In this document: in pieces, positions 1 to 64,000 of the stretch
How positions within the stretch are numbered: the stretch's first letter is position 1
Layout: the number at the start of each line of letters is the position of its first letter
DNA from: Prasinococcaceae sp. CCMP 1430
Taxonomy: Eukaryota; Plantae; Prasinodermophyta
Assembly (NCBI GenBank): GCA_013416795.1
Contig: RQSC01000018.1
Span: 131,274-195,273, forward strand
Direction: 5' to 3'
DNA: 64,000 bases
Notes under the pieces: generated by a model
Databases searched by the model: none
Told to the model about the DNA's origin: nothing
Seen by the model: the letters and a program-made list of their open reading frames with translations, nothing else
Position numbers and translations under genes: made by a program

Positions 1-29
1 CCCCCCCCCTCTTCCCCAAAAAAAAACAG

Positions 30-1737
30 CTATTCCCCCTCAATCGTACTGGACTACTCCCGCAACAACGTGACCCAGGAGACCATGCGCCTCCTGTTCG
101 CGCTCGCCGAGAAGGCGCAGCTGCGCGACAAGATCGACGCGATGCTGGGCGGCGAGAAGATCAACGTGACCGAGGACCGCGCCGTGCTGCACACGGCGAC
201 CCGCGCCCCGGCCGACGCCATCATCGAGGTCGACGGGCGCAACGTCGTGCCGGACGTGCACGACGTGCTCGCCAAGATCAAGGACTTCTCCGAGCGCGTG
301 CGCAACGGCGAGTTCCGCGGCTCCACCGGCAAGACCCTCAAGGACGTCGTGGTCATCGGCATCGGTGGCTCGTACCTGGGCCCCGCTTTCGTGCACACCG
401 CCCTCAAGAACGGCACCCACCGCATGCCCGAGTCGCGCCCCGACCTGCCCTACGTGGCGCCCAAGCTGGCGGCCAAGGGCCGCACGCTGCACTTCCTGGC
501 CAACGTCGACCCCATCGACGTGGCGGACGCGCTCGAGGGGCTCGATCAGGAGAGGACGCTCGTGGTGGTGGTCTCCAAGACCTTCACCACCGCCGAGACC
601 ATGCTCAACGCGCGCACCGTGCGCACGTGGATCACGTCGCGCCTCGGGGAGGACTCGGTCGCGTCGCACATGGTCGCCGTGAGCACCAACCTCAAGCTCG
701 TCAAGGAGTTCGGCATCGACACGGACAACGCCTTCGCCTTCTGGGACTGGGTGGGCGGGCGCTACTCCGTGTGCAGCGCGGTGGGCATGCTGCCGCTGTC
801 GCTGCAGTACGGCTTCGACAACATGGAGCGCTTCCTCGAGGGCGCGCACTCGATGGACGAGCACTGGCGCACCGCGCCCTTCGAGGAGAACCTGCCCGTG
901 ATCCTGGGCATGCTGTCGGTGTACAACGCCACCTTCAAGGGGTGCCCCTCGCGCGGCATCCTGCCCTACTGCCAGGCGCTCTCCAAGCTGGCGCCGCACA
1001 TCCAGCAGGTGAGCATGGAGTCCAACGGCAAGGCCGTGGACCTCAACGGCGAGAAGCTCAAGTACCCGGTCGGAGAGATCGACTTCGGCGAACCCGGCAC
1101 CAACGGGCAGCACTCGTTCTACCAGCTCATCCACCAGGGCCGCGTGATCCCCTGCGACTTCATCGGCGTGATCAAGTCGCAGCAGAGCGTGTACCTCGCG
1201 GGCGAGATCGTGTCCAACCACGACGAGCTCATGTCGAACTTCTTCGCGCAGGCCGACGCGCTGGCCTACGGCAAGACCGCCGAGGAGCTGCGCGCGGAGG
1301 GCGTGCCCGACTACCTCATCCCGCACAAGACCTTCGAGGGCAACCGCCCGTCCCTGTCGATCATGCTCCCCGCGCTCGACCCGTACACCGTCGGCCAGCT
1401 GCTGTCGCTCTACGAGAACCGCGTGGCCACGCAGGGGTTCATCTGGGGGCTCAACTCGTTCGACCAGTGGGGCGTGGAGCTCGGCAAGGTGCTGGCGTCC
1501 AAGGTGCGCACGCAGCTCAACAAGACCCGCACGAAGGGCAAGCCCATCTCCGGCTTCAACTACAGCACCACCAAGCTGCTGAAGCTCTACCTTGAGGGCA
1601 AGCAACAGTTGAAATACCCCGAGCCGCAGGACGTGTTCCCGTGCACGCTGCTTGACGTGGAGTCGTGCGTTCCGCTCTACGGGGAGGAGGAGGCGGAGGA
1701 GGCCGAGAAGGCCCCGGCGACGGCGAAGGAGAGCTAG
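30..1737 (+). CDS. PGI: Glucose-6-phosphate isomerase, cytosolic type (5'-partial; last exon from probable acceptor AG at 28-29)
   Basis: ORF 70..1737 has PGI motifs [58 protein letters not shown]. The frame extends upstream as [11 protein letters not shown] to a pyrimidine/A tract ending in CAG. Strong C/G-ending codon bias. Confidence 0.97.
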
Positions 1738-2192
1738 GCCGAGGCCCAGCCGCCAGGCGCCCGCCGCGCCGGAACGCGACCGAGCACATAATACACACTT
1801 TCACAATACCACAGCGCGGGCGCGCCGCGCCTGCGCCCCCGCCGGCCGCGGCCGCGGCAGCGCTGCCGTCGGGAGATGGATCCACCGCGGCCCCACACTC
1901 CACACAGCTCGCTCGCGCTCTCCTGTTGTCTTGCGCTCCAGCGGAGCCGCTGCAGAGCCTGATGTGAACCCTCTTTACAAACCCAATACCATTCCCTATC
2001 CAAACCCATCTCGTCGGCCTCGGGAGCTGCGGCGCTGAGCTGGCGCGCGCGCCGCTCCACAGAATCCGAGAAGCAGCGGATCTCGAAATGCATCCAAACC
2101 AGGCTTTCGGAAGGTACGTTTGAATTCGAGGGCGCGTTTCGCCGCTCCCGAACTGAGCCTATCAATCGTATGCATCATCGCCATATCCAACT

Positions 2193-2310
2193 TTTAGGGT
2201 GAGATATGGGTGTTGAGCGGGTAGAGGGTTTACAATGACGCGTTTATCGATGCCTTTTGATGACGAAGCTTGTTGGAGGTGCCGCGCGCGGCGGGGGTTG
2301 GGTTTGGGTT
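2193..2310. promoter_or_regulatory. Telomere-like (telo-box-like) motifs upstream of the IDH-aconitase gene
   Basis: TTTAGGG at 2193-2199, GAGGGTTTA near 2224, GGGTTGGGTTTGGGTT near 2296-2310, in an AT-richer intergenic stretch. Confidence 0.4.
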
Positions 2311-3167
2311 CGGCGCTTCTGAAGGTTTCGCATGTTGACGCCGCCGATCGACGCAGGGCCGCGGTGGGGAGCCGCCACACGGCGCGCGCCGCGCGCTGCT
2401 TCCCCTCCCCCCCACCCCACCCCCCTTCTTCAAACGCTGCCGTCCTGCCGGTGCGTAGCAGCAGGCGCGCGCTCGCGCGCCCGCGCCCGCGCTCGCTCGC
2501 GCTCGCGCTCGCGTGGGCGCGCGCGGACGGGCCGCTGCTCGCCGAGCGCGCCCGCGCTCTTTTTCGCCTTTTCCGCGCCCGTGTGGCGAAATATCTGCCC
2601 GCAGCGCACGCGCAGCGCACGCTGCGCGCGGGCAGCAGCAAGCATCCCCTCTGCCTCCCGGCACCCCAACCCCTCCTCCTCCCATTTCTCCCCTGCCCTC
2701 TCCGCCCCCTCCTCCCGCTCCCGCTCGACCCCTGCCGCGGCGCGGCGGCGGGAGGCGGGGAAGGCCGCCGCGGGCTGCGCGCGCGCAGCAGCGCCGCCCG
2801 CCGGTGATCGCTTTACGGCGCGGCGCGCTTTTTGGGTTCGGGACTGCAGGCGCGCTGGGCCACGGCGGCAGCGGCGCCCGGCGCAGTTCGGGCGCGGGTG
2901 GGGCTCTCTCGCCACTTCAACGCACACACACGCCCATCCACCTTGGCCCGTTGCTCGCGCTCGCGCTCGCGGGCACAAGTCGCGAGTGGCCCCGCAGCGC
3001 CTGCCGCTAGTTCAGACGACCTGCACCGCGCCGCCGCTGACGGGGCCGCGCCCCCCCCCCCCCCTTCAGGACGGCGACCGCCCCCTCACCTCATCCCACC
3101 CCTCCTATCCCGCCTGCCCCTTGCCCTGGCCCCGCGCGCACTAAACGCCGCCGCCAGGCGCGCAGCC

Positions 3168-4194
3168 ATGTCGGTCGAGGCCGGCGACAACGTCAAGAAG
3201 GCCGCGCGCATCGCGTGGACGCTCACCGATGAGGCGCCCGCGCTCGCCACGCACGCGCTGCTGCCGATCGTGCGCCGCTTCCTGACGCCCGCGGGCATCT
3301 CGGTCGAGCCGGCGGACATCTCGGTGGCGAGCCGCATCCTGGCGCAGTTCCCCGAGGCACTCACGCCCGCGCAGCGCACCGGCGACACGCTGGCCGCGCT
3401 CGGCACCATCGCCAAGACGCCGCGCGCGAACATCATCAAGACGCCCAACGTGTCGGCGTCTGTGCCGCAGCTCATGGAGGCCATCGCCGAGCTCAACGCC
3501 AAGGGCTTCGCCGTGCCGCCGTACGTGCAGGAGCCGACCACCGAGGAGGAGAGGGCGAACAATGCCAAGTACGCCAAGGTGCTCGGCTCGGCCGTGAACC
3601 CGGTGCTCCGCGAGGGCAACTCCGACCGCCGCGTCGCCGCGCCCGTGAAGGCGTACGCCCAGAAGAACCCGCACCGCCTCGGCAAGTGGGAGGCGACCTC
3701 CAAGTCGCACGTGGCGTCGATGAAGGACGGCGACTTCTTCTCGGCCGAGAAGAGCCACGTGTGCGCCGAGCCCACCGACGTGCGGATCGAGTTCGTCGCG
3801 GAGGGCGCCGACGAGGCCGTCACCCTCAAGGAGAAGGTCGCGCTGCAGGCGGGCGAGGTGATCGACGCCTCGCGCATGTCGGCCGCCGCGCTGCGCCAGT
3901 ACATCGAGGATGAGCTCACCAGCGCCAAGGCGGACGACCTGATGGTGTCGGTGCACCTGAAGGCCACCATGATGAAGATCTCGGATCCCATCATTTTCGG
4001 CCACGTCGTGTCGGTCTTCTTTAGGGAGGTGTTCGCCAAGCACGGCGACACCTTCGCCAGGCTGGGCGTCAATCCCAACAACGGGCTCGGCGCGCTCTTT
4101 GCCAAGCTCAAGGCGCTGCCCGACGCCGAGCGCGAGGCCATCGAGGCGGACGTCGCCGCGTGCTACGAGACGCGCCCGCGCCTCGCGATGGTCG

Positions 4195-4225
<31 letters not shown>

Positions 4226-4427
4226 CCCCTCGGACGTCATCATCGACGCGTCCATGCCGTGCGTGGTGCGCGACTCGGGCAAGATGTGGAACAAGGACGG
4301 CAAGCTCGAGGACGTCAAGTGCCTCATCCCCGACCGATCCTACGCGCCCATCTATGAGGCGTGCCTGCAGGACTGCAAGGCCAACGGCCAGTTCGACGTG
4401 TCCACCATGGGCAACGTGTGCAACGTG

Positions 4428-4478
<51 letters not shown>

Positions 4479-7400
4479 AACATCAAGCAGGCTGGCGCCG
4501 TCCGCGTGGTCGATGCCAAGAGCGGCGCGATCGTGTTCGAGCACGCCGTGGGCGAGGGCGACATCTGGCGCATGTGCCAGACCAAGGACGAGCCCATCCG
4601 CGACTGGGTGCGCCTGGCTGTCTCGCGCTCGCGCGCGACCGGCTCGCCGGCCATTTTCTGGCTCGACGAGCAGCGCGCGCACGACGCCGTGCTCATCGCC
4701 AAGGTCAACGAGTACATCAAGGCTCACGACACGGCAGGCCTGGACATCTCGATCAAGAAGCCGGAGGAGGCCATCAAGGTCTCCATGGCGCGCGCGCGCA
4801 GCGGCAAGGACACCATCTCCGTGACCGGCAACGTGCTGCGCGACTATCTGACCGACCTGTTCCCCATCATCGAGCTGGGCACCTCGGCGAAGATGCTCTC
4901 CATCGTGCCACTGCTCAAGGGCGGCGGCCTCTTCGAGACCGGCGCGGGCGGCTCGGCGCCAAAGCACGTGCAGCAGTTCGTGGAGGAGAACCACCTGCGC
5001 TGGGACTCGCTGGGCGAGTACCTCGCGCTGGCCGTGTCGCTCGAGGACCTTGCGGCCAAGGCGGCGAACGCGCAGGCCAAGGCGCTGGCCAAGGCGCTCA
5101 ACACCGCCATCGGCAAGCTCCTCGACCAGAACAAGTCGCCCGGCCGCAAGGTCATGCAGCTGGACAATCGCGGGTCCCACTTCTACATCGCCATGTGGTG
5201 GGCGGAGTCCATGGCCGAGGTCGACCCCTCCTTCGCGGAGCTCGCCGCGGCACTGAAGGCTGGCGAGGCCTCCATCACGCAGGAGATGATCGAGTGCCAG
5301 GGCAAGCCCGTGGACATCGGGGGCTACTGGCTGCCGGACGCCGCCAAGTGCGCCAAGGCCATGCGCCCCAGCGCGACCTTCAACGCGCTCATCGACATCC
5401 CGGTCAAAATGAGCCACCTCGACCCCGAGGGCTCGCGCACCGTCTCCGACGTCTACGCCAAGCTCGAGACAAACCTGGCCGAGGTGCGCAAGAACATCAG
5501 CGAGCCGCTGACGCTCGCTGAGAAGATCGTGTACGGCCACCTCGACGACCCCACCACGATCCCTAAGCGCGGCGAGACATATCTCAAGCTGCGCCCCGAC
5601 CGCGTGGCCATGCAGGACGCCACGGCGCAGATGGCGCTGCTGCAATTCATCTCGTCGGGCCTGCCCAAGGCGGCCGTGCCCTCGACCATCCACTGCGACC
5701 ACCTGATCGCCGCCGAGTCAGGCGACATGGAGGACCTGGGCAACGCCAAGAAGGTCAACAAGGAGGTGTACGACTTCCTGGCCTCCTGCGGCTCCAAGTT
5801 CGGCATCGGATACTGGAAGCCCGGCGCGGGCATCATCCACCAGACCGTGCTCGAGAACTACGCCTTCCCGGGCGGCATGATGATCGGCACCGACTCGCAC
5901 ACGCCCAACGCCGGCGGCCTGGGCATGTGCGCCGTGGGTGTGGGCGGCGCTGACGCCGTCGACGTGATGGCCGACATGCCGTGGGAGCTCAAGGCGCCCA
6001 AGGTCATCGGCGTGCACCTCAAGGGCAAGATGGGCAACTGGACGTCGCCGAAGGACGTCATCCTCAAGGTCGCCGACATCCTCACCGTGTCGGGTGGCAC
6101 GGGCGCCATCGTCGAGTACTACGGCGAGGGCGTGGACTCCATCTCGGCGACGGGCATGGCAACGATTTGTAACATGGGCGCCGAGATTGGCGCCACCACA
6201 TCGGTCTTCCCGCTGTCCGAGCGCCAGCTCGAGTACTTGCGCGAGACCGGCCGTGCGGACGTCGCGCACCTGGCCACGCTCAACCGCCACAACCTGGTGC
6301 CCGACGAGGGCTGCACGTACGACCGCGTGATCGAGATCGACCTCGACACGCTCGCGCCGCACATCAACGGCCCCTTCACGCCCGACCTGTGCACGGCCGT
6401 GGCCGACATGAAGGCGCGCGTCGAGGCCGAGGGTTGGCCCAACGCCATCTCGTCCGGCCTGATCGGCTCGTGCACGAACTCCAGTTATGAGGACATGGCC
6501 AAGTGCGCCAACCTCACCAAGCAGGCGCTCGATGCGGGTCTCAAGTTCAAGATCCCGTTTTTTGTGACCCCGGGCTCGCGCGCCGTCCAGGTGAACATGC
6601 TCAAGGACGGCTTTGTCAAGCATTTTGAGGACGCCGGTGCCATCGTGCTGGCAAAGGCGTGCGGCCCGTGCATCGGGCAGTGGAAGCGCAAGGTGCCACC
6701 AGGCGTGAAAAACTCGATCGTGACGTCGTACAACCGGAACTTCGCCAAGCGCAACGACGGCAACCCAGACACGCACGCGTTCGTGACAAGCCCTGAGCTG
6801 GTCACCATGCTGTCCTTCGCGGGCGAGCTGAGCTTCAACCCGTACGCCGACTCGCTGGAGACGCCCGATGGCAAGGAGTTCCGCTTCAAGATCCCCGAGG
6901 GCTGCCCGTCCATCCCGCCGAGCGGATGGGACATCGACGAGTCCATCTTCCAGCCGCCCGCCGCCGACGGCTCGGACGTCAGCGTGGCCGTCGACCCCAA
7001 GTCGGAGCGCCTGCAGCTGCTGACGCCCTTCCAGAAGTGGGATGGCCAAGACTACAAGGACTGCCCGGTCCTCATCAAGGCACTCGGCAAGTGCACGACC
7101 GACCACATCTCGATGGCCGGCCCGTGGCTCAAGTTCCGCGGGCACCTCGATAACATCAGCAACAACTGCCTCATCGGTGCCGTCAACGCGGAGAGCGGCA
7201 AGACCAACGCCGTGACCAACCAGGTGACGGGCGAGGTTGGCAAGGTGCCCGACGTTGCGCGCGCCTACCGCGAGCAGGGCATCAAGTGGGTGGTCATCGG
7301 CGACCGGAACTACGGCGAGGGCTCGAGCCGCGAGCACGCCGCGCTCGAGCCACGCAACCTCGGCGGGGTGGCGGTGATCACGCGCTCGTTCGCGCGCATC

Positions 7401-7673
7401 CACGAGACCAACCTGAAGAAGCAGGGCATGCTGCCGCTGACCTTCGTTGAGCCGGCGGACTACGACAGGATCACGGGCAACGACAAGCTCTCGGTGCTCG
7501 GCCTCGCCGACCTGGCGCCTGGCGCCAACCTCACGCTCAAGGTGACGCCCGCGAGCGGCGCGGAGGCCTTCGATGTGCCGGTCGCGCACACCTTCAACTC
7601 GGAGCAGATCGAGTGGTTCCGGGCCGGGTCGGCGTTGAATTTGATGAAGGAGAAGAACGCGCTCTCTAGCTAG
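3168..7673 (+). CDS. Monomeric (NADP-type) isocitrate dehydrogenase fused to mitochondrial-type aconitase, ~1500 aa, no intron
   Basis: One ORF. 3168-~5400 (~745 aa) is monomeric IDH: [138 protein letters not shown]. ~5409-7670 (~754 aa) is aconitase: [105 protein letters not shown]. Confidence 0.95.
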
Positions 7674-7892
7674 AGGAGGGGGGAGGGGGCAAGGTTGACC
7701 TCCAACGCACTCGCACGCGCGCGACATATAAACAACAAACGCCCAGATATTATCTATTCCATGCCACGCCAGGAGAAGCTGAGCGAGCCAAGCGAACTGA
7801 GATAGGGGCGGGGGAGGGTGCTAGCAAGGCTACGTCAACTCCCTCCGGATTATTATAAGTGCAAGCGGCCGCAAGGGACTACTCCTTGGCTC

Positions 7893-9447
7893 TCAGTCGC
7901 CCTTGCCGGCGGGCGCCCCGCTCTCGAGGTCCGCGTCGTCCAGGTCGCCGCTCGCAGTGCCGCGTGCCCGCATGCTCAGAAACTGATCGATATCGCCCGC
8001 CATGAGCTTCGCAACGGGCTTGGTCAGCTCTGAGCCCTCCAGCAAGATCTTGAGCGCCGCCGTCATCGGCGCCGCCAGCAGCAGCCCCGGCACGCCCCAG
8101 AGCATGCCCCAGAAGATGAGCGCCGCCAGAACCGTGATGGGATGCAACTGCAGGTGGTCACCGAGGACCTTGGGCTCAACGAAGTTGCCTAGGAAGATAT
8201 GGATCGCCGCCGGGAGCACCAGCACCATGAGGACGCGCGTAAGACTCGTCGACTCATTCACGAGCACCAGCGGCACCGGCATGAGCACGGCAATGATGGT
8301 GCCCGCCTCGGGGATGAACTTCAGGATGAAAGTGAAGAGGCCGAACACGAGGGCCATGTCCACGTTCATGGCCCACAGCACAAACGTGCACGCGCCAGCG
8401 CACACAACGCTCAGCACGGTCTGGTTGGAAAGGCGCCAGTGCGCGCACACGTCAGCTCTCTGCCGCGTGATGTCGCCGCGCGGGCGCCGCCTGGGGGCGC
8501 GCGCGGCGCATCCTTGGGCCGAGCACGCACCTTCGTGAGCAAGTATTGCTTGATGCGTTTCTCGATCTGCTCCGCGTAGGTGCCCTTGATGATGGATGTC
8601 TTCCTCGGGCGCTCCAGGAGGTAGATGACAAACAGGAAGACCAGGAAGGTATTGGTGAGGCCCATGGCGAGGTCCTCGAGGTACTTCTTCACCGTCGCGG
8701 CGATGAGAGGGCCAATAGGCAGTTTCGCGGTTTGCGCCTGCGCGCCGCTCGACAGGGGCAGTGTAGGCGCGAGCGCGGAGTGTGGCACAAGTCAGCGCGC
8801 GTGACATTTTCGCGGCGGGTCGGCCAGGCATCGCATTCGCCGGGCCGGAGGGCCCGCGGCGCGCACCTTGATGATGTCCAGCAGCGAAGGCAGCTGATCG
8901 CGCTCCCATCCCTCCTGCCCTGGCAACTTGATCGTGAGCGAGTCAGCGGCAGCCGCGATCGCGTTGACGCGCTTCACATACGCGTCCGTGTTGGAAGACA
9001 AGTCTCGCACACTCTGGTAAAGAATGTTGGCGACCACGGTGAGCACGAGAAGCGCAATCAACAAGCTCACCACCACCGCGGCCAGGTGCGGCATGTACAT
9101 GCGTGTGCGGCAGAACCCGATGACCGGGCTGAGCGCGTAGCTGAGCAGTATCGCGAGCACGAGCGGTACCATGACCGGCTGCAGCCAGTGCAGCGCCGCC
9201 GCGAGCAGCACCGTCGTCACCACGGCCATGCACGCGCTCTGGATCCACATGTTGGCGTTCAGCGCGTTCAGCGTGTTCATGAGCGCCTCCGACGGCGCCG
9301 CCACATCGATGTTTGCTTGCATGCCACCGCGGCGCGGCGTGCGCGGCTCCTCGCTGCGCGAGGGCGCCCCACCCTGTGCCAGGGGCGACGCGCCGATGAA
9401 CGCCGCCGCGCTCGCCGGCGACAGCGCCTCGCCAGCGCCGTCGCCGC
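7893..9447 (-). CDS. AI-2E family (PerM/TqsA-like) transporter, 3 exons visible; the start is either in the N-gap or at ATG 9322
   Basis: Exons 9447/9322-8867, 8737-8531 and 8420-7893 are joined by phase-0 GT-AG introns. Hydrophobic protein with VMVPLVLAILLSYALSP, LFTFILKFIPEAGTII, IHIFLGNFVEPKVLGDHLQLHPITVLAALIFWGMLWGVPGLLLAAPMTA, typical of the AI-2E family. Confidence 0.9.
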
Positions 9448-9567
9448 NNNNNNNNNNNNNNNNNNNNNNNNNNNNNNNNNNNNNNNNNNNNNNNNNNNNN
9501 NNNNNNNNNNNNNNNNNNNNNNNNNNNNNNNNNNNNNNNNNNNNNNNNNNNNNNNNNNNNNNNNNNN
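9448..9567. other. Assembly gap (N run) that probably hides the 5' ends of the divergent AI-2E transporter and MLH1 genes
   Basis: 120 N; both flanking reading frames are open into the gap. Confidence 0.95.
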
Positions 9568-11927
9568 GGGAGGGGGTGGGTGGGTGGTGGAGGAGCAGTC
9601 GGGTGGTGGTGTGTGTGTGTGGTGGCGGGGGAAGCGGCACGGCGCACGGGGAAAGGGCGGAGGGAGGGGTGGGGCCCGAGGCGGCGGTGCCGGAGGCGCC
9701 GCGGCGTCGCATCGAGCGGCTCGATAAGGACGTGGTGAATCGCATCGCCGCGGGCGAGGTCATCCTGCGGCCCGCCTCCGCGCTCAAGGAGCTGCTTGAG
9801 AACGCGCTCGACGCGGGCGCGACGTCGGTCGGCGTCTCCGTCAAGGAGGGCGGGGTGAAGCTGCTGCAAGTGACGGACAACGGCTGCGGCGTGGCAGAGG
9901 CTGACCTGCCGCTGCTGTGCGAGCGCCATGCCACGTCCAAGCTGCGGGCGTACGAGGACCTGCGCAGCGTGGGCACGTTTGGCTTTCGCGGCGAGGCGCT
10001 CGCGTCGATCTCGTACGTGAGCCACCTGAGCGTCGTGACGATGCCGGAGGATGCGCCGCACGCGCTCAAGGCCGAGTACTCGGACGGCGCGCTCAAGGGC
10101 AAGCCGCGCCCCTCCGCCGGCGTGCGCGGCACACAGATCACCGCCGAGGACCTCTTCTTCAACGTGCCCGCGCGCCGCCGCGCGCTGCGCCCAGCATCCG
10201 AGGAGTACGCGCGGCTGCTCGAGGTCGCGCAGCGGTACGCAATCTTCTTCGCTGGCCGCGCCATCAGCTGCCGAAAGGCGACCGAGGCGCGCGCGGACCT
10301 GCAAACGCTCGCGGGTGCGAGCAGGATGGACAACATACGCACCGTCTACGGCGGCGCCACCGCGAGGGAGCTGCTCCCAATCGAGGTGTCCTCCGACCAA
10401 TCGGGCTGCTGCGGGGCCGACGGCGCGTGCGCCGCAGAGGCGAGCGAGGGCGAGGGCGAGTTCTCGTGCGAAATGTACGTCTCGAGCGCGAACTACCAAG
10501 CCAAGCGCACGACGTTCATCCTCTTCATAAACTCGCGGCTGGTCGAGTGCAGCGCAATCAAGCGAGCGGTGGAGGCGACCTACGCGGCCATTTTACCCAA
10601 GCACGCCAAGCCCTTTGTCTTCATGGCGCTCAAGCTGCACCCAGCGGCCGTGGACGTAAACGTGCACCCAACGAAGAAGGAGGTTGCCTTCCTCGGACAG
10701 GAGCTTATTATCGAGCGCGTGTGCCGCGCGGTCGAGGAGGTCGTGCTGAGCAACAACAACACGCGCACGTTCGCCATGCACCAATCGCTGCTTCCCGGGG
10801 CGAGCGCGCCCGACACCGCCAAAACCGAGAAGGGCGGGGCCGCGGGCGGCGAGGACGCGACCACCAAACAGCCAGCAGCGGGTGAGAAGCCTGCCAAGAA
10901 GGCCTACGATCCGCGCAAGCTCGTGCGCGTGGACGCGCGCAACCCCGCGGGCAGCCTCGAGGCCTTCGTGATGACCAAACCCGGCGCGGGAAAGCGCGCG
11001 AACGACGACGGCCTACCCGGCGGGGTGCAGGCGGCGGCAGCCGAGGTGCAGGGGCAACGAGCCAAGCGGCGACGGGCCGATGAGCCGGCGGAGCCCGCGT
11101 GCGATCTAACCAGCGTTCAGGAGCTCTGCGCGGCGGTGGAGCGTCGAACGCACCAGGGACTGCTCGAGGTGTTCCAGCACCACACCTGGGTGGGCATGGC
11201 CGACGAGGTCTTCGGCGTGCTGCAGCACTCGACCAAGTTGTACCTGGTCAATGTGCAGCGCCTGTCAAGCGAGCTCTTCTACCAGGAGTTCCTGAGGCTC
11301 TTCGGGCGCTTCACGCGCTCCATCGAGCTCGCCGAGCCCATGCCCGCGCGCGAGCTCATCGAGGGAGCGCTCGACGAGGCGGAGGCGTGCGGCGAGTGGA
11401 CTGAGGCAGATGGGCCCAAGGATGAGATCGCGCGCCTGTGCGCAGCGCTGCTCACCTCCAAGGCCGAGATGCTCGAGGAGTACTTTGCAGTTCGCATCGA
11501 TGCCGACGGCTGCGTGCGCTCGTTGCCCGAGATCGTGCCTGGCCACACGCCGGACATGCGGAAGCTGCCAGGTTACCTGCTGCGGTTGGCCAACGAGGTC
11601 GACTGGGAGGCTGAGAAGGAGTGCTTCGAGTCCTTCGCGCGCACCACGGCGGAGTTCTACTCAGTGACGCCGCCGCGCGACCCCGAGGTGGCGCTGGGTG
11701 CCGCCGATGCAGGCGAGGGTGGGGCGGGCGCCGGCGCCGGCGGTGGCGACGCGCAGGCGCGGCCGAGCTCGCGGCCGCCGGACCCGAGCGTCGCATGGGC
11801 GTTGCAGCACACGCTTCTGCCCGCTTGCCGCTCGCGCCTGCGGCCGCCAGTGTGCTTCGCCACCGACGGCGGGGTCTCCATCGTGGCCGCTCTCGACAAG
11901 CTCTACCGCATCTTCGAGCGGTGCTGA
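9568..11927 (+). CDS. MLH1: DNA mismatch repair protein MLH1 (5'-partial)
   Basis: RIERLDKDVVNRIAAGEVILRPASALKELLENALDAG, DNGCG, RHATSKL, FGFRGEALASIS, DVNVHPTKKEV, and the MLH1-specific C-terminus LYRIFERC. Confidence 0.97.
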
Positions 11928-12082
11928 CGGGCGCACGCGATGCTACCCACAGGACTAATGAGGGGCCCGGCGCGCGCGCCGGGCCGCCGCTAATACGTGA
12001 CACGGAACGCCATTGCTAGACCATCAACTTACGCGCGCCCGTGCCGCGCTGCCTCGCGACGGCGCCGCGTGTCGCGCGGCTA

Positions 12083-12766
12083 TTAGGCGACGAACGACTC
12101 GGCTATCTTGCGCAGCTTGTCCTCGCCATTGCTCCACTGGTCGTCCGAGGCGGTCACGGCGAGCAGGCAGACGCACTCGCCGCGCGCGGCGACCGAGACG
12201 AAGCCGCGCTCCTGCCCCGGCTTGGCGTACGGGCTGAAGATCTCGTACTCGTAGTAGGTCTGCCCGTCGCGCGTCGTCTCAGCCGTGGCCATCACCTCGT
12301 CGTCCGGGTCGAGCGTGTTTCCGGTCACGTACGGCCCGAGCGAGGTGATGATGCCGCGCGTGTCGCCAATCTCGTCGATGCGCAGGCCTGGCGGGGCGCC
12401 GTTGGTGAGCTTGTCCTGCGGCGACACCCACACCTGCACGTGGCCCTCCTTGCCTCCAAACTCGACCTCCACCCACGGCTCGCCGCACTGCGGCTGGCAG
12501 TAGCTGCCGCTGAGGATGTTGGCCACCTGCAGCTGCTTCCACGTCGCGGGCAGGTCGAGCTCGTAGAACTCGACCACACCCGCGCGCAGGCCCGGCGTCT
12601 CCCTCTTGTCCGGCACGAAGTGCACGAAGCCATTGGCGTCGGGCGTGAGCACCTCGCCGAGCGTGGTGCCCTTTGCGCCCACCAGCGCGTCCGCGTCGCG
12701 CGGCCGCGCGAGCCGCGGCAGCGCGAGCGCCGACGAGGAGGCGGTGGTAGATATGGCGATCGTACC
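12083..12766 (-). CDS. PPD6: PsbP-domain thylakoid lumen protein, PPD6-like (5' end uncertain)
   Basis: GSYCQPQCGEPWVEVEF, SLGPYVTGNT, QTYYEYEI and LLAVTASDDQW resemble plant PsbP domain-containing protein 6. Confidence 0.8.
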   Translation of the reverse strand, partial: GTIAISTTASSSALALPRLARPRDADALVGAKGTTLGEVLTPDANGFVHFVPDKRETPGLRAGVVEFYELDLPATWKQLQVANILSGSYCQPQCGEPWVEVEFGGKEGHVQVWVSPQDKLTNGAPPGLRIDEIGDTRGIITSLGPYVTGNTLDPDDEVMATAETTRDGQTYYEYEIFSPYAKPGQERGFVSVAARGECVCLLAVTASDDQWSNGEDKLRKIAESFVA

Positions 12767-13167
12767 AGACGTGCAGCGACGTCTCGAGTGGCGCGGCCGC
12801 GGCCCCGCGCCGGGGTGCCGGCCAGCTGGTCGCAGCGAGCGCGCGCCGCCCCCGAGCGGATAAGAAAACTCAATCAAAACCCTGAACCCCAAACATATGC
12901 ACACGAATGCGTGCACCCCCGCGGACCCCACGGCTGTGGTCCTCGCTGTCGGTGTGGCCGCGCGCGGCCCAGGCGGCGCTCGCTCGCTCGCACTCGGGCG
13001 CTCGCTAGCGCGTGCGATCACGCGCTCGCTTCGCGCGCGCGCGAATGCACATGCAAGCGTGTGCGCCCCAAGCGGAGCTTTACAGGGGAGCGGTCTCCAC
13101 GCGGCTGCGGCGCGCGCAGAGCGCCGAGGCCCCGCGCGTGCGCTCGCGCGCAAGCGCAATCACTCCG

Positions 13168-13219
<52 letters not shown>

Positions 13220-13319
13220 NNNNNNNNNNNNNNNNNNNNNNNNNNNNNNNNNNNNNNNNNNNNNNNNNNNNNNNNNNNNNNNNNNNNNNNNNNNNNNNNN
13301 NNNNNNNNNNNNNNNNNNN
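13168..13319. repeat. Poly-C run (13168-13219) followed by a 100-N assembly gap (13220-13319)
   Basis: Read directly from the sequence; the homopolymer probably caused the assembly break. Confidence 0.95.
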
Positions 13320-13769
13320 TTCGCACGCGGCGCGTTCAGGCACCAGCAGGCACCCCATTCGGTCGGCCGGGCTGATGGACGACGCAGCCAGGCCAGGCCG
13401 CTCGCACACGACGCCATCAAAACGCTTTACAACGCTCCCGTGGTTACATCTGAAGTAGACCTGCACCATATGGTGTGAGGGTCGTGACCTGACTTGCGTC
13501 ACGGAAAGCGAAAGCGGGGTAGGCAGACGCAGACATACGGCACCAAGCAGGCGTCCCGCCGGGCGAAACGGCGGGAGTCTGATGGCCAAATTCGTGGCGG
13601 GAAATGGGCGCGCGGGGGAAATCCGCCCTGCCTGGGCCGCGATCGGCGATGAGGTGCTCAGCGCGCTGCTGCCGCTGCCAGCGGCGAGGGGGGAGGGCGA
13701 CGGCGCCCGCCGTCGGCGCCACTCGCTGCGCGCCGCGCAGCACGGGGGAGCGCGGGGTGGTGGGCGACG

Positions 13770-14640
13770 ATGCCGTACCCGTTCGAATACTTCAAGGCGG
13801 AGAAGGTGCGCGCGCGCGCGCGCGCGGCGCGCACCGGTGCAGAGGTGGCGCGGTGAGGAGGGGGGGGGGGCTGCTGCGCGCCAGCGTGAGAGAGGACGTG
13901 TGGCATGGGGGGGAACAGGGGAGAGTGCCTCGCGCAGAGCGCGTGCGCGAACGCGCTGGACATGCGCTGACGCCAACAACGTTTGCGCACTCATGCTCGG
14001 TGGCGTGGCGTCCACACGACGATGTGCGCCGGCGCTCGGCCCGCTCTCCCCCGCGTGTGCCGCAGAAGACTGAAGATGCCGCTGCGACCAGGGAGGGCGA
14101 GGATGGCGAGAAGGGCGAGGACGGGGAGAAGGCGGAGTGCGGCTTCTGCGTGTTCATGAAAGCCGGCCCTTGCGGGGAAGTTTTCGAGGCGTGGGAGAAG
14201 GTCAGTCGTGCCGCGTTCAGAGCTGAGCAGCGCTACAGCGGTGGGATCTGCACATGCGCGATGCATGCCGCGGCACTGCGCAGCGCCGCGCTGCAGTTGC
14301 TGGTCGACGTCAGTGTCTGCAATCGTGTGCTATGCGCTCGTACTGACGCAGGTTTCGCCCCTCGGGTGCGCTGTGCCACTGCGTGAACGGACTGGCCCCG
14401 GTGTCGCAGTGCGTGGAGGACGGCCGCACGAGCGGGGAGGACTTCGTCGAGAGCTGCCTAGAGCCCACCATGGCGCTCAAAAACTGCATGGAGAGCAACC
14501 CGGAGTACTATAGCCCGGTCCTCGAGGCCGAGAAAACGGCTGCCGCGGGCTCGGGCGTGGAGGGCGATGAATCTGGCAGCGACGCGGCCCATGGGTCTGA
14601 GGGCAAGGCGCCGGCGCCTGCGTCCAAGACGGAGAAGTGA
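13770..14640 (+). CDS. GCK-domain / twin-CX9C small protein (probably mitochondrial intermembrane space), 3 exons
   Basis: Exons 13770-13805, 14066-14200 and 14410-14640 (phase-0 GT-AG) give ECGFCVFMKAGPCGEVFEAWEK|CVEDG...ESCLEPTMALKNCMESNPEYYSPVL, matching plant GCK-domain proteins. Confidence 0.85.
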
Positions 14641-15381
14641 GCCTAATTTGACTACCTGCGCAAGCGGGCCGGTCCCCCGCGTAATTTTTTCCCCCTCACG
14701 CACGGATGCTGCGCCGCGCCGCCGCGCGGCGTCGCCACCGCGCTGCGCACGCCGCTGCGTGCATGCGGCCCGCGCGTGCGCTCGTGTGCTCGCGCGAGCG
14801 AGAGGGCGAGGGGGAGGGGGGCGGACAGGCTCGCAGGCAGGGCAGCCTTCCAGCCTCGTGTGCTCGGACGCAAACTGTTGAGGCGTTCCATCCCCGCTGC
14901 AGCAGAAATCGCATCGCTTGCCAGGAGGTGTGTCACAAACGAGCGATGGTACTGATACCAGTCCTTTTTTTTTTAACAAAAACGATCTCCATGGGGTGTC
15001 GCAACAATCCATTTTGATGTGTGTGTGTTTTTTTTTGGTGTCGCCGCACGACATGTGCGCGCAGCGGCCTGGCGCCGCCGCCAGCGGCAGCGGTGCGTTC
15101 GGCGCGGCGGCGGCAGCTCAGCACGCCACGCCTGCCGAGAGGCGTGAGGGGGGGGGGGGGCGAGGGGGAGAGGACCGAGAGACAGGCCCCTGGCGCCGCG
15201 GTGCCACGCGCATAGCCGGCGCCTGCAGCGGGCCAGCGCAGGCAGTGCATGCGCGCCGTCGGCAGTCGAAAGCTGCGCCGCTTTTTTTTTTTTAACTTGA
15301 AGTGCGCCCGCTCCAGTAGCGAGTAGGTTCCCCGGCCGACGCACCACAGGGTGCGCGGCGGCGCAGGGGGGGGGGGGCGCG

Positions 15382-16611
15382 ATGGGACGCGGCGGCGATG
15401 CGGGCATGCGGGGTGCGGCCGAGGTGCGGGCAGCGGCAGCTCCCGCGGTAAAGGCGCCACCGCCGCTCCTCGAACGGCGCGCGCCGCACGGCGCGCCGCC
15501 GGTGACGTTCGCACAGCTGAAGGCGGCGGTGCCGGCGCACTGCTTCGAGCGCAGCGCGCTGCGCTCGCTCGCACACCTCGCGGCCGACCTCGCGTGCGTC
15601 GGCGCGTGTCTCGGCTTCGCGCTGTGGCTCGACGCGTCGCCGATGGTGGCCGCATGGCCGGCAGCTGTGCGCTACGCTGCGTGGGGGGCGTACGCGTTGG
15701 CGTGCGGGTGCTTCGGCACGGGCCTGTGGGTGCTCGCCCACGAGTGCGGCCACGGCGCCTTCTCCGCCAGCCCGCTGCTAAACGACCTCGTGGGCTTCGT
15801 GGTGCATAGCTTCCTAGGCGTACCCTACTTCAGCTGGAAGTATTCGCACGCGCGCCACCACGGCGGCACGAACTCGATGGAGCGCGACGAGGTGTTCGTG
15901 CCCATGCGCGAGGCGGAGGCGCCGTTGATGAACTTCTCGTGGGGCTACTCGCTGCCCGTGCGCCTCTTTTACATGGTCGTCACCTTCACCGCCGGCTGGC
16001 CGCTCTACCTCGCCGTGAATGCGGCGTCGCGCAAGCACGATGGCCGCGCGCTCGTGTCGCATTTCGATCCGACCGCGCCAATCTTCAACAAGCGCGAGCG
16101 CGCCTACGTGTTGCTGAGCGACGCGGGACTCATCGGCGCGGGCTACGGCCTGTGGAGGGTCGCGCAGGCCTTCGGCTACGACGCTCTCGCCAGGTACTAT
16201 GTGGCACCCCTCATGGTCGTCAACTTCTGGCTGGTGATGATCACGTGGCTGCAGCACACGCACCCGTCGGTGCCCCACTACAGCGGCGAGCAGTGGACGT
16301 GGCTCAAGGGCGCGCTGAGCACCGTCGACCGTTCCTACGGCTACGTGCTCGATCGCGTCTTTCACCGCATCGCCGACTTGCACGTGGCGCACCACCTCTT
16401 CTCGTACATCCCCTTTTACCACGCCGAGGAGGTCACCAAGATCATCAAGCCAATGCTCGGCGAATACTACCTCGAGGACACGAGGCCCATCTTCAAGGCG
16501 CTGTGGGAGGACTGGGCGGCGTGCCGCTACGTCGCACCCGAGGACGAGTCAGGCCCTGACGTGCTCTGGTGGCAGGTCGCCTCCAGACCTGCGAAGAGCA
16601 AGAGCACGTAG
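15382..16611 (+). CDS. FAD2: Omega-6 (delta-12) fatty acid desaturase, ER type
   Basis: Three His boxes HECGH, HARHH and HVAHH; also CFERSALRS, WKYSH, GALSTVDRSYG. Confidence 0.95.
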   Translation: MGRGGDAGMRGAAEVRAAAAPAVKAPPPLLERRAPHGAPPVTFAQLKAAVPAHCFERSALRSLAHLAADLACVGACLGFALWLDASPMVAAWPAAVRYAAWGAYALACGCFGTGLWVLAHECGHGAFSASPLLNDLVGFVVHSFLGVPYFSWKYSHARHHGGTNSMERDEVFVPMREAEAPLMNFSWGYSLPVRLFYMVVTFTAGWPLYLAVNAASRKHDGRALVSHFDPTAPIFNKRERAYVLLSDAGLIGAGYGLWRVAQAFGYDALARYYVAPLMVVNFWLVMITWLQHTHPSVPHYSGEQWTWLKGALSTVDRSYGYVLDRVFHRIADLHVAHHLFSYIPFYHAEEVTKIIKPMLGEYYLEDTRPIFKALWEDWAACRYVAPEDESGPDVLWWQVASRPAKSKST

Positions 16612-16797
16612 CCAGCCGCGGCCTTGTCATAATAACCAAACGCCTAACTGTTTCTTTTTTGTTTTAGTCCAGCTCGGTACACGCGCGCACTGTGTGTTTG
16701 CTGTGCGTCGCCGGCCCCAGCGTACCTGTGGTACAGTATTAGGACAATTTCTTATGTATATGTACGGTAGGTCACATGTGTAAGTGTGCGCTTGCCC

Positions 16798-18506
16798 TTA
16801 GATGGCCTTGCTCAGCTGCGCGTGGGCGAGCGTGGGCGAGTCATCGGCATTGGCGGCGTGGTGGGTGTAGAGCGAGAGCGCAGTAAACGCGGCTGAAACG
16901 CAGAACACCTTGTCGAACAGCCTGTGGAAGTGCTCGAAGGGCACGTCGCCGCCCATGGCCTCCTCGATGGCGAGCCTGTGGTCGTCACGCAAGTTAACGC
17001 GGATGAGCAGCACGCTCGACAGGAAATACAAGCCCATGATCTCAGTGACGAAGAGCAGAAGCGACGTCGTGCCCGCCACCCCACGCACCGCGGCCGTGCC
17101 ACCGGCCAGTCGCGCCACCCTCATTGAGGTCACGGCGAAGCGCCGCAGCGAAAGGACCGTCAGTATGCCGATGAGCGCCAGGCTGCACCATTGCGCGATG
17201 GCCTTGGCCTGCTCCTTGGATAATTGCAGCCCGCCGAGGGATCCAACTGCCGCCAGTGAGCGCGTGAGCGTGATCACGGGATCCGATATCTGGCCAGAGT
17301 CGCCGAAGAGCACGTTCTTCATGCTCAGCAGCACTCGGCCCGCGCAACACAGCGCTCCGATGCCGAGCAGCGCGGTCCACACCTGGGAGGGCGTCGCGTG
17401 TCGCGGCGCGCCGGTCAGTGATGCGGCACGTTTTGAGGGGTGCGCGCGCGCTCTGTGGGCAGTCGCATGTGAGGGTGTGTTCACACAGGCGCACGCACCA
17501 TTCCCAGGGCCGAACGAGCCTGCTGCGTCCGCTCGTGCGCCTCGTGGAGCTCGGCAAGCTCGAGAAAAGCCGTGCGGCTTACGTCCTCGAGCATCACAGC
17601 CTCACGCTCGAGCTGCTCCGCGCTCGCTCGCTCTCGGGCGGCCGCGCTGCGGGCCCCACCGCGAACGAGCTTCGTCACGCGCCTGAGCGAGCCGAAGATG
17701 CCCCCCTTGGACAGTCTCCCGTCCGCGCCGCCCGAGTCGCCGTTGCCCCCATTAAGCCTGCTTGCCTGCGCGAGCGCGCCAACGCGGCGCTCCTCGCGTC
17801 GCGCGAGCGCTGCCCGCCTCCTCTTGGCGGCGACGCTCTCCATGCAGTTGCGCACGCGCGCTGTCGCAGCAGCCACTTCGATCTCGCTGACGCGCTGCTT
17901 GAGTCGATACAGGTACTGCACGGGCAGGTTGACCGCTCCGAAGCCCGAGAGCACAGCCAGCAGCAGCACGCCCACGACGCTCAGGCGTGACACAGCCTGC
18001 GCCGTTGAAATCAGCGGGCCGTCGGGCGTTGGGAAGTACCAGCCGACGGCGAGCAACGACGCGAGGCATCCCAGCGTCGCAATCGCGGCACCCGCGAGCG
18101 CGCGCGTCGTCCGCACCCCTTCGAGGCGCAGCGCGAGAAACGCGTGCGCCGCCGGCAGCGCGCCGGCGAGGAGGACGAGCAGGAGCGACACGTGCAGGCG
18201 CCACGCGACCGCGCGTGCGTGCGGAGGCAGCGTTCCAGTCACCTCGTAGAGGACGAGGGTGAGAAGGTCCGTCGCGCATGCGAAGGTCGCGACGAAGGCT
18301 GCACGCGCCGCCGCCGTCGCCGGCTTGCCGGAGGCAGCCTCGAGCGCCGGCGACAGTTTCTCCCGCAGGAAGAGCGCTCCGACACAAGCGAGCGCAGCGG
18401 GCGGCCCGACCGTCTGCGCCGCGCATAGCAGGCCCGGCAGCGCGCCGCCATCGCCGCCGCCGCCAGATTGCGCGGACATCTCCTTCACCCCCAGCGCGGA
18501 GTCCAT
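16798..18506 (-). CDS. GPR89: GPR89/GTG (Golgi pH regulator, GPCR-type G protein) homolog, 2 exons
   Basis: SRLSVVGVLLLAVLSGFGAVNLP, a central coiled-coil with LE..SRTAFLELAEL, then after an intron (~17497-17383) ISDPVITL, WCSLALIGILTVLSLR, EIMGLYFLSSVLLIRVNL, FHRLFDKVF. Confidence 0.9.
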
Positions 18507-19542
18507 TGTGCCAGCCGTGGACGTACGCTGCCCCCGCACCACGCTCGCCCCCCCGGCCCCTCTCCTCGCCCCTTGTCACGCCGCAGCGCTCCCGACCTCG
18601 TGTCGTGGCGCGCACCTCGCCCACTCCGCACCGCGCGCGCGCGAAGAGCGCGCGCAGTGTGGCATGCTGCAGCATCGCCCCCCCACCCCCCCACCCTGCC
18701 TCGCCCCCTGGTCGGGCCCGCCTGCAGCGCAGCAGCGGCGCAGCGCATCCGGTGCTGTTCGGGTTCGGAACCCGCCACAAACAAGCACAATTTCAGTTTG
18801 GGTTGCAGCGCGCACTCGTGAATTTTGGGCCACGTTTTGGTCATGCGATTCGATGGTGTACCATCACGATGGCAGGCTGCAGGAGTGGAAGTTTGCGAGA
18901 CTGGCCCAAATCGCCTTCATTTTGTACTGCAAGACAGACGCGAACCGATCCTGATCCTCATTAGGCGGTGGGGGAAAAAAAAACTTTTTTTCCCGCCACG
19001 GGGCGAAGGCGGTGAGGGGATGGCGGCGGCGGCGAGCGGCGGCGCCTCCCCCTCTTTCCCCCTCCCCCTCGCCCCCTTCCTCCCCCCCGCTCCCGACCAG
19101 GATGGCGAGCGACGGGTAGAGTGGGGGCGGTAGCGAGGGCAGGGGTGGCGGCGGCGCGCCGGGCGCGCGTCGTTGCGCTGCGAGAGCGCCGCGGCCGCCG
19201 CCGGGGGAGGGGGGGGCGGGGCCGTACGTGGCTCAGCGCACCCCGCGCGTTTTTCGCGTGAGCATTTTTCGAACTGCTGGTGGCGATGCGTGCGCGGTGC
19301 AGGGCGGGGCGGAGTTGCGTGCCACACCTGCGCGGGCGCGCGCGGGCGCCGGAGAGGGCGGGGGATGGCGATGGCGTGGACGCCCCGGCGTCCGCGCTTG
19401 CGTACTTGTTGCCGGTGGTGGTGATGAAGATGTCGCCGGTCTCGCCGCACGCGGCTGCCGCGCGGACGGGTGCGCGTGCACGGGCAGGGGAGCGCGCCGT
19501 TCGAAAAGCGCCGAGCGCATCGCGGCAGCGGCGGCGGGCGCG

Positions 19543-22464
19543 ATGCACGTCTTCAAGCCGGCGTGGGTGGCGCATGAGGGGACGCCGATCTTCTCGGTGG
19601 ATCTGTCGTCCGATGGCGCGCGGTGTGCGACCGCGGGCAGCGACCAGAAGATCAAGGTGTGGGCGATGGCACCGATCCGCGACGCGCGCGCCGAGGCCGA
19701 TCCGCAGGGCACGCCCAAGCTCCTCGCGGTGCTCGACTCACACATGGGCAGCGTGAACGTGGTGCGCTGGTCGCACTCGGGGCGCTTCTTGGCCAGCGGC
19801 GCCGACGACAAGTGCTGCCTTGTATACGCACTCCGCCCGGGTGGTGCTGCTGCGCGCTTCGGCGCGGCCGAGGGCGAGGGCGGCATAGAGAACTGGAGGG
19901 TCGTGCGTACTCTGCGCGGCCACGCTGCCGACGTGACCGACCTGGCCTGGGCGCCTGACGACGCGCTGCTGGCGACGTGCTCGGTCGACAACACGGTGCG
20001 CGTGTGGGATGGCGAGGGCGCGCTTGTGGCGACGCTGCAGGGGCACGCCAGCCTGGTGAAGGGCGTGTGCTGGGACCCGATCGGAACGTACCTCGCGACG
20101 CAGAGCGATGACAAGAGCGTGATCGTGTGGAAGACGGAAGATTGGACGCCGGCCAAGAGCATCCGGGGCCGATTCGAGAAGAGCGCCGGCTCGAGCTTCT
20201 TCCGGCGGCTGCACTGGTCGCCTGACGGGGATGCGCTCGTGTGCCCGCACGCCTACCAGCAGCCGTCGCACACAGCGACCGTGCTCGATCGCTCCGACTT
20301 CGAGTCGAAGTTCGACCTGGTCGGGCACAAGCAGCCGGTCGTGGCGGTGCGATTTTCGCCGTCGATTTATACGCGCAAGGGTGCGGAGAGCGCAGGGCAG
20401 CACTTCACGGTCATCGCCGTCGGCTCGAAGGATAACAAGATGACCATCTGGACCACTGGCAAGACCAAGCCGCTGGCCATCGTGCGCGACTGCTTTGAGC
20501 AGAGCATCGTCGACATCAGCTGGGGGCGCAAGGGCGACAGACTCATGGCCGCAAGCCTAGATGGAACCGTCACTTACATCGAGTTCGGCAAGGAGGAACT
20601 CGGAACGCCGCTCGCGGCGGATAAACACGAGGAGTACCTCGCTGAGAAGTATGGCGTCCGCAAGAAGGGGCTGTCCTTCACAGCGTCGCCCGCGCTGGTC
20701 GCGCTTGAGGCAGAGGCCGCCCAAGTCGCGCCCGTGAAGGTCGAAGGCAAGCCCAAGACCAAGCCGAATGCGTCCGCGGGAGAGCAGAAGAAGGCGCCCA
20801 GGCGCATCACGCCGATGGCGGTGGGGAACGGCGCAGCCAACGGCGCGGCCAACGGCGCGGCCAACGGCCCGGCCAACGGCGCGGCCAATGGCGAGGCCAA
20901 CGGCGAGGCCCATGGCGCCGCAAATGGCGCTGGCCTCCCCAATGCCACGGCCACACCCGCCAACGGCTCGTCACCCAAGCCAGCTCCGGCCGCCAAGCCT
21001 GCGCAGCGCGCGCCAAGTGCGGCGGCCATCAGCGCGGCGCTTCGCAGGCAACAGCAGGAGTACCGAGCTCCTGATGGCAAGCGGCGCATCGTGCCTATCC
21101 CCACCGACGGCGGCTCGCAGCCCGGTGTGCCGTTTGACGCGCCGGGGACCGACGCGGGCGGCGGCGGCGCGATGGCTCAACACCAGGCAGCGCGGCAGGT
21201 TATACCGTCACCGAGCCAGACCATGTCTGGAGGCCACATTCACGAGACGCCCGCGGCCAAACGCGTGAAGTACGGCCACGCCGCCGCGCCTGTGCTATTG
21301 GCACCTCCGGTCGCCGATGGTGAGGCCCCCATGGTGCCCTTCCACGTCCCAGAGACTTTGACGGCCGAGTTGAAGGCGATGGCGGAGGCACAGGGGGGGG
21401 TCCCCGGGGAGGCCGCGCTGGTGCTGCACGTCGCGAATCAGCGTGCTGCGCAGAGCGGCCGTTCCGGCAGCTGCGAGGTGCGAGTCACTCGAGGCGCCGA
21501 GGTCCTGTGGAAGGACTCGGTGTCGTCGACGGCCATCTCGGTTGCCGGAAACGCTCGGGTTGCGGCGATCGCGTGCCAGGATGGATCGCTGCACTGCTAC
21601 ACTGCTGCTGGTGGAAGGAGGCTCACCTGCCCGCTCATGCTTGGGGCTCCCGTCACGATGCTTCGTTTCGCGCGCAAGGGCAACGAGCTCACATTGCTCA
21701 CGCTTACCTCGGCCGGCCGCCTGCGAGTGATTGACCTCAAGGCGATGAGGACGACAGCGGACGTGGAGGTGAGCTCGCTCCTCGGGGAGGAGGGCGTCGG
21801 TGTCATCGACGCCTCACTGTCGCGCACGGGCGTGCCCACTATCACGCTTTCCTCCAGGCGCGTATACGCACTGCACGCGGGCGTGGGCTGCTGGCAGCGC
21901 GTGGTAGACGCGCAGGCATTCGAGCATTCCTCGTTTGCGTCTGTTCTGGCGCCCGCGGCGGATGCTGAGGGTGCCGATGCGCGCGAGGTGGGGGCACTGG
22001 AGGCGGGCGCGCGTGGAGGCAAGTCGCCGCAGCTGCGCAGGGCGCTGCTCGGCACCAGCGCAAAGAAGCACCAGGAGGAGACGACCCGCCACCTCGAGAC
22101 GCTCATGGCGGCTGCTCTGTCGATGGACTCGCCCGCCGAGTACAAGGACTGGCTGCGCGCGTACGCCTCGAATCTGGCTGCGGCAGCAGAGGGGGACCGG
22201 TTGAAGGAATTCTGCCAAGAGCTGCTGGGGCCGCCGCATGTTGGCAACGAAGGCGACTCTGACTGGTCGCCGTGGGTGCTGGGCATGCATTCCCGTCACC
22301 TCGTGCGCTTCGTGGTGCTGCCGGCGATGGCGAAGAGCCATGAGATGCAGCGGCTCGTGCTCGAGATAAAGGACGAGGTCGACGAGCTCTACAAGCGGCA
22401 CGGCACGCCGCCCGCGGGGAGGGACCCAGGCGCCGGCGTCACGGCAAGACCGGTGGGGAGCTGA
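19543..22464 (+). CDS. HIRA: Histone chaperone HIRA
   Basis: N-terminal WD40 (KPAWVAHEGTPIFSVD, HMGSVNVVRWS, LRGHAADVTDLAW, GHASLVKGVCWDPIGTYLATQSDD, FFRRLHWSPDG), HIRA-B motif (EYRAPDGKRRIVP), C-terminal HLETLMAAA...EYKDWLRAYA...LKEFCQELLGP. Confidence 0.96.
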   Translation: MHVFKPAWVAHEGTPIFSVDLSSDGARCATAGSDQKIKVWAMAPIRDARAEADPQGTPKLLAVLDSHMGSVNVVRWSHSGRFLASGADDKCCLVYALRPGGAAARFGAAEGEGGIENWRVVRTLRGHAADVTDLAWAPDDALLATCSVDNTVRVWDGEGALVATLQGHASLVKGVCWDPIGTYLATQSDDKSVIVWKTEDWTPAKSIRGRFEKSAGSSFFRRLHWSPDGDALVCPHAYQQPSHTATVLDRSDFESKFDLVGHKQPVVAVRFSPSIYTRKGAESAGQHFTVIAVGSKDNKMTIWTTGKTKPLAIVRDCFEQSIVDISWGRKGDRLMAASLDGTVTYIEFGKEELGTPLAADKHEEYLAEKYGVRKKGLSFTASPALVALEAEAAQVAPVKVEGKPKTKPNASAGEQKKAPRRITPMAVGNGAANGAANGAANGPANGAANGEANGEAHGAANGAGLPNATATPANGSSPKPAPAAKPAQRAPSAAAISAALRRQQQEYRAPDGKRRIVPIPTDGGSQPGVPFDAPGTDAGGGGAMAQHQAARQVIPSPSQTMSGGHIHETPAAKRVKYGHAAAPVLLAPPVADGEAPMVPFHVPETLTAELKAMAEAQGGVPGEAALVLHVANQRAAQSGRSGSCEVRVTRGAEVLWKDSVSSTAISVAGNARVAAIACQDGSLHCYTAAGGRRLTCPLMLGAPVTMLRFARKGNELTLLTLTSAGRLRVIDLKAMRTTADVEVSSLLGEEGVGVIDASLSRTGVPTITLSSRRVYALHAGVGCWQRVVDAQAFEHSSFASVLAPAADAEGADAREVGALEAGARGGKSPQLRRALLGTSAKKHQEETTRHLETLMAAALSMDSPAEYKDWLRAYASNLAAAAEGDRLKEFCQELLGPPHVGNEGDSDWSPWVLGMHSRHLVRFVVLPAMAKSHEMQRLVLEIKDEVDELYKRHGTPPAGRDPGAGVTARPVGS
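20827..20931 (+). repeat. 12-bp coding tandem repeat (AAYGGCGNGGCC)n encoding (NGAA/NGEA)n in the HIRA linker
   Basis: About 9 imperfect units read directly: aac ggc gca gcc aac ggc gcg gcc aac ggc ... Confidence 0.85.
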
Positions 22465-23079
22465 CCCGAGCTTGACCTCGTAAGAGCTCTGTATTCTACT
22501 GCGCAAGGTCTCAGACCCGCGCGACCGGGGACGCTCGCACTTGCCTGCGCGCTCACCACGGGGCGGAGGATAAAAAGGTGCCAGCGCGCTCCATTCCCCA
22601 AAACACGGAACCAACCGTCGACCGCGGCACAAAAGCGCCTTGCATCCGAATGCACACGGACGGGCGCGACGCCGCGAAAGCGAAAGCGGATCTGCGAGCC
22701 CCGCACAAACCGACAAGATCGCGGAGATCTTTCCCGAGGATATTTCGTGTAGGCGCGGACGGGAAAGGACGCACTGTCGAAACGACATACGTATCGGTTT
22801 TCTTTGGTTGGTTCTGACTTATGGCACCTGCGGCGGGCGGGGGTTCTGGGCTGCCCGCAACAACCGTCCTCGCTGGCGCGCGCGACGCTTTCCCCCCGAC
22901 CCCAACCCCCCCACACAGCACGCGTGCGCGCCGCAGCGGGGCGGGGCAGGGAGGGGCCGAGGTGGCGCCGCGGGACGGGGAGGTGGGGCGAGTGGGCGTG
23001 GGACGGTGCGGCCCTGCGCGCGGCCCGGGGTTTGGGTGGGTGGGGGCTCCCGCCGCGGGCGCTTCGGCCGCACGGCGCG

Positions 23080-26000
23080 ATGGCGCCCGGGGCCGCGGCT
23101 GTAACCGCCGCGAAAGCGATGAGCTGGGAGCTGGTGACGGACGTGCCGGCGCCTGCGGCCGGCGGGGGCGGTTGCGGCGGCGAGTCGGTGGTCGCGACGA
23201 TCCCATCGGAGGAAGTGGCGGCCGCCGCAGCCCTCGCGATGTCGGCGTTGGAGAGGGCAGGGCCCCGAGACGGCGAGAGAGACGAGCCTGGCGAGGGCGG
23301 CGCGCCCTCGCCGCCATGCAAGAGGCCGCGCGCGAGAGGCTACTACCGTTCGCCCGCGCTCGGAAGGCTGATGGCCATCGAGTGCGACGCAGAGGCGGTG
23401 CTGGTGGCCGAACGTCGAGAGCGCGACCGCGGGAGGCGTACTGTTTTCGCAGCCGCGCGTCCAGACGGGACAGCATTCGAAGACGTCGACGAGCCAACCG
23501 TTGAGGCCCCCGCGGCCTCGAGCGCACTGAAGCGGAGGGACGCGCGTGACATTGCTAGGCGCCTCGCCGTCGCCGCCCGCAGCCTGCGGCACGCGCAACC
23601 ACCTGCAGACCCACTTAGTAGTGCCGTAGGCGCGGTGCTGCTCACCTCCCCACGCGTCGCGAGGCTCTGCGGTGCCATCGTGCACGTTCCAGGATGGATC
23701 TCGGCGGCGGACGGCGCCACGTTGCTGTGCGCGATCGAGTGCGAGATCAACGCCCACGACGGGTGGCGGCAGGACATGCTCAACATACACGGGCAGAGGT
23801 GGCCTGAGCCGCGCCTAAAGGCATTCTTCGGCTGCAGGAGCTACGTGTACCACGGCGTGACCATGGAGGCGCGCACAATGCCGCCCGTCCTTGCCGCCGT
23901 CACACGCGCGGTGAACACGACCTGCGGCACGAGGCACAACAGCGTGATGGCCACACTCTACCGCAATGGCTCGGATGCCATCAGCTTACACGCGGATGAC
24001 GAGCCCTGCCTGGGAGACAAGACCGAGTCCTCTGTGACCAGCCTCAGCCTGGGAGACTCGCGCGTCTTCGCCATGAGCTCCCACGCGCTCGGCAGCGGCG
24101 CGCCCTGCGTGCGCGTCGAGCTCGCTGGCGGCGATCTGCTGCACATGGGCAAGGGCGTGCAGCACCACTGGAGGCACCGAGTCGACAAGACTGGCTGCAG
24201 GGTCGGTCGGCGGATCTCGCTCACATTTCGCACGATCGTCCACGGTGACATTGGCGTTGGCGGCTCCGGCGAAAGTGATGGCGTGGCAAGGGAAGACAAG
24301 GATGACATCGGCGGCGGTGGTACGTCGGAGGGGGCATGCCGCAGCGACCAGGACTGCCCTGACGTCAGTGCCGATGGGGCTGATAACGACGCGGGTAATG
24401 AAGATGGGGGGCAGATGGCGGAGGTCAGCTCGGCACCCGTGCCACTCCACCTGATGGTGCCGCTGCTGAGCCTGATCTCGCGATGTCAAAGCACAACGCG
24501 TCCGGCGCCCCACCTGCAAAGGGACGCGAGGGAGCACATCGCTGCTGACCCGCACCTGGCAGAGCTCGTGCCACCCTCTGTGCACGCGAGGCTCGGGCTT
24601 CCCCTGCGCCTGCCATCCACGGCACCCTTTGTGCCCCAGACACCGGAGCCCGGCCATTTCGCCTCACCTGCAGCGAGCGGCGCGTCGCCCCCGTCCGCGT
24701 CACCTTCGCAGTCACTGCTCGCAAGCCCCCGTGCAGGTGCCGGAGCTGCAGCTGCATTTCGCGTGGATGCGGCGGGCGCGAGCGCTTTGACTACCAAGCC
24801 GAGGTGCGCGAGCGTTCCTTTGGTTCTGATGGGCGTTCGAAGGCCTACCTATCGCGCGGGGCGCGCGCGCACGAATGTGTACCCGCGTGTGCCCAAGTGT
24901 GGCGAGTGCGCGCACTGCCTGAAGCCCTCGCTCAAGAAGGCGTGTCTCACCAATCGCGAGCTCCTGCGCCAATCGCTGCTGGCGTGTGGCATTAGCCTCG
25001 ACGCGGCACCTGGGGAGGCAGTGGGCGCCGCGGAAAAGATCGTGAACGCGTACAACGCCACTAAGTTCGCAATTGCCGATCCGTCGCAGGTGGTTGAGCT
25101 GCGTAGCTTCCCGCAGAAGAGCGTGCAGGCGCTCTGCAAGGCCGCCGAGGTGCCGGACAAGCCGGCAATTGCAGGTGGCGGGGGCTCGCTGGTGGGGGGC
25201 GCGGGGAGTGGGTACGCCGCAGTTAGTACCATGGCCGGCTGCGTGGATGACCGTGCGGGTGTAGGAGGGGTTGCGCACGGGCCTGGTCTTCACGCTGCTG
25301 ATGGCGCAACAGAAGACGTCAACGAGCACGGAACTTCTGTGCGTGCGCCTGAGCGCCGGCGGCAGTTCTACGCGCCTCCCGACGCTTACTATGGCGACCC
25401 ACCACCGAAGACGGGCGTGCGGGCGGGCGATGTTGTGGCTCTTGCAGACGCGTGGGGTCTCGGTCTGCATCGCTCGATGCGCCGCGGGATGACCGCGCGT
25501 CGATGGGGCCATCCCTCGCAGCCGTGGCCGTGCGAGAGCGTGAAGCTCTGCAGCGGGCAGAAGGACGCATTCAATGTGCGCACGGAGGACGCCAGCGTGG
25601 GCACAGCTGGTGGCGCATCTGGCACGGCTGCGTTGTCGCCAGCAGCGGCTCAGGGTGCGCTTCGCCACTACGTGGGCGACGGCTTCTACCAACGTAGGCC
25701 CAAGGGCATGGATGACGGTTGCCTCACATTTAGTGACGCATCCCTGCTGGCATCGGAGTGCTACGACGTGCCCGTTAGAATGGTGCACCTGCCGAACGGG
25801 GGCACGGGCGGCTGCATCTACGGCGGCCTGTACTGGGTGCGCTGCCATTACTGCCTTTTCGATGGCATGGCCAAAGAGCTGCGCTTCCGACTGACCTTCG
25901 TCTTACAACGTGTGACAGCGGGCAAGGATGCGAGCGTGGCGGCTGCGCGTTGCGAGGCGATCAACGCGAGGCTTCGACCTGTCCAGGAGCTGGAGAGGCG

Positions 26001-26181
26001 GACCGGCCGGCTGGTGCCCGTCGGTGAGGGCATGCGAGAGATACTTGCGAGCGCACGCAGCGAGCGGAGCGCTCCGCCACCGGTTGCTGCGCTCACGCGC
26101 GACATCGCGGTCAAATTTGCGATCGAGAGCGTCGTAGCGAGGACCTTGCTGGCGGTTGGCGAGCTTGCGGGCGAGCAGTGA
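23080..26181 (+). CDS. Multidomain protein: AlkB-family (ALKBH2/3-like) Fe(II)/2OG dioxygenase + mono-CXXC Zn finger + SRA/YDG-like domain
   Basis: AlkB ~23690-24240: EPRLKAFFG..SYVYHG, HNSVMATLYRNGSDAISLHADDEPCLG, SLSLGDSRVF, HGxGVQHHWRHRVDK-like segment, RISLTFR. Cys cluster 24898-24960: CGECAHCLKPSLKKAC. SRA-like ~25380-25915: YYGDPPPKTGVRAGD..GLH..CESVKLCSG..YVGDG..LTFSDASLLAS..VPVRMVH..IYGGLYWV..FVLQR. Confidence 0.8.
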   Translation: MAPGAAAVTAAKAMSWELVTDVPAPAAGGGGCGGESVVATIPSEEVAAAAALAMSALERAGPRDGERDEPGEGGAPSPPCKRPRARGYYRSPALGRLMAIECDAEAVLVAERRERDRGRRTVFAAARPDGTAFEDVDEPTVEAPAASSALKRRDARDIARRLAVAARSLRHAQPPADPLSSAVGAVLLTSPRVARLCGAIVHVPGWISAADGATLLCAIECEINAHDGWRQDMLNIHGQRWPEPRLKAFFGCRSYVYHGVTMEARTMPPVLAAVTRAVNTTCGTRHNSVMATLYRNGSDAISLHADDEPCLGDKTESSVTSLSLGDSRVFAMSSHALGSGAPCVRVELAGGDLLHMGKGVQHHWRHRVDKTGCRVGRRISLTFRTIVHGDIGVGGSGESDGVAREDKDDIGGGGTSEGACRSDQDCPDVSADGADNDAGNEDGGQMAEVSSAPVPLHLMVPLLSLISRCQSTTRPAPHLQRDAREHIAADPHLAELVPPSVHARLGLPLRLPSTAPFVPQTPEPGHFASPAASGASPPSASPSQSLLASPRAGAGAAAAFRVDAAGASALTTKPRCASVPLVLMGVRRPTYRAGRARTNVYPRVPKCGECAHCLKPSLKKACLTNRELLRQSLLACGISLDAAPGEAVGAAEKIVNAYNATKFAIADPSQVVELRSFPQKSVQALCKAAEVPDKPAIAGGGGSLVGGAGSGYAAVSTMAGCVDDRAGVGGVAHGPGLHAADGATEDVNEHGTSVRAPERRRQFYAPPDAYYGDPPPKTGVRAGDVVALADAWGLGLHRSMRRGMTARRWGHPSQPWPCESVKLCSGQKDAFNVRTEDASVGTAGGASGTAALSPAAAQGALRHYVGDGFYQRRPKGMDDGCLTFSDASLLASECYDVPVRMVHLPNGGTGGCIYGGLYWVRCHYCLFDGMAKELRFRLTFVLQRVTAGKDASVAAARCEAINARLRPVQELERRTGRLVPVGEGMREILASARSERSAPPPVAALTRDIAVKFAIESVVARTLLAVGELAGEQ

Positions 26182-26278
26182 TGATGGCTCGGGGCCTGGT
26201 TGTAACATCAGACGTAGATATACTTTAGGCTACAGTGGTATGGTATAGTTTAGCAGGCAGCAACATCGCTCAGAGAAC

Positions 26279-26850
26279 TTAGAGCTCCTCTTTCTTGTGG
26301 TCGCCATCGCTGGCGCCGGACGCGCCGCCCGCCCACGCGAGCTTGAGCGTCGCCTCCATCGCGTCCGCGATCTGACCCACGTGCGTATAGTAGTACGGAT
26401 AGTTCTTGTTGCCGTCTGTGTTGGTGAGCTCGGGGTGTGGCGTGCCGTCCGCAGACAAGAAGATGACGCGCGGCACGTAATCCGCGCCGCCCGGCTGCAG
26501 TCGTTTGTCCTCGTGCGGCACTCTCGCACTGGCCGGAATTTTGAACAGCACCTGGCTGCGAGTCTTTGCCCGCCCGCCAGCGTCAGCATCGGAGACTGAC
26601 ACCATTGTGAAGCTCCGGCTGAGCGCTGCGAAACGCGCATACTCGGCCTCGTCCTTCTCGAACGTGGCCTTGAGGCTTTTGCACGCGCCGCAGTAGCCAC
26701 GGTGCACGAGCGCCAGAATTGGCTTCTCGCCCACCTCGCTCGTTGCATTCGCGAACGACATCCATTCCACCCCATCACCAGGCACGTTGGACACCCACTC
26801 GTCTCCGCTGTCCTCCGCCGCCACCCCAGCCGCGGCGAGCGCGACGAGCG
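26279..26850 (-). CDS. ER thioredoxin-fold protein, ERp18/TXNDC12-like (N-terminal signal peptide/start not resolved)
   Basis: VEWMSF..KPILALVHRGYCGACKSLK, FTMVSV, PGGADYVPRVIFLSADGTPHPELTNTDGNKNYPYYY, and C-terminal ER-retention-like KEEL. Confidence 0.85.
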
Positions 26851-27432
26851 TCCGGCGCCCCGTTTGGCGCGCCCCTTCGCGCGCGCTCGCGCAGAGCGCC
26901 CGCGGCCGCGCCCACGCGCTGCCATCCACGTCATCCACGCCATCGCTGCTGCGACGCCGCGGTCGGACGCCGACGCTTCCCGCCCACCCGCGCGTGCCAC
27001 CCGCAGTGCGTGCAGTGTGGCGTCGCCGCGCTCCCGCCGCCCGCGATGACCATGTCAACAGCCAGACCAGAGTTCAACAGACTGACCTGAACAGCCAAGA
27101 GGCACGAGCCACCAGGCAAACACCCAATGTCGAGTCGCGTGCAGAAGGTGCATCCTCATTGACATCATATGTAGCCACGGGCGATTACAAGGGGTCTATG
27201 TGTCACACACATTGCCAGCTGGCATATGGCGAATGTGCGCGCTCATGCGCGTGCGCCATGTGGCCAGTGCGCCCGAGAGGACGCGCTGCGTGGGTGCGCT
27301 CCACGCTCGCGACCACGAGCAGCAGCGCTCGCATGAACACCCAACTCAACTGCACCAAAGCGTTCTGTTACGAGCGTAGCTGCCCACCTCGAGGCCTTGT
27401 ATGTATACAGCAGAGTACAACACGTGGGCCGC

Positions 27433-28798
27433 CTATTCGACAGACACGAATCCCCCCGAACCGGCCACGCGCGCCTTGTCTCGGACCAGGTCGTGGTGCC
27501 AGACGAGCGGCGGCGTCTCGCTCGCCGTGTCGGACAGCTTGACGCTTACGCTGTCCACCGGCACGTGGACCTCATACTCATAGGCATTGCCGTCGGCAGC
27601 CATCACCACAAGCCGCACGGCAGCGGCCTTGCGCTCGCTTTGGGCGTGCCACTCGGGCACGCCGAAGGAGCCGTCGGGCCACGTCAGGGCGCACAGCTTC
27701 GGAACGCGCCCGGACGGCAGCCGCACGATGACTGCCGCTGCAGGGGGCTCCACAGCGTCCACCAGCCGCTCGGGCACCACACCTGCCGAAGCGGCTGCGG
27801 TGAGAGCACCGCGTGCCCATCTCCGCAGCTTCGCAGCTGCGGCACCGGCAGCGGCCGCTGGGCCGTCGCCACCATCGTCCTGAATACGACTGGCGCTCAC
27901 ACCACCCTCCGCTCTTCTGGCCTCGCCAGCTCCGGGGTCCATGCGAAATACGTGCACTGAGCCTGAGTCAGAGGTCGCAGCCAACAGCCGCGTACCGCCC
28001 GCCTCCGGAGCGGGCGAGAAGGCGAGTGCGCACACCATGGCTGGCTGTCGTCCACGCCGGAAGGAGGCGACGCGCTGAGCCGTGCGAACGTCAAAGACGC
28101 GCACGATGGTGCCCTTCGAACTCGCCGTCGCCAGCAGCGCAGCCGACGCGTCTGGTGCGAACGCGAGCGCCGACACCCGCGACTTGTGCGCGTGCACCTC
28201 GCCGAGCACCTCGAGCCGTTCAGTGTCATAGAGCAGCACGGCCCCAGGTCGTGCGTCGGCAGCCGGTAGCGCGAGCACGCCGGTGTCGCTAATCGCGCAG
28301 AGTCCATCCGCGTCGCACGCACACGGCACGCGCGCGAGCTCCGCCTGGGTCTCGAGCGAGTACACGCGCGCCTCGCCAGGAGTGAGCGCGACCACTGCGG
28401 TGCGTGTCAGCCTTACGGCGGTCACCCTTGCTCCCACGCGCATGGCCACCACGCCCTCGGGGTCACTTTCGGCCGCTGCAGCGTCGCGAAGCACGAGTGT
28501 GCGCGGCGAAGGTCCCTCGACGCCCTCGGCGTCGCGCCCTCCGGCCCCTACATGCGCGAGAAGGTTTGTGGGCGGCAGGCACTCAGCGACGCTCACTGCT
28601 CCGCCCTCGAACACGAAGCGCGGCCGCGGCGGGGCCGCGGCGCTACGCCCGCGGAGCAGCGCGCGGCGCGCGTGCACCGCGAACCGCGAAGCCGCGCGCG
28701 CCGCGCGCAATGAGCAGCGACGCGTCGGGCGCCAGGGCCAGCGCCGCGGGCGAGTCCACGCCACCGCCCAGCGCGCCTCCGCCCGCCCCCCGGCCCAT
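27433..28798 (-). CDS. ATG18: Autophagy PROPPIN ATG18/WIPI; frameshifted in this assembly near 28677-28690
   Basis: WD40 propeller with AHKSRVSALAF, LLATASSKGTIVRVF, FRRG phosphoinositide-binding motif and ATSDSGSVHVF. The N-terminal blade (APDASLLIARGARGFAV) is in a different frame. Confidence 0.88.
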
Positions 28799-29248
28799 GC
28801 TTCCAGGCGCCGCGCGCGCTCTGCCACGCGTGCGAATTCTGTCTTTTCGTACATCTGCTCGCGCGCGCGCATCCAAAAAAGCGCACTGCCGCGCTCGCAC
28901 GCGCCAGAGCGTGTGGGAGCATCGGGCTCTTCATGGCGGCGCTCACATCCCGAGAGGAGAGCAATGAGGCAGTTGAGAACACCGTTCTCGCCAGCAACAG
29001 CGACGGGGACAGCGCTGCTGAGTGCGACGCCCTCAGCAGCGACGTGGAGTCCCACGACGGCGAGGAAGAGCTCGCCGGGGATGGCGACGCCGGACCGCTC
29101 AATTGCCATCTGCAAGTGGGCGAGCAGCGCATGGTGCGTGGGCGCAGGCACGCGCGCTCGCGCTGAGGGACACTGCGTGTAATACAAAGAAGGTGTAAAT
29201 AGTGCCGCAGGTGCATCACACGCGCGCGGTGAGCTCGCGCGCTCTGAT

Positions 29249-30328
29249 TCACCAGTTGTCGTCCGACGGCTTCCCGTCGAGCTGGGGCTTGGCGGCGAGG
29301 ACCTGCACTTTGCCGCCAGCGGCGATCTCGAGTACCTGCGGCGTGCCACTGAAGATGCCCCTACTCATGCCCACGTCGATGCGCCACACGCGCCCGTCAC
29401 ACGAAGCATTTGCGCCGCCTTCCTGCGGCGTGTGCCCCACCACCATTCGCTTCGCCCCGGTCGCCTCGAGCACGCTGCTCAGGTCGTTGCAGACGGACTC
29501 GTTGCTGGCACGGCCGTACACGCGCGTCCAGTACACGCCACCGTCGCCGTTGATGACCTGGCCCGGGAGCTTCCCGACGCCGCTCATCCACGCCGCCATG
29601 TCATAGTTTACTTTTTCGAGTCCGTACGCCACGTGCTGCGGGAGGACGCCCGCGTGCGCGAAGAGCGTGTCGTCGATCTGTAGCACCGTCGGGTTGGTCG
29701 CGAGCGCCATCGCGAGCGGACCGCCCGGCGCGAACAGGGCGAAGCGCGCCTCGGCTGCGGCGGTGAGCGTCCAGGGATCGCCCTCGGGGCGCGGACCCTG
29801 CGTCTCCTCGATGTACATTGCCGTCTCGCGGAACCCTCCCAGCGTCACATAGCGGAAGTCCCCCATTACGTTCATCGCCTCGTGGTTGCCGTGCAGCATG
29901 AACACGTCGCCGCCAGCTTCCTGCGCCTCCTCGCGCAGCGACGCGAACAGGCCGAGGAGGCGCAGCTCATCATCGCCACGGTCAAGAATGTCGCCGACCT
30001 GAACGAGGAGCGTGTCACCGCCCGTCCACTTTGGCATCTCGGTCATCACGACGCCAGTCCCCTGTTCGGCGCCCGCGCTCGCCACAGCTGCGTCCGCGTC
30101 CTCCTGAGAGACCACGCCCGCCAGCGCTAGCGCGCGCAGCGCCTGCGCCCAGTCGCCGTGCATATCTCCGATGGCGACGGCGCGGCGGCCTCGCGACTCG
30201 ACGTGCAGAGGAGGCGTCGCGACGGGCAGCGGAGTCGGCTCTGGCGGCGCCTTCGCCGCCGCCGCAGGGTCAACGTCCTGGAACGCCGCCGCCGCGCACG
30301 CCAGCAGGCCGCCGCGGCGAGTCGCCAT
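29249..30328 (-). CDS. SLP1: Shewanella-like protein phosphatase (SLP1-like, PPP family); start may lie in the upstream gap
   Basis: AIGDMHGD, VQVGDILDRG, HGNHEAMNVMGDFRYVT, LFAHAGVLP, WTRVYG, RMVVGHTPQ, WRIDVGMSRG. Confidence 0.9.
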   Translation of the reverse strand: MATRRGGLLACAAAAFQDVDPAAAAKAPPEPTPLPVATPPLHVESRGRRAVAIGDMHGDWAQALRALALAGVVSQEDADAAVASAGAEQGTGVVMTEMPKWTGGDTLLVQVGDILDRGDDELRLLGLFASLREEAQEAGGDVFMLHGNHEAMNVMGDFRYVTLGGFRETAMYIEETQGPRPEGDPWTLTAAAEARFALFAPGGPLAMALATNPTVLQIDDTLFAHAGVLPQHVAYGLEKVNYDMAAWMSGVGKLPGQVINGDGGVYWTRVYGRASNESVCNDLSSVLEATGAKRMVVGHTPQEGGANASCDGRVWRIDVGMSRGIFSGTPQVLEIAAGGKVQVLAAKPQLDGKPSDDNW

Positions 30329-30385
30329 CGGCGCCGCGCCGCCACCCCTGACGCCGCAGCGCCGCCCGTGCGCGAGCTGCGCCTG

Positions 30386-30603
30386 NNNNNNNNNNNNNNN
30401 NNNNNNNNNNNNNNNNNNNNNNNNNNNNNNNNNNNNNNNNNNNNNNNNNNNNNNNNNNNNNNNNNNNNNNNNNNNNNNNNNNNNNNNNNNNNNNNNNNNN
30501 NNNNNNNNNNNNNNNNNNNNNNNNNNNNNNNNNNNNNNNNNNNNNNNNNNNNNNNNNNNNNNNNNNNNNNNNNNNNNNNNNNNNNNNNNNNNNNNNNNNN
30601 NNN
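30386..30603. other. Assembly gap (218 N)
   Basis: N run. Confidence 0.95.
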
Positions 30604-31237
30604 CGCGCGCGCGGCCACACGCGCCGCCGCCGCCCCCCCGCCCGGCCGCCGATCCACATCACACACCAACCAATTCCACACTGACGAGATTCCGTAAGTA
30701 CCAAACAGGATATGTGCAGAATGTAGTCTATCGTGCGGAGAGTACCATCCGATGGCACGTACTCGCTATTTAGAGAGAGACGGCACAGACACGGTCCGCA
30801 CGGCTGCCACCGGCGGGGAGTGTGTGGCGAATCGGAATCGAATGCGGAACGCGGCGGTGCGCAGACTCTAGAATCGAATTGATGCCTGGTATCGCGAGCG
30901 TCGACCGGACGCGCGCGCGGGGCCGGCCCCGTTCGCGCGCGCGACGCGCGCGCGCGGCTTTTGATGGCGTTTCGGAGAGGCGGGGGGCCGTACGGCCCGG
31001 CGGCGGGCGCAAGCGAGGGGGGGGGGAGGGGGGGCGCTGAGATGGTCCCATCACACGAGGTAGTACCACCATGGCGCAGCTCTGCAGGCGACCATCGACG
31101 GCGGCGGGCTGGGCGCGTGCAGCTCGGCGGCGCGGCATCTCGTGGGACGCGCACGCCGCCCGAGGTGGTGGCCTGCTCGTGGCGGACTCATCTTGCTATT
31201 TGCTAGTACTACGTCTGGTCTAACGTGCGTCCACGCC

Positions 31238-31995
31238 TCACTCGTCGCCAGCGGGGGCGCCTGTGGCAGCCACGACTGCTGGCGCCTTCGGTCGGTGCGG
31301 CCGCGGCGCGCGTGGATTGCCCATGACGTAGAAGTCGCGCAGAAGGTCAACCGCCTCCTCGGCGAAAAAACCGCCGTGCGCCTCGTACGTGCCCGCACGC
31401 CAGCCTCCGGCGCTGGCGCCGGCGGGCGGCTCGCCAGCACACGGGCCCACGCCTGCAAGCGCGCGAGCGCGACAGAGAGGGTGCGGAGCGGCACGTCCGT
31501 GCTGCAGTCGTCAGCTGGCGGCAAGCACTCTCGACGCTCGAAAAGGGGGGGCGGCGGCTGGCGCGCATGTCGCTCGCACGCACCCTCCTCGTGCACGCGC
31601 AGGATCGATCCACACCCGCCAAACTTGTCGTTCGGGCACCCGTAGAAGACACGCTTGAGGCCTAGCGCAGAGAGTGCAGCGGCGCACATGATACACGGCT
31701 CGACGCTGACGAAGAGCTCGACGTCAGCGAGCAGCTGTGCGGCAGCCGGGCCGCCTGCGGCGGCCGCGGCGGCCCGTTCGGCATCGGCGGCGAGCAGCGC
31801 ATCGACTGCCTCCAGCTCCGCGTGGCGTGTCCCATCCTTGCTTGCGTTCGTGCGGTTTGCGCCCACGGCCAGCACACCATCCCCATCCCCGTCCCTAGCC
31901 CCGCCCTTCCCCCCATCCTCCAGCGCGAGCACGCAGCCGACAGGCGCTCGCCGCGCGTGAGCTGCTTGGTGGCGCCAAAGTCGATCAGTCACCAT
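31238..31995 (-). CDS. TAD2: tRNA adenosine-34 deaminase catalytic subunit TAD2/ADAT2, 2 exons
   Basis: PVGCV, GANRTN...[33 protein letters not shown]; intron 31583-31453; [22 protein letters not shown]. Confidence 0.9.
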
Positions 31996-32398
31996 CGCCG
32001 CCGCGCCCTCGCGCCCTCGCGTTGCCGCGCCCTCGCGTGGCCGCGCCGCTCGCACCGCGCGCCGGGCGAGATGTGGCGAGGGCTCGCTGGCGCTGGTACG
32101 ACCGGATATTTGGAGGGCGGCGTTCTTCTCACTAGGTCATGTGCGAGAACGCTCACGCTGCTGAAGCCGACAGCGGGCACGCCACTCGGCGCGCGGCGTT
32201 CCCGACACCCGACGTGCACCCTCTTTGCACACCGCCCCCTCGCAGGCCTTCCCGCCGCCGGCACGAGCACCCACATCACTGCACGCTCCCGCCTTGCGAC
32301 CGCTGCCGCCGCCTGCGCAGCAGCTTCGAGCAGGCGCCGTGCTTCCAGGGCGGGCGCACGGGGGGGGCGCCCGCTCTGGACGCGGTCGGGACGCAGAC

Positions 32399-33165
32399 AT
32401 GCTGCGGCGCGCGGCGTCTAGGCTCGCAGCAGCCGCGCGCGGTGGCCAGGGCGCGCGGCGATACGCCAAGGATGGCGGTGCCGCGGGGAAACAGCAGCCC
32501 GCCGCTGGCGGCAACGCCAACGCCAACGCAGGCAACGCGGGCGAGGGCCCGCTCGCGCCCGGCAGCGCTGGCAACGACCAGGGGAACCCGCTGAGCGCAT
32601 ACATGTTCCCGTGGGAGCGCTCCGTGCTCGACCACGGCGGCGAGGCGGGCAAGATCGACTCATGGACCAAGGCGTATTGGGCAGTTTTCGCCACTGCGAT
32701 GATCGGCTACGTGGCGTACGACCTCTCCACGGCGACAGCGCGCCCGAAGAAGGCCGAGAAGACGGCAGAAGAAGAGGTGAGCGGGGCGGTCATGCGCCGC
32801 GGCGCTCCGGGATGCGCACGCTGCGGTGGCCGAGCGTCGGCCGGTGACGTCGCGCATTTCTTGCCTCGCACATGCGCGAACGCGCATCGTGTATCGTGCA
32901 TCCTGCTGACCTATCGCGTGCCGCGCAGGAGTGGGAGCGTAAAGAGATCACGCGCATCGAAGAAGAGCGCGTGCGGCAGGCGCTCGCCGGCGAGGCGAAG
33001 CTGGGCGCGGCAGATGAGGATGTCTTCGAGGGTATGGAGCCCGCGCACATCGAGCTCTGGATGGCGCACGAGCGCACCAAACGCGGGAAGGCTTCTCTCC
33101 ACGACGTCGACCCTTACGAGGGGCTGAGCCCAGAGGAAATTCAGGCCCTGGTGGACGGCAAGTAG
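32399..33165 (+). CDS. Uncharacterised single-pass protein with a predicted mitochondrial presequence, 2 exons
   Basis: Exons 32399-32776 and 32929-33165 (phase-0 GT-AG). MLRRAASRLAAAARGGQGARRYA presequence; FPWER motif; TM segment YWAVFATAMIGYVAY; acidic DPYEGLSPEEI tail. Confidence 0.7.
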
Positions 33166-33430
33166 GCCTCGGGACGTGCTGTCGAGACCTGGCTGCAACG
33201 TGACCAGCGTGGTCGTCGCACGCTGCGGGTGCGCGTGCAGCGTCTACGAGCCAGTCTTTGCGTCAGTGCTGCGGGGCGCAGGCTGTTGTGTGCGCACATG
33301 CCGCGCGCGCCCCAGTACTTGCCGCGTGAGCGAGCTAGCCAGCACGCGCGTGTTACGAACGATTTTGAGCTCTTGAGCCGCGCGCGCCTGCTGAAAGGCG
33401 CTCGGCGCGCCGCTACCATCGGGCGCGCTA

Positions 33431-34411
33431 CTATTTCTTGTAGAACTCTCGCTCAAGGTCATCGAACGACTGCGGCACGTCCAGTGCGCCGCCGCTGGGG
33501 TTTCTCGCCTGCGCCTTGAGCTCGGCCGCGTTGGCCGCGCCGCCCTCGATAATGCGCTCGAGCGACGCTGCGCGCGCTGCCAGTGAGTCGACCGCAGCGC
33601 TTGCACGTTCGACCCTCCTGATGGCCTCCTCCAACGCCTTCTCGTCGTCGTCGAGATCCTGCTGCCGACGCTTGCGTTCCACAAGCAGGCGCCGCGCCTG
33701 GTCCTCATCCCCATCCCCCTACGCGCGTGCGCGGGCGCACGCCGAGCAAGGTGTCAGCAGGGGCGAGCGACGCACGAAGCAGGGCGCGCGGAGTGGGACC
33801 GGGCGCTATGCTACGGGACCGCGCGCTACACATGCACGCGCAGCATGCTGTGAGTGCCAGGTTGCGAGCGGAAGCAGGGCGTTGCTTGCGCGCTTGGATG
33901 CCCGCGCGATTGAGAGCGCTCCCGCACCATTGCCGCTTCAGCCTCAGCATAAAGATCTTGGGTGAGCTGCCTGCCGCGGTCCACGCGCTCGCGCTCGCGA
34001 TCCTCAGCCTCGCGCAGCACGTTCAGGCTTCCTTCGGCCTCGCTCAGGTCCTCGGCGAGCTCCTGGAACTCCTGCAAGAGTTCGGGCGTGAGCCCCACTT
34101 TCGCGAGCTCGTCGCGCTGCTCCCTCTCTAGCTGTGCGCCGGCGCCGAGCGAGGAGCCGATCTGCGCGCCCCAAATCGCACCGAAGGGCCCCGCGATCAG
34201 GCCGCCGAGCACGGCACCCGACACGGCGCCGCCGACAGGGCTCTTGGCTGCGTCGCCCAGCCCGCCGCCGTCGCCACCGCGCCCACCGCGCGCTTGCGGC
34301 TGCACGCGCCGCTCCGCGCGCTCCGCGCGCGCGCCCTCGTCGTCGCTGCGGTCGACAGCACCGCGCGGACGTCGCCCGCGGCGCGGCCGCCGCCGCCGCT
34401 GTCGCAGCCAT
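33431..34411 (-). CDS. Glycine-zipper + PspA/IM30-like coiled-coil protein with a probable plastid transit peptide, 2 exons
   Basis: GGAVSGAVLGGLIAGPFGAIWGAQIGSSLG, coiled coil, intron 33927-33719, then AEAAM|GDGDEDQARRLLVERK (PspA-like). The transit-peptide-like MAATAAAAAAPRATSARCC at 34411 is one frame off. Confidence 0.65.
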
Positions 34412-34877
34412 AACTGTGCGCGCGCGCAATGCCACTTCCCCCCACCACCACCTCTCGCGCGCGCGCACGCGACCAGCCACCACCGCCCCCCCTCCCCCGC
34501 GCACGCTGTGACACCTGCAGCTCAGCCCAAGCAGCACGCTCTCGGCCACACACCACCGCGTGCACCATTGCCGCTTCATTGAAAGCAACCAGTCATCGAC
34601 CCCTCGCTCCGAGTTTAGGTTGCGTGTCGGGGCTCCCTGACCTCGGTTCGCGTCGGTGTTGAGGGTTTGGTTTGTGGCTCCGAAACGAAGGGTGTTGTGG
34701 CCTGGGAAGTGGGAAAGTGTCCGGCGGAGGTGCTATTTTTTGCACGCGCGTCCGATGGTGCTCGCCTCCTTGCCATGTTCGAATGTCTAGCGCGTTGGCA
34801 CGGGCGTGTGTTCGCCACACTGCACGAAAGGGGCGGCGCCGCCAGCGCCTGGTGGCCGTGCGGCCCGGGGCCCCGCC

Positions 34878-37800
34878 ATGCCGCAGGATGGGACCCTGCG
34901 GCACGCAGCAAGCACGCGCTCGCCTGGTGCACCGCAGCGGCCGCTGCCCGAAGGACCCAACGGGCGCGCTCGCAGGCTGCCGGTGCGACGCCTGGGCCGG
35001 GCGCTGCGCGCCGTTGCGGTCGCCATGGCGGACCACGTCGTCCTCTGGTGGCTGCTTGCGGCGTCGCCTGAGTGGCACGAGGACGTGGGCGCCGACGCGA
35101 GGTGCCGGTCAGCAGCAGGAGCGCTCGTCACTGCGCACGCGGCGGCCGCCGCGGCCAGGGCCACCTTCACGGCTGACGATTTGGGCGCGCGCCACAACGC
35201 GTGGCCAGTGGCTGTTGCTACGGCCTCCAGCGTCCACGCGTTCTTTGCAACGGTGTTGGCGTGGCCTACTGGGCTGGGGTTGGCGCTCGCAGGCGTGGGG
35301 GCGACGGCGCTGCTCGCGGGCACGCGATGCTGCCTCGAGCGCTTCCTCGAGTCCCTCGTCAAGCGCGTCAATCGGCGCGCCCGTACGGACTCGCCCTTAG
35401 GCCTGTCACTCGCAAGGCCGCGCTTACTGCGGGTGCTGGCCATTGTGCTGGCGTCCGCCACGGCGTCCGCGATGCTCGCATTATCCGCGATGCTGTTCGC
35501 CCCCGTCCCAAGCGAGGGCGAGCCAGCGCTGCCGTTGTTGTTCCTGCCGCTCATGCTGCTTGTAGGCGCTCTGTGCCTGGCCGTGCGCCCCATCTCGTGG
35601 CTACTCGTGGCCCTGTTCGACGCGCAGGCGCCGCCGCACCACCTTGCGATAGCACGCATTGTGATTTTCGGATGCTGGTGGTGGGATATGGTACGTGCGC
35701 CACGGCGCCCTTCGGCCCTCGCCGCCCCCGTACCGGCAACTAGCACGGCGCGCGAGAGAGCGATCTTGTTCTGCAAGGCCCTAAGGGCGCGCATAGTGAA
35801 AGCGCGTGGTGCGACGGGCGCGCGACGATACACTGACGCTGTCGTGGTGCTCTCTGCTGGGGCGTGCAATACCGTGCATCTGATTGACTCGACGCGCGCT
35901 GACCGACTCGCGCTGAATGCGGGGGGGCGTAACAATCGTGACAGGCCGTCAGCCCGATGGAGCTCGCGATGGCCCTTCATCATCCTTGTCACAGCTCTGC
36001 GTGCGATGCCGTTGTCCATTTGGACCCCTGGCCGCACATGTGGAGCACCCAGGGACTGCCGCGCGAGCTGCTCGACTTCGCAGGCGGTGCCACGATTGGA
36101 GGCAACCTGAGCTGGGTCTCTTCCACGAACTTCATTCTGGCGCCTCGCCTAGACTCGGGCGAGCCCTCGACGGGCGCAATAGGGGCCGCTGCCACGAGGC
36201 TGGCGATTGTTAGTGCCATGGCGTCGGCCGGCGCGCTCTGCTGGTTGAGCCTCCCGCTCGCGGCGGTGCTGGCATTGCATTTCATTACACTGATCAATGC
36301 CGCCAGCCTCCATCTCTCTCACGGACCAAACGCTCCCTTGGTGGCTTCGTTTGTGCTCGCGCTCGCTGGCGCGCGTGCCGGGGATGCGTGGAGCATTGAC
36401 GCGCTGGTTAGACGTCACTGGCCATCGCGGGCCTCGTGGCGCCGGGAGCGCATCTTCAGCGCCGGAATTCCCTACAAGGCCGCCGCTGGGAGAGACCACG
36501 GGCTCGGAGGCGATCCTTCGACGAGGCCTTCGTCGGAGCCTGCATGGTACCGGCCGTTCATTTGGCGCGCAGCACCAGCGCTTGCGTTGCTCGCCGTCGG
36601 CTTTCAGTACACCAACGGCGGGTACCCCAAGCTCGGCTCGTCGCCGCTGCTTCCGCACGGCGGCTGGACTACCGACAGAAACCTCGTGCACTCCGGGTTA
36701 GTCATTTGGTACCGCGAGACCATTCTGCATCTAGATACGGGCTACCCACTGAATTATTTGACCCCGCGCTTGCCCGTCCTTCACGACATGCTGCAAGAGT
36801 ACACCACGTTGGCAGCGGCGCCGTCGCTGCTCGCCGAGCACTTTGCGCCTGTACTCTTCGTTGGGCCAGGCAAGCTGCGCGTCTTTACGGGCATGTTCTT
36901 TGCATGCTTCCACTCTTCCATCGAAATGCTGATGTATATCAGGCACTTTCGAACAACCATGTGCATCGTGCTGGCGCTGGGACTGCCTGCCTGGTGGCTT
37001 CGAACGCCGGCGAGCGACCGAGGGTACGCCCGCACCGGCAACGCGATCGACGAGGAGAGCGGACAGGAGGGGCGTGGCAATAACTCTACTGGGGTCGAAG
37101 ACGAACACTTGGTGAGGAACTGCAACTGCTGTGGTCGCCGTCGTGCAATCACTGCGTGGCTACACGCGACACTCTTGGTCGTCGGGGCGGCCGTGCTATG
37201 CGCCAGCAGCGCCCGCACGGCGGTGTGCTCGTCACGTCGGCGCCTGCGGGAGTTACCAATATGTAGGGGCCCGCTAAACGCTGGCGCCGTCATGTTTTCG
37301 GCGGGGCCCAAGTTCGCGCGTTCGTGGTATCCTGGCGAGAAGCCTCTCACCGTTGGTCGCAAAAGTGTTAGCGCCTTTCTGAAAGAGGCACCCGCTACCG
37401 CTGTCGTGGTGCTCGTTTCGCCCTCTGAGGAGAATGCGGACACGGCGTCGTTTAGCCACAGCGCGTCGGTGGTGGAGATCGACGCGCTCGCAGCCGCGGG
37501 CGCGCCGCCGGCTGGGCGCGTGCGCTCGACGCCTCTGCGCTGCTCCGCCGCGGCGCCGTTGCGGCCATTGTCAGACCTCGCAGGACCCGGTAGTTGCTCT
37601 GATGAGCCACTCGTTGCTGCTGCGCTCAGCCAGTGGTGTGCCTCGTCGGTGTGCTTCCGTGCCATGGTGCCTGATGCGGAGGCCGAGCAGAGGCTGTGTG
37701 CCGAACTTTTGGAGCTCGCGCCCGCAGCAGCGTCCGCGTCCTTGTCTCGAACCGGCGGTGCAAATGTCAGCGTGACTGCTGCACAGGTTGCTTCCGTTCG

Positions 37801-38302
37801 AGTGGTGGCGTCCCGCGTCTCCAGATTCTACAGGCCGCAGATGGGACTTGAGCGCCTTGAGAGGAGCCTCCCACGCATTGGAATGGACAATGCGACATCC
37901 CTCCTCGCCCGCACCTTCGATTCCGCATCGTTGCTGGACCGGCACCCGCTCTTCAAATCACATCACCCAAAGGCCCTGCGCTTGGCGGAGCAGGCCGTAA
38001 AGAACAGGGACAGGCACCCGGTCTTGCTGGAATGCTTCCGAGGCGACGGTGTGCCCCCCACGCACTACGAGGCAATGCCGGTGAGAGATCTCCGAGCACT
38101 CGCAACGAAAACAAAAAAATCCAAAACCAAACCACGCTATTTGTCGAAGGTGCGTCAGTGCATCGGACTCGGCTGCGTGCACCCTGCCGATCGTCTCCTC
38201 GTTGAACACAAGCGTGCTGTCGTCGAGAGCACGTGGCGGCATGGCGTCGGGGGCGCGCACGGGAGTGATTGGCTCGGCAGGAGTGGCCCTGATAGCGCGT
38301 AG
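34878..38302 (+). CDS. Large polytopic membrane protein with an HTTM domain (vitamin-K-dependent carboxylase/SdpB-like), 2 exons
   Basis: Exons 34878-35690 and 35945-38302 (phase-0 intron). LFDAQAPPHHLAIARIVIFG, AGDAWSIDAL, YTNGGYPKL, EHFAPVLF..LRVFTGMFFACFHSSIEMLMYIRHF follow the HTTM pattern. Start codon uncertain (alternative 35025). Confidence 0.7.
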
Positions 38303-38329
38303 CTCGCTGCTTGGACGTACTTTTGAGTA

Positions 38330-40271
38330 TTATTGTTCAGAAGAGGCAGCGGCCGCCGGGTCCTCGCACGCCCGCGCGCGCATGGTAACGGCGGGCGGCG
38401 GTGAGCGGTGCGGCCGAGGCGGCAAGGTGGACGGCCAGGAGTTTAAGCGCTGGCGGCGGCGTTTGCGCTCTCCGCGGCGGCAGAGGATGGCCTCTGAATT
38501 AAGGACCGTCCCCTCCTCTGTGGCCGTCTCCACCTTCCCGTGCCACGCCGAGCGGAGCTCGAGAGGGTGGTTTTGCGACGCGTCCGCTTCTAGCGCACGC
38601 GCGAAGGGGGAGGCGAGCGGCGACTCAGCTGTGCCGAAAGATGGCCGGCCAAGCACAACGTCGTCAACTGTCGACGGCCGCTTGGCGTGTGTCGGCTGTG
38701 CACTGGCGGCGAGGGCGTACACGTCGGTCGAAACGCCCGCGAGCGCTGATGCGACGAAGTCCAACTTGGCCTCAAGGCTCGAGAGTGAACCGCGACGCTT
38801 GTTGTTTGGTATGGCCGCCGCCGCCTTCTCGGCAGACACTGGCTTGCTGCCGCCCCCCTCGCCTGGCGCGCCGAGTGGCGGCGTGAGGATCTCTGCATGC
38901 GAAGTGGCGGAGATCCGCGCAGCGGTGACCGCGTTGGCGGTGCCCTGCCACGAGCAGTAACAACAATTCCCCGAGAAAGCACGAGAGCGTTGAGGAACGG
39001 CGTTGGTGGGACGCCGGGAGCGTCAGCGAGTGTCGGGGGGGGGGGGGCGGGGGGGCATGGGCGAGTCCAGCAGAGTGCGAGCGACGCCCACGCGGCGCAG
39101 AAGCGAGGGTGGCCCGCACCTGTACAGATCTCTCCAAAAAGGAACTCGAAATGGACGCGATGAGCATGATATACAAGCTTGCACCAACAATCATAGAGCC
39201 GATCGTGATCCCCAGCTCGACGCTGGTCGCCGGTGAGTAACACGGAGGTCCGTAGCCGATGCAGAGCATGTGACTTGTGGCTATGAAGAGGGCGTATGTG
39301 TACTGGTGGATCTTGGAAGCATCCTCCAGGCCCTCGCAGCTCACCCATCCAGTCTCGGGAAAGTCTTGCAAAGCCTGCAGGAAAAAGAGCACGCACGCGT
39401 CCAGGTGTGGAAAGAGAATGATGCCAGAGGCGATCTTGATGGCGTGCAGCACCTGCGTGGCGCGCTCGCTGCCCGTGTACAGGATCCAGCGCCGCGCGTA
39501 GCGGAAGAGGCGCGGCAAGCGTAAGAGGCGCAGGAGGCGTGGCAGACGGAGAGTCATTCGCGTACGCGTGTCGCCACCCACATCAAGAAGCAGCGGCAGG
39601 TCGGCGGGCACGCTCGAAACAAGGTCCACCACGAACATCTGTCGCAGGTAGCGCCGCCGTGCTACGCGCAGCCGTCGCTCGGGAGGGCCGCCGCCGTCCG
39701 GTATGAAGCCGGTGTTCATGTTGAGCCAGATGTCCACGAGGAACATAACGTCTATCAGGCAGTCAAGTATCGATAGCGGTCCGAACGTGTCGTCACCAAA
39801 GCCGAGCCGGAAGGGGAGCACCACTGCATTGTATAGCACGCAGCACACTATGAAGAGATCCCAGCGGCAGCGCGGCGCGGACACCGGATCGAGCGCAATG
39901 CGCTCACCCGGCGGCACGATGGGCTCCAGGGGCGCATCGTGGGCGTCTGCCGCATCCTCGCTCTGTAGTGGCGCCAACACTGACTCGTGCGCCGAGGAAG
40001 AGACGGACGCCTGGAAGCTGCCTCGATGCCCCATGAGCTTGGCTAGGATGCTGCGCTGGCCGGCATTTTTCTTGGAGGGAGACGAGGGGACCACGGAGGG
40101 CGCATCGGATGCCGCATCTGGGATGGAGAAGATCTGTGGCGCGGCGAAGGCGCTTGCGGCGCTCCGCGGCGAGCTCGCAAGCGGTGTGCCAGGACCGCCC
40201 AAACTGCCGCGGCGGCGGCAGCCGTGCGTGAGGGCCAGAGGCAGGCTCAACCGCCGGCCGGCGCGCGACAT
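38330..40271 (-). CDS. Six-TM voltage-gated cation channel with an HCN-type pore, lacking C-linker/CNBD, 2 exons
   Basis: RWDLFIVCCVLYNAVVLPFRLGF (S1), DVMFLVDIWLNMNTG (S2), FVVDLVSSVP (S3), RLPRLLRLLRLPRLFRY (S4), QYTYALFIATSHMLCIGYG (pore), ITIGSMIVGASLY (S6). Intron 39119-38945. Confidence 0.88.
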
Positions 40272-40791
40272 CCCGCGTGCGCCCACGCTCGCGCCCGTCG
40301 ATGCTTCGAGCTGCTCCTGCGCACCCGCACCCTCCGCGTCCCTTGCGCCCACCCCCCCTCACCGCCGCCGCCCCCCTTCCACCGGCGCGCGCGCCTTGGC
40401 GGCGGCGCGACCGCCTTGTGGCGCAGTGGGCGCGTCCGCGCGCCCCCCCCACCCGTACCCCTGACTGGGCGCGCCGTGCCCCTTCGTAACCCCGCGGCTT
40501 TTCGTCCGAGCCGGCGGCGGCGGGGGAAACAGCGGCAGCCGCGCAGTTACGGTCAAGGCTTAGGGTAGACCAAGGCACATGCCCACTACTGTACCATCTG
40601 ATTGCACATCATATTCAATATAGGGTCTGAAACCTTCCAGAGGCGCGTGCGTTTTGACGTGCGTTTCAAACGCTCGCGATCGTGGCGGTGCGGCGGCGGC
40701 GTGTCGACCCTCGCATTCGCGGGGGGGTGCGCCCCACACCGCGCTCGCGCGTCGCGCTGCCTCACCTCACCGGCACGGGCGACGGGGCGGG

Positions 40792-41300
40792 ATGGCGGGC
40801 ACGGAGGGTGCGGCGCAGGAGCAGCCCGCGGCCAAGGTGGCGCTGGACAGCGTTGAGGATGACGACGAGTTCGAGGAGTTCGAGTGCGAGGGTGCGTGCC
40901 CGCGGCGCTGACGCGCGCTGGTAGGCTCGGACGCGAGCGCGCGCGCGGTGTAGATCTAAGGAGCGAGCGCGGGGCGGCGCGGCGCGGGGCGCGCACGGGG
41001 GGCGCACGGGGGGTGGGCCCCGGGGTGCTGCAGCGAGCGCGTTGTGACTCGCGATCGGCACAAGCTCGTAACCACGCCGCGCTCCGTAGATGCGCGTCAA
41101 GGCGTGTGCTGACGTCTACCCGTGCTCGTGTTGGTACGTCGTGTGGCTGCCTCCTGTGCGGCTTCGCATGCACAGACTGGGGCAAGGCTGATGAGGCCAA
41201 GGGGGAAACGAAGATGTGGGAAGACGATTGGGACGACGCGGGCACCAAGGACGACTTCTCACAGCAGCTGCGTGCCGCTTTGAAGGCTGGCACTAAGTGA
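40792..41300 (+). CDS. SEM1: DSS1/SEM1 (26S proteasome lid/TREX-2 subunit), 2 exons
   Basis: Exons 40792-40891 and 41176-41300 give EDDDEFEEFECE|DW...WEDDWDD...DDFSQQLRAAL. Confidence 0.95.
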
Positions 41301-41521
41301 GAGCGCACTGTGCCGCCGCGCGGTTCGGCGCGCGCGCATGCGTACGCGCCTTGTGAAATAGGCAAGTTCGGAATAAGGGCCGCTCCAACCACAGCGCCGA
41401 GTGCGACTGGCGCGACACGCACCTGCGCGTCTGGTCGCCGGCGAGCCGACACAGCGAGCGCACGAGAATGCAAAGCGGGAATTTACCAAGTGCCAACCTA
41501 GCCATAGCCACGCAGCCATGC

Positions 41522-42670
41522 TCAGTAGACGGGCGTCTTCTTGAGCGAGTTTTGCAGGAGCGTGTGCTGAGCGACGCCAATCCGCACCTCCATGCCCTTT
41601 AGCTCGTCCGTGAGGCGCGCGATGGCGTTCTTGATCTTCACCAAGGGGCTCGTGTCGGAAATGTTTCCGCTGCGCTCGTCCAGATTGCCCTTCACCTGCT
41701 CCAGCTCCTCGGAGATGCGCGCGAACTCGTTTGTAAGTTCGGCCACGCGCTCGGTCTGCTTGTTGTAGCGCTCCTGGACGACCGACAGCGCGTCCCGCGC
41801 TTGGCGGTAGTCGGCGCACGCGGCATCGAACTGGGAGTTGATGTATTTCTCACGCTGCGACACCTTCTCCACCGCATCGCGCGCCGCCGCCTCGACCCCT
41901 CGCAACATCGACATGCTCGAGGGCACGATCTTCTTGATGGACTCGTGGTGCTGTTTGGCCTGCTCGAGGTGTGACCGCCAGTCCTTGCTGTCCTGCACCA
42001 CCGTCACCCGAAGCTGCGGCGCCACGCGCTCCACCTCCATGCGCCACTCGGCCGCAGGCACGCGTGACTCGATCGCCGCGCGGTCCTCCGCGTCCTGGTC
42101 CATGTTGGACGAGTACAGCCCATCGGCGCCGCCGCCGGCAACATCCTCGCCCTCCCCCTGCGTGTCTGCCCCTAGCAGCGCCTCCTCCTCCTCCTCGTCG
42201 TCGACAACGAAGTCGTCTGGACCGCCCTGCTGGTCTGGTCCCTCGTTCTCGTACTCTGACTCCTCCACCGCCGCGTCCACCCCCAGCTTCTGCGCGGCCC
42301 ACCTGAAGCCCGTTCGCTCGAGCGCGAAGTCGCACAGGTTGTCCAGCACACCGCACACAGCCTCCCCGTGCCCCTGCTTGAGCTTCGTGGGAGGAAATGG
42401 GGGCGGGGCGAAACCCGCGTTCCTGAGCTCCGCCAGGATAGAAGCGCACGTCGCATTAGGGTCGTCGAACTGCCCCGGCGCTGGGAAGGCGCGCCCACCC
42501 TTGCCAAGGAGCCACGACACCAGCGACGTGAAGTAGAAGAACTGCTCGTTGGGGTTGGCTGCCGGCGCCGCGAAGTAGGCACGCCCAACGGGCGTCAAGG
42601 CAGGGCGTTGCTTTTTGCAGAAGTCGGCCTCGTATTGCAGCAGCTTGAGCTTGTCCGCGACAGCCTCCAT
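41522..42670 (-). CDS. IFT57: Intraflagellar transport protein 57 (an additional 5' exon is possible)
   Basis: MEAVADKLKLLQYEADFC, YFA..NPNEQFFYFTSLVSWLL, QFDDPNATC, KLKQGHGEAVC, WRMEVERVAPQLRV, KDWRSHLEQ, DTSPLVKIK, MEVRIGVAQH. Confidence 0.95.
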   Translation of the reverse strand: MEAVADKLKLLQYEADFCKKQRPALTPVGRAYFAAPAANPNEQFFYFTSLVSWLLGKGGRAFPAPGQFDDPNATCASILAELRNAGFAPPPFPPTKLKQGHGEAVCGVLDNLCDFALERTGFRWAAQKLGVDAAVEESEYENEGPDQQGGPDDFVVDDEEEEEALLGADTQGEGEDVAGGGADGLYSSNMDQDAEDRAAIESRVPAAEWRMEVERVAPQLRVTVVQDSKDWRSHLEQAKQHHESIKKIVPSSMSMLRGVEAAARDAVEKVSQREKYINSQFDAACADYRQARDALSVVQERYNKQTERVAELTNEFARISEELEQVKGNLDERSGNISDTSPLVKIKNAIARLTDELKGMEVRIGVAQHTLLQNSLKKTPVY

Positions 42671-43832
42671 GACGACATCGGCCGGCGCTGCGCTGTCGAG
42701 TGCCCGTCCAGCAGTGCCACTCTGCCACTCCGCGGCGCTCTGCCAGAGCGCCGTGTGTGGGGGAAGGCATCGCGGCGCGAAAGCACACAGCAGTTGCAGC
42801 ATGGCCGCAGCAGGCAGATTGGCCCATCGAAGCTTGCGGGTCAGAGCAGCACAGGCGCGGGCCACTCCGCGCGCATCGCCAGTCGATCGCGGGCGCACGC
42901 AGAGGGCGTGGCGCGGCAAGCGCGCGCCGCGCCGAGATGCCGGTCAAACGCGCGATCCACGGGGCGGCACGCGCACGGATGGGAGGGGGGGCGCCCCGTC
43001 TCTGGGGCAGCACTTGGCTTCGCAAATACGCCGCGCCGCCCTATTCGACCCGCCCTCTTCACCCGTGCGCCCCGCGGGCCATCCCGTTCCGTCCCCTCGC
43101 CTGCGTCGCCGCCGGTCAACAGCGCCGACGACTCGCGCGCGCGCGCCGAAACCGTGCCGGCGCGAAATCAAACGCGCGCTCGTGCAGCCGTGCTCGCGGC
43201 GCTGTGCGCCACAGTTGGGCTGAGCATGCGCACGTTTTCGCTGTCCTCCCTCCCCCCTTGCGCAGCGCGCGCTGTGTGGCGAGTGCCCCCCTTGTCGCCC
43301 GCCCCCCTCCGCGCCCCGTGCATGCGCCCGCCCTCACTAACAGCCACTTCCTCATCCTGAGCAGAGAGCGTGCTCGAGGGGCGAATGTTGCACCGTAAGT
43401 TAGGGGTTCGAATTGGGGTAATCTAAAGGGTTAATACTGTGTGCCTCGCGAGCTCGGCCCACGCGGGTGAGGCCTCGAGGCCTCGATTGCAGCCTCGCTG
43501 AAGGCCTCGCCACAGCGCGCGCGGCGAGCGCGGGTGAAGGCGGGCAGGCGGGCGGGGAGGGAGAAGGGGGGGGCGGTGGGTGTTTGAGCTGGGGCACGAA
43601 ACGGGCGGGGGTGTGTGGGGGGGGGTGAAGGGGACAAGGGCTGCTGGGTGCGCGCCCGCGCGCTTGCGCGGGGCTGCGTGTCGGGCGGCGAGCGAACGAG
43701 CGACCTGCAGCGTCACAGCGCAGGCGCAGGTTGGAGAGCCCCGGCGGCCGCTGGCAGGGCCGCGGAGCGTGTGGACGCGGGTAACAGTCGCAGGCGGTGC
43801 TGTTGCTGTTGCTGCGAGAGATGGAGGGAGGG

Positions 43833-44156
43833 ATGTCTCCCGCAGGCTACGCTCGCACCGACGACTCCCCGCCACAGCCCGTGAGCACGTCGAGCGCTCA
43901 GAACGCTGGAGGGGACCAGCCCCAGGCGCTCACCCCGCGCGCGAAGGAGAGGCACGAACGGGGTAGCGGCGCTGGCATGAGCTCAGGGGTTCCGATCTCT
44001 CACACCGAGCGCGCACGCAACGCGGAGATGCTCGGTTACGACATGCTTGCGTACGGATCGTTCGACGCCGACGACCAGCCGATGGGTGTGATGCCTCAGG
44101 ACACGAAGCTGCTCCACGCCGATTTCTGGAATCCACCAGACGACCTGGCGGAGTAG
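43833..44156 (+). CDS. Small acidic protein, possibly CSN9/MYEOV2 (CSNAP)-like
   Basis: C-terminus DTKLLHADFWNPPDDLAE resembles the KL..ADFFN..DD tail of CSN9. Probable acceptor tctcccgcag at ~43845; 5' exon not resolved. Confidence 0.4.
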   Translation: MSPAGYARTDDSPPQPVSTSSAQNAGGDQPQALTPRAKERHERGSGAGMSSGVPISHTERARNAEMLGYDMLAYGSFDADDQPMGVMPQDTKLLHADFWNPPDDLAE

Positions 44157-44490
44157 GATCGCAGGTGGGGGAGGGGGGGGAGGGTATAGAGTAGAGATCG
44201 ATGGCGTAACGAGGCGGCCGAGGGGCGGCGGACTCCTACAGCCAATCGCGAGAGGCAGCTCTTCATCCCAACGCCCATGTAGGGCGGCATTTCAGATGGC
44301 TGCAAAGGATTTGTTACCGCAGGACATGAAGCTGTCGTATCTGTGAATTTTTCGCGTACATAGGACTACCAATCGGTACATTCGGTGAGAGCCGGTGAGG
44401 ATCAGAAGCTCGGATTGCACGGTGGGTCATTCGCTTGCACACCTTGTGAGTAGTGAGTCGCAGAGGCCTCAGCGAGATCGCGCCTGGCGA

Positions 44491-45453
44491 TCACATGTCT
44501 CCTCCAGCGGCGAGCTCGATATCGATGCGCACGGCGTTGAGGAGCTTGCGCCGAATGAAAGTTGGACGTGTGGAGCGCGTCTCGTATCCGAATACACGCT
44601 TGTGCTCCCTGCGCAGCGCAGCCTCGCTCATCGCTCCGAGCGCCGCCGCCGCTGCCTCAAGTGAGCCTGCAGGTGTGTCCGCCGAGCGTGATCCGGCCGC
44701 TGCCCCAGCCCCTGCATGATGAGCTGCCGCTACGTCGTTGCAAGGAGTGCTGCCGCCGGTGCGCTTTGCTGCGCCCATCCGTTTCTTTGGGGGCAGGTTG
44801 GCAGCGTTGCGCGAGGGTGCGAGCGGCTTCTTTTTCGGCGGCTGGACGTTCGCAGCGACGGCTGTCGGTGGAATCGAAGATGCCGTCGGTGCAGACTCGA
44901 TCAAAGAGGTCAACGCCGCATGCTCGTCAAGCCGCCGCACACTGTTGTAGTGCTCGTGGGTCCAGCAGTGGTACGCCAGACGCACGGGGGCGACGGGGCT
45001 CTTCGGCGTAGCTCCCTCGGCGTCGTCGCTGCTACTTTCGCCACTCGTCACGACGGTGGGTGAGCTCTCTCCAAGCGTGTGGATCTCAATCGGACGCCCG
45101 TAGGCGTGGGCAGCTGCGGCCAGCTCCAGGTGGCCGCCCCACGTGCCATCTCTACCGACGAGATTGCAGTAGCGCTGGTACGCCGGTCGAGTACCTGGCG
45201 CGAGAAAGTCGCGGAACTCGTGCTCGTGGTCGGCGAGGAACTGGCTGACGGTCGTCCGCACGGCAAAGTGCCCCGAACCGCCGTCGCCGCCAGGAGCCTC
45301 CGACAGCTGATCGGACAGCGCACGAAAAAGGCATTTGCCGTCGCTACCGACCTCGGTCAGGCGCAGGCCGCGAGCCGCGAGCTGCTCATTGAAGTCCGCA
45401 AGCTCCGCCTGCTGGCCTTGGCGCGTTGCACGCCCCGTGCGACGCGAGCGCAT
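44491..45453 (-). CDS. OTU-domain deubiquitinase (OTUD3-like)
   Basis: GLRLTEVGSDGKCLFRALSDQL, DGTWGGHLELAAAA, LAYH..EHYNSVR; catalytic D, C and H are present. Confidence 0.9.
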   Translation of the reverse strand: MRSRRTGRATRQGQQAELADFNEQLAARGLRLTEVGSDGKCLFRALSDQLSEAPGGDGGSGHFAVRTTVSQFLADHEHEFRDFLAPGTRPAYQRYCNLVGRDGTWGGHLELAAAAHAYGRPIEIHTLGESSPTVVTSGESSSDDAEGATPKSPVAPVRLAYHCWTHEHYNSVRRLDEHAALTSLIESAPTASSIPPTAVAANVQPPKKKPLAPSRNAANLPPKKRMGAAKRTGGSTPCNDVAAAHHAGAGAAAGSRSADTPAGSLEAAAAALGAMSEAALRREHKRVFGYETRSTRPTFIRRKLLNAVRIDIELAAGGDM

Positions 45454-46090
45454 GGCCGCGCGACGTCGTCCGTGCACTGCCTGATTTGTGATTTCCCTGC
45501 TCCGTTGGTCGGCTGCGCGCCGCGGACGAGAAAAAAGAACGCAGCGAGCTGTGCGCCGCCAGCTTGGCGCGAAAGAAAACACGCGCAGCCGCAGGGGCGC
45601 CGGGGCGCGCCCTCCGCCCCCGGGGGACCCTCTCCGCCCGCCCCGCCGCGGCCAGGAACGCGCACCCGCCCACCCCCTGTGCCCGGCAGGCTGCTCGCCG
45701 CAGCGCCCCGTGCGCACCGCGTGCCCCGCGCGCACCAACTGCCGCGGCAGCGAGCGCGGCGCCACCGGCGCGCACCAGCGCGCACCAGCGCCCTGCTGGC
45801 AACAGTCTGCCTGCAGCGCGCGCTTGCCGCGTGCCGCATGGCAAACAGGAATATCTGATTCCTTCGTCATTTTGAATGCTCAAGTGCGCGTCGAGGTCGA
45901 GAACTCTCCCGTGATTGCGACGCACGCAATTCGGCCTCTGCCCTCTTCGCGCGTTTTCCCACCACCGAGGCTGAAGCTTCTCAGTTCTCACCGCGCTCGC
46001 TCGCGAAGAGGCAGCGCGCGGTCCGCGCTGCGTGCGCGCGGCGCTGCCACCGCCACACGGCGCGCGCGCGCACGGCGCCTGCGCGCAGCC

Positions 46091-48507
46091 ATGGCCGGAG
46101 CAGACGGCGACGAGGTGCGTCGCTGCCGCGGAGGGGAGTTGGCGAGCGATGGGCGGGCCGAAGGAGCGGCTGTGAGGCCCTCTGCGCATGCGCCCACGCC
46201 CGGCAGTGGCGCGGCGGCAGCGGCGCCTGAGCGGTCGTCTCATTTTTCTGGGAGCATGCGCCATGCAAACACGTGCACGCGCGACGCCAGTGCGGGCGTC
46301 ACCTTGCGGGACCGGTATCGCTAACAGCGCTTACTGCTGCGTTCGCCTCGACATCTCTGCCTCCTTGCCTTCCCTGCGAATAGTGCGATGCATTCGATGC
46401 GCCTTGGAAGGGAGGCGGCCCTTGGCAGTATCTCGTGCCTGCAGGCGCGGCGAGCGGCACCTCCGACACCTCTTGCAGCGGTTGGGCATATGGCCCGCTG
46501 CGCATCCGTGAGGTAGGCGCTGTGACCAATTCGCCCCGTCACGCAGGTGGAACAGAAGTAGTTATCGAATGTGAGGCGACTGCATCAAATCTTCGCCCAG
46601 CGCCTCACCTGCCGTGGAGCGCAGAGGAGGACGTCGTGGACCCACTCAAGCGCGCGAACTCGGCTGCCATCACCGAGGACAGCGCGCCCGTGCTGAATGT
46701 GAACGCACATGGCGCCCTCGGCAAGCTGGCACGATGGCGTATGGTTCCACACTGGGATGATGCGCAGGCCGCGGTGTCTTTTGTGAATACGATGCATCGC
46801 ACCGCATCTTCCGCCGGAGCTGAGAACGTTGAGGAAGTCGCGTCGTATGTCCTCGTGGCCGCATGGGAAAAGGAGTCGCCCGAGATGGCGAGGCTCTTCG
46901 CGGTGAACGAGCGCAACCTGGAGGCTATCGACGAGCACGTCGTTGGATCGTCGGGTGTTCACATTGGCGACGAGCACGCGCACAGCAATGAGAACGGCGC
47001 TAGTGGCGCCACTGGCATCCAGGACGTGCTCGCCCGTTGCGCCCGCAGCTTCGACCCCCTCCGCGAGGGTGCGGCCGCTGGAGAGACAGACGGCGCCTGT
47101 GTAACGCGCTGGTTCGAGCTCGTCGAGACCCCCCCGAAGGGTGCTGCCATCGTGGACGCTCCTCGTCCCAAGATGCAGCGAAAGGCCGCAGCGAAGGCCC
47201 GTGCCAGCAAGGAGGCGGCCAGTCGATTCGAGTATGACGCGAAATGGCACGAGTACGCCATGCCTTTGACCGACGAGCAGGTGCGCCAGTTCGCAGAGGA
47301 AGGCTACCTGCACATTCGAGGCGCTGTCCCCCAGAGACGCGTGCACAGGACGCTACGTCTTATCAATTCGCAGATGACAGTCCAGCTGCGTGGCCAGCAC
47401 GAGTCCGCCGGGACCAACAACTCTGCGGGGACGCTTCGCAAGGCCGAGCTCGAGCTGCGCCCTCTCCTGCTCGAAAGCCCCGTGCTGGCGTACGCCGAGC
47501 AACTGCTTGGCAAAGGTCGCGTAGAATCGCACCTCTCCAAGGCGTTCGACGAACACAATTATGACGGTCAGGTACGCAACAGCGCGGGCGCGGCACATGC
47601 AGCGTGCGGGCGCATCAGGCAGCTGACGGTGCATGTGCGCGCTCAGCTCGCGACAACCTATCCGAGGATCGACTCTGAGCAAGGGGCCAACTTTCCAAAA
47701 GACGTGGACGATGGTGCGTATCGAAAGCGCGTGTATGGCAATCATGCGGACGCGTGCGCGCGCTGACATGGCCGCGCCCCCGCGCGCGCGCCCGCATTGA
47801 TGGGAACACGCACACGCACACGCACACCAGACTCCTATCTCCACTCGATGTGGGAAAACCAGAAGTGGCACATAGGTGAGAGCATGGACGCGTGCGCTTG
47901 CGCGTGTCGCTTGACACTCCCAGGAATTTTCACTGCGTTGGCGCTGAGCTTGTCCGGTGCTGAAGCGTTGCTGACATCGTGGCGCCTCTCTCCAGACGGC
48001 TGGAATAGGCAGAAGCGGGGACTGAGCGTCCCCAACAAGATGCCCTTCTCAGTGCTTTGCGGCATAGCCCTTACCAGCCAAAGCGCTCCGGCCAACGGCG
48101 GTCTCGTGGTGTATCCTGGCTCTCACCATGTTATCGGAGCACATATCGCGCGAATGATTGCCGAGCCCCAGCTGGCGGATCTCGACGGAGATGAGCTGGC
48201 CGCGGCCCTCGATGGCAAGCTTCCTGACTTGAAGTCAGTGGCTCCAGTCAAGGTGCCGATGGAGCCGGGCGATATCGTGTTGGTCCACCCTCGGGTGGCC
48301 CACCGGAGTGCACCTAACGCCGGGTGCAATGTGCGTATGACCGCCTATTTTCGGCTCAAGACGGCGGAGTGTGGTGCGGTGAACGAATGCAACAGGAGCT
48401 TGCTCGCCGACCCTTGGAAGGACTTTCAGGGGGACGGCGTCGCCAGCGCGGGCCGCGCTGCCGCTGCGGCGGTGGAGGCCGCAAGTGATGGATGGGAGGC
48501 AGTCTGA
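46091..48507 (+). CDS. Phytanoyl-CoA dioxygenase (PhyH)-family Fe/2OG protein with an unknown N-terminal region, multi-exon
   Basis: LTDEQVRQFAEEGYLHIRGAVP, FSVLCGIALT..NGGLVVYPGSHH, MEPGDIVLVHPRVAHRSAPN..RMTAYFR. Probable introns near 46314-46546, 47571-47646, 47717-47830 and 47876-47923 (approximate). Confidence 0.75.
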
Positions 48508-48743
48508 AGGAACGCGAGGATACTCTGTACACCTGCTGTGACGAAGAGGGGCGCGGCCAAGCGACGATGCCCGCCCGCGCTCCATACCGCACCCCAATGC
48601 GGGCTAAGCCGCGAGAGACCAGACGAGCACGGCCTCGTCTTCGTACGCTCGAGTCGAGCAGCGACATGTTCGTCATTGCGCGAACTGCTCATTAAAAGAA
48701 TGTACTGTACACAGAGAAGCATTGTCGCCAAGGCCCGCGCTTC

Positions 48744-50237
48744 TCAAAGCCACAGCTGGCCATTGCAGCCTTGGCCGCGCCCTCGCCAATGAGGAGCGCG
48801 TCTCCCTTTGGCGACTTCGGTGAGGCGGCCGGCGCGCGCCCTCCTAGCCCTCGCTGCAGTTGGAGTTCGCGCTCCTCCTGCGTCCTCAATGCGCTCCTCT
48901 GCGTCCAGCATCAGCGCCTGCACCTCGATGGCGTCGAGCCGCAGCATTTCCAGCGTGGCCTCGGAGCCCGCGCTGGTCGCGCTCGCATGCCAGCTGTCCG
49001 TGTACGAGTCGAAGTCGAGCTCCTTGGACCAGGTGACCAGGCTCTCAAGCTCATCGTCGTCCGAGGGCATTTCCGGCTCAGCCAAAGTTTCGTGTGTCGC
49101 CTTGGCCGCATCTGAGTCCCGGCCCAAGTCGTCGCCGCTTGCCAACGCGCTTCTCATGCCCTGGCGGTACAATGACATCATCCACTCGCGCCGGCGCCGC
49201 CTCTGGCGTGCCTCCTTGTCCGCGAGACGTTCCGCGCGCAGCACCGGCCAGTACGCTTGGCGCCGCTGGCGTGCGCCGAGCTCACCCGAGGCGGCCTGGC
49301 CAGCCAGACGCTCGGACAACGGGCGCCAGCCGTTATTCTCCACGCGGCGGTACCATTCGGACATCTCGAGCTCCCACGCAGGCGGCACACGGGTGTTGCG
49401 CGCTTGCCGTGGCTCGGGCGAATCCATGTGGTAGCGCGCCGGTGCGCGCTGGCAATCCGTCCCGTCTCTCGTCAGCTCCCGCAGCGTGGAGGCGGGCAAC
49501 CGCTCCGGCATCGTGGCCCCCATCCAATCGCGCCCGCTGCTGCCGGTCGTATTCACGCCCCCAACGAGCAGGCCGCTCGCGCCCGCCGTCGCACGGAGTG
49601 CGTCCTTGGTTCCGCGCCACTCGCTGCGCTCTTGGCGCTTGCGCACAGCCTCGCGCACGTAGTCCCTGGGAGCGAAGGTGCCTACGTCCGCCACCGGCCG
49701 GTGCGTGTATATCTTGAAGTAGATCATTGGCGGAAACCTCCCGCCGCCGAGCCGGAAGCGCACGTGCACTCCTGCGGCCGCGTCCATCATCTGTGCCTCC
49801 TGAGGGAAGGTTGCCTTGAGCAGCTGACGCGGATCGCCCCGGCGCTCCACTGCGGCGATCATGGAGCGGTAGTACTTGTACACGCGCCGGCTGGAGTGCG
49901 AGCGCCACGCTTTTTGTATCGTCTTCGCCGCCTCGCTGGGCGTGACGCGTCGCCGCACGCGGTCGGCGTAGTCGCGCCACGCGCGCTGGCAGCGAATGAT
50001 GCAGCGGCGCGTGTAGAGGTACCTCAGGCGGCACTTGCGCCCGCGAAACCACGCCTGGACGCGCGTGGCTGTCCAGTTGTAGAGCAGCGACGTCGCGACG
50101 TCGGGTACCGTCCCATCCGCCATCGCAGACCTCCGCCGCGCGCTGTGCTGGGCGAACTCGGCGTCGGCCGCTGCACGCGCGAACGCCGCTGCGGCCGTAT
50201 CAACCGCGTCCCTGCCGACCATTCCCGCGCTCAGCAT
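48744..50237 (-). CDS. IQ-motif protein, C11orf65/MFI homolog
   Basis: IQ motifs (TRVQAWFRG, AAKTIQKAWR) followed by GDPRQLLK..PQEAQMMDAAAGVHVRFRLGG..FPPMIYFKIYTHRPVAD..APRDY and WYRRVENNGWRPLS. Confidence 0.8.
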   Translation of the reverse strand: MLSAGMVGRDAVDTAAAAFARAAADAEFAQHSARRRSAMADGTVPDVATSLLYNWTATRVQAWFRGRKCRLRYLYTRRCIIRCQRAWRDYADRVRRRVTPSEAAKTIQKAWRSHSSRRVYKYYRSMIAAVERRGDPRQLLKATFPQEAQMMDAAAGVHVRFRLGGGRFPPMIYFKIYTHRPVADVGTFAPRDYVREAVRKRQERSEWRGTKDALRATAGASGLLVGGVNTTGSSGRDWMGATMPERLPASTLRELTRDGTDCQRAPARYHMDSPEPRQARNTRVPPAWELEMSEWYRRVENNGWRPLSERLAGQAASGELGARQRRQAYWPVLRAERLADKEARQRRRRREWMMSLYRQGMRSALASGDDLGRDSDAAKATHETLAEPEMPSDDDELESLVTWSKELDFDSYTDSWHASATSAGSEATLEMLRLDAIEVQALMLDAEERIEDAGGARTPTAARARRARAGRLTEVAKGRRAPHWRGRGQGCNGQLWL

Positions 50238-51171
50238 GACTTTCACGCGGCGGCGATTGGCACGCCGCGCGTGGGCGCGCGCGCGCTCTGCCTCCTTTCC
50301 CCCCCCCCTCACCCCTGCATGCTGCCTGCGCCCGCCGCGACGCAACCAGCGTCGCCGGAAGCGGCGGGTACGTCGTCCGGCGGGCATTGCTTCGTACCGC
50401 CGCGGTGTCCTGCCGCCCGCATTCGTTTCGACCTCCGACCGACAGAGTCGCCCGTGGCTAATTATGTCTGTTTCGGTTTGGAGTGTCGCACACGCACCCA
50501 ATCCAAGTCTGGATACAGCCGCTGCGGATCTCGCTCGGGACTCGGAGACGTTCGCGCGCGGTGTGGAGCTCGGATTGGCGTTTCGGGCGCGCGCGCTTTT
50601 TTGCGCTTTTCGAGGTCTGTTACCTTTTGCTTTTGCCCCCGCCCGCGGGCGTTCACAGCGCTGGCGGGCGCGCGCGCGCGGGGGGCGGCGGCCGAGTGGG
50701 AGGCAGGGCGCGCGGCGGCCAGGCGGGCGCCGGCAGAGCGCGCGAGAGAGGGGGCGCAGGCGCGAGAGGGGGCGCGAGAGCGAGCCTACCTCTCCGTGCG
50801 GCTCGTGCTCTCCTGCGCGCGCGAGAGAGAGAGTGTGGGTGGGTGCGCGCGGGTGCGTGCCAGTGCGCGCGCCCGCACGCTCGGGTGGTGGTGGGGAAGG
50901 GTGTTCGCTGCCCGCCTGCACTGGCGACGGCAGCTCAAGTGCGGCCCACGGACACTGCCGCAAACGCACACGCGTCATCGACGGCGCCCGAGCTCACCTG
51001 ATGGCAGCGCAGGTTCCCTCGCGCTCACCGTCGGTGGCGACGGCACAGGGCCGGTCGAAGGACTCCACGCCGAGGCTGCGGCGCCCTTGCCCGCGCAGCT
51101 GCCACCGCCATCCAGCGGTGGCGCATGGAGGCACCGACGGCGCGCGCTCCGACGGGGCCGGGGGTGATCAG

Positions 51172-52493
51172 ATGGACGGTGTGCTTGCGGGCACCGCGGG
51201 AGAGGTAGCCGACGCCAACAGCGTGAGCTTGGATGATGAGAGGGTCTCTCGCGGCCCCGGGCCCATTCAGCGTGTGAGGGAGCTGCTGATGCGCGAGCGC
51301 GAGTTCTTCCGCGGCGGTGGTGGCGCCATGCCGCTCGACAACGGCAGCGGTGGTAGCTGGTTCGGGGGCGGCGGCAGCGGCGATGCCGGGCGTCGCTTTC
51401 TCGGCGGCGGCGGCGGTGGGCGTGAGGACAATGACAGCGAGGATGAGTGGCGCGCGAGGCTCCCCGGTGAGCGCCGCCTCCTACTCGGGGGATGGGTGCC
51501 GCCTGTCCTCCTCTACTACAACAAGCTGCTCGTGAGCTGGTTTCTTGACCCTGAGGACTACCACACGCTTGCCATCCTCGCAGACTTCGGGTTCCTGACC
51601 TTCCTGGGTGCTATGAGTCTCGTGACGCTCATCTCACGCACTTACGCCGTCGCGCCCTTCATTATTGGTACGTACGAAGTATCACGGGCAGTCGCTGCCC
51701 CTCAACGCCGCGCGCAGTGCGACGAACGCGCGTGCAGCTGCGCACTCTCACGCACAGCGAAAGCACGCGCTAACAGTCTTGCCACGCGTTCACATCGTTT
51801 CACTTGGGACGATCCTCAGAGTGCGGAATGGTGCACATGGCGATGGAGATCTTCTTCGATGGCTTCGTCGGCCGACACGGCGCCGAGGGGCGCAATTTGA
51901 TGACGCCCGACATTTTTATGCACCACTTCGCTGCCATAGTGGGCTTTATGGCGTGCGTCGCGGCGGACAGCCCGCGTCTCTATCTTGGGTGCACAAAACT
52001 GGTGCTCACAGAGGTCACGGTTGCGCTCCCGGTGGCGTTCCACCAAGGGCGCAAGCGTAAGAACGTGCACGGCGCGCGGGCGGCGGTCATCGGCGTCCTG
52101 ATGCCACTCGCCTTTGCGGCGCGGACCGTATGGGTCTTCGACACGGTTGCTCGGGAGTTCTACAGGCGCCCTGAACTACTCCTCAAGAGCCCCGTCCTCA
52201 TGGCGGGCTCGGTGGCCGGCACAACGCTCTGGGTGCTCAATGCGCTATGGACGGCGAAGTGCACCCAGGGGGCGTTTAAGGTCTTCAGCAAGACGGTGGA
52301 TGGTAGGACCAGGACTGCCGCGCCGGCGCGGCAGCCCGTGAGCGACAACAGCTCGCGAGCGCCGGTCGCACCTGCGACGGCAGAGGGGCTGGCGCAGGCG
52401 CCATCCGAGACCAAGGTGCGCGACACGATTGCGCAAGCAGGAAAAATGCTCCTAGGCATGCGCGGGCCCGATCTCGGGCGGGCCGGCCCGTAG
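51172..52493 (+). CDS. TLC (TRAM/LAG1/CLN8)-domain membrane protein, 2 exons
   Basis: Exons 51172-51667 and 51820-52493. Multiple TM segments with DIFMHHFAAIVG and LVLTEVTV motifs. Confidence 0.7.
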
Positions 52494-52696
52494 CAAGACG
52501 TGCATGGCTGAGACTGCAAGGAACCGCACCAAGAGGAAAGAATGGCACCATTTGTGCTCGTGCTAGATGGCGCATGCATGAGCGTCGCGTATAAGCAGAG
52601 CACCATACAATGCAAATTTGGACACGCTTCTCGTAAGCGGGCTCGCGGTGCGCCACGTGGTATTGTTGTTAGACCGCCCGCAAGCAACGCGGCGCG

Positions 52697-53855
52697 TCAC
52701 GTGTGCGCGGCAAACGCGGCATCCGGGTCTTTCGCGTCGATATCTTTGTTCCACGGGAAGTCGTACGGCGCGTCGTCATGAGTGAGGTTGTACCAGAGCA
52801 ACGGTGCCCCCTCAGAGAGCGCCGCCGCGAGCGCATTGTACACGGTCTTGTTTCCCGCTGCTGTAAAGTGCAGGCCGTCGTCGAACAAGGCCGAGAACTC
52901 CTCGCCCTTCTTTGCGAGGAACGCGGCGTGGGTGTCGACGAACACGCACGCGTGCTTCTCTGCGACACGTTTGCAGGCCTCTGCGTACACAGCAGCATGC
53001 TCAGTTGTGCGTTCGTTCATGCCGGTGCATGAGTCTGGGTACTGCTCCTTTTGGTAAATGAGACGTGCGGGTTCATCGACCGGTGGAGGCGAAATGAGAG
53101 CGACTGTTGTTCTCTCCCTGGCGCACCACGGTTGCACAGCCCGCAAGCCAAGTCGCAAGCGTCCGCATCAGCGTCAGCACAATGCACCGACAAGACGCGA
53201 ATGCGTGCGCTGCAGACGCACGAGCGTGTGCAACTCCAACAGCCGCGGGCTGGGTCGCCTTCCCCGCACCTGTTTGCTTTCTGCGCACGCTGTACGAAGG
53301 CCGAGAGCCTCTCCTCGTACTCGGCGACAGGCACATGCTGGCGGCTGGCATCACCTGGCAGGCCCGGCAACACGGCGTCGTTCGCACCGAAGAAGATCGT
53401 CACGAGATCGGCTGCTGTGGAGGGGGGCGCAGCTGTTGGGAACACACTTTCGACGACGCACGCCGCCCAGCGCGTGTTGTAACTGTTGATTCGCGTGCAA
53501 GTGCAACGGTGCGCAGCGGCCGTCCCAGCGCGCGGAGCACGGGCGGAGCGCGCGAGGCGCGGGTGTACGTGTGAGCACACGTGGGTGTGATGGCAGCACA
53601 TCGTAAGGGCAGCGCGTCGCGCAGCGTGAACGTGCATTCTTCGCCCGAGTGCGAGCGCCCAGGCCGATTCCAGCGCAGCTGCGCGGTCGAGCGCTCCCGT
53701 CGCGCGCAGTCGCACCCGCTGTAGCCGCGATTGATGACGTCTGCGCGCCGAACACTCGCGTCGGCGACGCGTGCGCCCCAGCCGCCAGGTGCAAACGAGC
53801 GCTGTGTGAGACTGTCGCCGAAGAGCACTACGCGTAGCCGCCTGACGCCGTCCAT
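52697..53855 (-). CDS. IAH1: SGNH/GDSL esterase, IAH1-like, 3 exons
   Basis: Exons 53855-53716, 53482-53270 and 53117-52697. VLFGDSLTQ, VINRGYSG|YNTRW, TIFFGANDA, QHVP..EY, ISPPPVDE, DDGLHFTAAGN, FPW. Confidence 0.92.
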
Positions 53856-54172
53856 CGCAGGCTCTGGCAGCGCCCGCGCCTGCCGCAGCGACACGCGCGC
53901 ACATGCAGCGCAATGGCGCCGCGAGCGGCGACGCTGGCACGTGACTGTGTAGGACCGCAGCGCGTCCGCGCCCTCACCCCCTCGAAACAAGTCTTGCGCC
54001 GGCGCCATCCACACGCTCGCAACGAAAGCTCGTACCATCAGCTGCTAAATGGGCGGCCTACTGTGCAGCTGCAGTCACACTGGTGGAGTCTGCGATATTG
54101 CTACAGTAGCTAGTCTAGCGTGCGCCAGCAGCTGCGCGGCGCGCTGCTGAGACTGCGGGCGCGACTGGGTAT

Positions 54173-56380
54173 TTACTGGTACGTGCCCGCGCTCTGCTCG
54201 AGCTTGAGAACCTGCGCAGCGGCCTCCTTGTTAGCCGGCTCCACCTCAAGTGCCGCGCGGTAGTCCTCGAGTGCGCCCTCCAAGTTCCCCTGGTTGGAAC
54301 GCGCCGAGCCGCGGCGCAGGAGGGATTTGACACCCTGCGGCTCAATAGCGAGCGCCGCCGTGCAATCCTCCTCCGCCAACGCATACTCGCCCAGCTTGAT
54401 GCGTGCCATCGCGCGGTTGGACCACAGCACTGCGTGCATCTTGTCGGTCTCGATGGCCTTGGTGTACGCGTCCACAGCCCCAGCGTAGTCCTTCTTGCGA
54501 AATGCTGCATTGCCCTCGTTTTTGTGCTGCTTCCACACCGCAGCGGCGGCCTCCGCGGCCTCGGCGGCGGCCGCGGCCTCCGCGGCGGCTGCCTCCGCCT
54601 CCGCTGCTTGCTCCTCGTCGAACGCCAGCGTGGGCACCGGGCCGGCGCTCACCTGCGCAATCGCATCGGGCAGTGCGGCGTCGAATTCGAGCGCGCACAT
54701 GAGCAGTGACAGATCGGTGCCGGCGGCCGAGCTGAGCGAAATGGCAGGTACGCCACCCTCCACGAGCTCGATGGGCAGCACCACCTGTGGCACACCCGCG
54801 GCGCTCGCAAGGCACGAGCACGCCTGCGAGGGCGCCCAGTCGCCGGGCTTCACGCCATCCGCCAGGGGCGGCGGCGCGCCGAAGAGCGCGGGAAGCACGA
54901 GCACCGCGCCGTTCGCGAGCAAGCGGTCAACGTACGCCGCGGCCTCGGAGGTCACCTCGGTCGCCTTGTCGGCGGCATCTTTGGGGATGCGGCTGGAGGC
55001 GACAACACGCTCCATGACGCCGCGCGGAATGGCCCCCTGGTTGGCACGCAGCCACTCGTTGTGTGCCTCGAAAAACTCGAAGGCCTGGCGAGCGGCAGTC
55101 GCGCGTTGCACGCCAGCCATCGCACCATCGTCGCGCGACCACGGGGCGTGCGAAGGGACTTCTGCGGCCATCTCCTTCGCGAGGTTGATCTCAATCACCT
55201 CGGGCGACGTGACCACGTTGGCGGCAGCCGCGCGCACCGCCATGACGGTCGCGGCCGCCTTGGCCTTGGAGAACTGGTCGACGGCCACGATGATGCGCGA
55301 GGGGCTGACCTGCGGGCCACCGCGCGGCAGCGCTGCCTCGGCTGCCTTGGCGAGCTTCTTGACGTCATTCGAGAGGAAGGCGATCGCGTCAAGAGAGGGT
55401 GCCATCGGGACAACACCGGCAGTTGGGAGCGCGCCGGTCGTCACGCGCATGCAGCAGGCGCCGACTGACGCCGCAGCGATGCGCGCCGCGCCCGTCGTGT
55501 CGAGCGCGACTGCAAAGTCGACTAAGCCAGCGGCGGCCGCCACAGCCGGGCCATTCGCGGCCGGGCCAGAGAGCATGCCAGGGAAGCGCGGATTGGGCAG
55601 CTTGTGCCCCTGGCTGCTGCCAAGACCCAGTTCGCTCGTCACTGCGAGGCCCGTGCAGTGCGCCCCCGCCTGGCGGATCTTCTCTAAGACGCTGGCCGTT
55701 TCCGCCGCAGGCGTGTGCGAGAGCGCCCACGCGCGGTTTCCGAAGCCCGTCACCTCGCCCGCCACTGCTATCTGCTCGGACACCCAGTACCTCAGCCCGT
55801 GCAGCGGCCCAGGGGCGAGTGGAGGAGCCGGGGTGGGTGGCGGTGCGAGGTCGATCGCCTTCACAAGGCACGCACCCTCAACATCGTCTGACGCGCCAGC
55901 GCCATCTCCATCCGCAGCAGCCGCGCCATTGCTCGGCGGCTGCGCTGGCGCCTCCGGCGCATCGGCGTCCCCCTCCGCGCGCGCGACGGCGGCCTTCTGC
56001 GTCTTCTTCCCGCCCTTCGCCTTGCCCTTGCCCTTGCCCTTGCGTGCAAACGTCCACACGAGCGCGAGCACACCGGCGGCTGCGGCGGCGATCGCGCCTA
56101 TGACCGCAGGTTGTAGCCCTTCGTCGCCGGTGCCGGCAATCTCCGCTGCATCCCCCACCTCCTCGTCGGTACCGCCCTTCTCCGCCTCGGAGGCATCGAG
56201 AGCTTCCTCGGCAGGCGCAGCCTCAAGCTCCTCGTCGTCCGAAGCCTCGTCAACGTGCTCCGGGGCATCCTCGGCCAGCACGCTGTCTGCCGCTGGCGCC
56301 CCGCCATCGATCGGCTGCGCAGCCGGCGGGGCGGCCGCCGCCGCTACCGCCGCGCCTTCGGCGCCATCGGCGGCGCACAT
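54173..56380 (-). CDS. TOC64: TOC64/OM64 outer-envelope receptor (TM + degenerate amidase + C-terminal TPRs) with an acidic N-terminal extension
   Basis: TM AVIGAIAAAAAGVLALVWTFA, amidase-like GPLHGL..TGFGN..AAETA..AVAAAAGLVDFAVALDTTG, TPRs KNEGNAAFRKKDYAGAVDAYTKAI..VLWSNRAMA..KSLLRRG. Confidence 0.88.
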   Translation of the reverse strand: MCAADGAEGAAVAAAAAPPAAQPIDGGAPAADSVLAEDAPEHVDEASDDEELEAAPAEEALDASEAEKGGTDEEVGDAAEIAGTGDEGLQPAVIGAIAAAAAGVLALVWTFARKGKGKGKAKGGKKTQKAAVARAEGDADAPEAPAQPPSNGAAAADGDGAGASDDVEGACLVKAIDLAPPPTPAPPLAPGPLHGLRYWVSEQIAVAGEVTGFGNRAWALSHTPAAETASVLEKIRQAGAHCTGLAVTSELGLGSSQGHKLPNPRFPGMLSGPAANGPAVAAAAGLVDFAVALDTTGAARIAAASVGACCMRVTTGALPTAGVVPMAPSLDAIAFLSNDVKKLAKAAEAALPRGGPQVSPSRIIVAVDQFSKAKAAATVMAVRAAAANVVTSPEVIEINLAKEMAAEVPSHAPWSRDDGAMAGVQRATAARQAFEFFEAHNEWLRANQGAIPRGVMERVVASSRIPKDAADKATEVTSEAAAYVDRLLANGAVLVLPALFGAPPPLADGVKPGDWAPSQACSCLASAAGVPQVVLPIELVEGGVPAISLSSAAGTDLSLLMCALEFDAALPDAIAQVSAGPVPTLAFDEEQAAEAEAAAAEAAAAAEAAEAAAAVWKQHKNEGNAAFRKKDYAGAVDAYTKAIETDKMHAVLWSNRAMARIKLGEYALAEEDCTAALAIEPQGVKSLLRRGSARSNQGNLEGALEDYRAALEVEPANKEAAAQVLKLEQSAGTYQ

Positions 56381-56992
56381 CGCGCGCGTTTGTGCGCTGC
56401 GCCCGGGCGTACCGAGCCGCGCGTCTGAGCGCAACCCTGCGCGACGCGGACGGGCGACTGCGTTGGCGGAAAAAAGGACGGCAGGGGCGTCCGGACCGGG
56501 AGGGAGGGGGCGCGCCCGCCGCGCGCAGTGTGGCACCAGGGCGCGCTGCGTGCCGCGCCAGCTGCAGCTGCGCGCAGAAAAAAAGCCCTAATGCAAACGC
56601 CATCAATGTGCACGCGATCGCCTCTTCATCGAGGCTCCATACCATTCGGCAAATTGTTGGGCCATTTAACGCGACGAGAGATCAAATGTGTGAAATGAAA
56701 TGACTCGCAGGAAGCGCCACACAGCGCGCGGCGGGTCAGGCGGGCGCGCCTGTTGACGCGCGTGCGGCGGCGTAGGGGGGAGGGGTAGCGGCGGGATCCC
56801 GCTGCCCTGGCTGCGGCGGCGTGGCCGCGACTCGCGCGCGGTTCCGAGTGGACCTCGCGCCTGCACCCGTGGCGGGCGAAGAGCCAGAGACAGCTTTTTT
56901 TTTTTTTTTTGCTCGGGCCGGACCTCAGCGAACGGGGGTGAGGCAGGGCCTAGAGGCCGAGCCTCGTCACCCTTCGTGGCAGCACCTGGGCA

Positions 56993-59184
56993 ATGCAGGC
57001 GCCCGCGTCTAGCAAAGGCTTGCCCGAAGTGTCCGAAGAGGAGCTGATGACGATGGCGCCAGAAGATTTTTTTGACCAGCTGCTGTCCGACACGCCGGGC
57101 GCCCTGCTCGCGCAACCTACCCCCTTGACTTCTGAGCGTGCGCGGCCTGCAGCTGTGCCACGGAGTGACGACCTGCAGGCTGCCCAGGGGCGGTCGGCGA
57201 CTCACCCGCTCCGACACGGTTCCGGCCAGCTGGGCGAGCCCGCCGCAGTGGCAAGGGTTGGATCGCGTGAAGAGGAGTTCGCTGCCAGCGGAAGCGCTAC
57301 TCGCTTCCACGGCAGTGTCAGCGGTGAGCTTCAACTTGAGGCGCAAAGACTGGCGCGCGACGCTGGCATGTACGGAGCGTGGTCCGGGGACGGTGCGCAT
57401 CCGTCCGCAGTGCCTAGACGGGAGGTCCGTATGGCCATACCCGTCGCACAGCCCATCAAAGTAGCCGCAGACAACGACCCTTCCTCGCGCTCTCCAGCGA
57501 GTACCGCTCAACAGGCGCACGAAGAGCAGGGCACGCCTGCGGAGCTTCTGTCGTCGTATAACGAGGTTCGGGCAGCGCTCAAGCACACCCTTCACATCGG
57601 CGGCGCGAGCAGTGGCTCGCTTGGAGGTGGCTCGCAGTTCATGTCAGATGGCTCGCCCGTGCCATCTGGTTCGGGCGCCCGACAGCAGTCGACCGAGTCA
57701 GGTCGCGCAGCGGCTGCAGCTGCCATGGCTGCTGCCACCGCCGCCGCTCGTGAGCAACTTCTGCCGAGGCGGCCTTCGCGCAACTCCCCGTCCATACCAG
57801 CAGCGGCCGCAGTGTCGCATTCCGCGCAAAAGCCGCGGTCATCTGCTGCGCAGTACGAGAAAATGCGGCGGGATCAGATGAAGGAGCGCTTCGAGGCGCT
57901 CCGTGCAATGCTCGGCGAAGAGGCCCTTCAGAAAGACAAGATCTCGCTCCTCGACATGGCTAGGGAGCACATCACCTCGCTGGAGGCACAACTGGGCTCG
58001 CTGACGGCGCGGATGTCCACAGCCTCCGACGAGCAGGCGCGCCTTTCTCACCAGATCAACGAACTGACAGACCAGCTGCGTCAGGCACAGCTATCCGGCA
58101 TCACAGGGACGGGCGAAGTAGACACGCCTGACGCCACCGGAAGCAAGGCTCGCAAGGCTCGCACGATGGCCGAGGTAGACAAGCTCGTCGATGACGCCCT
58201 TCACGGGGATGCCAATGGACGTGGCGTGGCTCGAGACGTAGCCACGAACAGTGCCGCTGCAGCAGACAGCGTCGCCTCGCTGAAGGCGTCTGGTGGCGGC
58301 CTGAGCGGCGCCCATGCGCGCGTGTTCAAGCGCTCAGGCAAAAGCATTGATGAAGACGCCGCGAAAGCCGCAGCGCGCGCCGGAGTGTTCAAGCGCTCGG
58401 ACAGCTATCTTTGCTACAGAGAGGACGCTGCCGTGATCGAGATAGAAGAGGTGTCGGACGAAGAGCTCTTTTTCAAGGTGCAGGCCATCGACCGCCTCGG
58501 CGGCTTGCTACACGAGCTCACGAAGGTGCGACGGCGCTTTTCCCGGTCGATGAGGCTAGCGTCGTTATTTTGTAGACGCCCAGCGAGGTCGACGCGATGC
58601 TGCGCGAGTGATAGTCGATGCGCGCTCTGGCGTGCGCTGACTGACGCTCAAATCAGGTCGTGAAGGCCCTGCCGCTTCGGATCGTGTCTGCCGCGTACGT
58701 GTCTTCGGAGTTCCGCGGCACGCAACCTCCCCCCGCGCGAGGAGACACAACGGAGAACCCTTCTCCTGCAGAAAAGCCAACAGCACGCCCTGCCGGTGCC
58801 AGCAGAGCAATGAGCACCGACATCCAGGAGGAAGACGAAGCAGGCGCTAGCGGCGCTAAGAAGGACCTGCCTGGGATCCATGACGATGAATCTGGGCCTG
58901 TGGCATCTGCTGCTAAGGTGGTGCTGCGACTCAAGCGCGAAAGCGCGAGCTTTTCCAAGGCCCAGATGATGCAGCACCTGCAGTGTGTGCTCAACAGCGG
59001 AAATACCGCCGCAGAGGCCGACGCCGCCCTGGTGGGAAAGCGTGCACGCTGCACGCGCGTGGACACACTCGACGGCCAGAAGATGGCACTTTCGCCGTCT
59101 ACCTCCACCAGGTCAGCCTCGACGGACGAGACCGACCCCATTATGAGCGACACCACGCGGACGACCAGTGACGACAAACGGTAG
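56993..59184 (+). CDS. bHLH transcription factor with a C-terminal ACT-like domain, 2 exons
   Basis: EKMRRDQMKERFEALRAML..KDKISLLDMAREHITSLE plus zipper; VIEIEEVSDEELFFKVQAIDRLGGLLHELTK|VVKALPLRIVSA across intron 58525-58656. Confidence 0.85.
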
Positions 59185-60033
59185 TAGTAGCTCTAGTCGT
59201 TCTGCGACATTCCAAATTTGGCGTCCGCTGGCGAGGACATCCGCACCCCGTGGCAAGGCTTTAGCTTTTATCTCGCGCACCCCACCCCGCCCCCGCCCAC
59301 CTAGTAGCCTTCCACCTCAGCCTTTCACCGCTGCCTATTGGTCCCCCCCTTCGACCCCGGCCCCTTAGCTTCATAAGTTTCCCCACCTCTCGACGCACAT
59401 GCAAGCGCGCGCGCGCCGTCCGCCCGCACGTGCCTCGCATCCCTGGCCCGACCAAGCACGCGACGCGCCTGCTGCGCGTGACGTCCAGCGGCCCGGCACC
59501 CTGCGCGCGCCCCTGCTCCTCTAGCGGCGAGCTCCCGCTGCAGCGCCGTGCGCCCCACACCGGACTTCGATCGGCACTCCACCGCGTCAGTCCTTTCTTG
59601 TGGCCATTTCCGCATTTCGACATTCGGCAACCCGGCCGTCGGATGATGCTGCCGTCGCATGCATGGGATCCCGCTCGTCAATGTCATCTCCCGTGGCTAA
59701 GTTTGATCTACTAGGAGTAGAAGTATCACGTACGACAAGTCCGACCACCCGCCCGACTTTTATTTCATTTTGACCTTCCGCCTTCTCAAGCGCGGGCCCA
59801 TGCCTTGGATTGTTTTTTTTCTCCGCCTCTGCCTGCGCGCGCGCGTGCGCGCCACGCGCCGGTGGCAGTGCGCGTGGCGCAATGGTGTCAGAGTGCGCGC
59901 GGGGTGCGGCGGCGCGCGTGCCTGCGCCGGGGGGGCGCGGGCGTGCGGGCACGGCGCGATCTCGCGCGTGTGCGGGGTCGGGGTCGGGCTGGAGGCAGTG
60001 CGAGGGCGGTGGGGATTGCCGCGTCGGGAGCGA

Positions 60034-61377
60034 ATGAGCACCGCCGAGGCGATGGAGGCGGTCGGGGCTGCTGCGGCGCCCGGCAGCGCCCCCGCAGGTG
60101 CCGCGGACCCGCCCGAGTGCGCGCTCGCCGCTCTGGCGGGCGTCGCCCGTGGCGGCAGTGGCGAGCAGTGCGACCCCGGGCAGCCGCATCAACGGCCGCC
60201 AACACAGCAGTCAACTCTGCACGCAGATCAGCAGCAGCGGTCGCAGCAGCAGGAGCACCTCGAGCCGGGACAACGGTGGCAACAGCACCAGCATGACGAG
60301 GCCAGCGAAGGCGGGCAGGAGCCAGGCGGCGCCGCGTGCGGCGACAGCGGCGGTGCGCACGCGGGCGGCCACGCCAGCGCGGACGCTCGGGTGGACGTCA
60401 CTGCGAACGAAAATGGCGCACCCGCTGGTGGGATCAACGTCACTTCGGGGGCGCAGCCCGGGGCGGATGTGCCGGCGGCCGACGCCCACGTGCCCTCCGC
60501 GAGTCCAGCCGACGACGGCACGGCCGCCGTGCGGACCAGCTCCTGGGGCGCCAGCGCCGCGCCCGCTCCAAAGCGCATCCGCAGCGCCGACTCGCAGGGC
60601 TCGCCTGCGGTTGGGCCGCATGAGAGGGCCTCGCCTGCGAGCACCGCGAGGGTTGGAGGCGACGGCAAGGCCGCCGCCGCGTCCGCGCGCGCGGAAGGTC
60701 ACACGAACGCCGTGTCAGAGGACACGGGTACTGTGGGGCCGCCCGGAGGCGCGTCGGCCGGCGGCGGCGCGCTCAGCGCGCACGCGCGCGCGCTCAAGGC
60801 GCCCTTCGACGGGCACAGCATGCTCGTCGATACGGCAGCCGACGGGGTGGTGCGCGTTGCGTGGACGGAGATGCACGCAGCGCTCGAGGAGCGCTTGTGC
60901 CGCGTGCTCGACCTCTACCACGCGCGCGCGTCATCGTCCGCCAACCTGTGCGAGGGTCCACAGCTGCCCGTCCTGCCCGACGGGGAGCGCTTCGAGGAGA
61001 TGCGCGATCGTATGGTTGGCGCACTGCGCGCCTTCCAGCAGGGGCCGCCGTTCTCCATCCAGCGCCTTTGCGAGATCATGCTCGTGCCCACGCTGCACTA
61101 CTCTACGCTCTCAAAGCTTGTACTCGCGCTCGAGAAGTGCCTGCTGGTGACGACCATGATCAAGGTGGACGTGGGCGCGCCGCGGCCCCCACCAACGCTG
61201 GCCACGCGCGCGGGGGCCGGCGCCGCGCGGCCCGCGCCTGCGCCATCGCAACTTTGTCAGGCAGACTCACCGGCGCGCGAGGATGGCAACGCGTCTGACA
61301 CGGACGGAAGCGACGGCGCGCGCAGCGATGCTGCGACTGTCCCTTCGATCTTGGACGCGAGTGCCGAAGTGCGGTGA
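60034..61377 (+). CDS. PPP4R2: Protein phosphatase 4 regulatory subunit 2 homolog
   Basis: FEEMRDRMVGALRAFQQGPPFSIQRLCEIMLVPTLHY..KLVLALEKCLLVTT. Confidence 0.85.
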   Translation: MSTAEAMEAVGAAAAPGSAPAGAADPPECALAALAGVARGGSGEQCDPGQPHQRPPTQQSTLHADQQQRSQQQEHLEPGQRWQQHQHDEASEGGQEPGGAACGDSGGAHAGGHASADARVDVTANENGAPAGGINVTSGAQPGADVPAADAHVPSASPADDGTAAVRTSSWGASAAPAPKRIRSADSQGSPAVGPHERASPASTARVGGDGKAAAASARAEGHTNAVSEDTGTVGPPGGASAGGGALSAHARALKAPFDGHSMLVDTAADGVVRVAWTEMHAALEERLCRVLDLYHARASSSANLCEGPQLPVLPDGERFEEMRDRMVGALRAFQQGPPFSIQRLCEIMLVPTLHYSTLSKLVLALEKCLLVTTMIKVDVGAPRPPPTLATRAGAGAARPAPAPSQLCQADSPAREDGNASDTDGSDGARSDAATVPSILDASAEVR

Positions 61378-61631
61378 CGGACTCGGGCCCACGTGAGCTG
61401 CCTCTATTCGACGCGGCGCACTCATGCGCTGGCGGCGCCTCGTTGGACGCTCGACAGGCTGCCGCAAGACGCGCGCGCACGATAATACGATGTCTGGGAG
61501 ACCACGAGCAGCCCGTGTGCCGCGCCGCCACAGCGCGGACCCTGAGATGCGCGCGCGCCGGGCAGCGCGGCCCTCTGCGCGGCGCGCCGATGCGCACCGA
61601 TGGCGACGTGGGAAACGGTAGAGCCTCGCTA

Positions 61632-63392
61632 CTACCTGTTGACGTTATCGCTGGCGGTCAGTTGGATTGCTCCGACACCACCGTGTGCAGCACTCGCGTG
61701 CTGCGTATGGCTGGGCTTGCGGCTTAGCAACGGCCGCGCCCCGGGCACCTCCCGGATTACCACCACGCTGACGTTGTCGCGCGAGCGCATGGCGCGGGCG
61801 TGGCCCATGAGATTGGCGGCGCCGACAGCCGCGCTGACACCCACATCAGCGTCCTGCGCGGCCGCCGCGTCGTTCGCCTCGCTTTGCACGGTCGCTGACG
61901 ACGCGCTGGCGCCCGCGAGCTTCCAGGGTAGCGTCGCGATGGACACAGCCTGTTCGGGCGTGGTCACGTCCCACAGGCCATCGGAAGCGACCACCAGTAC
62001 GTCGCCGGGCCCAACGAGCGCGGTCGGATCCGACACGCTCGGTTCTGCTGACAGCCCCACGTCCTCGCTCTTGAGGTACCCGTCCCCGAGGACGCGGCTC
62101 ACCGCCAGACCATATAGCCGCCGCTCGCCATCGCGCAAAGAAACGCCCGCCTCGGCGAGCCGCTGCCGCTCACCCTCCGCCAAGAGGGTGTGGTCGGACG
62201 TCAGGATCACACAAGCGCAGTTTGCGCTCGCGGCTCCGTCGGCGCTCGCTCGTGCGCCGCCCTCGATGCCGCCGCCAGCACTGCCGTTTGCCGTCGCGGA
62301 CAAAGCCTCCCCAGCACCGACGGACCCAAGGACCGCGGCACTGTCTCCCACGTTTGCGATTTGTACGACGGCGCGCTGTTGTTTGCGCCTAGTGTCGCGC
62401 CACGTGAGCACGACAGTAGCGGTGCATCCCTCGTGATCGCACTTGTGCTCGTGCAGGACGGCCCTCTCCGCCTCTGCAAACGCTTCTCGCAGCAGCCCTG
62501 CCGCATCGCAGTCGCGCAGCACCTGCCGCCTCCGCGCCGGCGCCTGCAGCATGCGCGAGAGCACCTCCGGGAACGCGGCGGCGGCGCGCGTCGCCGCGAG
62601 CACGCCGCAGTGCCCGTCGAAGACGCCAAAGAGGCCGAACTCCGGGCAGCCGCGCAGCGGGGACTCGGAGACGACAACGTCCTCCATCGCGCGCTGGTTG
62701 CCTCCGGAACCCCCATCGCCCGAACCCCTGCGCCGCGCATCGCCCGGGAGTACGCTGGCGGCCTGCCGCACCGACGCGTGCAGTCGCGGCGCGTGGGCCG
62801 CAGCGCCGTCGCCTAATATCCTGACGAGCACCCGCACGCGCGCGCAGAGCGTGAGCACGTCGCCGTGCGCGAGCGCCACCGACGCCCCTGCGCTGCGATT
62901 CTCCGGCGCCGACACGCCCGCGCCGTTGAGCAGCGTGCCGTTGAGGCTGCCGCGGTCGCGCACCATCCAGGCCCCTGCGGCCTCATGCCACTGCACCTCG
63001 AGGTGTCGGCTCGAAACGCCATGGTCCTCGATCCCCAGCCAGCCGCACTGCGTGACGTCCTCGGCCTCCGTCCCCGCGCGTCCCACGACGACCAAGCCCG
63101 CACTACCTCTGCCAGCCGACGAACGCGAGCCCGCGCCGCACACCACGCTCGGCGCGCCCGCGTCGCCGCCGGCCTTGTCGTCCGCGCCCAGCACCTCAAG
63201 CCGCAGCTCGCTCCACCCCTTGCGCGCCGGCGCGTTGGCCGGCGCCCCGCCGGCAGACCCCCTGCGCGCGCGAGCTAGCGCCCTCGCCGCCGCCGCCGCG
63301 GCGNTCCGCCCGGCCGGCCGGCGCCGCCCCGCACCCCCTCTTTCGCGCCGGGGAGAAACGGGCGCGCCCGCGCGCGCTCCGCCCGTTCTGTG
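61632..63392 (-). CDS. KAPP: FHA + PP2C phosphatase, KAPP-like (5' end/exon structure unresolved; ORF open to 63716; single N at 63304)
   Basis: FHA: VVVGR..DHGVSSRH..WMVRDRGSLNGTLLNG. PP2C: MEDVV, FGVFDGHCG, GCTATVV, ANVGDSAAVL, LAVSRVLGD, VVASDGLWD, SRDNVSVVVI. Confidence 0.88.
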   Translation of the reverse strand, partial: HRTGGARAGAPVSPRRERGGAGRRRPAGRXAAAAAARALARARRGSAGGAPANAPARKGWSELRLEVLGADDKAGGDAGAPSVVCGAGSRSSAGRGSAGLVVVGRAGTEAEDVTQCGWLGIEDHGVSSRHLEVQWHEAAGAWMVRDRGSLNGTLLNGAGVSAPENRSAGASVALAHGDVLTLCARVRVLVRILGDGAAAHAPRLHASVRQAASVLPGDARRRGSGDGGSGGNQRAMEDVVVSESPLRGCPEFGLFGVFDGHCGVLAATRAAAAFPEVLSRMLQAPARRRQVLRDCDAAGLLREAFAEAERAVLHEHKCDHEGCTATVVLTWRDTRRKQQRAVVQIANVGDSAAVLGSVGAGEALSATANGSAGGGIEGGARASADGAASANCACVILTSDHTLLAEGERQRLAEAGVSLRDGERRLYGLAVSRVLGDGYLKSEDVGLSAEPSVSDPTALVGPGDVLVVASDGLWDVTTPEQAVSIATLPWKLAGASASSATVQSEANDAAAAQDADVGVSAAVGAANLMGHARAMRSRDNVSVVVIREVPGARPLLSRKPSHTQHASAAHGGVGAIQLTASDNVNR

Positions 63393-64000
63393 AAAAAAAT
63401 AGACCCCCCAAAACATCCCAGAGGAAGGGCCCGCGCCCGCCCGCCACGCCGCGCGCGGCCGAGGCGCCTTTCCGTCCGCGGTTCCGCAGCCATCAGTCAT
63501 TTGCTCGGTCAATCGCATGCGCTCTCCGTCCCTCACTCCACCCATCAACAATCGGTCGGTCGGTCGGTAGGTAGGTCGGCTGACGCGATGCGCTGCTGGA
63601 CGCAGGAGGAGGGCAAAATCAACGCAACCGAACCAACAACGGACGGACATGCAGGCTTTTTTGGTTTCCCCCGCTTTTTTTTTTTTGCTGGTGCGTGCGA
63701 TTGTAGCAACGGGCAAATATGTGACTGCCCGCGTGCACAGGCACGTGTATCGGATATGAATATACTGTACAGTATGTGCGATCAGTACAAAACAGGGTGA
63801 ACCCTATACCTCACCCGAAACTGAAACCTAAACCTCCGGCGGGGCCGCGCGCGGGGTTTCGCCGGGGCCGTCTGTCCGCGCGGCGGCTCGCGGAGACGAT
63901 CAGAGCGAATGTGGTTCTGGATTGCACACGGGCGAGCTCGGATGCGCCTTTCGAATTCGATGCGTTCTGATGGTTCATCACTAGTACTACAGTACTCTTT

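Follow-up and report, generated by a model that had tools for sequence, protein, structure and literature searches.

The early-diverging green marine picoalga Prasinoderma coloniale carries a gene that joins a monomeric isocitrate dehydrogenase (IDH) to a mitochondrial-type aconitase in one open reading frame, and a single transcript carries both halves. In the reading that we consider probable, this one nuclear gene is transcribed into one mRNA with one 5' intron and translated into a chain of ~163 kDa, which would act as a cytosolic module for the conversion of citrate to 2-oxoglutarate. The IDH-aconitase fusion is conserved and apparently undescribed; a description of such a fusion was found neither in the full-text literature nor in the P. 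coloniale genome paper, in agreement with the original prediction made from the DNA alone, which knew of no characterised example.

Within the window, the whole stretch of 64,000 nucleotides that was analysed, the gene is composed of the following elements:

2389..2450, forward strand: 3' part of the 5' exon; the RNA contigs extend no further 5' than ~2389

2451..3157, forward strand: intron in the 5' leader, GT..AG, 707 nt; 2450 is joined to 3158 in both RNA-type runs

3168..7673, forward strand: coding sequence of the IDH-aconitase fusion, 1,501 amino acids plus stop codon, from ORF, translation and Pfam

The reading frame runs without a break over 2832..7673 with the first ATG at 3168 and the stop codon at 7671-7673, giving the one unbroken ORF of 1,501 codons that had been predicted at 3168-7673; equally, the protein strings cited with that prediction (48 letters) were located in their places. 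The fusion protein falls into the same 90% cluster as the EukProt Prasinoderma coloniale entry PRCOL_00005032-RA. Codon usage is as uniform across the junction as had been claimed, with a GC3 of 0.97 in the IDH and 0.93 in the aconitase half and an RSCU correlation of r = 0.97. The description of the gene as intronless was, however, wrong. The coding sequence is unspliced from ATG 3168 onward, but X15 and X16, two RNA-type contigs, have ends of 62 and 25 nt, respectively, that remain unaligned before 3157 and match window positions 2425-2449 exactly, and the contigs of both RNA-type runs thus place an intron with the donor GTGCGT at 2451 and a GC content of ~76% in the 5' leader, where it ends 10 nt upstream of the ATG.

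The check for sequences spanning the junction that was proposed with the original prediction gave a clear outcome. The joint at 5397-5411 is crossed, with 0 mismatches, by a DNA contig (X1, 3109-5900 of the window) and by two RNA-type contigs, X15 (3157-5900) and X16 (4152-5741); DNA depth is even at ~410, and 98% of the sequence words are present in each of 14 DNA-type or unlabelled runs (1 from 2020, 13 from 2024). No splice joint occurs at 5397-5411 in the RNA-type contigs of the two runs. The RNA depth of X15 climbs 2-4 fold towards the 3' end; as this climb is not located at the joint and X16 is flat, it is read as 3' bias, although an extra 3' transcript might conceivably be its source.

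The protein encoded by this transcript is organized as follows:

3210..5396, forward strand: monomeric (type III) NADP-isocitrate dehydrogenase domain, residues 15-743, PF03971

5397..5408, forward strand: four-residue joint (I-P-V-K) that separates the end of IDH homology from the start of aconitase homology

5409..7652, forward strand: mitochondrial-type aconitase, residues 748-1495, PF00330 and PF00694, beginning at the position of the mature N-terminus without a presequence of its own

6471..6671, forward strand: [4Fe-4S] ligands C1102 (6471-6473), C1165 (6660-6662) and C1168 (6669-6671) in the GSCTNS and CGPC motifs

Homology to IDH ends at residue 742-743 and homology to aconitase begins at M748, the counterpart of residue 6 in the mature pig/bovine chain. 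The joint pattern [IAER][PA][VIT][KM]-MS-x-[LM]D is kept in all complete fusion sequences aligned, while the partial sequence P0004 has QSPMS; M748 does not vary among the fusions, many of which read Met-Met here. The predicted near-absence of a linker thus translates into four residues that are conserved across the fusions.

The IDH half is full-length, as had been anticipated: PF03971 covers residues 15-743 with model positions 2-734 of 734 (1200 bits), and the half aligns to residues 4-737 of the Azotobacter vinelandii enzyme (AvIDH, 1ITW; E = 3e-293). In this alignment S132, N135, R139, R145, K255, D350, Y420, R547, D548 and D552 of AvIDH, the isocitrate and metal ligands in its structures, are all identical in the fusion, and the NADP residues H589, R600 and R649 correspond to identical H600, R611 and R660; these substrate and NADP positions are invariant across 12 fusion sequences. 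A role in NADP specificity has been assigned to His589 and Arg600 (PMC4360740). The likeness to the bacterial monomeric NADP-IDHs of A. vinelandii (1ITW, 1J1W) and Corynebacterium glutamicum (2B0T) therefore extends over the full-length alignment and includes substrate, metal and NADP 2'-phosphate residues, but the algal enzyme belongs to a eukaryotic clade and is joined C-terminally to aconitase instead of standing alone. Type III IDH has been treated as bacterial in the IDH literature (PMC7460673); monomeric IDH is, however, not only bacterial. In the tree, the IDH half nests among eukaryotic monomeric IDHs that stand alone and bear presequences (from a haptophyte, a brown alga and others), a clade that adjoins Planctomycetota and Gammaproteobacteria. 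From this nesting, any bacterial origin of the IDH half would predate the fusion and be common to other algae, and the original proposal of a module built from a laterally acquired IDH was too specific, as a private bacterial acquisition is not what the tree displays.

The aconitase half comprises PF00330 (Aconitase) at residues 785-1219 and PF00694 (Aconitase_C) at 1301-1428. It is collinear with residues 6-749 of the mitochondrial aconitase 1C96 with 1080 bits, compared to 188 bits against IRP1, and its domains 1-3, linker and C-terminal domain 4 represent the ACO2 layout and not that of AcnB or IRP. The three predicted [4Fe-4S] cysteines are all present, with C1102, C1165 and C1168 aligning to pig C358, C421 and C424 and being invariant across fusions. 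Equally, D100, H101, H147, D165, S166, H167, N258, E262, N446, R447, R452, D568, R580, S642, S643 and R644, the catalytic and substrate residues of pig aconitase, are kept in the alignment with 1C96 and invariant in fusions. Four-domain order, cysteine ligands and catalytic residues are thus shared with ACO2 of pig and cow (7ACN, 1C96), but the fusion has no transit peptide ahead of the mature N-terminus, a position that is filled by IDH. With respect to descent, the fusion half groups (support of 100) with stand-alone presequence-less aconitases that start MSKLDP, and this clade is sister to the stramenopile enzymes (99), apart from the green-algal mitochondrial aconitases; an AU test of the fusion clade together with green algae, a group named only after the tree was seen, gave p = 0.018. 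The designation as mitochondrial-type aconitase consequently holds for family and layout, but the half does not derive from the mitochondrial enzyme of the green lineage, and an aconitase of mitochondrial type does not have to reside in mitochondria.

Homologues in other algae had been suspected from the outset, and a search for the architecture retrieved at least 11 protein clusters (90% identity) from aquatic metagenomes, P0001-P0010 and the P0623 cluster, which have all three Pfam domains and the joint in common at 70-81% identity and whose carriers are read as other picoeukaryotes. Fusion-bearing contigs of these carriers reach up to 1.18 Mb. A 601-aa probe spanning the joint recovered from 1.84 billion representatives, besides unrelated architectures, only two fragments of the same clade, and thus no more divergent fusions. 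The contigs of the P0002-P0010 carriers are very compact and intron-poor with 62-66% GC, and none of the fully read P0002-P0010 clusters has a member from NCBI, UniRef or EukProt. Mamiellophyceae are suggested as carriers by these contigs, but the lack of such members speaks against them, as does the single IDH gene, of type II, that is stated for Ostreococcus and Micromonas (PMC7460673, PMC4360740); such statements may, on the other hand, stem from annotation searches that missed proteins labelled 'aconitate hydratase'.

The spliced mRNA contig L008 of the nearest relative codes for IDH alone and ends with a stop codon where the genomic sequence L006 diverges; L006 parts from L007 directly behind the LIDR codon, and genes on the opposite strand occupy the following 4.3 kb. 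For this relative, an intron at the joint or alternative splicing, for which a possible GTGTGAG donor lies one base past LIDR, was rejected in view of these opposite-strand genes and the stop codon of L008. A separate IDH-only copy or a strain variant is favoured as explanation for L006/L008. As a close relative possesses an IDH-only derivative, the fusion is able to come apart.

Concerning the compartment, the original framing as a TCA metabolon assumes mitochondria, while the conserved N-terminus without presequence points to the cytosol. Complete fusion sequences begin with M(E/S)(L/V), ~15-25 residues ahead of the IDH domain (16 to the first IDH motif), and a targeting peptide is not found at this conserved start, nor a PTS1-like C-terminus in the aligned fusion sequences. 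The genomic frames upstream of the start in L002 and L004 reach stops without an ATG, a comparison of start sites that is bounded by the blindness of metagenomic gene calls in other carriers to spliced upstream exons; the mRNA L008 of the relative, which is spliced, starts with MVVDVDSSVTKAAKIRW after 95 nt without an ATG and has an N-terminus as long as that of P. coloniale. Because the conserved start has no targeting peptide, the module is most likely cytosolic. The principal alternative, which has perhaps a modest chance of being correct, is a mitochondrial TCA-cycle enzyme that likewise produces 2-oxoglutarate and NADPH from citrate and is translated from an upstream start codon on a transcript that begins ahead of 2332:

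2332..2334, forward strand: upstream ATG, in frame once spliced, possibly transcribed; it would add 43 amino acids rich in R, A and P

In the spliced frame a stop is located three codons 5' of this ATG, and the frame then stays open up to ATG 3168. The putative extension, MLTPPIDAGPRW...SCRRAA, is basic (6 R, 8 A, 10 P, a single acidic residue) and might serve as a matrix presequence; an AT-rich promoter-like island at ~2080-2260 lies directly upstream of ATG 2332. The mitochondrial type of the aconitase half and the presequence-like N-termini of stand-alone eukaryotic monomeric IDHs are compatible with import, and a mitochondrial role would be needed for the TCA cycle if P. coloniale has no other aconitase or IDH. 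Against it, the RNA contigs end at ~2389 and provide no coverage at ATG 2332, peptides with many R, A and P residues arise from GC-rich non-coding DNA in any case, complete fusions and the spliced mRNA of the relative keep the Met at 3168 as their start, and the nearest stand-alone aconitases have no presequences.

In the preferred cytosolic reading, deduced from sequence, the C-terminal aconitase half would convert citrate via cis-aconitate to isocitrate, and the N-terminal IDH half would immediately oxidize and decarboxylate isocitrate to 2-oxoglutarate, NADPH and CO2, provided that one chain is translated and both activities are retained, as the intact residues suggest. At the aconitase equilibrium isocitrate makes up no more than a few per cent, so that flux depends on the pull of the next enzyme. 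A kinetic benefit of the fusion might accordingly arise as the irreversible IDH step draws this unfavourable equilibrium with a stoichiometry fixed at 1:1 and over a very short distance. Cytosolic aconitase together with NADP-ICDH forms a 'citrate valve' yielding 2-oxoglutarate and NADPH. The fusion might be such a valve, delivering 2-oxoglutarate for nitrogen assimilation as well as cytosolic NADPH, and suggests how a green picoalga may obtain both in oligotrophic water. Two-step chemistry and the proposed compartment would thereby resemble the plant and animal cytosolic systems; there, however, two proteins are involved, an IRP/AcnA-type (IRP1-type) aconitase and a dimeric type II IDH, as opposed to one chain with mitochondrial-type aconitase and monomeric IDH.

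Proposed TCA metabolons are non-covalent complexes, and engineered fusions such as citrate synthase-malate dehydrogenase are man-made; the idea of proximity is alike, but the algal fusion is natural, covalent and almost linker-free. Whether TCA intermediates are channelled is a controversy of decades' standing, in which weak non-covalent complexes have supplied most of the evidence. A more far-reaching reading, which we regard as doubtful, would see in the chain the first natural covalent aconitase-IDH 'mini-metabolon', a single-chain cytosolic machine for citrate to 2-oxoglutarate and NADPH with a rigid, conserved near-zero linker, true channelling of isocitrate and recent natural fission products (IDH-only and aconitase-only). 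Channelling by the fusion is purely conjectural; should it occur, the gene would constitute a natural evolutionary experiment on the worth of covalently coupling an equilibrium-limited enzyme to a pulling partner. In either case the fusion is a clean test object for channelling, as it can be expressed and cut at the joint and has natural split versions in close relatives. Natural fusions of consecutive enzymes include the stramenopile TPI-GAPDH. Equally, a bifunctional isocitrate lyase-malate synthase is found in nematodes (PMC1630690) and a KYU-HAAO fusion in P. coloniale itself (PMC7455551). With these the algal protein shares the location of successive steps in one lineage-conserved polypeptide; the enzymes differ.

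The direction of flux would be oxidative in the proposed module. Operation mainly in reverse, by reductive carboxylation of 2-oxoglutarate to isocitrate and citrate for cytosolic acetyl-CoA and lipid synthesis, is conceivable: either reaction can in principle run backwards, the cofactor residues are of the NADP type, and the protein is probably cytosolic. IDH1 and ACO1 provide such a reductive route to citrate in hypoxic animal cells. We nevertheless judge it unlikely, since at physiological CO2 the balance lies strongly towards oxidative decarboxylation and the sequence gives no sign of direction. That two separate enzymes arise in vivo, because the chain is cut at the joint or because translation begins internally at the conserved Met747/748, is very improbable. 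The invariant M748 and the frequent Met-Met, the IDH-only mRNA of the close relative and the start of stand-alone aconitases at the same Met would fit such a separation, but ordinary mitochondrial aconitases keep this Met as well (pig MSHFEP at the mature N-terminus), so that ancestry explains its conservation; moreover, ribosomes are unlikely to initiate 2.2 kb inside an mRNA, and the conservation extends to the four residues of the joint. An assembly or annotation artefact merging two neighbouring genes, as in the merged Nup85 and aconitase model P0248 elsewhere, found no support here and is refuted by the independent DNA and RNA contigs across the joint, the at least 11 independent clusters with the same joint in many assemblies and the uniform codon usage.

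Two long ORFs antisense to the fusion gene, at 3141-5702 and 5718-7727, match no Pfam family and merely reflect the high GC content.

The gene that joins a monomeric isocitrate dehydrogenase (IDH) to a mitochondrial-type aconitase in Prasinoderma coloniale is real, expressed and conserved. The original prediction had read it as a single long fused reading frame; one frame is indeed open, and all protein strings quoted at the time are found in its translation:

2832-7673, + strand: open frame by ORF scan, first ATG at 3168, stop at 7671-7673, giving 1,501 residues
residues 15-743, + strand: monomeric isocitrate dehydrogenase, Pfam PF03971 (model positions 2-734 of 734, 1200 bits)
residues 785-1219, + strand: Aconitase, Pfam PF00330
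residues 1301-1428, + strand: Aconitase_C, Pfam PF00694
2451-3157, + strand: intron of 707 nt, from RNA contigs and GT/AG sites, ending 10 nt before the ATG

Two long opposite-strand ORFs (3141-5702 and 5718-7727) are without family match in Pfam and are chance products of a sequence with 67% GC and 95% GC3. Codon bias is uniform across the junction as proposed, with RSCU of the IDH and aconitase halves correlated at r = 0.97 and GC3 of 0.97 vs 0.93.

Continuity across the joint was assessed with contigs from four public runs aligned over window 2600-8200, and mapping bears out the fusion in DNA and RNA, as one DNA-type and two RNA-type contigs bridge 5397-5411 with 0 mismatches. A single contig of the DNA-type run (2020) spans 3109-5900 at a flat depth of ~410, equally with 0 mismatches over its length, and the RNA-type runs X15 and X16 of the same organism contribute contigs of 2,806 nt (3157-5900) and 1,592 nt (4152-5741), both crossing the joint without mismatch or gap. 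In the contigs of the four runs the joint coincides with neither a step in depth nor the end of a molecule, and with no credible splice junction; a 2757→5476 splice joint listed in X16 was discarded, being based on 21 letters from an unrelated contig. Depth in X15 climbs gradually 3'-ward (96 → 176 → 285 → about 300-400), which we read as 3' bias, and is flat in X16. In each of thirteen more runs (2024), probably, at a guess, the mutation-accumulation lines of PMC11884799, 98% of sampled words are present.

The 90%-identity cluster of the fusion protein includes the published gene model (EukProt EP00793 Prasinoderma coloniale PRCOL_00005032-RA; P0121, 1,475 aa), in which 26 residues of the IDH domain (36-61, window 3273-3350) are missing. 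The cluster membership assigns the window to P. coloniale. Since RNA-type contigs of X15 and X16 cover these residues gap-free, the intron predicted there is spurious. The gene is, on the other hand, not 'intronless' as had been thought, only the coding sequence from 3168 being unspliced: in both RNA-type runs the letters before 3157 mismatch the adjacent DNA and match window 2425-2449 exactly, which together with a donor GTGCGT at 2451 and an acceptor AG at 3156-3157 establishes the 5' intron. No other stretch of the region is as GC-rich as this intron (~76%); it holds short repeats of the CGCTCG type and, at 3052-3064, a run of C, and an ORF-like frame without ATG crosses it from 2832 into the coding sequence.

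At the joint, the expectation of almost no linker is confirmed: the last IDH-homologous residue is 742-743, the first aconitase-homologous residue M748, and only the four residues I-P-V-K stand in between. M748 corresponds to the MSHFEP motif, the mature N-terminus of animal aconitase, so that the IDH occupies the exact place of the aconitase transit peptide. The pattern ...LID-x-P-V-(K/M)-M-S-x-L-D-P... is kept across the complete fusion sequences aligned, and its conserved Met is explained by aconitase ancestry and not as a relic start codon.

Both enzyme halves look active as judged from their residues. The C-terminal half is of the predicted mitochondrial type, aligning over residues 6-749 with bovine and pig mitochondrial aconitase at 1080 bits vs 188 bits with IRP1, and alignment to solved structures finds the three expected [4Fe-4S] cysteines (C1102, C1165, C1168) intact along with all catalytic residues, taking the catalytic and substrate residues of the pig enzyme as reference. 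For the N-terminal half the structural match is 1ITW, the monomeric IDH of Azotobacter vinelandii, aligned from residue 4 to residue 737 (E = 3e-293), and the isocitrate and metal ligands of that enzyme, S132, N135, R139, R145, K255, D350, Y420, R547, D548 and D552, are all identical. Equally retained are the NADP-determining H589, R600 and R649 (1ITW numbering); according to PMC4360740, H589 and R600 are present without exception in monomeric NADP-IDHs, and the NAD-specific enzyme has other residues in their place. Across 12 aligned fusion sequences, the ligand, cofactor and catalytic positions of both halves do not vary.

The suspected unannotated homologs exist, as at least eleven clusters with 70-81% identity have the same architecture. 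A joint-spanning search identified ten (P0001-P0010; 70-77% identity) with all three domains and a fully covered joint, from ENA, JGI, Tara and Logan assemblies with contigs of up to 1.18 Mb, and the IDH search added an eleventh (P0623/P0625, 81% identical). A 601-residue joint-spanning probe detected no more distant fusion among 1.84 billion cluster representatives; all it yielded was two fragments whose spacing is the same. The fusion is thus conserved but limited to a single clade, with identities of 70% or more. Contigs of other carriers are very compact, intron-poor and of 62-66% GC. Two papers (PMC7460673 and PMC4360740) credit Ostreococcus and Micromonas with just one IDH gene, of type II. 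A gene for an Arm/ARM_PUB and TIR_2 protein adjoins the fusion upstream on contigs L001, L004 and L005 from two different carrier lineages, suggesting that local synteny is possibly conserved in these two.

Separate phylogenies, proposed for each half, place the IDH in a eukaryotic algal clade and the aconitase beside stramenopile enzymes. In the IDH tree, a quick tree like that of aconitase, so that the supports given for both merit some reserve, the fusion halves are monophyletic (99) within a clade, itself well supported, of stand-alone monomeric IDHs from eukaryotes (Chrysochromulina, Ectocarpus, MMETSP and EukProt entries, most with presequence-like N-termini), which adjoins Planctomycetota and Gammaproteobacteria. 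Any bacterial origin therefore predates the fusion and is common to other algae: of the supposed lateral acquisition, the bacterial neighbourhood stands, but not an acquisition specific to the fusion. The aconitase halves group (100) with presequence-less stand-alone aconitases (P0360-P0362 and Gymnodinium smaydae P0476), relatives that start directly at MSKLDP...; the mitochondrial aconitases of stramenopiles form their sister group (99), and the green-algal clade of Mesostigma and chlorophytes (99) stands apart. A tree constrained to unite the fusion clade with green algae, a group named post hoc, is worse by 48.7 log-likelihood units (AU p = 0.018). 'Mitochondrial-type' aconitases starting at the mature N-terminus (MSKLDP..., MVMMSELDP...) comprise P0360-P0362, P0476 (G. 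smaydae, EukProt) and P0479; all fall in one clade with the aconitase half of the fusion, which makes them candidate cytosolic enzymes of this type or fission products.

Separation of the halves may have occurred in a relative with 82% DNA identity to the window:

L006:1432-3987, L007:1-2440, L008:1-2415: contigs of the putative fission, endings LIDRLCE(S/A)... after the joint codon

L007 carries the entire fusion, collinear with the window. The genomic contig L006 is 98% identical to L007 over a stretch that starts 230 nt ahead of the IDH domain and reaches the joint LIDR codon. A stop follows, then two CD36 genes encoded on the opposite strand, and the flanks of L006 show no synteny with the window. 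The spliced mRNA L008, 99% identical to L007, ends LIDRLCES-stop with a tail matching L006. As both match L007 up to the joint, an IDH-only derivative is expressed in the same organism or a sister strain; it is nested within the fusion clade of the IDH tree and looks like a recent fission, partial duplication or strain polymorphism. The G. smaydae aconitase, whose start MVMMSELDP still contains the V-M-M-S seen at the fusion joint, likewise branches from within the fusion clade (96, quick tree), as a fission product would.

Complete fusions start with M-(E/S)-(L/V) and a short acidic stretch, ~15-25 residues before the IDH domain. The upstream frame reaches a stop without ATG in carrier contigs L002 and L004 and has no ATG in L001 and L009, and L008, from the nearest relative, has a 95-nt leader without ATG, then MVVDVDSSVTKAAKIRW, its distance from start to first IDH motif equalling that of the P. 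coloniale N-terminus. No PTS1-like C-terminus occurs among the aligned fusion sequences. Short starts without targeting peptide, the lack of PTS1 and the presequence-less aconitase relatives indicate the cytosol, where the fusion may well reside. A mitochondrial location, which we consider rather unlikely, could draw on ATG 2332, which comes into frame once the P. coloniale intron is removed and has a stop three codons ahead of it. Translation from there would append a basic, R/A/P-rich extension of 43 residues; however, GC-rich leaders yield such peptides on translation anyway. The RNA contigs begin at ~2389, short of this ATG.

A cytosolic fusion would do for the alga what cytosolic aconitase and ICDH do in plants, providing NADPH and the 2-oxoglutarate needed to assimilate nitrogen. 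The aconitase half would isomerise citrate to isocitrate, which the tethered NADP-IDH would oxidise and decarboxylate to 2-oxoglutarate, this irreversible step pulling the unfavourable aconitase step, and the covalent link would set stoichiometry, co-expression and proximity. Isocitrate channelling, flux direction and single-chain status we infer. The fusion is of the same kind as natural fusions of consecutive enzymes with a different enzyme pair, and it renders aconitase-IDH coupling directly testable. No description of a natural aconitase-IDH fusion was found in the full-text literature, with subscription journals mostly outside the scope; the P. coloniale genome paper and seven text supplements mention neither aconitase nor isocitrate dehydrogenase, the sole fusion reported in the paper being KYU-HAAO (PMC7455551). 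The gene model is in public annotation and JGI pipelines name relatives 'aconitate hydratase', the sequences thus being public but seemingly unremarked.

Other unusual architectures in the representative library join aconitase with malate dehydrogenase (P0224, 1,099 aa), Iso_dh with monomeric IDH (P0211, 1,163 aa) and Nup85 with aconitase (P0248, 1,765 aa), the last probably a merged gene model. Downstream of the fusion gene lies one further feature:

7893-8909, - strand: AI-2E transporter family neighbour, PF01594 (E = 6e-29)

RNA depth returns at ~7829, which a convergent transcript of the neighbour would explain.

Follow-up and report, generated by a model that had tools for sequence, protein, structure and literature searches.

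Which base would be repaired or erased by a dioxygenase that shares its chain with a four-cysteine unit and an SRA domain? The question is raised by a gene in DNA of Prasinococcaceae sp. CCMP 1430, which we analysed in the context of a window of 64,000 nucleotides (RQSC01000018.1:131274-195273). An initial annotation had read the encoded protein as an AlkB enzyme guided by CpG and methylation state, with an unrecognised architecture and with the histone chaperone HIRA as its neighbour. AlkB-SRA fusions bear on how DNA-methylating cells handle the alkylation damage made by the methyltransferases themselves, and on the possibility that SRA domains may be adapted to recognise marks or lesions beyond 5mC. 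The host of the gene, Prasinoderma coloniale, is a cultured and sequenced green alga with measured CpG methylation.

One gene with three conserved modules

The plus strand carried a single uninterrupted ORF of 1033 aa plus stop, starting at the first ATG (23080) of an enclosing ORF at 22804-26181 (Table 1). Sequence searches for relatives found the family only in two Prasinoderma-like lineages. The window protein was 97-100% identical to the eukprot protein PRCOL_00000148-RA (P0002) and to environmental variants (P0001 cluster). These variants were mostly 1033 aa long, and more than 10 of them retained the full ORF. The ortholog from a sister species (P0003) was a single ORF of 836 aa, with identical module order and 45-52% identity to the window protein. 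Three conserved modules were thus present in one protein: AlkB, a four-Cys unit and SRA. Identity to the ortholog peaked in these three islands, with 50-83% in AlkB, 67% in the four-Cys unit and 53-80% in SRA, compared with 7-37% in the linkers. Variation in the environmental population was lowest in the same three modules.

The published model of PRCOL_00000148 splices out two in-frame segments as introns and retains all three modules in one protein. For one of these segments, we argue that the stretch is coding, because H486, D490, P491, L493 and E495, all inside the annotated intron, are invariant in the ortholog. In the linker motif at its 5' end, V454, P455, L456, V460, P461, L462, L463 and S464 are invariant as well. 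A seawater metatranscriptome run, from libraries that may contain DNA, yielded near-identical contigs that lie at 23741-23891 in the AlkB part and at 25875-26063 in the SRA part. All of these contigs were short, and none bridged the AlkB and SRA domains. It is extremely unlikely that the two parts are encoded by distinct genes, or as exons in distinct transcripts, and the long ORF an artefact of a GC-rich genome: spurious long ORFs are common in GC-rich DNA (several of 300 aa lie in other frames here), the GC3 signal is absent from some linkers, and both the annotated introns and the lack of a joining contig would fit, but the one-frame module order is shared with a species as distant as the ortholog, the environmental variants keep the ORF open, and even the spliced model leaves the modules together.

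Two further regions were conserved outside the modules. The basic patch CKRPRARGYYR, in the low-complexity N-terminal region, reads CKRRRRTSSYR in the ortholog, with C80, K81, R82, R84, Y89 and R90 invariant, and is a possible nuclear localisation signal. The C-terminal tail was moderately conserved, with patches at A951..R977 and L1005..A1025, and had no family match in the Pfam search.

The adjacency to HIRA was real in the window, where the HIRA ORF lies upstream on the same strand and matched the Pfam families CAF1B/HIR1 beta-propeller (5e-59) and Hira (1e-29). However, no HIRA counterpart was found beside the ortholog in the sister-species contigs (L001, L002), and the adjacency is therefore probably incidental.

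Table 1 Positions of the features discussed, counted from the first nucleotide of the window. Residue numbers refer to the window protein.
Feature	Position	Strand	Basis
HIRA histone chaperone, upstream neighbour (context only)	19228..22464, probable start 19543	+	Pfam
Whole coding sequence, 1033 aa + stop	23080..26181	+	ORF; corresponds to PRCOL_00000148 of Prasinoderma coloniale
Basic patch CKRPRARGYYR, aa 80-90	23317..23349	+	Conserved in the ortholog
AlkB-type Fe(II)/2-oxoglutarate dioxygenase, aa 187-385	23638..24234	+	Pfam PF13532, PDB phmmer
Linker motif VPLHLMVPLLS, aa 454-464	24439..24471	+	Straddles 5' end of annotated intron 24457-24711
Conserved island with C607-x2-C610-x2-C613-x8-C622, then LTNR, aa 599-630	24874..24969	+	Conservation in the ortholog
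Divergent SAD/SRA (YDG) domain, aa 757-945	25348..25914	+	Ortholog Pfam match, hhalign, HMM, PDB phmmer
22-residue Gly/Ala-rich insert inside SRA, aa 841-862	25600..25665	+	Gap in the ortholog
C-terminal tail, aa 946-1033	25915..26178	+	33-53% identity to the ortholog

Dioxygenase and four-cysteine unit

The dioxygenase module matched PF13532 (2OG-FeII_Oxy_2) at aa 201-384, covering profile positions 3-194 of 194 (E 6.2e-18, 66.2 bits, cut-off 31.2). In a PDB phmmer search, the nearest structures were ALKBH3 (E 7e-20) and then ALKBH2 (~3e-14), and no other chains were found at E<=0.01. The catalytic set listed in the initial annotation was recovered in full. The Fe ligands H304 and D306 (LHADDE) and H366 (WRHRV) are intact, and the 2OG-binding residues R378 and R384 (RISLTFR) are present, as is Y294 (LYRNGSD). 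These motifs align residue for residue with WHSDDE, HRV and RVNLTFR of human ALKBH3. Among the environmental variants, the domain had 1.5 variable sites per 100 aa, versus 5-12 in the linkers, and its GC3 was 0.86. Judged by homology, the catalytic module belongs to the ALKBH2/3 type, as had been suggested, and is closest to ALKBH3.

The likeness to human ALKBH3 extends over ~185 aligned residues and includes the HxD...H iron triad, the RxxxxxR 2OG motif and the NS..LYRN..D block. The chemistry predicted for the window protein is the one shared by ALKBH3 and ALKBH2, the oxidative removal of the N-methyl group from 1mA and 3mC. In humans, ALKBH3 is made up of the catalytic domain alone (solved constructs of 232-250 residues), with a full length of less than 300 aa. 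It prefers single strands, has 3-methylcytosine and 1-methyladenine as its canonical substrates, and demethylates RNA besides single-stranded DNA. The window protein, in contrast, has a 186-aa N-terminal extension and a ~650-aa C-terminal extension, the latter bearing the putative zinc unit and the SRA domain.

The four-Cys unit lies at aa 607-622 (CGECAHCLKPSLKKAC). The pattern C-x2-C-x2-C-x(6-10)-C occurs once in the protein, with 0.0007 occurrences expected from its Cys content, and all four Cys (C607, C610, C613, C622) are kept in the ortholog. The linkers on either side of the island had only 13-30% identity to the ortholog. The island itself had zero variable sites among the environmental variants, and a GC3 of 0.84.

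This unit had been taken for a CXXC finger that reads CpG. The motif and its conservation stand, but no zf-CXXC match was obtained at E<=10, neither in Pfam with the fragment of the window protein or of the ortholog, nor among PDB chains with the unit as query, and we do not retain CpG reading. The best local match in the PDB was the structural Zn site of class III alcohol dehydrogenase (E 0.16). The sole pointer to zf-CXXC came from the language-model atlas, where the clusters nearest to a 49-aa fragment were zf-CXXC, with weak scores of 0.56-0.61. The zf-CXXC domain (PF02008) is a binuclear domain with eight Cys; the unit in the window protein has only four, and thus one metal site, and it is without the KFGG-type loop. 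TET1/TET3 and other CXXC chromatin enzymes share with the window protein a CGxCxxC...K(K/Q)xC..R unit beside a 2OG dioxygenase, but the catalytic domain is TET/JBP in the TET enzymes and AlkB here. The unit probably forms a lone Zn(Cys)4 knuckle with the shape of a single CXXC-finger unit. A literature search did not turn up the term "mono-CXXC" used in the initial annotation.

A divergent SRA domain with an altered pocket

Against Pfam SAD_SRA (PF02182), the SRA module of the window protein scored 14.4-15.8 bits, below the cut-off of 30.7, and matched only model positions 57-125. It stays below the threshold because the 22-residue insert splits the domain. The ortholog, whose identity to the window protein is 61-70% over this domain, in contrast passed the cut-off with 32.7 bits (E 7.3e-8) at aa 599-738, covering model positions 2-137 of 148. 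When a profile of the two orthologs was compared by hhalign with 18 bacterial TagI-type SRA domains, the probability was 96.9% (E 1.3e-10, 139 columns). Our own HMM of 18 bacterial SRA domains gave 23.1 bits on aa 598-747 of the ortholog. The top PDB phmmer match of the module was the TagI SRA-HNH protein (PDB 6ghs, E 0.015), and in the language-model atlas, 40 of the 100 nearest clusters were SAD_SRA (top score 0.93).

Structure models were of low confidence. AF2 reached a pLDDT of 28 with a two-sequence MSA, and of 48 (pTM 0.48) with SRA sequences added, with values of 50-77 only in the C-terminal half. In Foldseek, the top-50 PDB matches and all atlas matches of the latter model were SRA domains (TM 0.3-0.5), including SUVH5, SUVH6, KYP, UHRF1 and UHRF2; as the MSA was made of SRA domains, these matches are not independent. 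The sequence comparisons indicate that the C-terminal module is a genuine SRA-superfamily domain, of a divergent kind, and the SRA-like order of motifs given in the initial annotation was borne out.

The module is of the same fold family as the SRA domains of UHRF1 and SUVH, with the motif order G.P.G, GxH, GG-x-x-D, Y-x-G-x-G, VR, Y-x-G-L-Y. It differs from them in its partner, which is a dioxygenase and not SET or RING, and in its insert. TagI-type SRA-HNH endonucleases are its closest solved sequence relatives, and they also join a base-flipping sensor to a DNA-acting enzyme. The effector of TagI is a nuclease, whereas that of the window protein would be a repair dioxygenase. The insert, which breaks the Pfam and HMM matches into two, had a GC3 of only 0.50, and a GT..AG candidate was located at 25597-25653 (57 nt). 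No RNA contigs covered the insert, which either forms a loop or belongs to a very short in-frame intron.

The canonical 5mC pocket of SRA domains consists of two aromatic walls and a carboxylate at the Watson-Crick edge; TagI retains all three as Tyr55, Asp58 and Tyr67, and its Asp sterically excludes purines (PMC6212794). The equivalent positions in the window protein are Q827, D829, A830 and Y864, and the YDG motif reads IYGGLY (YGG in place of YDG). In alignments to TagI and the 18 bacterial SRA domains, Gln827 occupies the position of the first pocket Tyr (TagI Y55, UHRF1 Y466), and Ala830 that of the carboxylate at the cytosine Watson-Crick edge (TagI D58, UHRF1 D469). Y864, equivalent to the second Tyr (UHRF1 Y478, TagI Y67), is the sole canonical residue retained. 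Both changes are common to the two orthologs. The replaced Tyr and Asp were at least 90% conserved in the 20-row alignment, that is, in all 18 bacterial domains. Since the pocket is without the first Tyr and the cytosine-reading Asp, we do not claim the 5mC reading that had been ascribed to it. The module may read something other than 5mC, or nothing.

Predicted function in a methylated genome

The genome of P. coloniale has 14% 5mC and 25% 5mCG, and harbours a DNMT5 candidate besides five PF00145 genes; the alga mutates at a very low rate and shows no 5mC hypermutability (PMC11884799). DNMTs produce 3mC, which is repaired by ALKB2/3, and ALKB2 co-evolves with DNMT1/3 (PMC9246332). With moderate confidence, we propose that the window protein is a modular enzyme, tethered to DNA, that repairs alkylation damage by demethylating 3mC and 1mA, plausibly in connection with DNMT by-products. 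A single nuclear gene would encode an ALKBH3-clade dioxygenase that hydroxylates N-methyl groups on bases, which would be released as formaldehyde. The zinc knuckle and the divergent SRA would be two nucleic-acid-handling modules on the same chain, with the role of keeping the dioxygenase on chromosomal DNA and opening duplex lesions to it. The SRA fold holds the duplex in a clamp while a base is flipped out into its pocket. We infer a DNA rather than an RNA target. Given ~25% CpG methylation and several DNMTs in the genome, 3mC as a DNMT side-product would be the most plausible source of lesions, together with other alkyl damage. The initial interpretation is thereby kept in its frame, one gene with an ALKBH2/3-type domain, a four-Cys unit and an SRA in a methylated genome, but not in its 5mC and CpG reading, its HIRA link or its novelty.

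The architecture has precedents. Computational work by Iyer, Zhang and Aravind (BioEssays 2016, PMC4738411) recorded AlkBH3 joined to SAD/SRA or to further DNA-binding domains, as well as fungal proteins in which AlkB is combined with a divergent SAD/SRA with features arguing against plain 5mC reading. The domain pair, an AlkB-family dioxygenase and a divergent SAD/SRA, is the same, a likeness by description and not by sequence comparison. The accessible part of that text makes no mention of a conserved four-Cys unit between AlkB and SRA. Such fusions have been predicted since about 2015, and no experimental test of any of them was found in the literature. The three modules of the window protein are short and have clear limits. 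Should the protein prove to repair 3mC and 1mA in the ordinary way, with no more than a generic tether to DNA, it would be a modest addition to the AlkB family.

The window protein could instead be an eraser of N6-methyladenine in DNA or RNA, with a remodelled SRA pocket that recognises methylated adenine and an AlkB domain that removes the N6-methyl. Erasure of 6mA was proposed for the fungal AlkB-divergent SAD/SRA proteins, and AlkBH3-clade fusions were suggested as possible demethylases of m6A in DNA (PMC4738411). The nearest named atlas clusters of the whole ortholog were indeed long Ascomycota AlkB proteins (score 0.85), and the purine-excluding Asp of TagI (PMC6212794) is Ala in the window protein. 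We nevertheless consider this eraser unlikely. The m6A erasers ALKBH5, FTO and ALKBH4 were absent from the PDB matches at E<=0.01, the nearest being ALKBH3 and ALKBH2 with the established substrates 1mA and 3mC. In P. coloniale, 6mA was surveyed too, and the predominant marks reported were 5mC and 5mCG (PMC11884799). Moreover, the one variant SRA found in an m6A-dependent enzyme, the nuclease HHPV4I, was reported to be inactive and not to contribute to m6A recognition (PMC10101028).

It is quite improbable that the window protein demethylates RNA, removing m1A or m3C from tRNA or mRNA, with the C-terminal modules as RNA- or protein-binding adaptors. The nearest sequence relatives of the C-terminal domain are TagI-type SRA domains that flip bases from duplex DNA, and the conserved basic patch resembles a nuclear localisation signal. 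On the other side, ALKBH3, the nearest solved relative, works on RNA too. The PUA-like superfamily, which includes SRA, also has RNA-binding members (PMC4738411).

A TET-like eraser would be brought to methylated CpG by the SRA and the zinc unit, and would oxidise 5mC to 5hmC, 5fC and 5caC. We regard this as very improbable: the canonical 5mC-holding residues are absent from the SRA pocket, a TET/JBP-type domain is absent, and the catalytic domain is plain AlkB. To our knowledge, 5mC oxidation by AlkB, ALKBH2 or ALKBH3 has no known in vivo role. The idea draws on the CpG methylation of the host genome, on the resemblance by analogy of a Cys unit plus 2OG dioxygenase to TET1/3, and on the oxidation of 5mC in vitro by ALKBH2, ALKBH3 and E. 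coli AlkB (PMC6582317).

The altered pocket allows a further reading, which we consider distinctly unlikely. The SRA would not read 5mC but would be a lesion sensor that flips the damaged base from the duplex and hands it to the tethered ALKBH3-type domain, a domain that by itself prefers single strands, making the protein a self-contained find-flip-repair enzyme for lesions peculiar to methylated DNA. The changes from Asp to Ala and from Tyr to Gln would abolish the contacts made with N3 and N4 of cytosine and leave a wider pocket. It might then accept (5-methyl)cytosine with N3 or N4 adducts, e.g. 3mC, 3-methyl-5mC or etheno-5mC. If so, the protein might be one reason why 5mC-associated hypermutation is reported to be lacking in P. 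coloniale.

Reading frame, gene model and conservation

The AlkB-SRA gene (PRCOL_00000148 of Prasinoderma coloniale) was found as a single reading frame in the ORF listing. ORF length was weak evidence for a gene, because the window is GC-rich (~67% G+C), with long ORFs being frequent in other frames too. The window protein was 97-100% identical to the published P. coloniale protein in eukprot (PRCOL_00000148-RA, P0002, 935 aa). Near-identical environmental variants (cluster P0001) also matched it, the majority being exactly 1033 aa long. For some variants (P0001 and its members P0023, P0025 and P0027), the called protein is longer by 30-109 N-terminal residues, as those strains have an ATG further upstream; this position is CTG or TTG in the window. 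The true start may be variable, or it may lie at the first ATG of the window frame in all variants.

Features of the AlkB-SRA gene and its surroundings, with identity to the sister-species ortholog (P0003), variable sites among near-identical environmental variants, and third-position G+C (GC3)
Feature	Position (strand)	Residues	Identity to P0003	Variable sites per 100 aa	GC3
Listed HIRA ORF, upstream part from GTG	19228-19542 (+)	105 codons
HIRA, likely ATG start	19543 (+)				0.83
ORF of AlkB-SRA gene	22804-26181 (+)
AlkB-SRA gene from first ATG	23080-26181 (+)	1033 codons
AlkB module		187-385	50-83% (aa 181-390)	1.5	0.86
Four-Cys unit		607-622	67% (aa 601-630)	0	0.84
SRA module		757-945	53-80% (aa 781-960 minus insert)	1.2 (SRA halves)	0.77
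SRA insert		841-862			0.50
Linkers			7-37%, gap-rich	5-12
Annotated intron, 255 nt, GT..AG, in frame	24457-24711
Annotated intron, 39 nt, in frame	24805-24843
Intron candidate in SRA, 57 nt, GT..AG, in frame	25597-25653
RNA-labelled contigs, run X2	23741-23891; 25875-26063
RNA-labelled contig, run X1	25807-26067
Convergent ORF	26279-27058 (-)
PROPPIN ORF	27433-29349 (-)

Two segments are spliced out in the published model, and we think that both are coding, i.e. that these introns look over-predicted. The longer one encodes residues kept in P0003 (VPLLS, H486, D490, P491, L493 and E495), and the shorter one is implausibly short for an intron. The candidate within the SRA module overlaps the 22-residue insert, which is missing from the ortholog. 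It could be a mini-intron, and it lies outside the RNA contigs. Since all annotated and candidate introns are in frame, the architecture is unchanged by any of them. The short contigs from RNA-labelled libraries had no junctions in them; run X6 was evidently DNA.

In a sister lineage, the ortholog P0003 is encoded by one ORF of 836 aa, located on 9-kb contigs with 69% G+C; its overall identity to the window protein is 45-52%. GC3 was taken as a coding signal in the P. coloniale genome, with HIRA for comparison. The identity islands, the low population variation and the GC3 values therefore indicate that all three modules have been selected in one frame in two species. With this as the main argument, AlkB-Cys-SRA is, as judged from sequence, a true fusion protein.

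Word-indexed searches of 5.8 billion proteins, in which the queries were the C-terminal half, the AlkB region and the ortholog SRA region, returned only two clusters, that of the gene itself and a sister cluster. These two were also the only ones found when the C-terminal 289 aa were compared by exhaustive phmmer with 1.84 billion representatives. Scans of JGI metagenomes with alignments A2 (the two Prasinoderma SRA sequences) and A1 gave no matches. This isolation of the family, which had no relatives past two lineages among some 5.8 billion proteins, appears to be new.

AlkB module and four-cysteine unit

The Pfam model 2OG-FeII_Oxy_2 matched aa 201-384 (E 6.2e-18), and the only PDB sequence matches at E<=0.01 were human ALKBH3 (7e-20) and ALKBH2 (about 3e-14). 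Each motif had its counterpart in ALKBH3: LHADDE (H304, D306) aligned with WHSDDE, WRHRV (H366) with WQHRV, and RISLTFR (R378, R384) with RVNLTFR. Likewise, NSVMATLYRNGSD aligned with NSLLCNLYRNEKD. The initial annotation was correct in describing an intact catalytic set of ALKBH2/3 style, and by these alignments the catalytic machinery is intact and ALKBH3-like.

The four-Cys unit, CGECAHCLKPSLKKAC, was the sole motif of its kind in the window protein (0.0007 expected). All four Cys were kept in P0003, together with H612, P616 and K619, then TNR. It is shaped like a single CXXC-finger unit, as which it had been annotated, and the atlas neighbours of a 49-aa fragment were zf-CXXC clusters with weak scores (0.56-0.61). 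However, Pfam gave no match at E<=10 for fragments of 47 and 81 aa, and no CXXC structure was among the PDB phmmer matches at E<=10. These were only the structural zinc site of alcohol dehydrogenase and zinc ribbons of ribosomal protein L34, the best local match being class III alcohol dehydrogenase (PQCGECKFCLNPKTNLC, E 0.16). We read the unit as a probable single, conserved Zn(Cys)4 knuckle, for which CpG reading is possible. The term 'mono-CXXC' was not found in a literature search.

SRA homology and base pocket

P0003 scored 32.7 bits against Pfam SAD_SRA (threshold 30.7; E 7e-8, model positions 2-137 of 148), whereas the window copy stayed below threshold with 14-16 bits, because the Gly/Ala-rich insert splits its domain. 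The narrow margin of the ortholog led us to seek independent support. In a phmmer search of the P0003 domain against PDB, the SRA-HNH endonuclease TagI came first (E 0.015, 125 residues). Among the ESM-atlas neighbours, 40 of 100 clusters were SAD_SRA (top score 0.93, 191-192 features in common). Bacterial SRA genes were collected by a degenerate DNA pattern for RYDGLYKV, and 18 true SRA ORFs were kept, TagI's own gene (Thermocrispum agreste) included. An HMM built from them gave 23 bits on P0003 598-747, and hhalign between this bacterial set and the two-sequence Prasinoderma profile gave 96.9% probability (E 1.3e-10, 139 columns). The A2 profile had no SRA match at E<=10 among PDB sequences, and PADLOC and NCBIfam searches gave no matches. 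Overall, the homology of the C-terminal domain to the SRA superfamily, claimed initially for the window protein, is well supported by sequence comparison.

AF2 reached a pLDDT of 28 on the two-sequence alignment, and of 48 (pTM 0.48; C-terminal half 50-77) with SRA sequences added. In Foldseek searches with the latter model, the PDB top-50, all atlas neighbours and most named AFDB-cluster neighbours were SRA, with SUVH5, SUVH6, KRYPTONITE, MspJI, TagI, ScoMcrA, UHRF1 and UHRF2 among those named. These matches are a matter of consistency and not an independent test, because SRA domains made up the alignment from which the model was built.

In the degenerate-pattern scan, the TagI gene was located at 3263-4279 (-) of a T. 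agreste DSM 44070 contig (L024). The other 17 ORFs came from Nocardioides, Mycobacterium, Streptomyces, Pontibacter, Prochlorococcus and others, the one on a Prochlorococcus single-cell contig (L028) being unexpected.

In TagI and UHRF1, flipped 5mC is held between two Tyr (TagI Y55 and Y67; UHRF1 Y466 and Y478). An Asp (TagI D58; UHRF1 D469) bonds its Watson-Crick edge, confers cytosine preference and excludes purines sterically (PMC6212794). Residue counts on the TagI-P0003 phmmer alignment agreed with the published TagI numbering. Three separate alignments placed the SRA block GGYxDD opposite SGQKDA of the window protein and GGQKDA of P0003. The first pocket Tyr is replaced by Gln827 and the cytosine-reading Asp by Ala830, while the second Tyr is retained (Y864, within HYVGDG). 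In place of YDG, the window protein has YGG and P0003 has YRG. Pocket Tyr and Asp were present in all 18 bacterial domains. Because of these two substitutions, shared by the ortholog, the 5mC reading initially proposed for the SRA module fails the sole residue-level test at hand.

The Gln/Ala pocket echoes a remark by Iyer, Zhang and Aravind that the SAD/SRA domains fused to AlkB in fungi are divergent and show features that hint at a ligand different from 5mC (PMC4738411). Variant SRA domains can also be silent: that of HHPV4I was reported inactive (PMC10101028), and we rejected it for this reason as a precedent for an m6A-reading SRA.

Predicted function, novelty and neighbours

The P. coloniale genome has 14% 5mC and 25% 5mCG. 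It carries five PF00145 genes as well as a candidate DNMT5, and is without 5mC hypermutability (PMC11884799). Since 3mC arises as a by-product of DNMT activity, ALKB2 co-evolves with DNMT1 and DNMT3 (PMC9246332). We give about an even chance to an ALKBH3-type oxidative dealkylase that is held on chromosomal DNA by the zinc knuckle and the SRA module and repairs 3mC, 1mA and related lesions. The knuckle and a base-flipping SRA would keep the dioxygenase on the DNA, and DNMT side-products would be the most plausible steady source of lesions in this methylated genome. That the remodelled pocket itself senses N3- or N4-adducted cytosines is a distinctly unlikely reading; etheno-5mC is repaired by ALKBH2 and ALKBH3 (PMC11551763).

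Erasure of m6A, proposed for the fungal AlkB-SAD/SRA fusions (PMC4738411), is unlikely here. RNA demethylation has a slim chance. A TET-like 5mC oxidase is slightly less probable still; 5mC oxidation by ALKBH2 and ALKBH3 does occur in vitro (PMC6582317). An annotation artefact is scarcely credible.

The architecture had at first seemed unfamiliar, but the domain pair is not new, since AlkBH3-SAD/SRA and fungal AlkB-divergent SAD/SRA fusions are already published as computational predictions (PMC4738411). What appears to be new is the lineage, Prasinodermophyta, the explicit pocket substitutions, and the conserved four-Cys unit between AlkB and SRA, which the figure or supplement of PMC4738411 may already draw.

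HIRA lies directly upstream on the same strand, as initially noted. On the ortholog contigs (L001 and L002), the gene is preceded by two ORFs lacking annotation and followed by one for a Rab3-GAP catalytic subunit. When HIRA and the thioredoxin-like protein encoded downstream were compared with these contigs by tblastn, and likewise in the reverse search, no shared neighbour was found. As the neighbours differ, the adjacency was treated as incidental, and HIRA as a functional partner was rejected. The listed HIRA ORF begins at a GTG upstream of the first residues matching the HIR1 beta-propeller; its Arg/Gly/Ala-rich upstream part probably represents 5' UTR that happens to stay open in a GC-rich frame. 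The 3' end of the convergent ORF lies 97 nt from the AlkB-SRA stop codon; its product has a CGAC motif and a weak Thioredoxin_7 match (20 bits, below cut-off). The long ORF beyond it encodes a PROPPIN (Atg18/WIPI-type) beta-propeller (Pfam E 3e-14) with an FRRG motif and a long low-complexity N-terminal extension.

What the first reader, a model, noticed from the sequence alone, without database searches (positions are those of the whole stretch)
38330..40271. HCN-type channel pore (SHMLCIGYG) in a green alga, with no cyclic-nucleotide-binding domain
Seen in sequence: pore helix/filter QYTYALFIATSHMLCIGYG and S6 ITIGSMIVGASLY nearly match animal HCN pacemaker channels (YSYALFKAMSHMLCIGYG..ITMLSMIVGATCY), not plant Shaker (TTVGYG) or CNGC filters. 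There is a long Arg-rich S4. Immediately after S6 an intron leads to a low-complexity tail, so the C-linker and CNBD, defining parts of HCN/CNG/KCNH channels, are absent. Inference: a purely voltage-gated (possibly hyperpolarisation-activated) cation channel, informative for the origin of HCN gating, perhaps flagellar.
Basis: partly seen in the sequence, partly recalled or inferred. Interest (0 to 1): 0.72.

Follow-up and report, generated by a model that had tools for sequence, protein, structure and literature searches.

The report
Pacemaker-type ion channel lacking its nucleotide sensor
A marine green alga carries an intact gene for a voltage-sensing ion channel whose membrane part closely resembles the animal heart and brain pacemaker (HCN) channel. 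It has lost the whole cyclic-nucleotide-sensing tail, as have relatives in other green picoalgae, so it is a natural test of what that tail does.

Summary
Window 38330-40271 (minus strand) holds a two-exon gene for a six-helix channel. It has an invariant HCN-type CIGYG filter, an S4 with seven in-register arginines, and intact S2/S3 counter-charges. Among solved structures HCN1 is by far the best match (E 1e-40, against 1e-16 or weaker for KCNH, plant Shaker and CNG). A predicted model overlays HCN1/3/4 at 2.3 A.

- No trace of them is found in the 64-kb window.
- A convergent gene's stop codon lies 27 nt past the channel's stop.
- A 77%-identical intronless relative on a Tara contig has the same build.
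- Chloropicon primus has two intronless 391/392-aa paralogues without them.

In a tree, 21 CNBD-less proteins form one clade (support 99/98). That clade sits inside an algal clade whose other members carry a C-linker and CNBD. Animal HCN is a separate branch of the same HCN-like group. One ancient loss is therefore the best reading.

Gating polarity, ion selectivity and any flagellar role are untested. The intron is inferred from comparison, not seen in RNA. I found no paper describing such a clade. The closest precedent is the engineered HCN1 deletion that starts at D401, the same point where homology ends here. I rate it a new variant of a known kind, of moderate interest.

The parts
39120..40271 (-). 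Exon 1 (384 codons): disordered N-terminus, S1-S6 and pore, ending in ...ISSSFLERSVQ
   Evidence: The first in-frame ATG after the upstream stop is at 40271. BLASTP to the intronless relative P0003 runs from residue 6 to exactly residue 384, SFLERSVQ against SFLAKSVE. Pfam Ion_trans covers ORF residues 164-407.
39474..39878 (-). Voltage-sensor domain S1-S4 (residues 132-266). Counter-charges are D174, F177, D180 (S2) and D216 (S3). S4 has Arg at 242, 245, 248, 251, 254, 257 and 260, prolines at 244 and 253, and Met at 239.
   Evidence: Helix limits come from the AF2 model. Column table. Alignment.
39369..39467 (-). S5 (residues 269-301), joined to S4 by only two residues (G267, S268), the short linker of non-domain-swapped CNBD-family channels. 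H276 replaces the near-invariant Arg that corresponds to HCN1 R297.
   Evidence: The role of R297 is taken from PMC10462129.
39249..39314 (-). Pore helix and selectivity filter (residues 320-341); CIGYG lies at 39263-39249
   Evidence: Read from the sequence. CIGYG is kept in 39 of the 40 aligned sequences; the exception is the sponge sequence with CIGFG.
39123..39224 (-). S6 (residues 350-383). S382 stands where 35 of 40 relatives, and HCN1 (D401), have Asp.
   Evidence: The numbering of D401 is taken from PMC13715422.
38945..39119 (-). Inferred intron (GT at 39119-39118, AG at 38946-38945, 175 nt). The alternative acceptor AG at 38892-38891 gives 229 nt.
   Evidence: The frame changes between exon 1 and the conserved tail. 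The tail frame has a stop near 39025. Among three haplotypes the indels of +6, +9 and +1 nt lie only here. No RNA junction was seen; two metatranscriptome contigs run across the donor unspliced.
38330..38944 (-). Exon 2 (204 codons plus stop): cytoplasmic tail with no C-linker or CNBD
   Evidence: BLASTP of the tail to P0003 residues 424-539 gives E 3e-15. Pfam finds nothing. Translation.
38705..38797 (-). RRGS basophilic-kinase-type site followed by a 28-residue heptad helix (SLSSLEAKLDFVASALAGVSTDVYALAA). All 8 of its a/d positions are hydrophobic.
   Evidence: The same motif and register occur in P0003.

Best explanation
This is an intact gene, under purifying selection, for a six-helix subunit of a tetrameric voltage-gated cation channel. 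It belongs to the HCN-like branch of the CNBD-channel superfamily. In an ancestor shared with Chloropicon-type and other marine green picoalgae, everything after the S6 bundle crossing (C-linker and CNBD) was lost.

Shown:
- The architecture, and its conservation in other algae.
- The HCN-type CIGYG filter.
- A complete voltage sensor: six to seven in-register S4 arginines, plus the S2/S3 acidic residues and aromatic residue.
- A two-residue S4-S5 link, as in non-swapped CNBD-family channels.

Inferred:
- S4 movement gates the pore directly through the S4/S5/S6 interface.
- The pore passes K+ and Na+ with weak selectivity, as in HCN.
- The channel cannot respond directly to cAMP or cGMP.
- It most likely opens on hyperpolarisation (about 50%), because engineered HCN1 deleted from D401, the same position, still assembles and was characterised as a working HCN channel.
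- In the Prasinoderma pair, both partners of the HCN1 R297-D401 closed-state salt bridge are replaced (H276 or Q; S382). The closed state is therefore probably less stable than in HCN.
- Regulation may have moved to the tails (RRxS sites), and the heptad helix may help assembly.
For: - Pfam Ion_trans, E 2e-19.
- PDB phmmer: HCN1 E 1.4e-40, against KCNH 3e-16, KAT3/AKT1 6e-14 and CNGA1 7e-14.
- AF2 core pLDDT above 90. The top 21 Foldseek PDB hits are all HCN1/3/4, at rmsd 2.3 A.
- No C-linker or CNBD in the window, or in six related loci.
- The intronless relative P0003 on contig L001 has the same build and the same tail.
- Chloropicon primus has two intronless 391/392-aa paralogues in two assemblies.
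- The 21 CNBD-less rows form one clade, 99/98, needing one change of state. It is nested in a 28-row algal clade, 99/98, whose other members have a canonical C-linker and a CNBD with the GSYFGE...RTA motif.
- All six differences in the membrane core among three haplotypes are synonymous.
- Near-identical contigs occur in seawater metatranscriptomes.
- Conserved sensor and filter columns.
- HCN1 deleted from D401 forms a tetramer with a partly open pore and had been characterised functionally (PMC13715422).
Against: - No electrophysiology exists for any member of the clade.
- In HCN-EAG chimeras, C-linker residues decide gating polarity (PMC11309966), so a channel with no C-linker could have either polarity.
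- S4 lacks the three outermost HCN charge positions and the HCN serine. It has two prolines.
- No HCN domain is detectable.
- The R297-D401 equivalents are lost, so the channel could leak or be only weakly voltage dependent.
- The intron is not confirmed by RNA. The only contigs crossing the donor are unspliced.
- Expression in culture was not shown.
Confidence: 0.55

Rival explanations
1. The architecture is the same, but the working differs. Without the C-linker ring the channel is depolarisation-activated, bipolar, or largely voltage-independent. It would then be a background cation or K+ conductance rather than a pacemaker-type inward current.
For: C-linker residues switch polarity in HCN-EAG chimeras (PMC11309966). 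HCN1 without its C-terminus has a partly open gate (PMC13715422). Both partners of the closed-state salt bridge are replaced here. S4 is shorter than in animal HCN.
Against: The authors of the chimera study expect the C-terminus to contribute less in a wild-type HCN background. The S4 C-terminal half, S5, the turret (LQDFP..WV) and S6 are HCN-like. Strict conservation of six S4 arginines and of the counter-charges across the clade argues for real voltage sensing.
Confidence: 0.3
2. Cyclic-nucleotide control is kept in trans. The CNBD-less subunit co-assembles with a CNBD-bearing paralogue, or binds a separate C-linker/CNBD protein.
For: CNBD-bearing relatives with the same pore and S4 exist in other green algae. 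HCN-family subunits are known to form heteromers (general knowledge).
Against: A profile search with the algal C-linker plus CNBD, among proteins of about 120-390 aa, found only fragments that begin inside S6 and animal HCN pieces. It found no stand-alone algal protein. None of the 94 hits of the core search was named as a CNBD-bearing channel of Prasinoderma or Chloropicon. That database may not hold or label those proteomes fully, so this evidence is weak.
Confidence: 0.1
3. Artefact or dead gene: the CNBD exons were lost in assembly, or the locus is a truncated pseudogene.
For: The intron is not confirmed by RNA, and culture-derived contigs did not cover the gene.
Against: Three independent assemblies agree: the window and two Tara scaffolds. 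A convergent ORF's stop codon lies 27 nt past the channel's stop. The intronless relative and the Chloropicon paralogues end in the same way. Core substitutions are all synonymous. The clade is conserved at 44-48% identity across two green-algal phyla.
Confidence: 0.03

Closest known systems
Animal HCN1-4 pacemaker channels (PDB 5U6O, 6GYN, 8INZ and others)
   Same: The membrane core is 32-36% identical. The SHMLCIGYG filter is identical. S6, the turret and the S2/S3 counter-charges are HCN-like. The S4-S5 link is short. They are the best sequence and fold matches.
   Different: No HCN domain, C-linker or CNBD. S4 has 7 in-register Arg, where HCN has K/R at 9 positions plus a Ser. It has two S4 prolines. 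The R297 and D401 equivalents are H and S. In the tree it sits in an algal clade, not inside the animal clade.
Engineered HCN1 deleted from D401 (HCN1-deltaC; Wainger et al. 2001, as cited in PMC13715422; 401-aa chain 9r1u)
   Same: It ends at the same point, right after the S6 bundle crossing. Homology of the algal clade to CNBD-bearing channels stops within two residues of the D401 position.
   Different: The algal proteins are natural and long conserved. They carry their own tails: RRGS plus a heptad helix in the Prasinoderma lineage, and short conserved C-terminal tails in Chloropicon.
CNBD-bearing HCN-like channels of green algae (Pseudoscourfieldia marina 'voltage-gated ion channel' P0028, Pedinophyceae P0032, uncultured P0026/27/37/38/51)
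   Same: Same pore, same LPRLLRLLRLPRLFRY S4, and a hydrophobic residue at S4 position 239. They are 38-44% identical and are the nearest outgroups in the tree.
   Different: They keep a canonical C-linker and a CNBD with an intact phosphate-binding cassette.
Chloropicon primus 'ion transport protein' P0006/P0024 (annotated but, as far as I could find, never described)
   Same: Same CNBD-less clade. They are intronless, 391/392 aa and 44-46% identical.
   Different: They keep the Arg-Asp pair equivalent to HCN1 R297-D401. Their tails are much shorter (24-38 residues) and lack the heptad helix.
HCNL1 proton channel of zebrafish sperm (PMC7306766)
   Same: [quoted passage not shown] A Met interrupts the S4 arginine series. 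Under the ungapped alignment, M239 here falls at the same third position.
   Different: HCNL1 keeps a CNBD and has lost the CIGYG motif, so its pore does not conduct. Here CIGYG is intact and the CNBD is gone. The S3-S4 alignment is ambiguous (disagree).
Plant KAT1/AKT1 inward rectifiers
   Same: Non-swapped CNBD-family core; hyperpolarisation-activated.
   Different: Much weaker match (E 1e-9 to 1e-13). They have a TxGYG K+ filter and keep a C-linker and a CNBD-homology domain.

Membership tests
Animal HCN family | Membrane core most similar to HCN, with the CIGYG filter | tested here: met
   phmmer E 1e-40 to HCN1, 24 orders of magnitude better than the next family. Foldseek's top 21 hits are all HCN. 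CIGYG lies at 39263-39249.
Animal HCN family | C-linker plus cyclic-nucleotide-binding domain after S6 | tested here: not met
   No PF00027 in any downstream ORF. tblastn of ten CNBD-bearing relatives hits only 39965-39096 in the 64-kb window. A convergent ORF's stop codon lies 27 nt past the channel's stop.
Animal HCN family | N-terminal HCN domain (Pfam PF08412, Ion_trans_N) | tested here: not met
   No hit at E up to 10 for the N-terminus of this protein or of six algal relatives. Only a short S..KLxG motif aligns with the FSLRMFGS stretch of HCN1.
Animal HCN family | S4 with about ten in-register positions (nine basic residues plus a Ser) | tested here: not met
   Seven in-register Arg (242-260). 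There is Arg at the Ser position and Met at 239. The two outermost positions are absent.
Animal HCN family | Placement inside the animal HCN clade | tested here: not met
   It falls in a 28-row algal clade (99/98). Animal HCN forms a separate 19-row clade (100/99) within the same 56-row HCN-like group (100/98).
Animal HCN family | Opening on hyperpolarisation, mixed Na+/K+ current, shift by cAMP | not testable with these tools
   Needs electrophysiology.
CNBD-channel superfamily (HCN, CNG, KCNH, plant Shaker-like, CNGC) | Homologous non-swapped 6TM core with a very short S4-S5 link | tested here: met
   All 60 listed PDB sequence hits are CNBD-family channels. In the model, S4 (243-266) joins S5 (269-301) through two residues.
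CNBD-channel superfamily (HCN, CNG, KCNH, plant Shaker-like, CNGC) | A CNBD or CNBD-homology domain | tested here: not met
   By descent it belongs here, through secondary loss. By architecture it does not.
Ordinary Kv (Shaker-type) channels | Kv-type core, TVGYG filter, long domain-swapping S4-S5 linker | tested here: not met
   No Kv chain appears among the PDB sequence hits listed or among the 50 Foldseek matches printed. The filter is CIGYG and the linker is two residues.
HCNL proton channels | Loss of the CIGYG pore motif, together with Met at the third S4 position | tested here: not met
   CIGYG is intact. A Met at 239 is present, but its equivalence to M169 depends on an ambiguous loop alignment.

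The most novel reading that the evidence does not exclude
The CNBD-less clade is a family of natural minimal HCN cores, as small as 391 aa in Chloropicon. It would have been kept since before Prasinodermophyta and Chlorophyta diverged, and it would still open on hyperpolarisation. That would show that reverse-polarity gating needs no C-linker, CNBD or HCN domain, and that an Ih-type conductance exists in the green lineage. A further, more speculative layer concerns the hydrophobic residue that ends the S4 arginine series. It is Met here, at the position of HCNL1 M169 under one alignment. It could add a voltage-sensor (omega or proton) pathway.
Probability: 0.4. Interest if true: 0.75.

Novelty: new variant of a known kind. 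Interest (0 to 1): 0.58.

Why it matters
How HCN channels reverse the usual polarity of voltage gating is still debated, as is how much the C-linker/CNBD ring contributes. Deletion constructs and chimeras give partly conflicting answers (PMC13715422, PMC11309966).

Here evolution has run the deletion experiment and kept the product. The clade consists of small, mostly intronless HCN-like proteins that end at the position of HCN1 D401. Within the clade there is natural variation at the R297-D401 closed-state lock. These proteins are ready-made material for electrophysiology and cryo-EM.

The finding also shows that HCN-type pores and sensors are widespread in early-branching green algae. It would add a voltage-only cation conductance to the sparse picture of membrane excitability in marine picophytoplankton.

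Tried and rejected
1. RNA proof of the intron. One call laid three seawater metatranscriptomes and one possible culture RNA run on the gene. It gave 99%-identical contigs on parts of exon 1 but no splice joint. Two short contigs (39071-39267 and 39004-39267) cross the donor unspliced. They could be pre-mRNA, DNA carry-over or a retained intron, so this is not decisive. The read-through tail has no similarity to P0003, and it is frame-shifted by a 1-nt indel in one haplotype. I therefore rejected read-through as the main product.

2. My first acceptor choice (38891) is not the only one. The site cag|GGC at 38945 is also in phase, and it is the first AG after a pyrimidine-rich run. I now favour 38945 and give both.

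3. A separate CNBD gene. A profile search with the algal C-linker plus CNBD returned only fragments of full-length channels.

4. HCN domain. Pfam found nothing at E up to 10.

5. Weak tblastn hits. The first C-linker residues of four related queries hit the plus strand at 35993-36076 with E 3-7. I treated these as noise: wrong strand, non-independent queries, and the ORF there has no Pfam match.

6. Synteny. The gene downstream of P0003 on L001 is unrelated to the window's 781-aa ORF, so no synteny claim is made.

7. Outgroups. A tree with explicit KCNH, CNG, plant Shaker and Kv outgroups was not built, because I had no referable sequences for them. Relative PDB scores stand in for it.

8. Literature. 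Eight searches found no description of CNBD-less HCN-like algal channels. Pozdnyakov et al. [quoted passage not shown]

9. Big search. The claim does not rest on an absence of relatives.

Full report
**What is there**

The window is GC-rich, 63-72% in 2-kb windows. On the minus strand an ORF (38772..40352) matches Pfam Ion_trans (E 2.3e-19). Its first ATG is at 40271. They align without gaps to human HCN1: QYTYALFIATSHMLCIGYG against QYSYALFKAMSHMLCIGYG, and ITIGSMIVGASLY against ITMLSMIVGATCY.

**Gene model**

Exon 1 runs from 40271 to 39120 and ends in ...ISSSFLERSVQ, followed by GTGCGG. The closest relative is P0003 (77% identical in the core). It is one continuous 578-codon ORF on a 3.4-kb Tara Oceans contig (L001).
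- Exon 1 aligns to P0003 up to exactly SFLERSVQ against SFLAKSVE.
- The reading frame that ends at the stop 38332-38330 aligns to P0003 residues 424-539 (E 3e-15).

That tail frame differs from the exon-1 frame and has a stop near 39025, so an intron is required. Two phase-0 acceptors fit:
- cag|GGC at 38945 gives a 175-nt intron. It is the first AG after a pyrimidine-rich run. The S6-to-RRGS spacer would then be 49 residues, against 52 in P0003.
- cagag|ATC at 38891 gives a 229-nt intron.

I favour 38945 but cannot decide between them.

Two near-identical Tara scaffolds (L002, L003) differ from the window by +9 and +6 nt in a poly-C run. L002 also has one extra A at 38969. All of these lie inside the inferred intron. 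The six differences in the membrane core are all synonymous. The gene is therefore under purifying selection, and the intron region tolerates frame-breaking indels.

RNA evidence is weak. Seawater metatranscriptome contigs at about 99% identity cover parts of exon 1. No splice joint was seen, and two short contigs cross the donor unspliced.

**Is the CNBD really absent?**

Yes.
- Pfam finds no cNMP_binding domain in any of the three downstream ORFs.
- tblastn of ten full-length CNBD-bearing relatives against all 64 kb hits only 39965-39096. Every alignment stops at the end of S6.
- The stop codon of a convergent 781-codon ORF (35957-38302, no Pfam match) lies 27 nt from the channel's stop.
- The intronless P0003 has the same build.
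- Chloropicon primus has two intronless paralogues of 391 and 392 aa, about 4 kb apart, in two independent assemblies. One is followed after 80 nt by a convergent GTPase gene.
- None of these loci contains C-linker or CNBD coding sequence.
- Many metagenomic variants end with the same conserved C-termini.

**Relationships**

The word-based protein search gave three tiers of relatives:
- Proteins of 350-550 aa with Ion_trans only, 43-48% identical.
- Algal channels with Ion_trans plus cNMP_binding, from Pseudoscourfieldia marina, a pedinophyte and uncultured algae, 38-44% identical.
- Animal HCN, 30-34% identical.

I built a maximum-likelihood tree of the membrane core (65 rows, LG+C20+F+G4; quick version).
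- All 21 CNBD-less rows fall in one clade (ultrafast bootstrap/SH-aLRT 99/98). That needs one change of state on the tree.
- This clade sits inside a 28-row algal clade (99/98). The other members of that clade carry a canonical C-linker and a CNBD with an intact GSYFGE...RTA cassette.
- Animal HCN is a separate 19-row clade (100/99). Both belong to a 56-row HCN-like group (100/98).
- I left five near-duplicate rows out of the tree, along with every row that lacked full coverage of the core.
- One apparent exception, P0031, keeps the start of a C-linker and then reads into proline-rich sequence. I read it as a truncated gene model.

With CNBD-bearing outgroups, a single loss of the C-terminal module is the most economical reading. 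I did not verify that independently. Prasinodermophyta and Chlorophyta are separate phyla. The loss is therefore old if descent was vertical. Transfer between marine picoalgae is not excluded.

**Anatomy and likely working**

AlphaFold2 on a 40-sequence alignment gave a confident core (pLDDT above 90 in most blocks, mean 78 over the whole chain). The 21 best PDB fold matches are all HCN1, HCN3 or HCN4, at about 2.3 A over about 260 columns. AKT1, hERG, GORK, EAG and CNG follow.

The column table shows:
- The S2 and S3 counter-charges and the aromatic residue are kept (D174, F177, D180, D216).
- Arg stands at 242, 245, 248, 251, 254 and 257, plus R260.
- CIGYG is intact.

S4 (243-266) joins S5 (269-301) through two residues. 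This is the short link typical of non-swapped CNBD-family channels.

Compared with animal HCN, S4 lacks the two outermost charge positions. It has Arg where HCN has its serine, and it carries two prolines. It is interrupted at position 239 by a hydrophobic residue: Met here and in P0003, Leu or Ile in most of the algal clade, Arg in animal HCN. The motif LPRLLRLLRLPRLFRY is shared with the CNBD-bearing algal relatives, so it is not a consequence of losing the CNBD.

Homology to CNBD-bearing channels ends within two residues of the HCN1 D401 position. That is where the engineered HCN1-deltaC deletion begins. That construct assembles as a tetramer with a partly open gate. It was characterised functionally by Wainger et al. 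and Wang et al., as cited in PMC13715422. This is the main basis for expecting a working channel gated by voltage alone, probably opening on hyperpolarisation.

Against a firm call on polarity, Lin et al. (PMC11309966) show that C-linker residues set polarity in HCN-EAG chimeras. They do expect a smaller effect in a wild-type HCN background.

One detail is specific to this lineage. HCN1 R297 (S5) and D401 (end of S6) form a salt bridge that stabilises the closed state (PMC10462129). The Arg is kept in 38 of 40 aligned sequences and the Asp in 35 of 40. Here the two positions are H276 and S382, and in P0003 they are Gln and Ser. The Chloropicon proteins keep both. Loss of both partners together suggests a less stable closed state in the Prasinoderma lineage. 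This is an inference.

**Tails**

The C-terminal tail is not just low-complexity. An RRGS site is followed by a 28-residue helix-like stretch in which all eight a/d heptad positions are hydrophobic. The register is the same in P0003. It may help assembly in place of the C-linker ring, and RRxS sites in both tails could be kinase targets. Both ideas are speculation.

A short N-terminal motif (S..KLxG) aligns with part of the HCN domain of HCN1. Pfam's HCN-domain model does not match.

**Rivals**

- Opposite or absent voltage dependence: about 0.3.
- CNBD supplied in trans: about 0.1. The profile search for stand-alone C-linker/CNBD proteins found only fragments beginning inside S6, which is weak negative evidence.
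- Artefact or pseudogene: about 0.03, contradicted by three assemblies, the relatives and the synonymous-only core changes.

**Known or new?**

HCN-like CNBD channels in protists are known. Pozdnyakov et al. 2020 found that animal HCN clusters with channels of several Diaphoretickes lineages. They mention isolated sequences lacking the C-region as probably incomplete. I found no paper that describes a conserved CNBD-less HCN-like clade or these algal proteins. The Chloropicon genes are annotated only as 'ion transport protein'. I rate this a new variant of a known kind.

The flagellar suggestion is unsupported. The nearby IFT57 gene is not evidence.

Noticed in passing
L005:948-3188 (Chloropicon primus CP060758.1), compared with L006: A 746-aa gene with Pfam Cas12f1-like_TNB and HTH_OrfB_IS605 (TnpB/Fanzor-like) lies about 2.8 kb upstream of the CNBD-less channel gene in one C. 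primus assembly. The other assembly has different genes (PRP3, TEX47) upstream of the shared RimM gene. This may be an insertion or rearrangement polymorphism of a Fanzor-like element.
   Followed up: no
window 41525-42919 (-) and 40884-41300 (+): There is an IFT57 gene (Pfam E 4e-117), and between it and the channel gene a small DSS1/SEM1-like ORF. The same order is found on both Tara scaffolds. So the alga keeps intraflagellar-transport genes.
   Followed up: partly
window 35957-38302 (+): A 781-codon uninterrupted ORF with several hydrophobic stretches has no Pfam match. It converges on the channel gene, with stop codons 27 nt apart. A contig of a possible culture RNA run reaches 38346, so the 3' ends probably overlap.
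   Followed up: partly
window about 39035-39060 and 38969: A poly-C run in the inferred intron varies by 0, +6 and +9 nt among three haplotypes, and one haplotype has an extra A at 38969. Short 31-nt metatranscriptome contigs pile up on the poly-C run, probably as low-complexity cross-matches.
   Followed up: yes
window 39557-39555 (codon M239): Met interrupts the S4 arginine series here and in P0003. Under an ungapped S4 alignment this is the position of M169 of the zebrafish proton channel HCNL1. Under the phmmer alignment it is a different position.
   Followed up: partly
P0077 (Triparma laevis), P0078, P0089, P0090: Other distant hits also show Ion_trans without a Pfam CNBD, although they have 78-365 residues after the core. 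I did not check whether these are further losses, divergent CNBDs or bad gene models.
   Followed up: no
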